NCBI GenBank assembly: GCA_965644295.1
Contig: CBFFRP010000294.1
Coordinates: 31,594 to 95,593, forward strand
Length of the DNA: 64,000 nucleotides
Source: Paraphysomonas bandaiensis
Taxonomy: Eukaryota; Protista; Chrysophyceae
Direction: 5' to 3'
In this document: positions 1 to 64,000 of the stretch, in pieces
How positions within the stretch are numbered: position 1 is the stretch's first letter
Layout: every line of letters starts with the position of its first letter
Translations under genes and position numbers: made by a program
The notes under the pieces: model-generated
The model's database searches: none
Seen by the model: only the letters and a program-made list of their open reading frames with translations
Told to the model about the DNA's origin: nothing

Positions 1-3000
1 GGACGCATGATACCCCCCGTAAAAAAACATACCTTATCTTCGAAACTCAGACAGAGGTGTACAACTGCATATGACAATAAGAACTGCAAAACAACTCCGA
101 AGACAATCTACCTTGTTCTGGGGATGGTGGCATTGGGGCCGTGGTGTTCACCCACTTCTCTATCTGTGATAGTTTCTCTGTTGTTTCAGCAGTTACATGT
201 GCTACCAACTTCGCCTGCTTCTTCTGATCGCCCACTACTGCTTCCAATTTATTCATTGCATGGCGAGACGCGGAACGACATGAAGATAGTTCCGAGTTTA
301 GATGTTCCATGGCGTCTTCTAACTGCTGCTTGGTGTCCGTAAACTGAAAAACTTCACATAAACACAACATCCTGAATAAAGTACATATGTCACCTTCGTT
401 TCGTCAAGTTCAGACTTGTCTTGTATATCTTTCACGCTTTCGCACAATTCTGTATTTCCATTATCAGAAACTGTACATTACTACCTATTCACACACCTTT
501 TAGTGTTGCACAACTCGTTGTCTGTGTCTGCTCCAATTTCTCCAGTCGCTCCAGCATTGTACCATGAAGCGAATACAGGCGCTCTAATCTACTGGTTTGT
601 GTTTCTACCTTTTCCAGAATATCACTAACATTGCCTGTGGGGTTATGGTTGCATTTATAACGGATATCCCTACAGAGTACACTACTACCTTCCAATCTGC
701 CAATACGATCATTAATCACTGTAAACTGCTCGGAGCTACGCCCATCGCGCTCAGCCCACTCCTCTTTCAAACGCACAAGATGGGCACTCACGGCTTTTCT
801 TTCATATATTATGGTAAAGTGAAGGCAAGGATAATTCAAGTGACATACTTGTGGTAATTATGCGTTGATTCGATAGTTTCACACCGTGATGTTATCTGCA
901 AAAACGCAATTACGAGAAAAATAGTAGAAAGAAATACTCATACCATGTTGCTAAGCTGGTGTCTATTGCGTTCAACTGTTTCAGTAATAGCAGCCACCCG
1001 GTTCGAAGCAGTCTCCTTTTCGCTTTCATATTCATGAAACTTGTGTTTTATACTGTCTATATACAAGCCTATGGCACGATGCACGCGTATTAACAAATTA
1101 CAATAGTACAGCAAATCAATATAAGATTCGTACAACAATACGCACCAATTAGCTCAATACACCCAACTGGATCCTTTTTAATATTCAGCCTGCTCATAAG
1201 CGATCCATAACATTCGCTCGTCTCTTGCAAAATGTCCAGAGGAGTACTGACAGCATGAGACAGGGATTTAATTTCATCGCAAACTCTGTTGGGCGGATTG
1301 TTATGGGTGTATATAGAGCTATCACTTTTGTCTACTTCTGGATCACCAGATACAGACATCCCTTCACAACTTTCCTTAAATTTTTGTAAGATTACTTTTC
1401 GCTTCCAGAATCTGAAGAATGGACCAAGAGAAGGGCGGCTATTTTGCTCCCACATGAACACCAAATTTCTGATATGTAACCTCAATTTCTATATACAGTT
1501 TTAGATTGAGTTAAAAATATAATTTCCGACCTCTCTTCTACATTGTAGTTTGTGAAAATGAATCCATTCAACAAACGCTTTCTTGAGCACAAAGCCCTGG
1601 CCAGCGTGGGACAAAAGTTGAAGTACACGACGACCTGTAGCACAATCACTTCACACAATCAACTACTCAAACAGCACCTCTTCTCAAGAGACCAATAGGA
1701 TCAAATTCTGTCAACCACAACAATAAATACAAAACAAAAAGACACGTGATTCTAACCTTGCCAAGACCGGTAGGCTCGACGCAATAAGTATATTTCTCTG
1801 TGATAAAACTAAATAAGGTAAAGCACCTGCCCCTTATACTGTACCTTTGTCGCACAAAAGCTTGCAAGTGTTCTACGCCTCTCTTCAGAGGCAAACTAAA
1901 TGCAATCTTAGTTGCTCGTGTAGACTGCACATACAAACTAAGGCCATTCTAACGGGGAATAATAGGGAAAAGCGTTATACCGTTATCATGGCCTGTGTGA
2001 GCTGCTCGTTCAGTTCAGTAACTGCCTCACGGATGCTGGCATTCGTCGCTTGTTTGAGGTCATTAAGCCTGACTCAGCAATTAATATAACAATCAATATG
2101 AAGCTTGCGTACTTTTGGGTTCCAGTGCTACTAGTCTCTGTATAGCAAAACGCATTACGCAGAAGAAAACAAAGCTTTAACCCTACCATCCAGGGATCTA
2201 TGTACCAGCTTCTCTGTCTCCATGACCTTTGTCTTGTCAACGCAGTTACGATACAACATGCTAGATTACCTTATTCATGAGGTACTTATTCTGGTTCGCG
2301 GCGTTGTCATCCGCCTGAGGCATACATGAACTTAGAAAAGTAGGACATACCGATATAATTCATACATCGTCCAATCTCGACACAATAGACTTTATCTGGC
2401 CCTCAAGACTGTCCTGTAGCTTTATCAACTCAACCTGGTTACAACAAAATAATTATATACAGTGAAATTTTCTTTCAGAACGTCATTACCATATTGGCAC
2501 CCCCATCTCGTTTCTCTTTCATCAAGCCTTTCACTTGCTTCTGAATCTCTACAATGGAATCAGATCACCGGCAAACATATACATAACCAAAAATATGCTC
2601 TACCTGACACTTTCGCAAACATACTCGCTTCGAGTGCATTATGAAGATCAATTCTTCGAACAACAAGTCTAAGTGCTTCGATGTCAGCAAATAATTGTTT
2701 TATTTTGTCCACATCATTTTCTTGCGAAGAATGGGCAGGTGACTTATTGAGAAGCTCGCGGACATTGTTGATGTCCTACATATCTATTACATAATGCACG
2801 ATACGCAAAATACAAACTCACAAGCTGACAATGTTCAATTTTTCGAATAAGACCAGGAATCTGCAGAGGCTTTAGGAAACGAATTACATGAAAGAGTGAG
2901 AGCAAAACCTTGTTGAGATCTTCCATAATTTGATCTAGCCAAGTTGGATGAGATATCTCTGTTTCATGCCTTTGTAATTGCTTTTTCATTTGCCTGAGAT

Positions 3001-3864
3001 GTATCTACACACAGAGATTATCATATGATTACATATAACTACGTACAACTTTATATATGACTATATATGACAATATATATGGCTACATACAACTTCATAT
3101 ATACGACTACATACAACTATATAGAACTATACATATGACTATATACCATTACATATATGACTATATAGAGCTATACATGACTATATTGAGCTATATACAT
3201 GACTATATAGAGCTATACATGACTATATAGAGCTTACATGACTATATAGAGCTATATACATGACTATATTGAGCAATACATGACTATATAGAGCTATATG
3301 TGACTATATAGAGCTATATACATGACTATATTGAGCAATACATGACTATATATCACTATATAGAGCTATGCATGACTATATTGAGCTATATGTGACTATA
3401 TAGAGCTATATACATGACTATATTGAGCAATACATGATTATATTGAGCTATATTCATGACTATATAGAGCTATACATGACTATATTGAGCAATACATGAC
3501 TATATATCACTATATAGAGCTATGCATGACTATATAGAACTATATATGACTATATAGAGCTATGCATGACTATATTGAGCTATATGTGACTATATAGAGC
3601 TATGCATGACTATATTGAGCTATACATGACTGCATAGAGCTATATGTGACTATATAGAGCTATATATGACTACACCCCTACCTCTAATGCTCCTGTATTG
3701 ACTTGAACAATAGTACTCGGTCTTTGAGTTCTTTGTGTTCTTTTAGCACGTAATGATTTTGCAGCTTCTTGCATCATTTGACGTCTATCATCATCACTAC
3801 TTGACTCTTCCTCGTCCTCCTCTTCTTCATTAATATTATTTAAACTATCCATATCATCATCCAT
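1..3864 (-). CDS. Multi-exon coiled-coil protein of unknown function; 3' end lies outside the window
   Basis: ATG at 3864 (MDDDMDSLNN...), followed by a chain of minus-strand ORF fragments (2744-2989, 1090-1485, 938-1138, 489-839, 47-370) bounded by GT/AG sites. The fragments are rich in E/K/L/Q heptads. The last visible exon ends in a GTATGT donor near position 30. Confidence 0.65.
3030..3672. repeat. Intronic minisatellite, ~20-22 bp unit (TATATAGAGCTATACATGAC-like), roughly 30 copies
   Basis: Visible degenerate tandem array filling intron 1 of the coiled-coil gene. Confidence 0.9.
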
Positions 3865-4583
3865 TATTTAATTAGAATATCTTGGTAGTTGTTTATTAAT
3901 ATGGTTATATTGATAGATGGTTATATGAATAGAGTTCTATATGTATGTATGTTTATATTTGAATTATGATGGTGTTTATATGGTAAAACGTATATATATA
4001 TATGTATATATGTACATATGTATATATGTATGTGTAGGTGTATGTGTATCTCATACATATAGACTATATTGTATGTAGTGGTGTGTGTATATATGTATAG
4101 GTGTATGTGTACAGCAGTGTATAGTATGGAGGGTATAGTACACTGCTGTATAGGTAGATGATAGTCTATGTCCTCTAGTCTCCAGTTTTTGGTGATATGG
4201 ACAGTAGGAATTCCTACAAACCATACCGCATAGTATGCCCTGCTGTGTACTGCTGTATATAAGTACTGTACTGTGTATACCATGTAGCGGTATATGGTAT
4301 ATACAGTACTGTATATAAACAGCAGTATACAGCAGCAGTATACCAATATACATATGGATACTACAATGCCGTCTAGCATATAGTACATAGTAGGAATCCT
4401 ACAGCAGTATACAGGCATATATGTATATATATATATATACATACATACATCCAACTCCTGCTATCATTAACGGCCTTATCACTATAATATAACAATTACA
4501 TACCCCTTACACACACACACATATATCTACATACCCTCCTCTCTCTTCCTTCTTATCTATTACCCCTCTATAAACTCAAACTA

Positions 4584-6382
4584 ATGGCTGCTACAATAGA
4601 AATGGAGCTGTGGAATATCTTCACATGCTATACATTACATGGATGTCCAAGAGATCCTAGTCGTATAACTGAAACACAATTTCTTAAATTATGTAAAGAT
4701 TCAGCTGTGTTTAATCCTTCTATGGTTGATGTACCATTAACTCAAGCGGATCTTCATCTTATATGGACATCAGAGTTAAAGGCATGCAATAAGGTGCGTA
4801 TATGTATGTATAGATGTATGTATAGATGTATGTAGAGACACTGTATATATATGTATGTATATACACTTGTATAGTTACTGTATAGATATATGTATTAGAC
4901 AACGATGGTTATATACGATATGTATAACATATAATGGCTATCTAGTCTGCTGGAAGTTCAGAATCTGGACGACTTGATTACAAGGAGCTGTTATCTTGCT
5001 TAATTAGGGTGGCTGCTAGATGCTATCCAAATTGTAGTGGTTCGGAGGAGTCCATGCAGCAGTTATTAATGGACAATATCCTTCCTATGGCTGCTCGCCG
5101 TCGGCCTGTCTCATTAACAAGCTTTGTGTCCCAACCGATGATTGAAGATCTCTTTGAATACTATCAGGAAGCTCTGCATGAAATATTTCGATACTACGCT
5201 AATAATTCTGATAACATATCACGGAACATGATTAAATCAACGGCTTCTAAATCCAGAACATTCGATGAACAGAAGAGTCTCATTGCTGAGGCTAGAGAAA
5301 GAACCCAAGCGCGCACAGTGACGGCCTCCCAGATGAATTACGAAGAGTTTTTAAGTTTTGCCAGCGATTTTGGTCTGGCAAGCAGGTAAAGAATAGTCGT
5401 ATTTGTGTATCATTGTTCTGCATAATCTATTACATAGCATGGCCCTTACTACTCTAGACCTGGGTGATATTTTCTTGACTGTAATATCCACACAGTCCTT
5501 TGAGACAACTCTGCGCAGTATCTCTTTTCGAGAATTTTGGGAGGTAAATGGATAACATCTGCTTCAAGAGCTAGCTGGATAATTAATCACTTGAATTCTT
5601 TTTGTAGGTTCTTGTGCGCTGCGCTCTGGTGGCCTTTCGAAAAACAAAAGTATGGTTATAGATAATCGTGTAATTGATATGAAATGAAACGGTTGTATAG
5701 GACATCCCCACCGAAGATAAGCTGAAAGGAATGTTTCTTTACATGTGGCGGCACATGCAACAGTCAATGCTCGCCAATAGTAGTGGAGGAGGAAGCAGAA
5801 CTGCAGCTGCTGGGGGCTTTACCATATTCCAGGGAGGGTTGCTTAGAGGCTCAAAGGTATGTACCATTCGTGACTTTTCATCTCGCGAATGGGAGTAAAG
5901 TAGTTTTGCAGATATTGAATGAGAGATTTATCATGGCTTGGAACAAAGATGGATTCAGAGATTATCTTGACAGAAATCATGTGAGGCCATAGATGCCTAT
6001 CACCACGTTTACTACATCTAACATTCGTTGTATCCCACAGAGCAGATCCGCTGCTGATACCGCTCACAACGATGGCAGCGTGATTGAGAAGGTGGTCGGA
6101 ATCCCAGCAAAATCTAAACACGGCACGAAAGATGACAGCAAGCGCAGTGGAGTAACGGCAGAGCGTCCTGCTACTCGTGCCAAAACCCCACCACGCCATA
6201 TTACTGTCAATATTCATATAAATGATAACGATGACTTGAATGACGAAAGGATTCAACCGCAACAGTTGCGTAAACTTTTGCAATCTCGGCCTGATCTTGC
6301 TCAACTTCTCTACGAATGTGTTGTGGAGGAGGGTTTGGATCAACTGGAAGACGAAGACGACGACCTTGATGCAAACACATGA
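4584..6382 (+). CDS. p25alpha/TPPP-like or EF-hand-like domain protein (multi-exon)
   Basis: The N-terminal 'FLKLCKD...LTQADLHLIW...LDYKELLSCLIRVAARCY' resembles the p25alpha domain pattern. Exons are joined by GT-AG introns, and an acidic C-terminus ends at TGA 6382. Confidence 0.55.
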
Positions 6383-7320
6383 AAGATCTTTGGTCATGTA
6401 ATGAAACTACTTGAGCATATGTAGAGTTCATTTCATTCTGTTCGTTGTTCTATATACTATACATACGTGTGAAAATGCTCATGTGACTAATTTATTCTAG
6501 ACAACTTCCTGGCAATCATTGTAGAAGATAATGGAGAATAGAATATTGCGGCCACACTATAGTTACCTTATGTCCTCTTTATTACTGTAGTTCCCCCTCG
6601 AGTAATCATATGAATTGATTTCTTATATATGTGTTAGGAAAGGGTTAATAACTAAAACGATATCAAGATTTTGGTTTACAAGTGGTAAGGGTAAATTAAT
6701 GTGGTACAGAGTACAGAGTCTCTATCATTAATAGTTCGAAGAATAAGAAAAAAACGATTATACACTATATTGAAAATCCACATACTTGAGAAAAACCACT
6801 TCAGCTATCAGCTATATATATAATATATAATATCTATAGGTATACTCTATCATTGTCAGCGTTGCAAGTGCTCTATAAACATATTAACCCCTCTCCTACT
6901 CCACTCCTGGCAGAATTCAATGCCGTCAATCGGAAAAGGCCAATGCTCCATCTCGAGGTCGTCGGTTTCATGTTTTCTTAGCGGACAAGAAGAAATTCAA
7001 AAGTAAGTATTTAGATATATAGCATATGTGTCATAGAGCATAGGTTGCTGCATGTGAAATGTAGATAAGCAAGAGGTTCTATACTCTATACTAGAATTGT
7101 TTACGACTCGTAGTACAACAACTGATAAATTGTAATATCAGAGAGATTGCATGACACGTAAATAATTATTATTGTGTGACTAATAATATCATTACTTTCA
7201 CATTGAGTGATAGAATGACATGCTTTTTCAAGCTAACAACAGATAGACGTAATTCTTGTAAAATAACCACTCACGATCTGAGAATAGCCTCCATGTATCC
7301 ATCCAGTAATTATACCCGAC

Positions 7321-9168
7321 CTAAATAGAAAATTTCGGCTGGTCCGCAATCGCAGCAACTGGGGAGCACGGAGGCGAGTCTTCCTCGGGTTCTCTTTTAG
7401 TTTTGACTGGTGTGGAGTTCGAAGATGATGGGTGAGACTTTCGCCCCACTCGGCGAACCAAATCCACATATTCTGGCTCTATAGGGTGGCCAAATGCTTC
7501 CGTTACAGGTGCCTCAGTGTCCACCACAGCCGTCTTGGCCATGTATGCAGTAGTGGGTTTAAAGAGTCGACTCTCGACGTTACTATAGACCTTCGAGCGA
7601 ATAAGTTTTGGCTTCCCTGTGTCAGGTACGGGTTGCGCAGGTGCATTAGCAGATCGAGGCCACGCGTTGTACGACGACGAAACAGTTGGACGACATAAGC
7701 GAGAATCACTGCTAATCACCTTCTTAGGAGAGAGCGAAGTACGGGACTTTCCGTTGGGAGACTGCGGAACGTGTTCATTACGAGGGACAATAAAATATGA
7801 TATGCATATAACAACCCAACATTTGAAAAGGTGTAACAAGATTCAACTTACATTGGGTGAATTCAATTCTTTCTTCTTCCAGGCTGATTCGCTGTATGCT
7901 CTTGTCGGACTATGGAGTTTCGATTCAATATTCTTAAACTTATAGTGGTGACTCTCAGGCACAGCGGGAGGGGGAAGATTGCTGTCCAATACGGACCCGC
8001 GGCGGACATTGGTGTTGTATTTCGGTTGCTGAGATGCGGTTGTCGACGCATCAGAAGTAACCGACATGCGAGGAGAGTATTTAGCCTTCTCACATGCAAC
8101 TGTCGTCTCGTGCAATCGCGAAGCAATGTCACGATAGAGTGAATCCTTAGGTGGGGACGAGAGGGCTGCAGCCTCAACGTGCAGTGTTTTTTCTGCATCT
8201 GACTTCTTGAAAGTTGTTAAAAATCTGGGCGATCCGGGGCGGGAATCTTCGCCTACCGATTTCTCGCTCCCCATCCACTTGCTACTCTCAGCTGCCAGCG
8301 TCGTGCGATGAAACCTCGCCTGTACGTGGTCATACGGGCTGCTCTCTCGTCTTGACACAACTGGAAGCTCTTTGTGAATCATCGACAGCTCACCAGGCAA
8401 CATACTTGTTGAGAATCTGCGGTTGACAGGCGAAGTCTTTTCCGAACCCTCGTCAGGATTTGCCGGCTTAACCCATTTCCCATGAATAGCAGCAGCGGTA
8501 GGATTCAGTAGACGAGACTGCACAGAGTCCTTGTACGGATCATGCCATCGAGAGCGGTCTTCAGTAGCATTAGAGAAGTCAAGAGTACTCACACTACTGC
8601 GTCGAACAGCTGTTGAAAAGACAGGCCCCGACTTCCGCCTCTCTACTTCATCAGCACTCCTGCAACTCAACCATCTGCCATTGGTCGTAGCTGCTGTGGG
8701 CGTGTGTAACTTAGACTGAACATCCTTATATTGGTGATTACCAATATACCCCTCTACATCATCATAGCTTCCTCCAATACCAGGCCATAACTTATTGCGA
8801 GGAAGTGTTCGAGGAGATGAGCTTCGTGATGTTCGAGGTGAACCACCAATAGAATTACGTGGTGATCCAGCTCTTGAACTACGAGGTGATAAACTACGAG
8901 GTGATATTGTTCCCGTCCATTTACCATTCATTGTAGCAACAGTAGGTTGATGTAATCTTGATGGTACATCTTTATATGATCCACGTCGATTATGATTTCT
9001 TTCTACTGTATTTTCAGTATTATGATTTGTATTATTCATATGAGGATGATTAATCTCATAATTATTTGAATGATCCTCATTAATTCCATTTAATGATGGG
9101 ATTTGATGAATTCTATCAAGTTCACTGTCTAAACTCTCACCACTTATAAGTACAGGCCCTGTATTCAT
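7321..9168 (-). CDS. Ser/Pro/Arg-rich protein with ~8 'YxxV.SRLH.PT.A' repeats; putative microtubule-associated protein
   Basis: ORFs 7843-9168 and 7321-7839 join across a GT-AG intron at 7851-7762, giving ~585 aa. The repeated motif is visible in the translation. Confidence 0.7.
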
Positions 9169-9785
9169 ATCTTTATCTTAACTACACTGTATTCATAATG
9201 ATATAATTGAGATAAGAAATCTTATATAATAATATCTATTAGAATTATCTCTTATTGATGTGATTGCATTGTATATATATATATATATATATGTATGGAA
9301 TGATCTATCGTACGATGATAGTTGCAGTAATCCTCATATACTATCCATTCATATGATATTATACTGTACTTCCAGGATGTTGAGGTATGAAGTGGAGGGA
9401 GATGGGATGATATCTAAAAAAACATGTACGATACAGATACAACTGAGTGTCAAGATCATCTGGATGGAGGAGGTATGATTGGTCCTCAACTTGGAAACAG
9501 GTATCTTGTAGAGATCCAATTTATTTCAGTTTTTTATGTCCAACAGCTTCACTATGTATATACGACGTAGTTCTGTACAGAGGATGAGATGCACTGAAAA
9601 TGGACGTTAGTTATGTCAATGTATGCATATATATATTAAGGTAAGAAGAAGTAACTCCTGTGATTGGACTCATTATTCATTCACTCATTTGTCTTTCACT
9701 GCAATATTGTAGCATATAGATATACATCTCTGTATATATACATACTGTCATCATTGTCTGTCTCCTCTAACCGTTAGATAGTAGT

Positions 9786-10640
9786 ATGACCTCAATCTCA
9801 TATACTCTGAAAGGAATCATATTATTACTATACTGTTTACAAATATATACATCACTTGAATATTATTCAAATAATCATTCTGATCCCACTTCAACTTATA
9901 AAGAAGATAATTATGAGAATATTTCTGTACGGAAATCAAATGCATTAATTCATGATTCCAACAAAATCAAAAGTGGTAAAAAAGCAGCCTTATCGGCACT
10001 TCGTGCTGTTTCTTCTGAAAATTGTGATTGGCGAACGAATCCTATTGCGCTTATGAAAGGAGAAGTGTGTGGTAGATACTATAAGATTCTTGGTATTGGC
10101 AATCGTCACGAGGCAGATATTGGTGATATAAAAAGAAGCTATAGATTAAAGAGCAAATCTCTTCATCCCGATAAGAACCCAAGTGGGGAATTAGCCCAGG
10201 AAGCATTTACATATTTAAGAGAAGGATATGAATGTCTCACTGATGAAAATTGTAAGCGCCACTATGACTACAGCCTTACAATCATGGAACAGGATAACTT
10301 ACGAAGACGTAAAGAGCGTCTCGCCGTGGCCACCAAATGTGCTCGTGATATAGTGGAGAAGACACACTACTACACTACATTTGCAGCCTCGATGATTGAC
10401 CAAGGTATTAGGAATATATTCTGTGTGCTAAATAACTGATTGTGCTCCTATTCCGCAGCTGCTGGTTCTGTATGGGATAGACTTGGCACGATTCGTGTAT
10501 TCGACGTCCAGCTTGGCCGAGTAGCGGGATTAGTATACGCCGCCCTTTACCGCAAAGGAGCTCTCATTGCAGTTGCGCTGGCTAAGCTAGTGTTACTGTT
10601 CAACCAAGCTGTAATGCAAAGTGTTGATCGCGTAGAGTAA
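9786..10640 (+). CDS. DnaJ-domain protein with N-terminal signal/TM segment and C-terminal hydrophobic segment
   Basis: J-domain 'YYKILGI...IKRSYRLKSKSLHPDKNP...AF..L.E.YE.L' with HPD motif; intron 10405-10458. Confidence 0.85.
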
Positions 10641-10894
10641 TAGGCCACAAAGAATGGAAAGGAATTACTCCGTGGAGTAGACTTTCAAATATTTTATAGA
10701 TAGTAGTAGTATTTATTATAGGTCAGTGTCTTTTATCGTCATTTTTATCAGTCAAATGATGTCGTATATAATAACTGAGACAAATATAAATATATTCGAA
10801 AAAGTTGAAGAGTAGTGAACTTTCTATGTTTCGGCATTTCACAGGCCAAAATATATTAGAGTGATTTTTTTATAAACTGTGGTATCAAAACTGT

Positions 10895-11063
10895 ACTTAG
10901 TAACACTTACTTCTATTCACACTTAGTAACAACTTAGTAACACTTACTTCTATTCGCACTTAGTAACAACTTAGTAACACTTACTTCTATTCACACTTAG
11001 TAACAACTTAGTAACACTTACTTCTATTCACACTTAGTAAAAACTTAGTAACACTTACTTCTA
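10895..11063. repeat. Tandem repeat, 37-bp unit (ACTTAGTAACACTTACTTCTATTCACACTTAGTAACA), ~4.5 copies
   Basis: Near-identical tandem units read directly; no spacers. Confidence 0.9.
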
Positions 11064-11256
11064 CATTAGTATACTTATGATAAACAGGTGTTGCTGAGAA
11101 CAGATTTCACCAGGTGTTACATTGCTATGTTATATATATTCTAACGCAAGAACAATGCAAACACGACAGACGTAGTACTTCTATGTATTATTTCTGCTTA
11201 CAGTATACTAGGCAAAAGAATAATTGCCAACATTAAATATAAAATCAGGACTAAAT

Positions 11257-11333
11257 TATTGTTAGATATTGATGGAGTTTTGAAACCCGCTGAACAATAC
11301 TATCGCCATTCAATATATTGTTGCCATGCCCTG
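11257..11333. repeat. Dispersed repeat, probably a transposon-end remnant, similar to 59514-59611
   Basis: Shared blocks TATTGTTAGAT, ATTGATGGAGTTTT, ACAATACTAT and CAATATATTG. Confidence 0.55.
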
Positions 11334-12035
11334 GTCACAGTCGATTGGGTCTAGTAGGTGTGCATAGATTTACCACAAAGTTTTAAAATATTGGATTTAC
11401 CAACATGGGTAAATTTGATTAATATCAACCACTCCCGATGGCTATAACACAACCCGTGATTGATAGCATTAGAAACATGAAAAGGTTTACTTTTTATATA
11501 AGTTACTGTACTTAATTTGTAATGTGTAAATGACGTTCAGCGGAGTTTTCAGTTGTGTAGATTATAATTTTGAAACTGTCATACTTCAACATACACTTCA
11601 ACCGTAGCATTACTATACCATGTAAGCTGCTCAGTATATCGCTTTGAGTCTGTGCTGCGCTGCAGTTGTCATGACAGCATCATCAGGTTCACAACTCAAT
11701 TTGTGGTTTCTTCCAGGCACATTTTGTCCACATGCTGCTGTCATCTACATGTACATCACTGCAGCCAATATCTAGATATCTTATACATATATATGTATGT
11801 ATCCTCTAGATATCTCGATATCTAGATATTCAGGGCTGTATATTGAGGTTTCTAGACTATTATTGGGAAAAACAGAACGTAAATTTGTACTTCATGTCGT
11901 TTCCATGTATACGTTATGTATACCGCGGTATACCCTACACTGCAGTTGAACACATACACAGTTATATAAGCTACAGTTTCATTTAAGGACTTCGTGTGGT
12001 GCATATATATATTCATATAATCCAAGTGTGAAGCC

Positions 12036-12807
12036 ATGATAGGTGGAGAATATGATGGTGAACTCAAAGATGGAGTTCGTGAAGGTCATGGTAAATTAAC
12101 TTGGTCAAATGGTGATTACTATGAGGGAGAATTCAAGAATGGTTTGCGTCATGGAATGGGAGTGTTTTGTGAGCCGAATGGACGAAGATATGAAGGAAAA
12201 TGGGCACTAAGTATGAGAGAAGGAGAAGGAAGAGAGACTTGGCAAAATGGAGATGAATATAGAGGTAGTTTATGGAAGTTAAGGTGATCTTACTGATTAT
12301 CTATTGCAGGCAACTACTCCAGAGATAAATTCGAAGGTCATGGTGAGCTAACTACTAAAAGCACAGTGTATAAAGGGCAATTTCATGACAACTTTAAAAG
12401 TGGACTTGGGACAATGACGTTTAAACATGGATGTAGATATGAAGGCCTATGGTCGAAGGGAAGGTTTCATGGTAAAGGGGTATATTTCTGGGCTGACGGG
12501 AGGAGATATGACGGGCAGTGGGAAGATGGCATGAGAACTGGTAGATATTTATTTGTTTTATATTGTTGTGCGGTGTATATATACATAGAATTGATCTTGA
12601 CATGTGCCATGTATAGGCCCAGGTATAATGTATTTTCCGAATGGTGAAAGATATGATGGCACATGGTTGCGAAATAAAATGCATGGACCAGGATGGTGGA
12701 GATTTACTAATGGTAAAGTTCGTTCTGGTGAGTGGCGGAATGATGAGCATGTCCGTTGGACGGGACCAGAGCAATTTGAGACACAGATGATGAAGCGAAA
12801 AAAATAG
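12036..12807 (+). CDS. MORN-repeat protein
   Basis: Many 'YEGEF/W.NG.RHG.G' MORN repeats across three ORF segments separated by two short introns. Confidence 0.9.
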
Positions 12808-14701
12808 TAGATTTGTTTATCGTTATAGTAGATCCTGTGGTAAAAGTGTTTGTCGTTTAATGTGTATAGTTTTATTAATGGATATTTGGCTCATGGCGTC
12901 ATGAATACATTCCGAATATGATTTCTTCGCGCTAGTATATGGAAGAAAGGCAATAGCTACATAGCGCAGACAGGATAGCCCAGACTGAGCAAAATTCAAG
13001 TGGTAGTACTGCACGCTAGAAACTTCACGATGCCCAATGAAAATTTCAATAAATATCTTATCAAATTTGTGTGCTCTAAAATAGAATAGCATATTTCATT
13101 TTGGTGAAGCTCAAACACTCAGTATGAAATACTAGTTTCTGGTTTCTGCATTGTATACTGTGACCACATATCAGCAACAACATCAGTACATATAATTGCA
13201 ACTTGTATACTGTCAGTAGAAGAAGCCACACCGAACATATTGCATGAATGAAGGAATACAATTGTATGGAACGTGCTGCTGTATAATAAACATTGTACAA
13301 GTAGGCTCTACCAAGGCTAGGAAAGAAAAAGACTTTTATCTGACTTACTAACAGGCAACAAATGCCATAATAAGTCGTCTACAAATGGTACATTGCTCTC
13401 AGAGCCTAAAGTTATTATTTATATTTGGTCAGAGCTTGTTAGAGCACTGTACTAAAGCCAGAAACTTAAATGCCGTTGAAATCTACCGTAATATCTATAG
13501 TATATCACTTATCTACATGTTATCGTAGAACGGATATAATACAGCAATCATTTTATGTTTATACTAGATAGGTGTCAACCAAGTTCTGATACTACTTGTT
13601 CAATAAAATAGTGGACTTTACATGATTGCAAAGGTAGCACCAGACATCCCTGCTCATATTACCACTTCTCGTCCACAAATATATATGTCCCACCAAATTT
13701 TCGTTGTATTAATTATGATAGCCGGTCTATTGAAGCTGCTATGAATCTTGCATGGTTTGGAACTCTAAAATGCATAAGCAGAGTATACTCAGGATACACA
13801 CTGGCAGATAGCTAATAATTTTGTTGACTCCTCATGTATGTAAGTAAATCTGCGTTAGATAGTCTTTATGTAGTGTTTGTCATTGCTCGAAATCATTGAC
13901 TTCTAGCTGTGTATAATGTTCATACTGCTTCTATCCACTACAAACACCCATAAGATGACATCACTACTACTTGCAGCTACGAAACAGTTTAGATGCTTTC
14001 AAAGGAAGATTATGGTATATTCTTGCATTAGAAAGTGATTCTTCCTGCTTGACAGGCGTTGATTCTCCCATATATATATAATTCTCACCCTGTCCACTTG
14101 CTTACTGATATCTACGCTGTATCCAACTTTTATAGCTATAAGGAGGTTTTGGTGAAGAACAAATTATTAAAATATTCCAAATTCCCAAAATTCAATCACA
14201 AAATCGTGAAATTCCCAACATGAAAATGGAAAAAGTAGGTTTATTTTCGGAAAGGATGGGAAATATTCTCCAAACATTGTTGATGGTGGTACTGTATACT
14301 GTACAGTACGTACAGCAACAGTGTTGTACGGTGTCCAACAGTATGTCCAGATGTATGAAGGTGTTTCTACATCTGTAGAGCTGCTGTATGTACTGTATGT
14401 AACTACTACATACGTGTGTGAGAGGTAGCGAGCGGCTATATATATAACAGAACACTGAGTGTGTTAAGTCATCCTCCATATATCCCTATATACACATCCT
14501 ACTACCATAAATCATATGGAATAACCTCTCAATACTTCACATATTATACAACTATATATATCATTATCATCTAATCGAATTACCATTATTCATATATAAT
14601 AAACACACTCTCCCCTTATTCCCTTCTTCACTCCTAGTCCACACAGTTCCTATATATAGATACATATATATAACATGCAATCATATTATATCCTATAAAT
14701 T

Positions 14702-16066
14702 ATGTCACTTCAAAATCCAACAAGTGTTTTTATATCTAGTTATGTGGGTTCCTGTATAGGGGGACTTGCTGGTGCTGTTGTATTAGCGAGTTATGTCCGA
14801 TATCCTCATTGGCGACGAACAGTATCTCGACAATTAATTGTAATACAAACTGTATGTGCGTGTTTGGACAGCTTGGGTGTTGTTGCTTTACCAGCACATG
14901 AAACATGGTCATGTCAGTTACAGGCTTTCGCGATTCAGTTTTTCGGCTGCTCCGGACTGTTATGGGCAGTCGTTATAAGTTTTGTCTTACTAAAATTAAG
15001 TGGCACAGCAAAGTCGATTTCTCAATACAAACCAGAACATCATTTTGGAAAATTTCATTTATTTGTGTGGTCTATATCTATTACCGCTGGATTCTCACCG
15101 TTCATAACTGGTATTTTGTTCATCCGTCGCAGCTTTGATCTATTCATTGTGTTGCGTTTGCTTATGTGTTCAGGGGACTATGATAGGGTCAATGAAGGCT
15201 GGTGTTGGATATCTGATGCAAAGACATCGGGGAGCGTGGAGAGGATAGCACTGTACTATGGTCTGGCGTGGGTGATGTTTATATATATTCTACTCTCCTA
15301 CTTGGTCGTGCGATACCGAGTAAGTATATATATGACTTGTTCTGCCTCAACTAATCAATGACAGATGTTGAAAATGACGAAGAGTGTTTCTGACATCCAG
15401 TCATCTCCGACTACCAAAGTTTGCGTATCTTCTGTAGAGACCAGTGGTAGTGAGAGGGCGTCAACGGACAAAGATCCATTTCCAATTCCATCTGAAGCAT
15501 TTTCCCAACAAACAACTAGACGAGAAACCCTTCGGAATATGGCCAATAAGCTCCTGTACTACCCAATAGTGTATATGGTAAGGTGTTGTACGACAATAAT
15601 GTATTATTGTATGACGAAGTATTATTATATTCTTATCATCACGACTGAGCTTCTTATTTTAGTTCTCGTTTCTGTTCATGACCATTGCTCGTGTGTGGCA
15701 TTTTGCTCTACTGACACTTCTCCTCCAAATGAATTAATTGCTGTGGGGATTCTTTTATTGCGCATGCAGGTAATTTGCTCTCGAACTCTTTATTATGGAT
15801 ATCCTGGAATCTGTACTTTGTGAAATATAATGTGCTTATCCTTATTGTAGGGATTCTACAATCTACTACTATTGATGCAACAACGTAGCGTGCGAAATGA
15901 CTGGTATAAAGACATCAGGGCTTTATGTTTTTACACGAAGCACTGCTTTTGTATTCGTGTGAAAGTAGAGGTTTCTGCTTTGCCTAAGTGTAATCGACAG
16001 TTGGAAGAAGGAAAACCTGATGCGCCTGCCTCGAATAATTCCAATGCTATTGATGAGGAGATATAG
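14702..16066 (+). CDS. 7TM G-protein-coupled receptor, cAMP-receptor-like (Dicty_CAR/GCR1/Git3-like)
   Basis: Hydrophobic helices with 'CQLQAFAIQFF..S..LW...IS', 'FHLFVW', 'WCWIS' and 'KLLYYPIVY' motifs; multi-exon. Confidence 0.75.
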
Positions 16067-17826
16067 TGCTGTAAGCTGTATTTTTAGAAATCGCTTTAGC
16101 GGAGTACAGTACAGTGTCATCCTAAACGTAGCACTGAAGTGCGAATTTTTAGGGTTTGACACCAACCGACCCGTATTTATGATATTAATTGTATTGCAAG
16201 GGATGATTGAGTTCTGTGCCATTAGTTTTGTGCTATGTCCAATTTATAATATGTTTGTTATCCTTTGATATTAGATATGTAGACATCAAGGTGTCAATAA
16301 TACACCATAACTGTTTTATATATATTAATAACTGTGTATAACTAATTATCGTCCAAGTCCAATTAAGTATATAGACCCTTTATAACTAATTATCATCTTA
16401 AATTGTTCCCTTCGTAATAGTCATATAGTCATGGAAAGTTGGTATCTAAGAAGCACTTCGTCATATTATCGGTAATAGTATTCATTTTGAATTGATTGGG
16501 CATCATAATCATGACGAGTAGCGAATGTTTTCCCAGCGTATACGTGTATACCATATACCTTATAGAAGTATTTGTAGTTTTACATTACAACATACAATAG
16601 ATATATATATTGTCAACAATAAGTACTGTTCAAATATCTAAGGCTACTACACTCGTATATAGCTATGTTTTTATACATTATACTCCCTCAACAAAGTCGA
16701 ACTCGCAACTTTTCGTGGTGTTCTGGAGGATAAATACCGGTGAGATTCTCTCTGTGAATCTAACGTGAGCTGCAAACATAGACAGCACATATTATTCTGC
16801 TAGTGTGGGATAAGGAACACCAATAAGTGTCACTGCTTGTGTAGACGTCTTTGGGCCTTGACGAATAAACAGGCATCTGGGACAGGGCCCACCTGAAGGA
16901 TAACCGGGGTATTGGGCTGACTGCTGAAGTCAAGCATCCGGGATGTTCACCTTAAGGGCTCAACAGATGTCAGGCATATCAACATTCTTATTGCTCTCGG
17001 CGTTTGCTTTGAGTGATATAGCAAAAGTGGTTGCACCTTAGTGCTTGCGGCGACGCACAAGCAGACTCCGTAGCGTTAAATAATAAGTAGTAGTATAATT
17101 GAGTTCGTACTAGTTCGTTACTAGTTACAGGTAGACGTCTCTCTAGCTTGACTAGTTTTCATCTATCTACTAAGCTGGTGCTGAATCTTAACGTCTAGTG
17201 CTAATACTAAGACTTTCAATATACATGTATACTGCATACTTATACTGGCTTATTCGTACTACTGCTATGGCTCTCCATCTACATAACACCAAAGAATGAC
17301 TGCACTGCTGTCATATGTATAACAAGGACATAGAGTTCACTGTATTGGACAATACACTTGTTTGTATAAGGGATGAGTGCAGTGTGCTTATGCTACTCTA
17401 GTCACTTATGTGTATAATGTAGTGTTATGGTTGAGATCTGGCACAATGGAGTTGTCATAGAAACTATAGACTGCTGCCAGGGCTGATGTCCACAATGAGG
17501 CCAGTCATAAGCCCTAAAATCGGGGTTTTACTATATATTTCCATTCCAAAATACTGTACAGACAGGTGTAGTAAATTACATAGTTTTTATCTGTCTTTGG
17601 GAATATATGCCTTTTTTTCATTATTTATAAAACAAAAACTGGATTTTCTTCACTAATCGACAAAAATCTGGATAGTATCCCGCCAATCATGTACTGCTGT
17701 ATACGCACATCAGCAGAGTGTTCCTCCTACATACATGCATCTCATAGCTATAGAAAACAGGCAGTGTACATCCATATAGCAGATATGTATATAGATACGA
17801 ACCCTTGAACTATTACTATATCTATC

Positions 17827-18615
17827 ATGACTACACAACTACTTGTTGGATGGTTTTGTCCATGGGCTCAACGTGCATGGATAGTAGCTTCAATGTTACC
17901 AGATAGTCTCGTGGAAGTTATTAACGATAGCCGCAGTGTGGTATTAGATACTGATAACACTAATACTGACTCTAATACAGACGATAATACAGCCCGATAT
18001 ATGTTGAAAGGATCACTTCTTGGAAGTAATTCTGTTCCAGCTGTTATCCAATCAAACGCAGAGATGATATCAGGAGATAGTATATACATATGTAAGTGGT
18101 TATGGGATACGTATTCTTCTAATAGGGATATGCTGGATACATGTGATACTAGTATATATGCTGCATATATGTGGAGTGAGAAGTTAACAACATTATTCTA
18201 CGATGTTATGATGGATCGAAAGAATTCAAATAGAAAGAATTCAGTAGATACATATCGTGAACTGATGATACAATGGGCTTCTTTTGGAAAGGAAATACAA
18301 GGACCATATTTCTATGGGAATACTTTATCACTTGTAGATATTAGTATCTTTCCATTTGCTTATCGAATGTTTATTCTTCGTTTATTCCATGTATACAATA
18401 GAGAATATCTTACTTTAGATGATATTGATGAAATATGTCATAGTGATATGGTTAAAGTGGTAGCATGGTGTGAGAAATGCATGACAATACCAGCTTTTGT
18501 TTCCACCTTACCTCCTGATGCTACTCCTGACGGATTCTCAGCGCAGCTTGTTGATATATATAAGATATACTTTCAGGGTATAGGGCTGAAACCAGTAAAC
18601 TATTCACCATCGTGA
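17827..18615 (+). CDS. Glutathione S-transferase, omega/lambda-like (catalytic Cys)
   Basis: N-terminal 'WFCPWAQRAWI', 'VP', 'GDS..IC', and C-terminal 'GPYFYG..LSLVDI..FPF'; intronless. Confidence 0.85.
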   Translation: MTTQLLVGWFCPWAQRAWIVASMLPDSLVEVINDSRSVVLDTDNTNTDSNTDDNTARYMLKGSLLGSNSVPAVIQSNAEMISGDSIYICKWLWDTYSSNRDMLDTCDTSIYAAYMWSEKLTTLFYDVMMDRKNSNRKNSVDTYRELMIQWASFGKEIQGPYFYGNTLSLVDISIFPFAYRMFILRLFHVYNREYLTLDDIDEICHSDMVKVVAWCEKCMTIPAFVSTLPPDATPDGFSAQLVDIYKIYFQGIGLKPVNYSPS

Positions 18616-19291
18616 TAACGCGTACTCACTAAAGCTTGTATGGGCTTTTCACGACTCCAGTATTATTCATGTGAGTCTTGCCGAATCCCATGTTTCCCGA
18701 ATAAACTAGCAGCAACGCATTGTAAAGAGTTGGAAACAGTGTTGATAAACTGTAAATTGCTTGATAATCATTATAATATGTAAAGTATTAGTTATTACCT
18801 CTTTCCGAGGGCGTATCACACAGTAGTGGTTGTGCGATGTGTCCATGATCACTAAACTCCCGGTGGATTCCTTGTAGGATTGCATGTGGCGCCAAGGAAG
18901 CCATAATTACTACGTACTACATATATCTACAGAATACTGAGGGAGAGGAGGGCCAAGTCAATTCCATACCAACATAAAGAATTTTTTAGAGCTGCATGAG
19001 TAGTTATAAGAATTTCCATTACTTCCACCATTTACACTTTCTGAATTAGTGTCACAAGTTGCATTTGTAACCAACTTTATCTATTCTAGTGGAGAATTAT
19101 CACTATCACTTAATTACGATGGATAGATTATTGTTTTCAGCTTTGAAGTCGTGAATACACATACATCATCGTTAATTATCCCTCCGCAGAGTTTTTCTTA
19201 ATTAATTAAGTCCTAAATCGTCAAGCAGATGCGTCGTTAAAGAAAACTAGTAGAATACCTGACACTAACACTGTACATACTACATTGTATA

Positions 19292-20332
19292 TTATTCTGC
19301 TTCAGCAATCTTCTTCCTCCAAGCTACGAAAGCTGCAATAGGTTTACCTCCTTTACTGAGTTTAATAGTGGGTCCAGCATCCTTGCAAAATACCATATAC
19401 GAATCGTATCCAAAGTCTCCTATTCCCCTAATTTTATTCTCACTTTTAGGATCTGGGTCCACGTCGAAAACATCTGCCTCAATAAAACGGGTAGTTAGAG
19501 CAGTTAATGACTTTAGTCTATCGTCGAAGAGTCCTAAGGGATTGATAGCACCTCGTACCCGTGACCAATCTTCTTCCTCCAAGAAAGCAGTAGGTGTAGG
19601 ATATAAAGAGAAGAATGCTGAGATGCATCTATGTTTGGTGTCAATGGAACTGACGCGCGACATCAAAATACAAGCCACAAGTAGTCTCCATACGTCAGCG
19701 GCATAATACTCCTGTAGAAAGTCAAGTGGCGACATAGGTGGTGGAGTGGAAAGACGAGACTGAACATAAGATTTCCAATGCCTACCGGTCTGGCTACTTG
19801 CACCAGCGGCAGCACCCCATCTACGAATAGCCTCACTTCGCCATTCATCTTGAGAAGCTGTGTCTTCGTCTTGAATTGCAAGCGGCAGCATAGCTAATCG
19901 CACCTCTTGCATATGACGCATTGCCGCCTCTCTTGCATCATTCATTAACTCCTCATAATTTACATCATCCTCATTTTCAACATTTAATTTACGTTTCTTT
20001 ATAGTATTATCCATCTCATCCCCTATACGGTCAATTATATCACCAGTATACTGTGGTTTCTCATTCTTCACACGAGCAGAACGACGTCGTAATTCAAGTG
20101 GTACAGGAGGTGGTCGAATTCTACCTTTATAAGATCTATTATTCTTTGAATTATCAATCGATAATGTCTCTTTAATAGAAAAGAGTCCAAGTTTTTCCAT
20201 AAACTCTTGATTGCGTTGTATATGAGCTAAACGAATCTGTTCATATTCACTTAATTGTTCTGCTTTTGTATTATGAATATTTTCCATGTTCATATTTATT
20301 ATTCTTGTGAATTTGTTATTTAATGTGATCAA
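19292..20332 (-). CDS. MBD4-like HhH DNA glycosylase domain with an N-terminal 'YE..R..NI.RN'-type helix; may lack the catalytic Asp
   Basis: 'LQE.Y..D.WRLLVACIL', 'FF..YPTP', 'PLGL' and 'RGIG.FGYDSY..FC' match the MBD4 glycosylase domain. The true start may be an ATG near 20293 or 20287. Confidence 0.8.
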   Translation of the reverse strand: MITLNNKFTRIINMNMENIHNTKAEQLSEYEQIRLAHIQRNQEFMEKLGLFSIKETLSIDNSKNNRSYKGRIRPPPVPLELRRRSARVKNEKPQYTGDIIDRIGDEMDNTIKKRKLNVENEDDVNYEELMNDAREAAMRHMQEVRLAMLPLAIQDEDTASQDEWRSEAIRRWGAAAGASSQTGRHWKSYVQSRLSTPPPMSPLDFLQEYYAADVWRLLVACILMSRVSSIDTKHRCISAFFSLYPTPTAFLEEEDWSRVRGAINPLGLFDDRLKSLTALTTRFIEADVFDVDPDPKSENKIRGIGDFGYDSYMVFCKDAGPTIKLSKGGKPIAAFVAWRKKIAEAE

Positions 20333-20398
20333 TCTCTCTATTATTGTAATGCCTGCTTATATCTAAGTTAAGATATACATGCCTATCGGCAGACAGCT

Positions 20399-20708
20399 TC
20401 TTATTTTTCGGAAATATATTGAAGCAAATATAGTCTATATTAGTGCAATACACCTACGGCTGGAATACACATAATTGTTGTTTCAATATTAGAGGCACCT
20501 TTGAACAAAAATACACAAAGGATGCCGATACGCTGATCATACAGTCATATAGTCATTGAGAGAGATGGATGCATCTTATTTTTCGGAAATATATTGAAGC
20601 AAATATAGTCTATATTACTGGAATACAACTACGGCTAGAATACAGATAATTGTTGTCTCAATATTAGAGGCATCTTGGAACAAAAATATACAAAGGATGC
20701 TGATACGC
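20399..20708. repeat. Imperfect direct repeat (~135 bp x2, period 175 bp) in an intergenic region
   Basis: Copies at 20399-20533 and 20574-20708 both begin TCTTATTTTTCGGAAATATATTGAAGCAAATATAGTCTATATTA. Confidence 0.85.
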
Positions 20709-20987
20709 CATGTATGTACGTGTCTAGATGTACAGGAGTATGCGGTATGGTATATACACGCACCTACTGCAGTACAACACTGTACAACTCTGTATACATC
20801 CGTATACCGTATACTGGAACTCATTGCAAGTGCATGTATATATGCATGCATGATCATCTAGAGGCACTCATGTTGCACCTGCATTAACATCCACTGCACA
20901 CGATATCCTCTTCATCTCTATCCAATGCTTTTCCTCATTCACATCATCTATTCCATCTTGCATATCTATTAATATATCCCATTAAAC

Positions 20988-22002
20988 ATGTCATCATCTA
21001 CTCAAACTATCAGTGCAATATTATGTATAGCAGTTGCCGTATCTTCCTACTATACCTACACCATACATGAAGATCTAACACATACACTCATACATAACTT
21101 CATTCTCTTCATTGATTACTTAGAAAGTGCAACAATTCCATTAAATTCTACTATAGGGTTTCATGTGTTAGACTTTATGGGATCGTTATTAGTGTGCAAA
21201 TCTTATAGAGACACTCAGAAGTATGAGAAACACTGGCTAGAGACCATAATATCATGCATGATACATAGATTTGGAGGGACAACAATATTAGGGGTTATGT
21301 TAGGTATGTATCTGATGGTTATTTGTTAGTGTCTCATTGTAATGTGGGGGTTTAGGACAACCCCCTGGATGGACAATACGTCATAGTGCATCACTTGCTC
21401 TAATCCTTGCATGGTGGTTGACATTTTTTTCTCCTTATGATATATTTTGGAGGATACTTCATCAGTTTCCTGTTGTGTATCATGTTGCAAGTGTATTCGA
21501 TGCTATTTCTGCAGGCCATGCTGTTACCTCGTGGGGTATTGACAAGGTCGTATTCAATTCATACCACCTTCCTGCATCGGATATTGGGTCATCTTTGGTA
21601 TTATCTTTGACTGGTGGAGTTATTGCATCGAATGGTGGAGGCTTATCTGTGTATTGGTTAGACATACATGCTAAGCGATCTTATACCCTCTCTAGGATGC
21701 CACTCGCCTTCACACTCTCGAGAGAAGGGGACACAGTTCGAGCGAATCTTTTACGCAGTCTACTGCTATCATGCGTGTACTATGCGATTATTAATCCTGT
21801 TAACACATTCCCATGGTTGATATCAAATTCCAAAGTGGTTGGGCATGCTGTGATATGTGCGATACAAGTGGCGATCTTGATGAGAAAAAGCTTCTTTCCC
21901 GATTTCGATTTAGCAGTCTTATTGTGTTCTCAACTTCTCAGGTTTATCAATATATCTTCCACTGTTAAGCAGAATAAATCAGGTGGTTTAAAAAAGAAGT
22001 AG
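20988..22002 (+). CDS. TRIC/TMEM38-like trimeric intracellular cation channel
   Basis: 'SCMIHRFGG..ILG..LGQPP', 'LAWWLTFFSP.D' and a second 'GGVIASNGGG' repeat; one intron near 21304-21355. Confidence 0.7.
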
Positions 22003-22329
22003 TATTGTTCGAATTCTTTGTTGGAATCCCTCATACGAGGTTTGCTAAGTTCGAATAGCATAGCTTCATTTATGTAGTCAGTGGTAAACGTTGTTGTATA
22101 GTGGTATTGCAATTCTTGTTAAATGAATACGTATTGTTTGTGATTTATTCGTTGATATTGACAAGGGACCATCGGAACTAAATAGCATATGTTTGTTATT
22201 AAATTAATCATGACTCTTGAAAGTTTACACGGAGCGGATGGTAGTTGCAAAGTTGAGTCTGCAATATCCACGGAGATTTTAGAAGTTTCTGTTCAAGAGG
22301 TAGTTTTAGGAGTGTAACCCAAGTTTGCT

Positions 22330-23403
22330 TTGAGATTGTTTTCATTCGCCCGCTAAATTTAATTTCAATGGGTATTCAGGCCTGGTGGACAACTTGACTG
22401 ATTTGTGCCGACAGCTACGAACTCTGAATAATGCTAGTAAGCTCCGAAAGAAAGGTCTTCTCTGTGTACTAACGAAACAAGATACCAGGTGGGCTCCACA
22501 TTTGCAATAATTGACCGCTACTTGCATTTATCTAATCATTGGCGATCATGCGAGTTTGGTTCCGACGTGATAAGTCTAATACCAAGTGAAATGGAGCATG
22601 CCAAGCTCGTGCAATGACGGAAGGAATTGGAATTCTTTCAACTAGTGTCCATACAATTACAGAAGGAAGGTGAACACCAGCTTGACCTCCACGACGTCCG
22701 CATATTATTTGATGAACTCATCATTAGGCACCCGATTGTCGAGCAATGCCGCCAGGCTTGCGTAACCATTAATGGCCATTAATGGCGACGCATTGCTTCC
22801 CCTATTTTATGGCCATTAATTTTAAAAATCCCACCATTTTTATGGCCATTAATGGTTACGCAAGCCTGAATGCCGCTATTATTCATGACGCTGCTTTCGA
22901 AAAGGCAGTCGTGAAGTTTCAATGTGGCAATGAAGCCGCACTAACTTGGACGGAAAAGGATCAAATTAAAATATTTTTGCTTGATGAGGATGAAGAAGAT
23001 GAATACAGTGAGAGTCTAGTTGAGAATGACGATGCAGCGCAACGTTTGATGATAGCAGACAGCGGAAGCGAGCACGTCTTAACCAGCAAACTCGTTACCG
23101 CAGCATGAAGCATTTGCATGCCACAACCAGTAAGGTTGAAAGGTTGTTCAGTAGAGCTAAAATTGTTATAACGGATTTGCGCAAGAGTATGACTCCTCGG
23201 CATTTGGAGTTACTGATGTTTTTACGCGTGAACCGTCGCCTCTGGAATGAAAAGACAGTTGAGGTAGCTATATTGGCAGCTAGTGTAGTTTAGTATGAAA
23301 TAATTGCAATTAATTGCAATAGTTGAAATTGAAACACCAAGTACAGTAATAATTGCAATTATAATTGACTACAACCTGCGTCAATTAATTGATACGCAGC
23401 CTG
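22330..23403 (+). pseudogene. Decayed hAT-superfamily transposase with right TIR
   Basis: Fragments 'LRTLNNASKLR...TRW', 'DVRILFD', 'FEKAVVK' and the hATC dimerization motif 'VERLFSRAK....RKSMTP..LE.LMFLRVNR.LW', broken by stops and frameshifts. Subterminal AATTGCAAT repeats, and a terminus ...TACGCAGCCTG at 23403. Confidence 0.8.
22753..22868. mobile_element. 116-bp hAT-type MITE with 8-bp TSD, nested in the hAT pseudogene
   Basis: TIR CAGGCTTGCGTAACCATTAATGGCCAT / ATGGCCATTAATGGTTACGCAAGCCTG; TSD AATGCCGC at 22745-22752 and 22869-22876. Confidence 0.92.
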
Positions 23404-23800
23404 CTAAATTATTGTAAAACAAGACATGAAGTGCTTCGTAGATCGTAGAAATAAAGTAGGATTGAAACGTATTTTCAACTCCATTTTATAATTTCTAAAT
23501 GCTTGAATCTTCATTTGGTATCGTTTTAATAGATTTCAGTCCTGTTTACAGACGGTATCAATCTGAATCCTAAGTGGAATGAAGTAAAGAGATTTTAGTC
23601 CTCAATCTTAATCTTTTTGTGTACGCTATTTATTTCAAAAGTAGTAATACTCTAAATATATAATACTAAAACCCACCCTACATGAGATCAATCGTCATTA
23701 GTCCAGGAATTTTTAATTATACAACTAGAGAACAATTTGATTCAAGCATGACAATCTAATATATAGCTCCCCTAGATATGCGAAACGGGATGTTCTATAA

Positions 23801-26800
23801 CTAGTGTCCCTCGTGACGAACACTACATTCTCCCGTAGTAATTAGATTCATAATTCGTGGTAAAAGGGGCTTTAATGCGACCAAATTTTCACGAATAGCC
23901 TTCACACTATTACATAAACTTAATAAAAATATTAATAATAAAGCGAAGTCTATCCACCTGCCAGGAAGAGTGCATATTAGTGTCTCAAACCTTGTTCCCA
24001 CAACTGGCCTCGACAGAACCGCCAGTGGAGTATGGCGCAGACCTTTTACAAAATTAAAACACACTACAGAAACATGACTGCAGCCAACCTTCATTTATTA
24101 ATGCTTGTGCGACGCTTGGAGCTTCCCTATGAAGCAATGGCCTGATGGCTTCAGGAGTGATATCACGTGGCCCAAAACCAGTCCCACCTAGAAGTACTAT
24201 AAAACACGAGTGTGTTTCAGTTTCCATCACACACCTGATGATAGTATAAGGTGGACAGGATTCTGGCCACGCTCAGACCACTTAGTCACCATTGCAGTAA
24301 TGTCCGCTGTCACAAGACGAGATCAACTCAACATCAACTGCAACAGTAACAAATACCTCTCTCATCAGGTACAACAGCGGTGCATGCCACGCGTATGGAC
24401 ACTGGCCACGCCGGATCATCACTCATATCTTTTAACAATTTTTCCATCTCTGGTCCGCTTTCATCACGGTATACACCTTGATGAGCCTTGGAAAATAAAT
24501 CACGTGTGTTTACACAAAAATTTCAAGTTGAAACATACCCGATCAGAGATTGTTAGCAGTCCTACAGTGATCTCCAAAGCAGAACCAGGAGGTTTAGCCG
24601 CAGCTGTTAATTCCAAATGACTATCTATATCACAGTACTGAAAATACCGAAGCACTGACCTTTCGTGGAATTGATCTCCTGTGCTTTCTTCTCTGCCTCT
24701 GCATACACATCGAGTCCAGATGCTGCGGAATGATGACACTCGTCTGCTGATGGCGGGGGTATATCACCCACAAGTAGGGCAGACACCACAGACCCAATCG
24801 GGAGTAACCCTTCTCCTCTAGGCTACACAGATAATCGACAAAATTATACAATTGGAGAAGAAGATAATGTACAAACCAGGCAGAGAAGAGCATTGGCAGT
24901 GCGCATAGACAGCAGACGGCTACTGCGCTGCATTCCTGTACTTTGGGCTCGGAAAGTTTGTGTGGCGGAATCAAATTTCACATATGCCCTATATGAACAG
25001 ACAGTAAGTCACAGTATAGACGATCAAACACATGGATATAGTACCTGTGATACTCCGGCCGAACAGAATTTAGCTTGTAAGATTCTGTGGTGCGCAGCTT
25101 GACTTGCGGGTGCATGCAGTCTACACCGTACTTATTTAAGTGGGGGTTAAATGTGAACCAAAATAAGAATATACCACTTGATTTCATTCCCTGTAGCCGC
25201 TTTAGAGCAGGGTCGACCACCAGTGCCTTAGTAACAAGGCAACTAACAGGATTACCCGGAAGTCCGAAGAAATACGCCGTTCCTTTTCCAGATGGCCGAG
25301 GTACAGACGCAAATGTTGTCGGCTTACCCGGCATCATGCGCATTCGACCAAAATGAACTGTGCCAATCTCCTGTAAGAGCACTTTCACAAAGTCAGCTTC
25401 GCCCATACTGACTCCACCCGAGGTGATCACTATGTCGCACTGCTCTGCAGCAGAGAGCATGCGCTCTCTCAACGTCTCCTTGGAGTCTCGTATGATCCCA
25501 AGGTCAACACAGTCGCATCCACCCTGCGCGGGAAATGTTGAGGAAATCATAACATTACTAATATTTATTTAGCTGCATATACATATGAGTCGCATTCTAC
25601 AAAGCCCCAACACCTGTCGGAATGCAGCAATCAAAGCTGGACGGTTACTGTCTCGAATCTATACAACCCGAAATTAGAAGCGCTAAAATAATTGTGTTAG
25701 ACAATTTTTACCTGCGCGCCAGTGGGAGTCTCCCAGGGTTCCACAAGTTCGTCTCCAGTGCTCATCACTCCAACCACCGGGTTAGATGTACATGGGACCT
25801 GGTAAAGTCAGAGTCAAAACCATAGAAGCACTACAATTCAACTGTATACTTCAGCGATTCCAATAGTAGCCAAGAGACCAACCTCCGCAGGGCCTATCGT
25901 AGATCCAGAAGGTACAATGAGTTGACCGGGGCTACTATAATTAGAACAGAAGTGTGGTCGTAATGGGGGTGGAGTCTCACCTAATATCACTACCAATTTG
26001 ACGAATATTGGCGCCTTCTTGGACATCACACTTTATGGTTACGTAGGTTACACCATCCTCTTGTGAGGCAACCACAGTGTCTTCAACCTAACGCATGGTC
26101 ACAGTAGCATCGTATTATTCACACACTATACTTTAACAACGGCATTCGCCCCTGGAGGGACCTGAGAACCGGTAGTAATGTAGACGATTTTGCCTGAGTA
26201 CAATAGCCATGGTAACCACGCAAATGTAGAAAAAGGTAGTACAATACAGCGCTATCTAGTAGAATGGTATATATGAACATAGTGAGTGCATGCAGTATAA
26301 TATAGCACTATACAGCACAGTGGAGTGGTATATATATAGACTATGCACCATCGCGTAGTTCAATATAGCACTGTACAGTAGAGGGGTGTATATACACGGC
26401 ACCTGAGTGTCGTACAATATAACAATATACAATAAAGTGGTATATATACTATGCACCTTAGTGTAGTTCAAAACAGTACTGTACAGTGGAGTGGAGTGAT
26501 ATATATGTACATAGTATGCACCTGAGTGTAGTTCAATATGACACTATATATGAGAGTGGAGTGGTATATACGTACACGGTATGCACTTGAGTCACGTATA
26601 ACACTATATAGCAGTATAGTGGAGTGGTATATATGTACATACTATGCAACTGAGTATAGTTCAGTATAGCACTGTACAGTAGATTGGGATGATATATATG
26701 TACACAGGATGCATCTGACTCACGCACAGCACTTCATAGCACAGTAGAGTAGAGTGGTATATATGTACATAGTATGCACCTGAGTGAAGAGCACCGCATG

Positions 26801-27056
26801 AAGAGGATCCAGCTAATACTTTCTCTTGTACAGGATACGTTCCAGCAGATAGAGGTCCCTTGACTGCATATCCATCCATAATGGAAGTAAGAAATGATGG
26901 AAATGGGCTGATTGAGATGATATCTTCTCCTATAATTCGACCACAACATTGCGATAGATTTACAGGCTTATTTGATAAAGAAACCACCTCTGATAACACT
27001 GTTTTAATAGCTTCATCTACTTCTATCATCGGATATTCATTGGATGTTAATGGCAT
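23801..27056 (-). CDS. CNX1: Molybdenum cofactor biosynthesis protein CNX1 (MoeA/E domain followed by MogA/G domain)
   Basis: E domain: 'SIMDGYAV', 'YITTG', 'ITSGGVSMGE.D', 'PGKP', 'FGLPGNPVS' and 'QTSRLLSMRSANAL'-like C-terminal motif. G domain: 'LTISDR', 'DESGP', 'GTGFGPRDITPEA' and 'TLPGS.KA'. Many introns. Confidence 0.9.
26256..26790. repeat. Intronic minisatellite, ~60-bp unit, ~9 copies
   Basis: Recurring TGCACCTGAGTG...GTGGTATATATGTACATAGTA-like units in CNX1 intron 1 (26194-26779). Confidence 0.8.
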
Positions 27057-28216
27057 GATTGAGATATTGTTATATAGATATGTATGTAATTATGAAGGAG
27101 ATACGCTACTAATATAAGAGTATATGAAGAGTACGTGTATAGTATGTAGAAGTAGATGTAGATGAAGAGTATGTATGTATATCTCATTAAAATGAAGTCA
27201 AAGTAAAGAAGATACGGGCTACATAACGGGCTACATATACGGGATGGAATCCGTCATATTGTTTACATACAGAGAGTGCCTGTGCACTTGTTCTTCTGTG
27301 CATTGGTGAGATTGATCCACTTTAGATACTTCTTGGAGTACACCATCCCATTCAGACATTGCTCTGCCTTCAAATGCTTCAGCTGATGCAGCAATAGCGG
27401 AGGATCATATCAACCTTTAACAGCTTCATCATCGAAACGTTTCGTTTAGCCTTTTGCTTTTAATTTTGATCATATAAAGGTGGGTTTTCTAGCTGTTTTG
27501 CTGTTTTTCATATCAAAACATGGAATATCATTAAAAGATACGATACTATGATTGCTTACTAATTAATTCAGTTATCAGTGTGATTAAATGCAATGAATGT
27601 ATTAGTAAAGTAAATCGCATCCTGTTGAGAATGCGGTGAATCTTAACGAGCTGCATGGACTATATTTATCTGGTTTATACACGCTTTTAGGTCATAAAAG
27701 AAATACAGAAGTAGGACTGCTTAAGAACAACAAGATCAGAACTAGTGTGTTCACTTATTTTATTGTATTGCAAGTATTTTCTACGTTGAACATGACAGTT
27801 TTGATAGGATGGCATCCAATATCGATCACTGTTTTGATGATGATTTTGTTTAAGCTGCATTTTAAATTTTAACGTCGATAGCTGTTTTTCTAGTACATGT
27901 CATTACCTAAAAATATAATTAGTGTTTTATGTTTGTAGCATGACAACGTCACTAATTCTTTTAATTTTACTGTCAATAATGTAGTTTTCATGAGGTGTCT
28001 AATAGCTAATAGTTTTACGCGTAGCTTGATATCAGCATCCCTCAATAAAGTTCCGGGATGAGGAATTTTGTAATTTCTTACACATACACCTTCAGTTCCG
28101 GGCTAGAATTTTTTCTAAGAACCTAGAAAATGCTGATAATATTACGTAATATTGCTTTATATATTACGAAATTACTATGAATAATGTAGCCAAGAATTTC
28201 TCAAACTATTCCATAT

Positions 28217-29187
28217 CTACTTGTCATATCTCTTGATACGCAATAACGAATATACGCCGAGACAAATTACCTATACAGCACGTCAAATATATGTATGCAT
28301 CATGTATAACTTACCGCATTTACATATACATTGTGAGACTCCTCTAGCTGGTTCAAGCAAACTCCGGCAAAAAAGAACACCAAAAGCTGCACACCAGAAT
28401 CAATGAATACATCGCATATAGCCTCATAGTCGCTACTCACCACTGCTATAAGACCCGCATACCACAATACCACATAGCGCCCAGTATAATCTAAAAAGAA
28501 GTAGTAAAATACCCCTTTATACTCATACCACACCCATGAAAAGAGGCAATAACAGACCCCATAAAGCACAGCGAAGGGAGCATGTGATGAATTGAAGTGG
28601 AGACCATTCAGCATACTTTCAGCAGTCATAAATATTACATTCGCGTTGTGCATTAATAGTGATGGAATTCGAAAAAAGTTATCAACTGGAAGACCACGGG
28701 ATATTCCACCAGGGATGAGTACAAATGATGTAACACTGGTAACTAGAAAAGAAACTGCAAATGAGAGCTCATAAAGGACCCATCCCAATTCTATGAAAAC
28801 TCTCGGAACAAGATGATCCAGTCCCATACTTGTCATAATACTACAGTAAGAACTGATTAAGAAATATATCCCCATGACATTCCATGACCAAACAGTAAAT
28901 GTTGTTAGTCTTTCTAAGTGCAAAACTTGTACTGTCTTATGTGTACCCTCTCTTGTAGTTACAGTCACCTTCAATCCTTTGGGGTCACGAACAATGTGAA
29001 GAGATGTTGCAAATACTAATATTAATATAGAAAATCTTAATATTGCCAATATATGTGTGGGGAGTGTTCTACTCTGTGAGATATTAGCAACTGATACAAG
29101 ACTAAATCCAAGATCTCGTGTAGTAATTAAATGAAAACAGTATGCAACTAATATAAAAAGAAACCCTGATGCATCAATTAATCCCAT
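28217..29187 (-). CDS. FAR-17a/AIG1- or rolling-stone-like multi-pass membrane protein
   Basis: 'TTFTVWSW...YF', 'MHNAN' and 'YYFFLDY' motifs with multiple TM helices; 3' introns lead to TAG at 28217. Confidence 0.65.
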
Positions 29188-29607
29188 TGTAACTTAATTG
29201 TAGTGTACTTAAGTTACTATGATGGTGATATCAATTGATTTCATGTATGGGATGATACATAGATAAGGACTGGATACTGAGCAGAGTATATGCATAGGTA
29301 CGTAGAGATACGGGCTACATTGTTGTGGTGTACAGAGCAGCAGTCACAAAGTAGTGGATATACTTCGACAGGTACATTGTGTGTGTATAGATGTTGGTAT
29401 AGAGGTACGAGTTCGTTGTACATAGGTACAATTTCATTGTGTTGTAGTTGCATATAGAAAAATAGAAGCAAGTCCAGAACATATACATACATACACCAGT
29501 ACAGGTGCATATATACATAGTTACATACATGCAGATCTCTATGGAATTGTTCGTACAGTACTCACACATATCAACATGAGCTTCTGATAGATACTTAATA
29601 TATCATC

Positions 29608-30322
29608 ATGGGATATAAAAGAATTCCATCCGCATCATCAGGTGGTTTGAGTACTCAATTAATAACTGATGATACAGATTCTGATCCTGATATTGACACT
29701 AGTATTGATTTCTTTATAGACCGTCGAGTTCTGTATGGATTACGAGGAAAATATCTTGAAGAAGCAAATTCACATTTAATTCTTTTAGAAGTAACAGGTA
29801 TGTATATGCATATAACTCGACATAGAAGTCTGTGTATATAAGTATGTGTATATATAACTGTATATATAAGTGTATATATATGTGTGTGTATACAGGAGTA
29901 TGTGTATATATAACTGTATGAATAAGTAGAATAATGTATTTTCGTAGAAAATGATCCCTCATTGAGGCGCTCCACATTATTAGACGGTAGAACTATAGAC
30001 TTTTTATTTGGGAATGACGTGACAAGAGCTTTTCCAGGTAATCATATGAAATATATACATGAAGTATATAATGAATGTTGCAGCTAAGCAGTACATACGA
30101 TGTCTTCATGAGGAACAGCAAGATATGGCTGTAAAGTTTTACCACGCTGTCTATGACGCTACAATGGAATACCATTCCAGTCTACGAGGATATGGTCTAT
30201 GTGCTTGTTGTGTAACAAGTAATGCGAAGGATATTTTAGAAGAAAAACTTGAGCACTCCTATAGGGAATTCATCTCAACGCTGGCGGTCCTTCAAAATAC
30301 TGGCTTGATTGATGATATATAG
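29608..30322 (+). CDS. Small three-exon hypothetical protein
   Basis: ORFs 29608-29841 and 30059-30322 plus a short middle exon (~29949-30037), joined by GT-AG introns. Confidence 0.55.
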
Positions 30323-30949
30323 ATCTTTTGCCAAAGTGGTGATATGTACGCACATGTGCTGGTTGTTGGCCCGGCCTGTGGTAGTATCTGTACATAGTTG
30401 TTATCTGCGTTCGGTTTTGTATTGTTTATCATATAGCATGATTAAGAAACTGAATATTATTTCGTAAATATTTGAGACAACGATATGTCGTAGTTTTTAA
30501 CCTCCTTTCTATAAATTAGCAGTGCCCTCCACAGTTGTAGTGTTGTAGATGCAAAATAATCTAGTATTTGAAGGTTATATATGTATGTATGCAAGGCAAA
30601 CTTTGCCGGTTCGGTTTCCATAGATGAAAAAGCCATATTGAAAGTGTTTTATAGGATATATATAGGATCTGAAATTTCTGATAGGTACATGGTATAACAA
30701 TAGGCACACTATACACGTGGACAAATAAAATTTTCGTTAGTCCGCCCTTCATACAGAACGTATTAAATGAAGCAGGTGATATATTGAATAATTACACTCA
30801 TATATGCTCGGTGCTAATAATTACCAATTCGACAAAACAAAGAACTCATTTCTAGCAATGACTATTGTCTACATCTAAAGGTACATTCCTACGTTCACTG
30901 TACTCGTTTTCGTATGTGACCACTGAGAGATCTACTTATCTAGAAGAAG

Positions 30950-33900
30950 CTAGTCGAGAAGTTGTGAAAAGGCCTTCCACGCCTTTCGGAACGGCTTACG
31001 GCACTCCTCTTTTAAAAACGGTTGTATTTCAGCAGATAAATACACAGAGTTTTGCTGGAGTTTACTGCGAAGGCTAGCGCGCGAGAAAACGCCATCACTA
31101 CTTAACCTTTGAAGAATGCCGGCAACCTGATCATGCAGTAACTCAAAAACACTGTGAAATCATTTCAGCTGTCATACCCGCTTGTTAGGTTTCCTCTCTG
31201 TGATAACAGAGAGTGGTTCGACCATGTTATCCTTTTTAAATACAGTAGACAAGCCACACTCAGTCACGACTTTTCCCTCCAACAGCAATCGCCCAAACCA
31301 TCTAGAAGGCATCAAATTACTATAAAAATGAAGTTATTGATAAGATTAATCACCTGTATATCTCGTCCTGCGCCCTGTACCCGCTAGGTTCAGATCTCAC
31401 TGCCGATGAGTTGAGTGCTTGTTCTGAGACCAGCCGTTCACAGCAGTGTTTGAGAGGCTGTAATACAGGTGGGAGTTGCCAACGATGAACTCCTACAAAT
31501 ATTGTAATTACTAATGTAGACCTTCGCATTTTAATGTCGTACCATAGACTGAGGGAACGTAGCACATTATCATGTCCGTCTCCAAATCAAAGAATGGTGA
31601 GGGGTGGTCTTGAGGAGAAAGCCAGTTCAAAAGAGGACAATCCCTGATCATATACAATCAGTCGAGTGTCATGTCGCGCACCGGTACTGACCTGCACAAT
31701 TCAGGGATCCATGCGGCACTCACAACAGTAACCCCCGACATATATGTGGTATCTCCTGTCTGGTTGGATATCAACTCATTGTATACGACATACTCCGGAA
31801 GCGGCTCAGTAGGGTCCTAAATATATATAACAACAGCTCTATCAAGCAGAAGACAAGTGATACTACCTTTCGGTACAATGTGGAATTAGGATGGATGTAC
31901 ACAGGAGTTGATATCGCCGGGTCGCAACAAAGATATGCTAGATATTCACCAAAATTACTGAAGAATATTCAAAAACATGCAGCGTTACCTGTCAAACGCT
32001 TACGCCTGCTCGTGCCAGGTGCCAACTCAATGGCACCAAGGGGAGCCTTGCGGGCAATACGATCACTTGATCCAGTCAGTAATATCTGCAATTATATAAG
32101 CAGATTACATGCACCTATGCTGCCCACCTGTCGCAATGCAACTTCTTGCGCAGCATCTGGAGGTGGTACGCGATCAAGTTTATCATAACCGCTAATTTCC
32201 TCTTTGCTACCACTTTTAACTAGAATTTTCATAGCAAGCTGGTGTAGCTGTCGCTGTAATTCGAGTGATCGATGAAGTGTCGCCTAAAATCGAAAGTTAC
32301 CGTCAAAATTGGTAATGAGAGAATAACTAACCCTATGCAGCGCATATTTTCGACATAGTTTTGAAACCGCCCCGTCGTCGTCACTGGTTTTAGAGAGAGC
32401 GCCGCTCTCGGCAAGGCAATAAGAAAATGCACCCAAGGCTTGCACTCTGGCGAGTATATCACTATTGGGGTGTCGCCACATTTCTTTCTTATTGGACTCT
32501 GTAAACAAGTAAAACACTGCCTCTCGACTATCAAGGAGCACTACCTTTTTCATCATCGTTGTCGCTGTCCGAATGACTCTCATTTATTGGAGCTGGTTGG
32601 CTATTAAAGGGACTCCTGTTGAAATAGTGTTACATGTACTCATCAATGCATTGATTGATATCCGTCACACCTCTCCGCGACACATGCAATTAGAGCAGTC
32701 ACCAAAGGTAGAGGGAGAACTCCAGTTTTATATGATACTATGAGCATTTTGGCGAGACGGACACTAAAATAGTCAAGTTAAAGTTAAAGTGGGGAATTAC
32801 ATAGGGGGAATTACTTGACAGGAAACTTGGCAATTTTCTTTCCAATCGCAGTTAAGCTGGCTGTGGGCCTAGTAGCCTGTTGGTTTCCGGCGCTATCCAT
32901 GATTGCATTCATGGTATCCATAGCAGTCACTGGGTGCGACATTCGGGGAGCTGAGTGGAGCGCTCCTATGTAAGTCAGTACAGTGTATGCGCGTCGCAGT
33001 GCATGAAGTGGTGGTGGAGTGGGAAAAGGGAAGCGCTCTTCATTATCAACACCAATTGATCTCAACTGTATACAGTACGTTCCATTAAGCCACACATATT
33101 TCACGTCATCAAAACAGTACTTGAAGAATAAGGTCCTCAAGGGGGGTGGTGCATATCTCGGGTTCTTGAAACATTTTCATATGCTGGTCATAAAAAGCAG
33201 AACTGCAAGCCAGATTTACTCGTAACTCATGTTCGTTGATATGCTGTGCCTTACCTATACAATCTATATCCGTGTCCTGGGCCCGTACGACCAGCTCGTC
33301 CTAGTCTCTGATCGGCGGATGCTTTAGATATCCACGTCACCTGTACGCATAGTCAGGGGAGCAGATGCGATGGATACAGAAACACGAAGAATTGGATGGT
33401 TGTCATCCCCGTACCTCGTAACGGCTGATACCAGAAACTTTGTCAATCACACGCTCCTTCTGCCGGCCGCAGTCAACCACATACCTACACTGACCAGTGA
33501 AATATGCACTAAATACCCCTCAATGAAAGACCTTATCGAAGGTATCGTAATGGAAGTCTCAGCTACATTTGTCGCTACGACAATCAGACGGTGACCTGGC
33601 GGAGGGGGCTGAAACACAAGTTTTTGCTGTTCCGCCGGGAGCATGGCAAACAAAGGAAGCACATGCACTCGCTGTGGACCTGTTTGCTGTGGTGGGGGAC
33701 AGCTGAATCTCATTAAGAGCATGAGAAGATACCGTATACTGTAACACACCTTTGACCAGAGCGATCTTCGTTATCGTTTGGTGCTTCACCCTCCTTCGGT
33801 CCCAGTACCTCTTGCAATAGTTGAGACCGCAGTGCTGCTTCATCATCTTCTTTGCCGTCAACATCCTGACCAGATGTGTCTTCATTCATTTCTTCTATAT

Positions 33901-36317
33901 CAGAAAGTTCTTCGTCATCAGACTCGTCGGAGTCATCCTCTACGAAATTGCGAAGTAGCTCTTCGTTGGATGTGTCTCGCCACATGTCCGCTTCATGCTC
34001 TCTGTCATCCAATCCCGGCACCGCTGCCCTAGATGTGCGCCCACCACCGTCCTCTTTAGCGTCAATCAGTTTAGATATTGTATCCTCAACTTCAACAGCA
34101 GTGCCTTTGTATCGCCTGTTGAGCCGTCTGGTGGCCATGTTAGTCAAAGAAGTACAACATATACCTACTCACGTTGAAAGTTTCCGGCACATGTGCAGAA
34201 TCTCTCTTTTCCCTGTCAAGAAGACTAGAATGCCTGCAACACATCAACAGAGAGCTACAACCCTGTAGGGCATACCTCCATCAGGAAGTTTATTATGAAT
34301 GAGGCAAGTCTTCCGGAAGCACTCCTGCAGGTAGTTAGTGGTCTCCGTCTTGCGTGAAAAATGGGTAGTGACAGGAAATTGCCTTGCCTCCACCTACGGT
34401 AGGTATCGTCGAATGAAAAACAACATTAGTCAATCAGGTCAAATTACCTTGATGACAGGTGGAGGAGATGGAAATAATCGCGGGCTCTGAAAGTCTTGCA
34501 CCCGAAGCGTCGCGGACATGATAATGAGGCGCAGTGGCTTAATAGGTGGCTGGTACTGATCTCGTTCCTCTGCTGACAGGGCATCCCATTGTGCTTTCTC
34601 AAGCAAATGCTGTTGACGGCGCAGAGGAATAGTACGACTTAGCATGCCGATTAGAACATCAGTATTAACATTTCTTTCGTGTGCTTCATCAATTAATACG
34701 GCACTATAGCTCCGTAGCAGCAGGTCTGACGATATCTGAAGACACACAAAGCAATTTCTTCGATTAGAATATGCAACAACGTAGCACTTGCGCTTACTTC
34801 TTTCAAAAGAATTCCATCTGTCATAAATTTTATCTTTGTTGAGCTTCCCACAGTCGAAGAATCGTGACGAATCTGATAGGCTACTAACTCCCCAGCGTCG
34901 CTCGAATGTCGCTTCTTCTTGTCAGTATTCCAGGGTGCACCCATTTCATCAGCAACACGCCTGGCAGTGCTCACCGCTGCCACCCGCCGTGGCTGGGTGA
35001 CACCTGTTTTAAATCGATCATAACATTACTTCCAGATGTATTGTAAAACATAATTACAGACAACACTCGACAAATGGCGCGGCATAAATGTGAGCTGCAC
35101 TTGCCTATAAGCCCTTCCTCAGCGTAACCGGCTTCATATAGAAACTGTGGAACCTGTGTAGACTTGCCCGATCCTGTCTCTCCGCACAGCACAATAACAT
35201 CGTTATTTCCAACCTGTTCAACGATCTCCTGTTCCATGCCGCAAACAGGAAGTAGCATACGTGCTGCCTGTATGTCGGGGTCACGATCAAGTAGAAATCG
35301 CTTCCTCTGTGGTAGTGGAGGCTGCACCTTGTCACCACTATTTAACATGTCGGCTTTCACCCTACCCGAGCTATCTACAGGCATATCTATCTCAACAGGC
35401 TCGTAAGCTGGTCCACTATCTCTTTTCTCCTCCTCTTCGAGAGCAGAGCCCGTGGTATCGGTAACAACTTCGCGTGGGGGCTTAGGAAGTGTAGCCTTCA
35501 GCTTGCTGAATTGTGACAGCAGGCTCGATCCCAAAGAGGTGGCCGAATGCTCCTTGGAATCAGGGCATGAAACGGTAGGGGTTTCAACAGCGGGAGAGGG
35601 TACAGAAACAGATGCAACTGAATTCGTCTTTACCACAGGTATAGGCTTATTGCCCTTTTCAGGTGCGTCAATAGTTACTGACGCAGCCGGAACTTCAGTT
35701 GATATGGTTGAACGAGTCTGGAAAAGAAGATTTTGATCATCTTCATCCAGAGCCAGTCCTAATTTGTGCTTGTCAAACGCCCTCTTCAGGCGACTTTTCG
35801 TTGACTGAGACTGTACAGTACTCACATCCTTACTACTGATTAGTAACGACCTGGACCAACAGTCATTCTTGTGAGTGCATAGTGGCATTAAGTACCTGCA
35901 TTTATCTGATATGGTATGGTTTTTAAGAACTTCATAATAGTGTGATCGTTTGGCCTCTTTTTCCGCTTTTTGCTAGATGAATTGTTATTATGAGAAACAC
36001 ATAATAGTATGGTGTGTAACGTACAGTGTGTAGTGTATAGTGCGTGATCGTATAGCGTATAGTGTATAGTGTGTAGTGTAAGTTGTACCTTCAACTGCTC
36101 TATCTTCTTCTTTGCTCTCTTGCTAAGAGGAGCAGTCTCTTCAGGTGTTTCTTCTATAACTTTCCCTACTTTTCTTTTGTTTTTTGAGGCTGGTAATATC
36201 GCATCACCTCCTCCTAACTCCTGATAAGAGGGTCATCATATCATGTAAGTTATAGAGTGTAACAGAAGACTGTGTATTCACCTCTAAGAGCTCAGGGCTT
36301 AAAATCTCTGAATCCAT
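30950..36317 (-). CDS. DHX37: DEAH-box RNA helicase DHX37/Dhr1
   Basis: '[19 protein letters not shown]', 'VTQPRRVAA', 'FMTDGILL', 'DEAHER', 'MSATL', 'LVFLTG', '[13 protein letters not shown]' and '[18 protein letters not shown]'. It has the acidic insertion typical of Dhr1 and many introns. Confidence 0.9.
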
Positions 36318-36899
36318 TCGGCTGATAGTGTGAACAATAGCCGATTGTAAGGTAGAGAGTGTGTAGAGTTAAGTATTCTTCAAACTAATCATGCCCAATG
36401 CTCTCATTCGTATGATTTCTACACACCATTGCCATATATAGTACACTCACACCCACCAGCACCAGTACATATGTACCATATATATGTATGTATATGTATG
36501 TACAGCAGTATATAAGTATATATGTATATGTACATGAAGTCAATACAGTACAAAGAAGTGAGCCAATCAAAACAACTCGTTCCATGAGCCAATGGTGATA
36601 ACAATGAATAAACGGGTTACCATCCCATTTATACGGTCGTTTATATACCCATTCACGGACCTCAACTACCTCTATACACTATTGTATATTATGGTAGCGT
36701 CTTCTTTAATAGTGTAGAGTTTTGAATGAAGTGAAAGTAAGTTCTATATATGCTACTATAGTATGCATAGTAAGTGAATATTGAGAGTAATAGAAGTGTA
36801 TACTCATAGGCATACATGTATATATATGCAGGATCTTATATACTACACTGAACATATGACTCTTCACAATACATAGTATGATATAGATACAATAACAGA

Positions 36900-39800
36900 A
36901 TGAATTCATCTATTGAACCTCTTACAGGGGTAAGAAGTCGTAGTAAATGTCTTGAACATATTGAAATATCTTCTATTGATAATTATCGTTCAATGGAACG
37001 TGATAAATTCATTTATTGTACTGAACAAATTGGATCATATCCTATACGTCCTATAGCTGATCATTGTACACGTAAATGTGTATATATGTATGAAGATAAA
37101 TATACATTCTCTCGTATACTTCAACAAAATATGCTTGTATTTAATTCACATTTTGAATGTGGTAATTTACATTCTGCACATTTAATTACAGCTAAAAATG
37201 AGATGCATTGTCGTGCAAATCATTCTTTCTATGATTTATATATGCATGAGGATTTGAATAGTTCAGCTGGTACAGCACAATGGTTTTATTTCTCTGTATC
37301 ATGTATGAAAGCTAATCAAGCGGTGAGATTGTGTTATTGAGTTTTCTATATGCCTTACAGTCACTCTGTAGGTTACATTCTCTATCAGAAATTTCTCCAA
37401 GCCAGATTCCCTCTTCTCGGAGGGTATGCGACCACTGATGCTCTCTACAGAGGTGTGAGCTTTGTCGTGGTAGTGGTGATGATAATAGTATTATATAGAT
37501 GAGTGAACGTGGGTGGGTGCGATGTGGTACCAACATCAGCTACCTGCCTGAGACGGAGTCCACGGAGGCCAACAATAGACAGACTAACTGTCGTCCCAGT
37601 TCCTTTGTGTTGAGTTTCACTCACGTATTTGAGCACTCTGACGATACCTGCTACTTCGCCTATGCCCATCCCTATACGTACACAGACCTTCAGAATCACT
37701 TGGCGGAGAAAGAAGGTTCTTTGGCTGCAGCGGGTGCGGACTATTTGTATCGGGGTGAACTTTGCAAGACCCTAGCTGGCAACGTTTGTGATCTACTTAC
37801 CATTTGTCCTGGTGCAAGGGATGGCGTTCCTGTCGACAGCAGTAAGCCACAGATTCTTCTAACAGCGCGGGTACATCCAGGCGAGACTTCTTCTTCCTGG
37901 ATAATGCAGGGTGTATTGGACTTCTTGCTTTCAGAGGACCCCGAGGCTGCTGATCTGCGGGACATGTGTGTCTTCAAGGTGGTGCCAATGCTAAATCCAG
38001 ACGGGGTTATCAACGGCAATAACCGAACTTCACTCTCAGGTGTGCTCTCTTTTTTGCTATGTGTATGAAGTAGAAATAATTGTAGTGACACAGGGCATGA
38101 CCTGAATAGAGTGTGGGATGCACCGTCAATTGAAAAGCATCCAACTATATTTCATTGCAAAGAGCTGGCAAGGGTAGCGCAATCCTCAGGTGGAGGATTA
38201 AGACTGTATCTTGATTTGCATGGACACTCAAGACAGCGTGGAGTTTTTGTATATGGGTGCCTTCCTGATATGAGTGTTGGGGTAGATCCTGTGCCTGGGT
38301 CAAGGGGACTGGTTCGATCTGTCTCGGCTGGCAGAGCACCAGCTGGTACATCTTCTGCTACGGAAAGAGAACTGTTCGCGTTTGGACGTAAGTTTTCTGC
38401 CGATGAGTCTAGTACGAGGCGAGTCAGACGGTCTTCTTCGGGTATCAGACAGCAGTCTACCAATTCGTCTATTGGCATAGCACAGTCAGGCCGCCCTCCT
38501 CGTGCTAGACGTAGCACAAGAGCTCGCAACGAGAACAATAAAGATGATTCGAGAGACTCTCAGCGCCGACTTCCACTACCCCCAACTCCTCCACCGCCTT
38601 CTCAACAACCCATCCCACCTCTCCCGCCACAGTCTCAGCTTATCCAACTCAATGCCCCGGCAGCACGATCCGGTAAAGGGGAGCGAGCCGCTCGGGAAGG
38701 GAGAGTCCGAAGGTTGCCCGATATCATGAGTATGCATGTTCCAGGGTTTTCGAAGCGGGCTTGCAGGTGGGAATGGCCGATTGAGAGGCTAATTTAGTGG
38801 TGTACATTTTACTCAAGTTCTATTGATGCAGTTCATGAATTTTCTGTGTTCATAATATTCTTATTGCTACAGCTACAAGTTGCCGCTGGCGAAGATGTCA
38901 ACATCCCGCGCGGTAGTTGCCTTGGAGTTAGGTACGTTGCAGTGTATTTTGAGGGATGATTGTCATATGGAGTTAGGGGTGGAGTGTGCATACACTGTTG
39001 AAGCCTCCATGGGTGGGTCAAGTGAGCATCTCTTTCATCCTAGCGATTTAATAGAGGTTGGGCAAGGCTTGTGCAAGAGGTGATTTTCTTTACGTGCCTT
39101 GAACTATTTAATATATATCCAGCATTCGCCAATGGCTTCACGAAACTGCAACTAGTAGCAGTGCTGATACTAGCACCTGTGCAGATAGCAACAGTTGTGT
39201 TGATACTGACGGTGACTATGATGTTGATTCGACGGTCCCACTTGCTGAAGTCGAATCCCAGATGAACGAAGTGGTATGTGCTTGCCTCTATTGCAGTCAT
39301 TTGCACACTGATGTGTACGCTCTCTGCTACTCACATATATGTAGTTGACAGTCGACGCTGATAACTATGAACCTCAAGTGGATGCTACGGTGCTACCCCC
39401 AGCAGTTCGTGTCATTGTGAGTGCGGGAAAGTCAAAAAGTGCTGTGCCTGATAGCGTCAAACTTTCAAAGTCCCCGGTGAAGAAAAGTGAGTTTCCTACC
39501 TTTGTGGTGGCTGTGAGTTGACCTATAATTTATAATTTAGGTTCACACAAGTGTCGAACGAAACAAGGTATGTGCTATAGGGTATAGATTGCTTTCTAAA
39601 TTCTTGTAGCTACTGTTGTTGGAGTGGATACTGAAGGAAAGAGCACTAAGAAGGTGATTGCTCTATTTTATGTTGTTCTGGGAATATATCCTAAATGGAG
39701 TACCTTTTTTCCTGTAGAGTCCGAAGGGAGGGGGAAGTCGTATACGGGAGAGGACGATGGGGCGTCAAAAAAAGAACATGCAGCAGCCACCTGTAGCTCT

Positions 39801-40195
39801 AAAGATTGTAGCGATAGGAACAAAGTGAGTTTCACTGGCCTTTATGGTGAATGATCACAGGTGATTTCTTCAGGGAATCTCCGCGAGACAGGTCGAGGAA
39901 AGTGAAGCCAACTGTGAATTCGAAAGACGACGCAGGCACGAATTGTATGTATAATAGTCGAAGATTGCCAATTCATGATTTCTGTGCAGCACATTCACTT
40001 TCGCGGAGTGATTCTGTGCGGCGAGGCCAGGGACCTGTGGGCTCTAGTGTAAATCAGAGGTCAGGGAGTAATGGAGGGTCATCGTCCCGAATTCTTTCGG
40101 CGAATAGTTTAGAGCTGTCCGCCTGTTCCCTCCCTGTAGTGGGATCTACTCGTGCGAATACTTCTTTCCATGCCCCCCACATTCATCAGTCATAG
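36900..40195 (+). CDS. Cytosolic carboxypeptidase (CCP/AGBL, peptidase M14D; tubulin deglutamylase family)
   Basis: 'FECGNL', 'QWFYF', 'AHPYTY', 'ARVHPGE', 'PMLNPDGV..GN.R', 'DLHGHS' and 'YTVEASMGG'. The exon structure of the low-complexity C-terminus is uncertain. Confidence 0.88.
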
Positions 40196-41573
40196 CATGA
40201 TGTGAGAATATTTGTCATGAGTCATGTTAATTAGATACGTTTCAGGAAAATAGAAACAACCTATAGAGTACGTTATGTATGTTGTAAGTAATGTCTATAA
40301 GTAATAAACAGTTATATTACAGTATCGAGACTTTTTGTAGTAAGCGTATGAAGAATACAGTTCTTTGTAGTGTATAGAATATAGAGTATAGTACATTAAG
40401 CGTAAAATAAATCTTACTTGATGTCAAACTAAAACAATTAGTGGATTCGTGAACGTCGGTTGTAGAAGTAAGAATGAACAACCCTGACTTACTTCCTTCT
40501 ACTTTTAAACTGATATGATAAACAAAGCATTTACTTATTACTTGAGTAAGATTAGTTCTGCCAAATTCTCACACATTGGTAAATAATTCTGTATGAAGAC
40601 TCTAGCCTTGTAATTTTGCTACTGTGTTGCTTAAGATAATTTGGTTGAAAGTTAGAGCTTGCTAAAGCAACAAAGCCAGGCCCAGTAAACAATAGGGAAA
40701 TATTATTCAACCTCTAGTCAAATTGGTTGAATTACCTAGTCAAAGTAATAAATGATTCAACCTAGTCATTTTTAGTTATAAAACTAGTCATAAATGTACT
40801 CGCATATAACTACGCGTTACAGAACGATGAAGTCACACAGCAGGTAAAAAGTGAAACCAACGCAGCATAGATCAGGTCAAAGCAGAGTTAGAGTATAGAA
40901 AAAAAGATTTTTATAGTAGCATAGACAGGACTCCATCGCTCATGTAGCATAAACAGGAATAATCTCTTCTTTGTTCTCTGAGCAGAATATCCATATATTT
41001 CTTCATGTTCCCTTCGAACCAAACGTCATGAAATCTTGCCGTCTGGGGGGGGTTATCAGTGTCACTTATATTTATATCAATTACAATCCACAGATATGAC
41101 TTGGTCACAAGAAACTGCACAATTCTCGTTCGATTGCGAGGACGAAATGTGATGCATTGCATATGTATAATAGTTGTTGTTGCATTTTCATTAATTAATG
41201 GCTAGAGTATGCTGCCATGCTTGAGTGGAAATTATTTTTTTTGAATAGGTGAATACCTTAAAACACCTAGTCATTGTAAACTGAAAATATGAATTATTAA
41301 ATGACTAGGTTTTTCACTAACCCTACATACCATATACAATTCTCAGACAATACGGACGAGGGGGTACAGAGGTACAAATACTTTGTTGAACTCATTCGAA
41401 TCACCCAACTACAGGGTTGGAACGTTATCGCAAAACATCACGTCTGTATAGAATATATATTATATTATTATTGTCACGACTCTAATAACTTATGCAGATA
41501 CTATATCATATGAGAACTGTAAACATTGTCAATAGCACATCAGCGCAACCGTCAAAGATATACTAACTGAATA

Positions 41574-43279
41574 CTAAAGCAAAATCAATGTCGGGTTGCT
41601 GAGATAGTACTGAAAAGCTTGAAGAAATTGAGACGCAGTAGGTTCATCAACAACCCTTCTATCCGATGACATTTGGACTGTCATGGTTGTGACTACACGT
41701 GGCTCGCCTCCATGTTCAACAGGTGGGACAACACGTTGAATACCTCCACCAACAGCCAATATACACGCCTGAGGGGGGTTGATCACAGCTGTAAATGAAG
41801 ATATTCCAAACATTCCTTGAAGATAGAGTGTAAACAAATATAGTACAATGTATAGGTATCATACCTAGGTTCGAGATTGTAAATGTACCACCTTGGTACT
41901 CCTTAGGCTGCAGTTTGCCATCGCGGGCACGTTTAGCGAGATCCTTAACTTTGTTATTGATAGCAGAGAGGCCAAGCTTATCCGCTCCTTCGAGAATTGG
42001 TGTTATCAGGCCAGTGGGGGTCGCCACTGCAACAGAGATATCCACAGAAGGGTTCAGCTCAGCAAATCCTGTGGATAGGCAAAGGGTGTAAGGGCGAGAG
42101 TCCGATAGATAATTCCTTACCTTCCGATGCAGACCAACGGCCATTGCACTCTGGAACATCACGTAGAGCCAGTGCAGCCGACTTAATAACCAGGTCGTTA
42201 ACTGAAACTGCGACACCAAAGTCTTTCTTGAGTGTCTGTCGCAAATTCATTAAACGGTCTATTTCACACTCAATTGCAGAATAGGAGTGGGGGACTGTCG
42301 CCTTCGATTCGGCGAGTCTCTTTGCTATCACTTTTCTCATGTTAGAATTGGGCAGGTCGGTGTATGTACCCTGAGGTAATATGGATATAGAAGGTGCACT
42401 GCTGTTGGTGGAAGCAACAGTATCTTTAGTGACTGCAGAATCGGCAACACTGGAAGTGGCAGGGTCCACTGCAGGTTTCGAGACAGGGGTCGATTTTAAC
42501 CTCCCCTCTTGAACGCCTCGAAGGATATCCATCTTGGATATTATGCGTCCCCCTCTCTCCGATCCTCGAAAACCAGTTACATCAAGCCCTCGGGATGCCA
42601 CTATGAACCGGGCTGCAGGAGACAGGCGTGGGGCCTCAACATTGGATGTATCGCTGGCTGTTGAAGCTACAGCAAATTATGGGATGCATAGAACAGGCAT
42701 AGTCTAACATACCTGGCAATTCAGAACTATCAGGCTCTGGTTTATTCGCATTATCGACTGGGGAAGATCCACTGGGAGTCACAGAGTCTTCAGGTAGAGT
42801 TAAAAACTCTTTATATTCTGCTTCATCACCAACCATCAACGCTATGGGAGATCCACACTGAATCTCTTGACCTTTAATGGAAGCACATATGTTAATCATA
42901 TAGCATTAATACTGGAACACTAACCATTGGCCTCAACTAATATCTTTGCTAGTACACCTTCATCTTGTACCTATATAGTCATATGACTTGATCAGTACAT
43001 CTCTATAGGTACATACAGAGTCTATACCTCAAAACCAACAGATGCTTTATCTGTCTCTACCTCACAAAGAACATCTCCTGGTCCAAATGATTCACCAGGT
43101 TTTTTATTCCATGATGATATTGTGCCATGTGTCATAGTCGGGCTTAGTGAGGGCATAGGGATAGTAGTCACCTCTACAGATAGACATCTGTATAAGAGAC
43201 CAATAGGGACACTGTGTGGCACTAGAGCCCTCCTATATGTAGCCTGAATTAACTTTGGAGTGCACCCGTGCCTTAGCAT
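41574..43279 (-). CDS. PDHX: Pyruvate dehydrogenase complex E3-binding protein (PDHX-like), an E2 paralog
   Basis: Mitochondrial presequence, one lipoyl domain (ETDKA), subunit-binding domain 'LSPAAR', and an E2-like core with '[16 protein letters not shown]' and 'MSSDRRVVD' in place of the catalytic DHR. Confidence 0.75.
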
Positions 43280-43369
43280 GATGGGGTACTATGAATGTCG
43301 ATATGAATGAAGTTGTTAATATATAACCATATATACACACCACAATAACACAATAACCATACCACCAAA

Positions 43370-43403
43370 TACATACATACAAACATACATACATACATAC
43401 ATA
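43370..43403. repeat. (TACA)n microsatellite, left flank of the transposon
   Basis: About 8 units with one AACA variant, ending in the TA target site at 43402-43403. Confidence 0.9.
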
Positions 43404-43601
43404 TTGTGAGGGAGAGCGGGTGTGAAAAAAACTTTTTTTTCTCTCTTCTTCAATCTTCTTTGATCGCGATTACAAAACTTGCTCACCTACATTAAACAGT
43501 ACCATAAACCCACAATTACCATGATAAGCACTGCAAATCAAGGTGATTTCTTCTACAATGTGTTGAAGCAACCTTCTCTCACATGTTTGTCATTCGCAGC
43601 A
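43404..43601 (+). repeat. Left terminal inverted repeat (198 bp)
   Basis: Reverse complement of 46681-46878. Confidence 0.95.
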
Positions 43602-45285
43602 TGTCATCAGACAGCCAAAACTCTGAAATAGAAGAAGGTCTGTGGGTGCGAGTAAAAATTGTCGCTTTGACTAAATTTCGAGAGGAAGCACAGGCATTCT
43701 CTGTAAATCGGTCCGAGTTAACTTCTTCGACAGACCAATTAACGATTTGGGTGAGAATTACTGCAATTACTGCTAAAGATGTTTTAATATAACATTTTTT
43801 TTAGATTCCAGGAGGTAATCTTTTTGAAGACGATAGTAATATCTGGCGTGTCAAAGGTCATGCATTCTTGCATGCACTCGTTGAGGGCGTAGCGAGGCAA
43901 GCGTATAATCAAAAGTTATTGCCACCACTATCAGACTTCAACGACCAACTCAGGATAGACTTCAGCAGAGGTATTACTGTTCGAACTGCAACAAGTTCTG
44001 GTATCATTGGTAATTTCCACATGATCCCTCCCGATGGAGAATTGGACATACCGTTACTTCCCACTAGACGCCAGACAGATCACGATAGGAAGTGTTGTCG
44101 GGAAAACGCTTCCCACTATGTGGTGATTGCTGGTGTCCCGTTCCAAAATTGCCCAGACGATGTGATACTACAGAGACAGCTCAGCTTTGTTGATTCTTCC
44201 CTTGCGCTTGTTAAACATAAACAGAATGATCTTCCCCTCTGTAAATACATGCACTCAAAATATTTCAAAGTTGGCCTGAATCATCGTCCAGGAAATGATA
44301 TGAACACGTACTGGTCACCGGCAATGAAAGAAGCCATGACCGAGTGCAGTGAAGAGGGTCAAAGACTCTTCGAGCTTAATCCTCCAAAAAGTATGCAAAG
44401 TGGTATCCGTAAGCAGAGAGGATTTGGTCACGGTGGTCAATCAGGTCTTAAGCTTTCAACCGCCAGTGAACATGATGCGGCGGACACATCGAGTCATTTG
44501 GAAGCACAAAGGAATCGCTTGCATATCGAGCGATGTCGTGCCAAAGCTTGGAGCAAGAAAGATTTGATTTCTGATAGCAAATTGAAAGATCTACTCGAGC
44601 TTCCCGAGGGCAAGAAAGTAAAGAGCTACTCGCAGTTAAGAACATACTTATGTGAATACTTTAGTACCCTAGAAGGTGAAGAACGTGCAGCTGAAGACCC
44701 GTTGGAGTATGACCCGACACTCGATACATGGGTTCTCAAGTTGGATTGGATGGGTCAAGGCTTCCCAAAATATAGTGACCTCAAGGGGGGTAATAAGCCA
44801 ATACCTGCAGCCCGTGAAAATATCATATTCTCGTCGGTTCGAATAGGACCACACCCGCCACCACCACCGCCCCCTGCTCTACCAGCTCCTCCAGGTGTTC
44901 CAGCACAAGGTTGGCCTATCCCAATTGGTGTTCCCCCTGCTGGAAGTAGTGGCCCTTCTTTTGGTGTCCCTTTTCCCCTTCCACCAGACTGTGGACCATC
45001 GCCCTACGGGGTATACCCCCTCCTATTTATCCAACTGGGGGTTTTCCTTTTCAGCAGCAGCTTCCTCCGTATTACCCACAGGGATCTGCTCCTCGGCATT
45101 ATCCGCATCACATGCTGTATGGCTACCCGCCAGAATATTACCACGGCCACAGGGATTTTGATTATGCATCGCGTTATCGCCAACAGCGATTTGCCTGGGG
45201 AGAAGGAATGCGAAAGGATGAGAGGGGTGAGTGGATAGCATATGAGGCCGAGTATGAAATTCCTTATCCTGCCGACCCTTACTAA
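43601..45285 (+). CDS. Transposon cargo protein of unknown function (~543 aa after repairing one 1-nt frameshift)
   Basis: Exon 1 (43601-43750), GT-AG intron (43751-43804), and exon 2 in frame with ORF 43868-45238. After the GGGG/CCCCC runs at ~45008-45020, the P/Y/Q/H-rich reading continues in another frame to TAA at 45285. Confidence 0.75.
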
Positions 45286-45639
45286 ATAGAACAGATTGCA
45301 GTCAATCGTTATCTGCCGGGTCTCATTTATTATTTATTTCGAATCTTGGTAATTTTTGGATGAATTTAACACATACGCTCCGATGCATCGAAATTTAGGT
45401 TTAGACTCACTAACCGATTTTCTTTTTTCTTCTTAGTATGCAACTGTATGAACTGATATTTTAAATTCTCCACAAACTTTTCAAAATTTTGTTTTTTTGA
45501 TTTATTAATATTACTTGAATCTATTGCGTATAATTAATCATATTCTATCACGAAGTAGTAGCAAGCATATCACATTCAATCATCAGTACATCTATATTAG
45601 TAACTAGTGAGTAGAGTATAGAGTATAATCTGCAAATGA

Positions 45640-46670
45640 TCAATAGTTACAGGCTTCGCACTGTTCTTTCCAAGTAACGGTAATATCCACTCGATTGAAT
45701 AAATTGCACGCAGTTTCGGCAGTACAGCATGACCACAAAGCTTCATGTAGTTGAGCTGCAAGTGGTTTATATGCGTACATAATTCCCCACTTCTTTCTAA
45801 TGTGCGCTTTGGCAAGATGAAATACGGGTTCAATTGGTGAAAAATCATAAGAATAAGGGGGAGAAACACAACCATCACGCCGAATTCTGCACACATATTA
45901 TAAATATCTATCTTCACGTGCGTCGAAGCATTATCCATGAGCAGCACACTGCGATCCCCAGGAAAAGGGTTCATGTGGGGAAAGATGTCATGTTCTAGGG
46001 CATCTAGAAATGTATTATGATCAACATTTTCTTCGTGTACAGTAACAGCAAAAACTCCTTCGATAGACATTGCAGCAATGGCACAACAACTAACTTGGGG
46101 ATTGAAGTGGCCTATAACATCACCACTCACGAAGGCAGGGTAGCCATGTGGTGAACGCCCATATCGGCGTAGAACTTCTGCCGGCTTGAGATGTGATTCG
46201 TCCACAACAGCATAGCAGCGAGCTGGAATTTCATCCAATGATCGGGCCAAATTATTCTTATAGTAACGCCTCAAGCCCTCATTTCTGTTGTGGGAAATTC
46301 TTTGACAAACTTTTACGGTATAGCCCTCAGTGTTCATGGCATGCTTCATTTGGTGCTCCAAGTACGCCACGCCGTACACATTAAAAACCTTTTCGCATAA
46401 TTCTTCGTTGGAATAAGTTGAATTTTCTGCCAGCAACTCTTTAACAAAATTGATATGCTCGAGTGAAATGACAGTGTGGTGCGAATGGTGTGAAGACTCT
46501 GGTTTAACTGATCCAGTGTCCAGATATTTGTCCAACCACCTTCTAACTGTGCTTTGGGACACATCGTATTTCTCGTATATATGATCTAGTGATGCGGCCA
46601 CAGAATTTGTGATTTCCAGAGAGTGATCAAACACATCCAAAATTAAAAGACGGAAAGCCTCGGAATACAT
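45640..46670 (-). CDS. DD34E transposase (IS630-like DDE_3 with N-terminal HTH) carrying one 1-nt frameshift
   Basis: HTH 'VSQSTVRRWL', D1 'VVDESH', D2 'LLMDNASTH' and E 'PPYSYDFSPIE'. There are 34 residues between D2 and E once one C is restored in the C5 run at 45857-45861. Confidence 0.9.
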
Positions 46671-46680
46671 GTAAATATGG

Positions 46681-46878
46681 TGCTGCGAATGACAAACATG
46701 TGAGAGAAGGTTGCTTCAACACATTGTAGAAGAAATCACCTTGATTTGCAGTGCTTATCATGGTAATTGTGGGTTTATGGTACTGTTTAATGTAGGTGAG
46801 CAAGTTTTGTAATCGCGATCAAAGAAGATTGAAGAAGAGAGAAAAAAAAGTTTTTTTCACACCCGCTCTCCCTCACAA
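46681..46878 (-). repeat. Right terminal inverted repeat (198 bp)
   Basis: Reverse complement of 43404-43601. Confidence 0.95.
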
Positions 46879-47322
46879 TACATACATACATACATACATA
46901 CATACATACATACATACATACATACATACATACATACATACATACATACATACATACATACATACATACATACATACATACATACATACATACATACATA
47001 CATACATACATACATACATACATACATACATACATACATACATACATACATACATACATACATACATACATACATACATACATACATACATACATACATA
47101 CATACATACATACATACATACATACATACATACATACATACATACATACATACATACATACATACATACATACATACATACATACAAACATACATACATA
47201 CATACATACATACATACATACATACATACATACATACATACATACATACATACATACATACATACATACATACATACATACATACATACATACATACATA
47301 CATACATACATACATACATACA
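46879..47322. repeat. (TACA)~111 microsatellite
   Basis: 444-bp near-perfect array with a single AACA variant, starting at the TA target site. Confidence 0.98.
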
Positions 47323-47376
47323 CACATAATCATCTTAAAGTATATAGTGTTACTAGTTACTATAACTACAACAAAC

Positions 47377-48925
47377 ATGCTCACACTTACACTACTAATT
47401 CTTCTAAGTTACCATACACTATCTCTCTCTAGGGTCATCCTAGGTAACCAAATCCTTCGTGACACACGCTATCATAGCCTACATGGTCATCGTGTGGCTG
47501 TATTAACTAACCCTACTGGTGTATTCATGGATACATTAGATCATATCGTAGATATTATGTCCAGTGATACAGAGATTAATGTAGTAGCAGTCTTTGGTCC
47601 AGAGCATGGGTTTCGTGGTGATAAGCAAGCAGAGACAGGCGATGAGATGGTATATATAGACTCTGCTACTAAACTGCCTGTCTTCAGTGCATATAATATG
47701 AATTCAACTCAAATTGCAAATACAATGGAAGAAATGAATATTACTGCAGTTGTTGTTGATATGCAAGATGTGGGAGTTCGATTATATACGTTTATATGGA
47801 CCATGTATGACGTTATGGAGGGTGCTAAAGAGCGCTCTATGTATGGAACATCGAAGGTGAAAATTGTCGTCTGTGATCGTCCTAATCCTCTGGGTGGTGA
47901 GCGTGTGGAAGGGCCATTGTTAAATATGTCCTGCTGTTCCTCAGGCTATGGTAAATATCGGATCACACATATACACGGACTGACTATCGGTGAATTGAGT
48001 CTTCTTTTCAATGAGGATATCCGTCTTCCATCCTCACAGGTTGAAGTAATCCGGATGCGTAACTGGCACCGAGATATGAATTGGGAAGAAACTGGTCTCT
48101 TGTGGATTCCTCCTTCACCTAATGTCCCCACACCCAACACTGCATTGTCGTACGGAGCCACAGTATTTCTCGAAGCCACCACTATTGCGGAGGGAAGGGG
48201 GACGACTACTCCGTTTGAGCTGTTTGGTGCTCCGTTTCTAGATGCTCTGGTGAGTACGTAAAATGTTAAGGATTTTCTGCTATTATTTATACTTTGATTT
48301 TGATATGCTTAATTATTGTGTTCCTATCCACTAATTCCATACACACTTGATATTTCCATTGATTTTACAGGAGGTTGCATCTCGTCTGAATCATGATTTT
48401 TCTTGCCCTAACGGGGCTAGTGCATTCCGAGCAGCCTACTTTCAACCAACTTTTTCAAAGTATAATGGAAGTACAGTTGCTGGGGCCCAATGGATGGAAA
48501 ACAGAGAACCATGTGGATTGGCTACGCCGCCGTCTCTAGATATAAATACTACGAATAAGACTGTTTTTCGGTACGTTGTGAATACACCCTATCTTTTTGT
48601 ATCTTTTGATTTATCATATTCATTAAATAAAATTAAAATCATACTTTGTCATCTCACTGTGACGCATAGCAGAGGAGACATATTTTATAGCGGCACACTT
48701 ATTCTGACAGCTTTACGGGATATTAGTACCCCATCATCAGCCTTCGAGTGGGACGGGTCTTGGTTTGGTCATCCTGGCACAGAGCTCATAGATCAGTACG
48801 CTGGGACACCAGAGTACCGTCTTATGATCGACGCTGGTGTATCATCAGAAGATATATCCGCATATTTCGAATCGGATGTTGCACAATTTGTGAATCGAAG
48901 AAAAACTGTTCTGTTGTATCCTTAG
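47377..48925 (+). CDS. Secreted NamZ/DUF1343-family exo-beta-N-acetylmuramidase-like protein
   Basis: Signal peptide plus 'TNPTG', 'FGPEHGFRG', 'DMQDVGVR.YT', 'DRPNPLGG', 'HGLTIGEL', 'W.PPSPN.P' and 'EGRGTT.PFE..GAP'; introns 48250-48370 and ~48570-48669. Confidence 0.88.
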
Positions 48926-49762
48926 AATGGTGCATGCTGGAAGTGCATTGATATTTGTGTTGTGTTTAATTAGTGTTGATGTGTATAGAGCGTTTTGTTT
49001 CCGCTATTGCCTTAAAACGTCAGGACTGTTCTTCAACTAGCTGACTTCGTTTTTACATCAATTGTAAGTGGTGTGCCTGTGTGCCTTCATTTTATGAGAA
49101 AAATCAAATAAGCCATTACATATGTTTTGTATATTTTTGCTTATAAAACTGCATCATGCTGTTAGCAGGTTAGCAACATGATATTGTGTCTAGCATATTT
49201 CAAAATATTCACATAGTAGCCGAAATTGGAATGGCATATAAAATTGTAAAGTAGCAGCAGGAAGTCTATATGTTAGGGTGTGGTGTGTGCTTAGCCTTGT
49301 GTGGAACTTCTGTAAATGCATGAATGGCTCATGTGGAGCTTTAGAAATATTGTTGAAAGCAATAATGCTGACAAGGCTAAGTAAATATTAGCTTTGGCAG
49401 TAGTGTACAGGTTATTAACAATACTGATTAGAAATAATTATAAGGGGTATTTATTATTATATTTGGCGTTATCACGCCTGATAAACGGAATCTGATGACA
49501 GCATATAGGCAGAAAATAAACAAATATGCCTAACATTACACTAAGCAAAATATCAACCCACGCACAGTAAAATGTCACAGTTCAATTCCAAGGATAAATA
49601 AATGCCTTGGTAATGGCATTCCAGTCAAGAATATGGCTACCAGAGCGAACTTAGAGAACGAATTTATAGCAAACGGGTAGAGAGAGACGCTAACAGAATG
49701 GATACTAATCTAGAGTCTAACTAGTCCTGAGACGTGTACGTATGCCAACGTGCACAAGCTAT

Positions 49763-51415
49763 TTAATTTCGCGGTGCCGGCTCAAGACCCTCAATCTCTT
49801 CATCCTCATCATCGCTTACTTCCTCTTCCTCGTTCAACCAATTCATAAACTCTGTGGCCTGAACCAATGCATCGACCCGTCCAGGAAGTTCATCGAAGAG
49901 TTCGTCATCAAACCATGCTTGGAAGCCGGTGGCATCCACAATATCGAATTGATAAAATAACTGAAAGATTACCTCAAAATATGCACGCTTTCCAGATTTA
50001 GTATCAATTTTAGGAAATCCAATTTTATGACAGTACTGCTGGAGCTCGTAGATGGCCATCATCTGATCCTTAGCGTTATCTTGTAGAAGGGCAGAAAGAG
50101 CTGCACCGTATTCCGTAGGGTTGCACCAAGCTAAATCTGTGGGAGAAGATAGAGAAGATAGTATTTCTGAAATGAGGGCAGCCCCAGGGATTTTATCGGA
50201 ACGATTTGAGATTTCATCAGCAAGGGCTTCACCTTTCTTGTTCTCCTTAATGAGGGTCGCTGCAACAGAACGCTGGTTGGCAATGGCCGCTTTTTCAGCC
50301 TCCTTCTCTGCTAACTTTCTCTCCGCTTCCAGCCTCTCAGCCTCCGCCTTTGCAGCAGCTTTCGCGGCTTTCTCAGCAGCTGCTGCCTTGCGCTCTTCAG
50401 CAGCTTGGGTTTCCTTCTTGTTGGCCTTTTCAAGGACAGGAAGAGCAGCTAAACCAGCATCTCGGGCGGAAACCGGCTGCGTATTCCGAACATCTTGGGT
50501 AGCACGTGTGGCCCCACCAAACTTACCCGCAAATCGAGGGTCGTCGATAGGTTCCGCCTCCGTATCGTATCTGTTAGTTGATGCATAAGCACTACGTCCG
50601 CCAAACCCACGTTCAGAACGGCTATCATATCCCCGGTTGCCGAAATCGCGACCGCGATCTCCTCTGTTGTCTCCAAATCCACCCCAGCGATCTCCTCCGT
50701 CTCTTCCGTCACGGTCACCAAATGATCTGCCGCCACGGTCTCCAAATCGCGTATTTTGAGGGGCATCGCCACCAGAGCGAGAAGTTTTCTTGAAAACAGT
50801 CTCCCACTTATCAGCAGGTGCGGAAGACGATGCAGAGCCAGTGTCCATATTTCCCATGCGCTCAGTCACATCATTCACAGCAGAGGGGGCAGAATTATCT
50901 ACGGGCAGAGTACGGGGGGCAAGGTTCAATTTTGGGCGCTCTCCCACTGGAGCAGGTGGCATATCGCGGTCGCCGAAGTCCCTGTCACCACGGCGATATC
51001 CACCACCAAATCCACCTCTCCTGTCACCAAAATCCCCTCCTCTATCACTGTCTCCATATCCTCCTCTACTTCCACCACTTCTGTATGAGCGATCAGATGG
51101 ACCAGCACGTTGCCAAGGGCCAGCATCATCATCTGACCGACGATTGTCACGTCCATCAAACCCTCCCCCACCAAACCCTCTTCTATCTCCTCCCCCTCTT
51201 TCAAATCCTCCACCACCTCTTCCACCACCTCTACCTCTTCTACGGTCATATGGTCTATAAATAAGTATAACATTATGATAAGATGAATTATATGTAGATA
51301 TCGTATATACTCACTCTCTGTTGGGATCAGGAGCGGATGGAAGACTGGTATCATCTCCCTGACCACCATATAATGATGCTAAATCAATTTTTTGTCCTTT
51401 AACTTTATGTGCCAT
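49763..51415 (-). CDS. RGG/DRYG-rich eIF4B-like protein with C-terminal W2 (eIF4G/eIF5/eIF2B-epsilon) domain
   Basis: ATG at 51415 and intron 51314-51255, then RGG/DR repeats, 'ERPKLNLAPRTLP', a coiled coil, and W2 aromatic/acidic boxes 'LFYQFDIV...F.AW' and 'FMNWLNEEEE'. Confidence 0.75.
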
Positions 51416-51937
51416 TTGTATACAATAAACTTTCTATTGTTATGTAATTATATGGTAAATTCCTATTGTTTCAACAGTTCAGCAGCAGTCTGTACACACC
51501 GTACGTAGAATGTGGAATGGTCATGAAAAAAACATATAAAATCACATAGAATGGATGGTCCAGGGCCTAGATCTTTTAGAGGAAAAAAAAACTGAAAAAT
51601 TAAAATGTGGAGAACCATTCAACAAAGAATTTCTATAGTTTTATGACTTTGTAAAGCTGAAAATTGATGATTTTGATAACACCATGAAATTTTTGCGAAA
51701 ATTGGGGAAATTTGTACCTACCTCTAAATGAACAAAAGATTTTTTGTCTATACATACCTGCATGTGCATATAATTATGTAGATGAGGGATGGGATGCTGT
51801 GATACCGTACAGCTACACGGATAACTATATACACATAACAAACCGTGCGTGTTAAACTTAATCTACAATAATTATATATAATCTTTACACTCAAGGTGAG
51901 AGATTTGCTTAATTTAGTTATAATCTTAGTATAGGTT

Positions 51938-52628
51938 ATGTCAAACGATTTTGGTGAGCTCGTATTGGTTCTAGGGGACTTTCATATCCCCCACAGAGCA
52001 GCTAGCATCCCTGAAAAGTTTCAGAGAATGTTGGTCCCTAATAAAATGCAACATATATTATGTACTGGAAATCTTGTTACCAAAGAGCAATACGATGAAT
52101 TAAGAGGGTATTATATATATAGTGCATTATTTACTGACCGTCTAAATGATATTATATTTTTTGTGTATAGCCTCGCGCCGAATGTTCATGTAGTTAGGGG
52201 CGATTTCGATGACGACACTACATTCCCAGATTCTAAGGTTGTACAAATTGGCCAGTTCAAAATTGGGCTTATCCATGGACACCAAATTATACCTTGGGGT
52301 GACGCACATAGCCTTGCTATGATTCAAAGACAACTAGATGTTGATATCTTGATCACTGGTAATACCCACCGCAATGAGGTAAACGAGTATGAGGGTAAGT
52401 GGTTCATTAACCCTGGTAGCATCACAGGGGCCTACAGGTGTGTGAAAGTAAATTTTGCTTGTATAAACTCTAAATGCGCAATTGTTTTGTATTTTCAGCA
52501 CCCTAACCACAGATGTCACGCCGAGCTTTATTTTACTGGCTATCCAAGGGTCTAAAGTTGTTACCTATGTGTATGAACTTCATGGGGATCAAGTCGATGT
52601 TTCCAAGAGTGAGTTCTCCAAAGCTTAA
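51938..52628 (+). CDS. VPS29: Retromer subunit VPS29
   Basis: '[14 protein letters not shown]', 'ILCTGNL', 'VRGDFD', '[10 protein letters not shown]' and 'INPGSITGA'; two introns. Confidence 0.95.
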
Positions 52629-53287
52629 GTATATTTCAAAACCATAGTACATTGTGACTCATGGTATATTGTACTGGTTTGCTGTTAAATTCTTGTCTCG
52701 CATTGCCATGTTCGAAGCAAGTCAATCCAAGCTCCGTGCACAACTCACTGCCAGCTATAACGTTTATCGTTATGTAGTATAGCAGGAAAAATAAAGTATT
52801 AATCATTATATGAAATACCAGTCACTTAGTCTTTCAGCTAATTGGAGTACCTGGCTGCTGGCTGCTACATAACGACAGTGGTGAAAAGAGTGTAGAGTTT
52901 AGACAATTAATAATGCTCTCTGACGCCAAACTATTAATTAAAAAGCTGTGCTACCATATAAAGAACCCTCTCCTAGTTTTTCCGTAAACTTTAAATTCTA
53001 TCTTTGCGGAGCACGGAGCAAACTTTCAATCAACCTTCAAGAACTAATCTTGGTCCGTATACTACACGTAATGGTTATGACTTTACCTCCTCTCTTGTAA
53101 CAATTATTCGTTGTTCTAAACACTCTAGTTTGCTAAATATAAAATACTAACCAAAGATAAGGTACCATATAAACCGATATTATGATTAGAAACTAATTGA
53201 CAATATTTGTACTTATATCACATCGTGGCTAGTATCCTATGAACACTTAACATTTGCTCACAGCACGAGGCAAAAATAACAACACGA

Positions 53288-54456
53288 CTATTCCTGTAGC
53301 TCCTCACCAGCCAGCAACTCACGAATTTTCAACTTCTTCGTTCCATTTAAATACTTCGGAAATTTGACGTGAAATCGAATAATCAAATCTCCCTTTTGCC
53401 CTGGGCTTTTCGAAATAGGCATTCCTTCGCCTGGTGTGACAACATAGAATTATTGGGATATCATATCTGCGTACTGCTGGTTTACCTTGTATCCGCTTCT
53501 CGTAATAGGGAGAGACAACTTCTGGACAAGCAAAGGAGAGCAAGCGATTATCAAGCGTGGGCACTTGCAAAGAGCAGTCAGACAGGGCATCGGCTAAGCT
53601 GATCTGATAGGTGTAGATAAGGTGATTTCCGTCCCGTACATAGCCGAGCTTAGGGTCTGGCTGTTCATGAATAACAAAGACAATATCCGGTGTCGTCGCG
53701 TCCAAGCTCTCGTCACCTTCGGCTGGAAAAGTAATTTTTGTACCTGCTTTCCACCCAGGCTTAATAGTAATCGTTAAGATCTTTGTGCTGTCTACAAGCT
53801 CCTTTTCAGCATTAAACCTTTTCCGCTTCACACTGAATGTTTTAGTACAGCCATTGTACAACTCTGTCAGAGAGCAGAACACTTTCCGAACTTCGGGTTC
53901 AGATATTTTAGGGCCAGGTTTATTTAATCTAGATGCAAATGGCATCGAGGCGGAGCCAAATCCAAACGTAGCAAAGGGATTAGACGTACCGAAAAAGTTC
54001 TCAAATATTTCCTGGGCATTCCCTCTATAATTGTAGCCAGGGCGACTCCCTATGCACAAGTCACTCAACAACAACACTGACACTAAATATACCTCCAGCA
54101 GGGTCAGGAATACCATCTCTCAGTGCTTCATAACCATACTGATCATATATTGCTCGCTTTTCAGGGTCACTTAACACGTCATATGCTTCTCCAATTTCTT
54201 GAAACTTCTTCGCTGCTTCTTCCTAATCACGACAACATTAGATGAAATTCTCATGACACAGTAAGCTTACTGGAATATCAGGATTTTTATCAGGATGCCA
54301 CTTCATTGCCAGCTTGCGATATCTGATAAAATATTAGATAATATCTATGGAGTGTGTGCGCAAATCTTACGCTTTCTTGATTTCAGCATCTGTACTAACT
54401 TTTGGCACCTGAAGAATGTCATAATAATTAGGCACAACACTGTCTGCTTCCGTCAT
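53288..54456 (-). CDS. Type II Hsp40 (DNAJB family, DNAJB13/RSP16-like)
   Basis: J-domain '[14 protein letters not shown]' and C-terminal '[10 protein letters not shown]', '[13 protein letters not shown]', 'GEGMP' and 'GDLII.F...FP'; several introns. Confidence 0.85.
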
Positions 54457-55138
54457 GTTTCAAATCAGTTGCAGCACCGAAGTAAAGTGATAAGATGGTC
54501 GACTTTAACGGTGTTTCAACAAATAGACAATGAGTGATATGAATTATAAGTGTATATATATATGAACCAGTCCTCAATTGTGCAACCGTCAATTATGGGA
54601 CTACTGTAGCCTGTATATTATGGAACTGTAATCCGTTTAAAACTCCTGTTACGGCAGTACATACGTAGTATGCATACTGGTATACTATACCAACAAAGAT
54701 GCATATAGAGTGCAGCAGTATCCGAATGCATGTCCTAGATATCATCTGAGCATGCACAGACGTGCAAAGCAATAATAGAACCACAATACATGTACAATAA
54801 CGAGTTTGCATTCAATTCAACCCCCACAGCACTATTATTAGGATAGATTTTTGTTCTTATTATTAGTTACTGATGTGTGTTAGTGAGGCCCTATATACAT
54901 ATATACTGCTGAAACGTAGTACACAGTGAGAACCAACATCGAGTGTATAGCTGAACGGAAGATAGTGAGCATTCATCTATTCCTACTTGGAGTAGATTTC
55001 TTTGTGTCTCTCAATGTAATGAAAAGGTGTTATATATGCATACTGTATACAATGTAACGGCACCGTACAAGTGAATCGTAGTTATATAGCATTGATATAA
55101 AATACTATAGTCATTGTCCTTTACTATCATACTAATAT

Positions 55139-55651
55139 AGGAAAGTCTGATTATTACATGAGAACGGTTGTGTACAGAAACTAGTTTATATCTATAGACT
55201 AACTACAGTAATAACTAGATTTGCTAGATACTACTAGTGGCGGGCAACCGTCCCTTGTATTGAGGTTAGTCGGGGGGTCTACCTTTGGGCAATGTGTCTG
55301 GCGGGCCTGTGCCATGGATTATGTGAGGGGTGGATGAGGCGAGATGTATATGAGAGTGTAAGTCGGTGGTGGAGATGGTGCTGGTTGTTGAGGTGGGGTT
55401 TCGGCCACAAGTAAGGAGGAGTTGTTTCCGGAGTGGTTGCGCTTGCCTCTGTCGGGTCTGGACTCTTGCAGAGAGTGTAGTTCTTGGGGTGGATGTCGCC
55501 TGGAGTAGTTGGAGTATTTTTGTTGTCGGGTGAGTATCCTGGGACTGGCGTTGCTGTGAATGTGTCGTGACCGGTGTCGCCGGTGCCGTGTCTGCATTGT
55601 GGTGTCTGAATCCCCTATTGCGAAGCATGCGGAGCCCTCCATCATATAGGG
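55139..55651 (-). mobile_element. 513-bp insertion flanked by an 18-bp direct repeat; probable 5'-truncated non-LTR retroelement fragment
   Basis: TTACTATCATACTAATAT at 55121-55138 and 55652-55669. The GC-richer interior has an ORF that is open from the insertion boundary and ends in ...PPD*. Confidence 0.6.
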
Positions 55652-56670
55652 TTACTATCATACTAATATTATCACACTGATGCCCAATCATGTGTGTTAA
55701 TAGTTCATAGTCACTATTCATGACTTTGTACTCTTCCTTGTTTAATATCCAAAATAAAGATAGCAGAATCAATGATGTCAAGTAGCTCTAAAATATAGTA
55801 GTTGTTGTAAATGTACCCTATAGTTTCACCAAGCTCAAAGCGATGATGCCCAGAAAGCTCCTTTAAACCTAAACAGTTTTTACTACAAATGGAATAGTCT
55901 CTTCGAGGTGTAGCTGTCCAGTAATTCTAGCAGAGCCATTTCTATGCTGCATCCCATATATGTAACAGCATATACTTTTTTACTAATTGAAACCCGGCAA
56001 TCGATGCCTATACAAACTATACCATCATCTCAACTATACCAAAATTTATAGATTTTGCTCTCATACACATGTCTTACCGCCCTTTCGTTTGGTCACGTTT
56101 CTCAATATTGGAGCATACAAGCGTTACAGCTATATAACTACACCCAGATTGGTGTTTATTTAATCACCTTTAGCAAGTATAATACAATCTTCAGCTCATT
56201 ACTATTCAATCACAACTCCTTTCATAAATATAGATAGATATATAATATATAGTATGTTCGTATGTTCACATAAATGTACTTTTGCGAAATACGTTGTTGG
56301 AATATTTAATGCAACTGAATCTTTTATATCTAATGAGCTAAAATATCTACCGACTTATCTATTCGCTACTGTAGTGACAGAGTCAATGTTCAATATCTAT
56401 AGGAAGTTACTTTGACACGAGAAGCTCAAAGGAGTATTGAACATATGTTGTTAATGACTGCATGGAATAGTGATTTCTAATATTACAACAATTATTTCGG
56501 CGCGCACTACGATCTAGTCACATGACGCAGCGACTTTTCTGCACTGGTGAAGTATAGATGCAGGCACAAAAGAGTGTCATTTATCCTCATATTATACACC
56601 TATCAAATACCGCCATAAAATGAGCTACGCTAAAAACTGATTAAACGACATGTATATCACAGTCACAAGT

Positions 56671-57789
56671 TCAAAATCTCATTCGCGTTAAGTCTTGAGC
56701 CCATGTGATACCGGCATCATCTTTCTTACTTTCACAATATGTATGAAACGCCGTCATGGCCAGCCTCAGAGCACTCATAAAACTTTTCTTTCTTCCATCG
56801 TGCCAGTAATGTACCGTCGATGATCCCAACTCGTATTCATAGTGTCGTTTAATCGCTTTGTGCGATATGAGTCGGAGTCTAAAGTGTACGGCATACGGAA
56901 TACTCGATGTTGACCGACCGTGAAAATAGCTTCTCGTCTTTCCGACATCGGGGGATATCAAAGGAAGCATATATGCGGCACCTAAGATGGCTTCGTGGAA
57001 AGTAGTCATGCTAGAGTTAACCATCACCTTGACTCGAGAATCTTGAATTGGTCTCAGCAGCTCTCTAGACATATAAAGTAAGTTAAAATCAAACGGACTC
57101 GACAGGAGCCATTCAAGTTCAATAAAGTTTCTTCTACTTAAGTCGCCTTGCACAATGAATAGAGGTTTCACGTCGCATTTTGGCTCCGCAGCAGGTATAG
57201 GCATGAGTGCGGGAGAAAAGTGGCGTTCAGTGAGTTTATATACAGTACTTGAATTCGACGCAACATAAGCGTTTTTCCACGGAATGAGATTCCCGTCGAA
57301 TCCCCCGCCCCCAGCATATGGAGTGGGGTGGTGGAGAATAAACAAATAACCCTCTCTGTTGGCATATGATTCCAGACACTTGTCAACACCTTTGAGATTG
57401 GCGACAGTAACGCTCACACGGAGCCAAAACTTAGGATGGAACTCGTCACTATGGCAGAGTAACAAGCTTTTGTTTCTTCCAGCAAGTGGCTCGTACCAAT
57501 CCATATCTTCTAATCTATAACGTAAATTCTTCAATTTACCTACTGGCACATATTTCGCCCAAAAGTCATCTAATCCAACCTCTCTGGCAAACTCTTTGTT
57601 GATAACAAATACAATGTTTTTATCTGGATACAGCCGGAGGACTAATCCAGCAACACTATAAAATACTTCTGCATGATAGGGATGTCCACCATGATCCAGA
57701 AACACTACATGCTCTTCCTCTGATGCATGTGTAGTGAGGGTAGAGACAAGGAATAAATACAATACAAGATATTTCACAATAGTCTGCAT
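56671..57789 (-). CDS. Secreted or membrane-anchored glycosyltransferase-like (GT-B-like) hypothetical protein
   Basis: Intronless 372-aa ORF with an N-terminal hydrophobic segment; 'FIVQG...RRNF' and 'YMLPLI......Y....STSSIPYA' resemble GT-B C-terminal motifs. Confidence 0.5.
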   Translation of the reverse strand: MQTIVKYLVLYLFLVSTLTTHASEEEHVVFLDHGGHPYHAEVFYSVAGLVLRLYPDKNIVFVINKEFAREVGLDDFWAKYVPVGKLKNLRYRLEDMDWYEPLAGRNKSLLLCHSDEFHPKFWLRVSVTVANLKGVDKCLESYANREGYLFILHHPTPYAGGGGFDGNLIPWKNAYVASNSSTVYKLTERHFSPALMPIPAAEPKCDVKPLFIVQGDLSRRNFIELEWLLSSPFDFNLLYMSRELLRPIQDSRVKVMVNSSMTTFHEAILGAAYMLPLISPDVGKTRSYFHGRSTSSIPYAVHFRLRLISHKAIKRHYEYELGSSTVHYWHDGRKKSFMSALRLAMTAFHTYCESKKDDAGITWAQDLTRMRF

Positions 57790-58298
57790 ATATAGATTGA
57801 TTTGGTGCTGGAGGAGAAGTATAGATAAGTAGTAGTGATCTGATTATATATATCTACACTGCAGGACCATCTCTGCTGTGATGTGTCCGTGCACTGAACT
57901 CCCTTGGCCACTATCTACATATATAATATACCACACCTTCAGTGCTAAGAGTACGATACCAATATACAGCAGTTGACACACACTAAAAAGTTGAATTTTA
58001 ATGATATTCCAGTGCATAGATAAACAAAACCAATAGTTTTTACAATGAAAGTGACATATTTGACTGACTTCCCATATTTGGTGGCTTTTGCAGTGCTGAT
58101 ATATTGAAAATCAACAAAAATGGGCGACGTGATGTGCCATGCTGTGTTACTGTGTGTCTAAATGCACAGCAGCAGCATATATATAGTCATGGCATACCAC
58201 ACTGCAGAGTTAATCCATAGTTGAGCTACAACATTGCAATAATAGATTTCAACATTAATTTGTTTTGATTTCGTTCAGACTATTTTCATACTCAAATA

Positions 58299-59124
58299 AT
58301 GTCAGAGGTATTCTAATATACCGTGCTGATTAGCTTTCGTGTACTGACTCTGTGGCAGGTGCTGGTCCCGTATATCAATTGTCTGCTTGTGCTGGATGGG
58401 GATGGTGATCGTATAATTGCCAAGTACTATTCAGAAAAGTCGAAGGCAGATCAAACAAAATTTGAGAGTACATTACATAAAAAAACAAAGTCGCTTTCTT
58501 TTAGATCGGATGGTTCGTTTATGTGTAGTTGCAATTGATTATACGTTAACCACACTGGTTGTTTAGCTGAAATTATTCTCCTCGAACAAGAACTCGTTGT
58601 CATAAAGGGTACCTCTGATTGCCGCATAATTATTAGTGGATCCATTGATGAGGTATTGATTTTGATATTCGTGACTGTTTTGCTGAAATTTATACATCAG
58701 AACGAGTTGGTGCTAGTGAGTGTGTTGGATGCTATCCACGACACTGTGTTAGCCCTCCTTCGTGGTCAATTAGACAAGCGTACTATGCTAGATAATCTTG
58801 AACTTGTTCTACTGACTATTGACGAAGTGGTGAGTCATTCAAGTGTCCGTTTCATTGGGTGTTTATTGCCTTGTTGCAGATTGATAATGGACAGATCATG
58901 GAACTGGATGCATGCGCGGTTGCGACGCGAGTATTGATGAAAGGATCAGCTGAATTAAACGTGGGAGGGGGGAGTTCGGTGAGTAGTGGTACAAATTGGA
59001 GTATGTTTCCTTTTGTTAATATCTATGGCAGACCAATGCTGGCAACACTGGAGACATGACTATCGCTCAAGCTCTTGGACTCGCTAGAAACCAATTCATT
59101 AAGTCTTTAACATCTGGAAACTAG
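58299..59124 (+). CDS. COPZ: Coatomer subunit zeta
   Basis: 'LLVLDGDGDRIIAKYY', 'FE..L.KKT', 'ENEL.L', 'LRGQLDKRTMLDNL..VLL.IDE..D.G.I.E.D'; multi-exon. Confidence 0.9.
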
Positions 59125-59711
59125 TGAATTAGGTACTAGAAATACGAGTCGGCTTGTAATTGTACTACTCTTAGGTGGTGAGTACGATATCAGTGGGCAT
59201 ATCTCCGTCGATTAGCTAGTGGATGTGGTTTCAGTCGTAATATTTTGGTAGATAGATTTATAATGAAGCAGAAATATAATGATATTACGTATATAGAAGC
59301 AGTTGATGTGACACTACCTTCTTGTTGATATCAATAAATATTAATTTGGCGCACTCTTCATCATCAAAAAAAAGTGATAAAGTGATAATGAATTACTTCG
59401 TAATATACGCTGCTTGTGATTCAAATTTTCTTGGTGTGGAATGAAGACATACTTTTATTTAGAGAAATGTGCCCGAGGTGGGATGAGACGATAGGAAAAA
59501 TATATTGCAATACTATTGTTAGATAGCGTTCCATCAATAGTATTGATGGAGTTTTTAAACCGGCCCTACAATACTATTGCAATTTATTTTACAATATATT
59601 GCCATATACTAGTATGACTATTCAGTAAGTAAACACATCCGTATTTTCCATTTTTAGTACTTGTCATCATAAGGTCTAAGGTCGCTTGATAATCAAACCC
59701 ACTACTCCTAA

Positions 59712-59860
59712 CTAATTAAAAGTGTCCTCAAACTCATACTCTGAGCCATCATCGGTGATATCATCATCCAATATTAATAGAAACATGCTTCCATCCGGCC
59801 ACAACTGTCGGTTAACTTTCAGAAACAACAGCATATTATGTGTAGTAGGATGCATTCGTC
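59712..59860 (-). pseudogene. hAT transposase C-terminal remnant
   Basis: 'RMHP....MLLFLKVNRQLW' parallels 'SMTP...LLMFLRVNRRLW' in the 23105-23293 hAT fragment. Confidence 0.55.
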
Positions 59861-60670
59861 CGATGATAGTGTTGTATGTGTACAATTTACAATGTACATT
59901 GTACAAATACTTGCTCTTACGTTCTGTATATGTACTACAATTATTAACTGACTCAATACTAGCTGGGGGAGAATTAGTTAGGTTGAATAACAAGTATAGA
60001 TTGGATACGATCACGACAAAAGACGAGTATTTGAACTATATGGAACTGACTGTCCAATTGAAAAATGCAAGCTTGCCTTCTCCGCACTCCAAACTTACAT
60101 GACATGCTTCATCACGCCTTTTCCCTTTCTGTGCTTAATAATTCAACTGTACATAGCCCTCTGTTAATTAGATGGGCATACTCTCTCTCATTCATTTCGA
60201 CAGTTTTGACCTTCATGAAGGCTAAGGGAGAGTGGAGCTACACTATTCCATGCACATATACAGTACGTCTTCGCGAGGTACAGATCTGTGAATGCCTACT
60301 GTTGCATCATAGAGTTGGGAAGTGTTTTGGACAGATATCCATAAGCAGTTGATTATCACAACCAACAAGATATCCGGATATATGGGATTTTCCAGCCTAA
60401 ACTTATCAGAAAATCTGAAATTAGATGTTATTTGTTAGGTGAATAGTGTGTACAGAGTTGTACAGCTATTCCTATACAGCTACAGTATTCTCATATAGAA
60501 ACAAGACATATTTCAAAAATAATCGTGCATAAACCTTGCTGTCAATGCAGTTCCAAGACAGCAGGACGCTCGGAATGAGATTCTGGTATTTATAGAGACT
60601 GTTTAAGCAGTTTTCTTTGTGTTGTGATTTCCTTTGAGCTTGTTTATCATTTGATCGTATAGTTTTAATC

Positions 60671-63600
60671 ATGGAAAGTGAAGATGTTCCTCTTCTGGAT
60701 GAAATTAATGAGTTACTTGTGAAAGAAAGAACCCTTATGGGTCTTAAGGTGATTGAACAGCACGTTGAGGCAGAAGAATGGAAACAAAAATATGAAACTT
60801 TAGTGAATGAGATATCAAAAAATTCAAAAGGGTTTGAAAATGTTTCTGCTTATGAGCTTGCTGCCGATATTGCCTCCGCCAAGAGTAATTGGCATGGGGA
60901 TGTGGACAGGATACTTCATACACAACCCACATCTCAGTATCCATGGTGTCTAGATTTATCAGGAATTTCACTCGATAGTATACACTTGAAAAAAATTCTA
61001 AACTTTCCGAAATCACACAACTACGATGGTGTATCAGTGCTGAGGCTACATAACTGTGAGCTTAATGATGGAGATGCCGAGTTGCTGGTATCACTATTGA
61101 GTTTACGACAGCTAGAGTGTCTTGATCTGTCTCATAACAACCTTGGTCGACGCTATCAAGAACTACTTCTGAGGAGCATGGAGGTGTGTGTACTGATATA
61201 TACTGGTTTTGAAAAACTTATGACGATGACATGACAGAAACGACGCTTGAAACTCCAGTACCTACTCTTACATGGAAATATGCCGCTGTCCGAATGCTCC
61301 CTGGAAAATATGCTGCATCATCTGTCGAGTCATACTTGGGGACTCACTGTGACTCTTGCAGATTTCACAAGTGACATGTCAAAGCATAAAGGCAGACCAA
61401 CGTCCGTATCCAGGTGTGTGGGAAATACATCTCCTTGCATGCTCTACGTTTTTATGTTCTGGGATAGTAACTTTGCCTGTCTATTTAGGAGCAAGAAGTC
61501 AGGCAGCCAACGTAATGACGATGTCAAAGATTCTTCTGTCCATCCTTATTTGTGCACACGATTTTTGAAGCATCTCAACTACGTTTTAGGCCCACATGAT
61601 ACCCACAAGCGCAACCGCAATGCTAAATCTGTGGAGAATATATCAAAGGCTCAGAAATCGAAGAAGTCTGCAGCGGAACCGGAGAAGGAGGTTGTCCCTC
61701 AGGTCCACCGAGGAGCTGGGGGAACGGCTGGGGGGCCACAGTTGATGTCTGTTCTTGGTCTGTCTCATGCTGCCTTGTGTAGGGAATCGATAAAGCAGTT
61801 GAAGGTAGGATGACAATATTCACTGTATGGTAGTAGCGTTCGTTAAGTATGAAGATAGATAGACGTCTGCATGTGCATACGAATATGCGATACCCACTTC
61901 GCACTAATTACCATTTTTTTCATGTGTCGATAGTCATGCACAACCGTAGAAATGCAGTGATTATATGGGCTGATATATGGTTAGGTGACACTAGACATCA
62001 CGGTGGGGTCACTAACTGATCTCGATCTTTCCCACTCTTTTATCGGAATTCGTGGGGCTGAAATGATTGGACAAGCGCTGATGCACCCTGTATGTCAGTT
62101 GATCCGTCTCAACTTAGCTGGGAATGCAATAGGTGATCGAGGTGTGAGTCAGGGTTTGGTGAACTCTCTAAAGTCTTCTCTGACCTTAACGTATCTCAAC
62201 GTACAATCCAATGATATCACCAACACAGGTGTGATTGCACTCTCGATGTGTTTGCTACGTAAACAGACTTTACGCAAACTCCTTGTTGAGGGCAATCCAA
62301 TATCACCAGATGTAGCATTGGAGTGCCAACGAAATCTCGTGAGAAGTGGCGCTCAGGTATTGCTGTTGTGGACTAGTGAACTGACAATTGTTTCAAGTGA
62401 AACTACAGAGAGCCAAGGAAGTATATTAAGTAAGACCGAAATGTGAGTACTTCATCCTATTCTTCATTAAACGTTTTTTGATTACGTATATGACATGCTG
62501 GAATTATTCTCTATAGGTGTAATAACGGAGCTGCTCCAACCCAGTCTGACTCAATTTTGAGTTGTTTGTTTGCTCTCCCTGGTCAAGTTACCGTACCTAT
62601 CGACACAATTACTCGCTCAGCTCTGTTGTATTCAGTCTCTTCTCGTCATTTTCGACCATTTTCTCGACAGTTTACTGACATGAAAGATACAGAGACCTCT
62701 TCCCCAATGGAGCTAGGTGGGGCTGACGAGAGCGGTACCGTTGTGATCAGATGGAACATGGGGTTGGGGGAGCAGGGATCACGGTCAGATCGAAGTAAAT
62801 GTCGTTTGTCTTGGGAGGTTCGATGCCGCGATGCACAGAGTCGAGTTTTGGCCAGCCAGCCTCTTCTTCCTGGGGCGTGCTTACCTCCTGGTAAAAGGAC
62901 TCGTTGCTCTGTTACCATTCCTTGCCCACCAATGCAGAGTATAATCGAAGTGTGGGTTCACGTAGTGTCGTCGGATACTTTAATTGGGTCGAGTGCTGAT
63001 GGATCTGGATTAGTTGTCGAGGGATCAAGGTTCGAAGCATTGCGTTCGCATGTACATTCTTTAAAACCTTCTCATGACAACGAGCAAGGTGCAGCAGATG
63101 CAAGAATGGTGTTTGCGGGTGGAGATTCATTGATGTGGAGTGGAAACTGTAATCGTCTGTTATCAGAACGCGTTGGACTGGAAGACACTAATGCGGCACA
63201 AGGTATCCCCGAAGGGTACAACATTGATAGAAAGTTCCAATGGGTTGGTCAGCCATCTGCCACGTGTTCTATCCGTTTCAAAGCCAGACTTACCGCAACC
63301 TGGAAAGTTGGGACACATGGAGCGTCTAGTTCTGGTTGGCGAATGACTAACGGGGATACGATTGGGTATCGGTGGTCTGTATTGCGGTGTCGACACGGCT
63401 CTGGAGAGTATGAAGAGGTGGGTTTTGGTTCAATCGATACTGCAGATGACGAGGAAGGGACTCAACAAGAGCAGGTCGTGACCCGCCTTTTGGCTCCCTG
63501 GACATGGCGAGAGTGGTCTGTCGAAGTAGACAACTTAGGAATGAATGATTTCTTTTTACTATGTTCATGTCTTAAAAATCCGTCCGAATCAAAGGAATTA

Positions 63601-63753
63601 GCCGAGCGCTGTTCGGTCGGTATCCAAGAATGTGGCATCTTTCTCCCAGCTGATTCATATGTTGGATGGGAGGGTCTTATGAGCGAGGGTACGATGAATC
63701 CGACGGTGGTGTACAGTTCTTTTAACGATCAAGGGTTACAAATTGCTCTGTAG
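60671..63753 (+). CDS. Leucine-rich repeat (RNI-like) protein, multi-exon
   Basis: 'LECLDLSHNNLG', 'LTDLDLSHSFIG', 'LIRLNLAGNAIGDRG' and 'LTYLNVQSNDITNTG' LRRs; N-terminal coiled coil; C-terminal region unassigned. Confidence 0.8.
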
Positions 63754-64000
63754 TACATGTGTGTATTTTGGGTTTTCAGGTTTATTGTATACTGTGAGAC
63801 TGTCTGTTGGAAACTACGAGCTGCTAATAATTATTGCAACCTTGTAGTACATGGCTAAGTGGTTCCAGCCACTTTGCTATGTAACAACAATAGCTACTGC
63901 CGTACTTGTACACATACACGAACCAATTTCTATAAAAAAATCACGCTACGAAAATAACAATTAAACTAAACAATGACAATTATACAAAAATTGAGTATGG

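Follow-up and report, generated by a model that had tools for sequence, protein, structure and literature searches.

Elements of the Tc1/mariner/IS630 type are textbook transposons that need their transposase alone. Within this superfamily, the ciliate TBE/Tec elements and the Fanzor-bearing Tc1/mariner elements carry more than one gene. In MuDR, the autonomous Mutator element of maize, the genes mudrA and mudrB converge, and each is read inward from a long, near-identical and promoter-bearing TIR. PIF/Harbinger elements encode, besides the transposase, an obligatory second protein. We analysed a stretch of 64,000 nucleotides from Paraphysomonas bandaiensis (the window; contig CBFFRP010000294.1, positions 31,594 to 95,593), in which an IS630/Tc1-type element carries a second gene, here called the partner, in addition to its transposase. 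The element is a real and very young cut-and-paste transposon, and its host is a marine protist.

The element occupies positions 43402-46880 of the window, a length of 3,479 bp with the TA duplications counted in. Its two arms (43402-43601 and 46681-46880) are each 200 nt long and 100% complementary, corresponding to a 198-bp TIR (left, 43404-43601, plus strand; right, 46681-46878, minus strand) together with a palindromic TA on each side (43402-43403 and 46879-46880). The perfect 198-bp TIRs proposed in a first-pass annotation of the sequence are thus borne out, and the TIR sequence was identical at 24 of the 26 ends found genome-wide. The TA target-site duplication was likewise upheld at the level of the family: in the window copy it is indistinguishable from the surrounding (CATA)n repeat, but in every complete copy the same termini are flanked by TA at either end, and four of these copies (L032, L033, L036 and L037) lie in unique DNA.

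The transposase and partner genes are arranged tail to tail, as had been read from the sequence, and the start of each lies by the inner end of one TIR. The last base of the left TIR is the A of the partner ATG, while the transposase ATG (46670) lies 10 bp further inside than the right TIR. The convergent stop codons are separated by an AT-rich spacer of 354 bp (45286-45639), the predicted site of the 3' ends of both transcripts, and in copy L034 a nested element of 1,033 bp is tolerated in this spacer. The left TIR may act as promoter and 5' leader of the partner gene, and sequence features point to a candidate leader intron of 57 nt (GT..AG; 43543-43599, plus strand) within it, with a mirror copy at 46683-46739 on the minus strand. 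Scans of the element for bacterial promoters and terminators gave background levels and are irrelevant for a eukaryote. The likeness to MuDR is one of layout, namely two convergent genes starting by the TIRs, the promoter role of the TIR being a prediction here. MuDR belongs to a different superfamily, with a MULE transposase and a 9-bp TSD, and the partner described here has no detected similarity to a named family.

The transposase gene (45640-46670, minus strand) encodes a protein of 343 aa in intact copies. It matched Pfam DDE_3 with an E-value of 9.5e-19 (68.1 bits, cut-off 28.6) and NCBIfam IS630 with 104.6 bits (cut-off 100). The catalytic triad D157/D246/E281 was invariant in 11 aligned sequences, and the spacing between D246 and E281 gives the DD34E signature, in agreement with the IS630-like DD34E transposase initially proposed on this strand. 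Residues 27-139 matched HTH_23, HTH_32, HTH_33 and PAX, all below the Pfam cut-offs, and weak PDB profile matches were obtained to SETMAR and Sleeping Beauty (E 0.02-0.15). Only about a dozen relatives make up the clade of this transposase in 5.8 billion proteins, all of them environmental sequences. By its TA duplication, its TIRs, a DDE domain recognised by curated models and its DD34E spacing, the element is, on sequence criteria, a member of the IS630/Tc1/mariner (ITm) superfamily. With DD34E Tc1-like and bacterial IS630 elements it shares the TA duplication, TIRs, DDE_3 with DD34E, a putative N-terminal helix-turn-helix region and a transposase of ~340 aa. Unlike them, it has a second conserved gene and long perfect TIRs (198 bp to about 1.1 kb) that abut both start codons, and a search for internal repeats of the inner/outer direct-repeat (IR/DR) type found none inside the TIR.

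The partner gene lies on the plus strand and comprises exon 1 (43601-43750, 50 codons), an intron of 54 nt (GT..AG; 43751-43804) and exon 2 including the stop (43805-45285, 493 codons in intact copies). Exon 1 equals residues 1-50 of the database protein P0003 (JGI) and of the MMETSP product P0011, and the junction TIW|IPGG left by removal of the intron is found in P0003 and in the MMETSP transcript P0011. The gene is transcribed and spliced, as seen from the MMETSP products P0002 and P0011 and the JGI product P0003. The complete protein of 543 aa matches P0003 residue for residue, so that the spliced plus-strand gene of ~540 aa expected at this position is confirmed. Exon 2 encodes about 350-400 aa of conserved sequence followed by a low-complexity tail rich in P, Y, Q and H.

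A total of 13 full-length copies were found at unrelated sites in the genome, 0-13 substitutions apart, and 12 of them differ by only 0-5 substitutions per 3.48 kb, which fits the young age that had been suggested. Segmental duplication or allelic copies as a source of the 13 copies could be ruled out, since the flanks share no similarity. Both genes lie between the same TIRs in every full-length copy, and neither solo TIRs nor deletion derivatives were found among the 26 ends genome-wide. Coding changes within the family (5 nonsynonymous, 2 synonymous) are too few to show selection.

Two observations are new here: homopolymer frameshifts in both genes of the window copy, and an insertion bias towards (CATA)n. 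As assembled, both reading frames of the window copy are interrupted by one-base homopolymer deficits. The partner gene has a C5 run (45016-45020, plus strand) that is one base short compared with the C6 of intact copies and shifts the frame. The transposase has a G5 run (45857-45861; C5 on the coding strand, minus) that is also one base short, and the shift falls just before the PPYSYDFSPIE motif with the catalytic E. The partner is intact in copies L029, L032 and L036, and the transposase in L028, L033, L035 and L038. If these frameshifts were real, each copy would have at least one broken gene, and the family would be maintained by copies that complement one another; in favour of this, the C5 form is present in 9 of the 13 assembled copies, the G5 form also in 9 of 13, and no copy has both genes intact. 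However, every indel lies in a run of at least five identical bases, and the distribution of the indels cuts across two SNP-defined sublineages. Further, the transcript-derived P0002 and P0003 have an intact partner frame, and a collection of 15 billion proteins contains the intact transposase of 343 aa from 12 contigs of independent assemblies but lacks the frameshifted product of 357 aa. Real frameshifts are therefore unlikely. Not one assembled copy combines two intact genes, yet only the intact form of the transposase is found in independent assemblies, and we judge that the homopolymer indels of the window copy are probably assembly errors.

The first-pass annotation had regarded the accessory protein as a fixed part of the element, and had proposed that its co-occurrence with the transposase within the same TIRs be checked. 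This was done, and the same second gene was present in all 13 copies. An old degenerate copy at C375 also contains both genes in the same convergent order, as does a degenerate copy at C284 with respect to gene content. A RIP-like mutation bias was ruled out for the old relic, whose substitution spectrum is symmetric. A second family (family B, at C249) combines a transposase that is 34% identical with a diverged partner homologue (main exon, hmmsearch E 3e-15) in the same convergent layout. In family A neither start codon is more than 10 bp away from the inner edge of its TIR, and in family B both are likewise near the TIR edges. A comparison of identities across element lineages gave 63% for the transposase vs 39-42% for the partner, 53 vs 30-32%, and 34 vs about 23%, showing that the partner evolves faster. 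These sequence comparisons show that partner and transposase have diverged together from one element lineage to the next, and 'cargo', the term used at first, is the wrong word for such a co-evolving gene. Two metagenomic relatives probably carry both genes as well, judging by equal contig sizes alone (P0010 and P0018 each on a contig of 3470 nt, P0013 and P0020 each on one of 3942 nt). We found no copy of the partner outside such elements in the host genome, and scans of metagenomes and of viral and prokaryote genomes for the context of the element in other organisms found nothing. No published two-gene ITm family with this partner came up in a search of the literature, in line with the earlier suggestion of a possibly undescribed two-component family.

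We searched for relatives of the partner by sequence and by structure. Pfam and NCBIfam gave no family match for P0003 and P0010, and the partner profile found nothing among PDB sequences (best E 1). There was no usable match in the ESM Atlas, by features or by structure, and a word-index protein search returned only the partner's own cluster, to which a profile-based repeat added nothing. Only about four distant relatives were found among 1.8 billion protein cluster representatives; the relatives recorded are P0010, P0017, P0013, P0012 and P0014. The tail, which is presumably disordered, varies by lineage: it is P/Y-rich here, whereas the relatives have RS- or H/R/S-rich versions. An AlphaFold model of the whole partner was weak (pLDDT 52), with no Foldseek match at E <=0.2 and at most Z 4.5 in VIA-align. 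The best-modelled domain (aa 265-415, pLDDT 74.6) has the element order H-S-H-H-S-S. Winged-helix proteins top its Foldseek list, in which every row has E >=0.35, while VIA-align listed no winged-helix protein and did not exceed Z 3.4; on these values we do not claim a fold. Zinc binding is not evident either, as P0017 does not conserve the Cys and His residues that would be candidates for it.

These searches set the element apart from other systems with accessory genes. Like PIF/Harbinger it has a second element-encoded protein, but the PIF-type DDE transposase, the 3-bp TSD and the Myb/SANT-like partner of those elements have no counterpart here. It resembles TBE/Tec and the Fanzor-bearing Tc1/mariner elements in being a multi-gene member of the same superfamily. 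Its partner, however, has no TnpB/RuvC, zinc-finger, kinase or recombinase match among the Pfam and NCBIfam families, and no fold match. The RuvC-like TnpB/Fanzor domain of Fanzor/TnpB-bearing transposons was thus not found in it by these searches.

Taken together, the element is probably an autonomous two-gene IS630/Tc1/mariner cut-and-paste unit whose partner is an element-encoded accessory factor needed for propagation. The transposase would use its putative N-terminal helix-turn-helix region to bind the ends of the TIRs, and would perform excision and TA integration. Each TIR may double as promoter and leader, possibly with the 57-nt leader intron, so that both genes would be expressed from identical sequence. 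The partner would most likely be a nuclear cofactor, associated with nucleic acid or chromatin, that acts in transpososome assembly, regulation or target choice.

Target choice is of note in view of the insertion sites. The window copy inserted into a (CATA)n microsatellite (46881-47328, with a short left remainder at about 43360-43401). The window contains no other array of this type, and this one sits between divergently oriented genes. Among the 13 copies, seven lie inside (CATA)n arrays and two more within about 100 bp of one, while four (the unique-DNA copies named above) are in ordinary unique DNA. These arrays make up at least about 0.8% of the genome and 2-6% of TA sites are expected in them, so the excess of insertions in arrays is significant (P 5e-9 to 2e-6). 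Arrays built from excision footprints were ruled out, as the ends of the element are unlike the CATA unit. Microsatellite-targeting DNA transposons, Micron and MuTAnT, are plant Mutator-like or non-autonomous elements found in (TA)n (PMC4486113; PMC5907723). The element described here shares with them a strong insertion excess inside one microsatellite type, but it is an autonomous element of the Tc1/IS630 type in the (CATA)n arrays of a protist. The bias could arise from deformable alternating pyrimidine-purine DNA combined with open promoter-gap chromatin, or from targeting by the element's own proteins.

The partner could itself be such a targeting or tethering factor, recognising either (CATA)n or head-to-head promoter-gap chromatin and steering the transposase there, comparable to the integrase tethers of some retrotransposons. 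The nine copies in or near arrays, the position of the window's array between divergent genes, the H-S-H-H-S-S order and the winged-helix DNA binders leading the Foldseek list would all agree with this. On the other hand, neither Foldseek nor VIA-align gave values that carry the winged-helix match, the four copies in unique DNA lie outside any array, and Tc1-type transposases by themselves favour deformable TA-rich DNA. We therefore consider a tethering role quite unlikely, and equally doubtful its more specific form, in which a Tc1/IS630-type transposase is directed to (CATA)n arrays in promoter gaps by the partner, acting as a subunit that reads DNA or chromatin.

Alternatively, the partner may have no part in the chemistry of transposition and act in counter-defence, as an anti-silencing factor like VANC of Arabidopsis VANDAL21. 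Conservation with the element combined with faster evolution than the transposase, a low-complexity tail that differs between lineages, and the lack of a detected catalytic or known DNA-binding family are what would be in keeping with such a factor, but the reading is one of pure analogy and appears very unlikely. It is extremely improbable that the second gene is a passenger, acquired once from the host and of no use to the element: the partner is an orphan protein with no recognisable transposition-related domain, but its frame has stayed open across lineages with transposase identities of only 34-63%, it has no host paralogue outside elements, it starts at the TIR edge just as the transposase does in two families, and none of the 13 copies is a deletion derivative lacking it.

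An accessory factor for propagation thus remains the preferred role of the partner. That a fast-evolving orphan gene has been kept beside the transposase over such deep divergence points to a further requirement, be it regulation, targeting or defence against silencing. With a young, transcribed element of only 3.5 kb, this requirement is directly testable. The (CATA)n bias may show, in a natural setting, how a DNA transposon selects safe sites within the compact genome of a protist. If the partner did read DNA or chromatin and steer the transposase, the element would be a natural two-component, target-selecting transposon, in which identical TIRs would provide complete expression cassettes for both subunits.

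Comparison of window positions 42000-48500 with themselves revealed a single long inverted repeat, whose arms at 43402-43601 and 46681-46880 (200 nt each) are 100% complementary. The outermost TA of either arm represents the palindromic target duplication, so that the TIRs proper span 198 bp each (43404-43601 on the left and 46681-46878 on the right). The element is housed in a (CATA)n microsatellite, of which a short remainder lies at ~43360-43401 and 451 bp at 46878-47328, and because insertion occurred within this repeat, the TA duplication of the window copy is inseparable from its surroundings. Across all 669 contigs of the assembly (62.6 Mb), a TIR search recovered 26 ends, equivalent to 13 elements, with no solo TIRs or internally deleted derivatives. 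Four of the 13 copies are situated in unique DNA (L032, L033, L036 and L037), and here TA was present on either side of identical termini. The flanks of the 13 copies are mutually dissimilar, indicating 13 independent insertions and ruling out duplications or alleles as their origin. One copy (L034; G000:C217:216781-221300) carries a nested, hAT-like non-autonomous element of 1,033 bp in the spacer that separates the stop codons of its two genes, at a point equivalent to window ~45428; its TIRs start CAGGGATAGGG and it is bounded by the 8-bp duplication CTTCTTAG.

The minus-strand ORF beginning at 46670 matches Pfam DDE_3, with the match split across two frames in the window copy. Four other copies (L028, L033, L035 and L038) have one extra G in the run at 45857-45861 and encode an uninterrupted transposase of 343 aa. 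Its score against DDE_3 is 68.1 bits, and against the NCBIfam model 'IS630 family transposase' (cut-off 100) it reaches 104.6 bits. Helix-turn-helix matches in residues 27-139 all fell under the Pfam cut-offs. Alignment of the transposase with ten relatives showed D157, D246 and E281 to be invariant, a spacing that defines DD34E, and a profile of the same alignment weakly matched the catalytic domains of SETMAR (mariner) and Sleeping Beauty in the PDB (E 0.02-0.15). A search of 5.8 billion proteins turned up just 13 relatives, each environmental or unnamed. Taken together, the element has the hallmarks of both the IS630/Tc1/mariner superfamily and the DD34E group; identities as a Harbinger, MULE or Fanzor-bearing element were each rejected.

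The convergent partner gene lies on the plus strand, and its ATG at 43601 shares the last base of the TIR. Exon 1 (43601-43750, 50 codons) is followed by a GT..AG intron of 54 nt (43751-43804) and by exon 2, which runs from 43805 to a stop codon at 45283-45285. The joined exons correspond exactly to P0003, a 543-aa JGI/IMG protein from a contig of 2679 nt, and either this record or exon 2 taken from L032:704-2182 served as the query in partner searches. Two MMETSP transcript products, P0002 and P0011, fall in the same cluster as P0003. The C-terminal frame is intact in P0002, while P0011 has the same splice junction as P0003, indicating that the partner gene is transcribed and spliced. P0011 also shares a 13-bp deletion with copy L038, so the culture used for the transcriptome harbours the same element variants. 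The first-pass annotation had described a two-gene element with perfect TIRs, a TA duplication, a minus-strand IS630-like DD34E transposase and a spliced plus-strand gene of ~540 aa, and these results bear it out in each respect.

None of the 13 copies, as assembled, has both genes intact. In the partner gene, the C run at 45016-45020 comprises five bases in the window copy and six in L029, L032, L036, L038 and the transcripts. Such frameshifts could be real defects, or they could have arisen during assembly. Every indel sits within a homopolymer of at least 5 bases, and their distribution crosses the two sublineages that linked SNPs (44410 and 46187) distinguish. In addition, transcripts contain intact frames, the intact 343-aa transposase occurs on 12 contigs from independent assemblies, and the frameshifted 357-aa product was not found in a collection of 15 billion proteins. 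These observations favour assembly error, which we consider the probable source of the frameshifts. Twelve copies are only 0-5 substitutions apart over 3.48 kb, in agreement with the young age proposed earlier, and L038 differs from the others by 10-13 substitutions and two small deletions. Coding differences among the copies (5 nonsynonymous and 2 synonymous) are too few to inform on selection.

The partner is present in all 13 copies, and no stand-alone partner was found elsewhere in the genome. An old, degenerate relic (C375:41222-44505; L063-L069) likewise carries both genes in convergent orientation, with nucleotide identities of 90.6% for the transposase and 76-83% for the partner. Its TIRs are mostly missing, and the 3' two-thirds of its partner gene is doubled as an inverted duplication whose halves meet near 43690; the substitution spectrum of the relic is symmetric, with no RIP-like bias. 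A second family, family B, is represented on contig C249 by an element of ~5.9 kb with TIRs of ~1.1 kb and a 345-aa transposase that is 34% identical to that of the window family. The multi-exon gene opposite this transposase showed a collinear match to the partner-family profile (main exon, E 3e-15; first exon, E 7e-4), and both genes again start near the inner TIR ends. Additional direct and inverted TIR copies just upstream, at 4000-6405 (within C249:4000-13428; L070, L071), suggest nested or abortive insertions. Other pieces of family B were found on C37, C284 (both genes, degenerate), C610, C638 and C358; on C37 (L072), a copia-like Gag-Pol retroelement (interval 5856-9019) cuts short a transposase fragment at 4655-5464.

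When 1.84 billion cluster representatives were searched exhaustively with HMMER, six matches to the partner emerged, four of them distinct relatives: P0010 (544 aa, 42% identical, E 6e-64), the P0013/P0017 cluster (~30% identical), and the fragments P0012 and P0014. P0010 lies on a JGI contig of 3470 nt, and the longest contig of the 63%-identical transposase P0018 is also 3470 nt; a length of 3942 nt is likewise common to the longest contigs of P0013 and of transposase P0020 (53% identical). These equal lengths suggest that each pair resides on one contig. Two metagenome scans yielded nothing on the element context of the relatives, and scans of viral and prokaryotic collections yielded no partner relatives. 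Identities of transposase and partner drop in step (63 vs 39-42%, 53 vs 30-32% and 34 vs ~23%), a pattern that fits joint descent of the two genes, with the partner evolving faster. The proposal that the accessory gene is a fixed part of a two-component family is therefore supported by all 13 copies, the relic and family B.

The partner protein consists of a conserved region of ~350-400 aa followed by a low-complexity tail. Shared motifs include DFSRGI-VRT, NH-PGND--TYW-PAM, AEHDAA, LP-DKK, QLR and GDP-E-D, and the composition of the tail varies by lineage (P/Y/Q/H-rich in the window family, RS/RD-rich in P0010, and H/R/S-rich in P0013 and family B). No match was found in Pfam, NCBIfam, PDB sequences or the ESM Atlas. 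A zinc-binding role is not supported, as the aligned relatives show no conserved Cys/His cluster. The model of the whole protein was poor (pLDDT 52) and had no significant structural neighbours. Residues 265-415, modelled separately (pLDDT 74.6), show an order of elements like that of a winged helix, and winged-helix proteins top the Foldseek list; with E values all at least 0.35 and a VIA-align Z of at most 3.4, this candidate fold is a lead rather than a result.

Seven of the 13 copies lie within (CATA)n arrays, in either orientation, and 2 more are ~100 bp or less from one. Perfect arrays of at least 40 bp cover 0.51 Mb or more (~0.8% of the genome), an unusually high abundance for one tetranucleotide. 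Assuming that arrays contain 2-6% of all TA sites, P for at least 7 of 13 copies in arrays is 5e-9 to 2e-6. The bias could reflect targeting directed by the partner; at least as likely is an origin on the host side, for instance in chromatin that is open or in the deformability of alternating pyrimidine-purine DNA. DNA transposons that target microsatellites are present in plants (PMC4486113, PMC5907723). The window array lies in the gap between two head-to-head genes, and the 3.5-kb insertion now parts a minus-strand lipoyl-domain (pyruvate dehydrogenase E2-like) gene, with its first exon at 43022-43279, from a divergent DUF1343-like ORF on the plus strand (47347-48261). Further tandem repeats in the window occur at 3029-3672, 10895-11063 and 26355-26786, with periods of 20-42, 37 and 65-128 bp.

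Identity between the two TIRs continues as far as each gene's start region, to the base just before it or at it. Just upstream of the ATG, each TIR contains a 57-nt interval, GT(43543)..AG(43599), that is a candidate leader intron by its sequence features. An upstream ATG (43520) in each TIR opens a short frame (within 43479-43631 on the plus strand, with its mirror in the right TIR) that overlaps the main start out of frame and may, if the proposed leader holds, act as a regulatory uORF.

The layout resembles that of maize MuDR in function but not in ancestry. Unlike ordinary ITm elements, this family has an obligatory orphan partner gene, TIRs that abut both start codons and a bias towards (CATA)n arrays, and we found no published description of such a two-gene family in the literature. 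The role of the partner is a testable question posed by the element.
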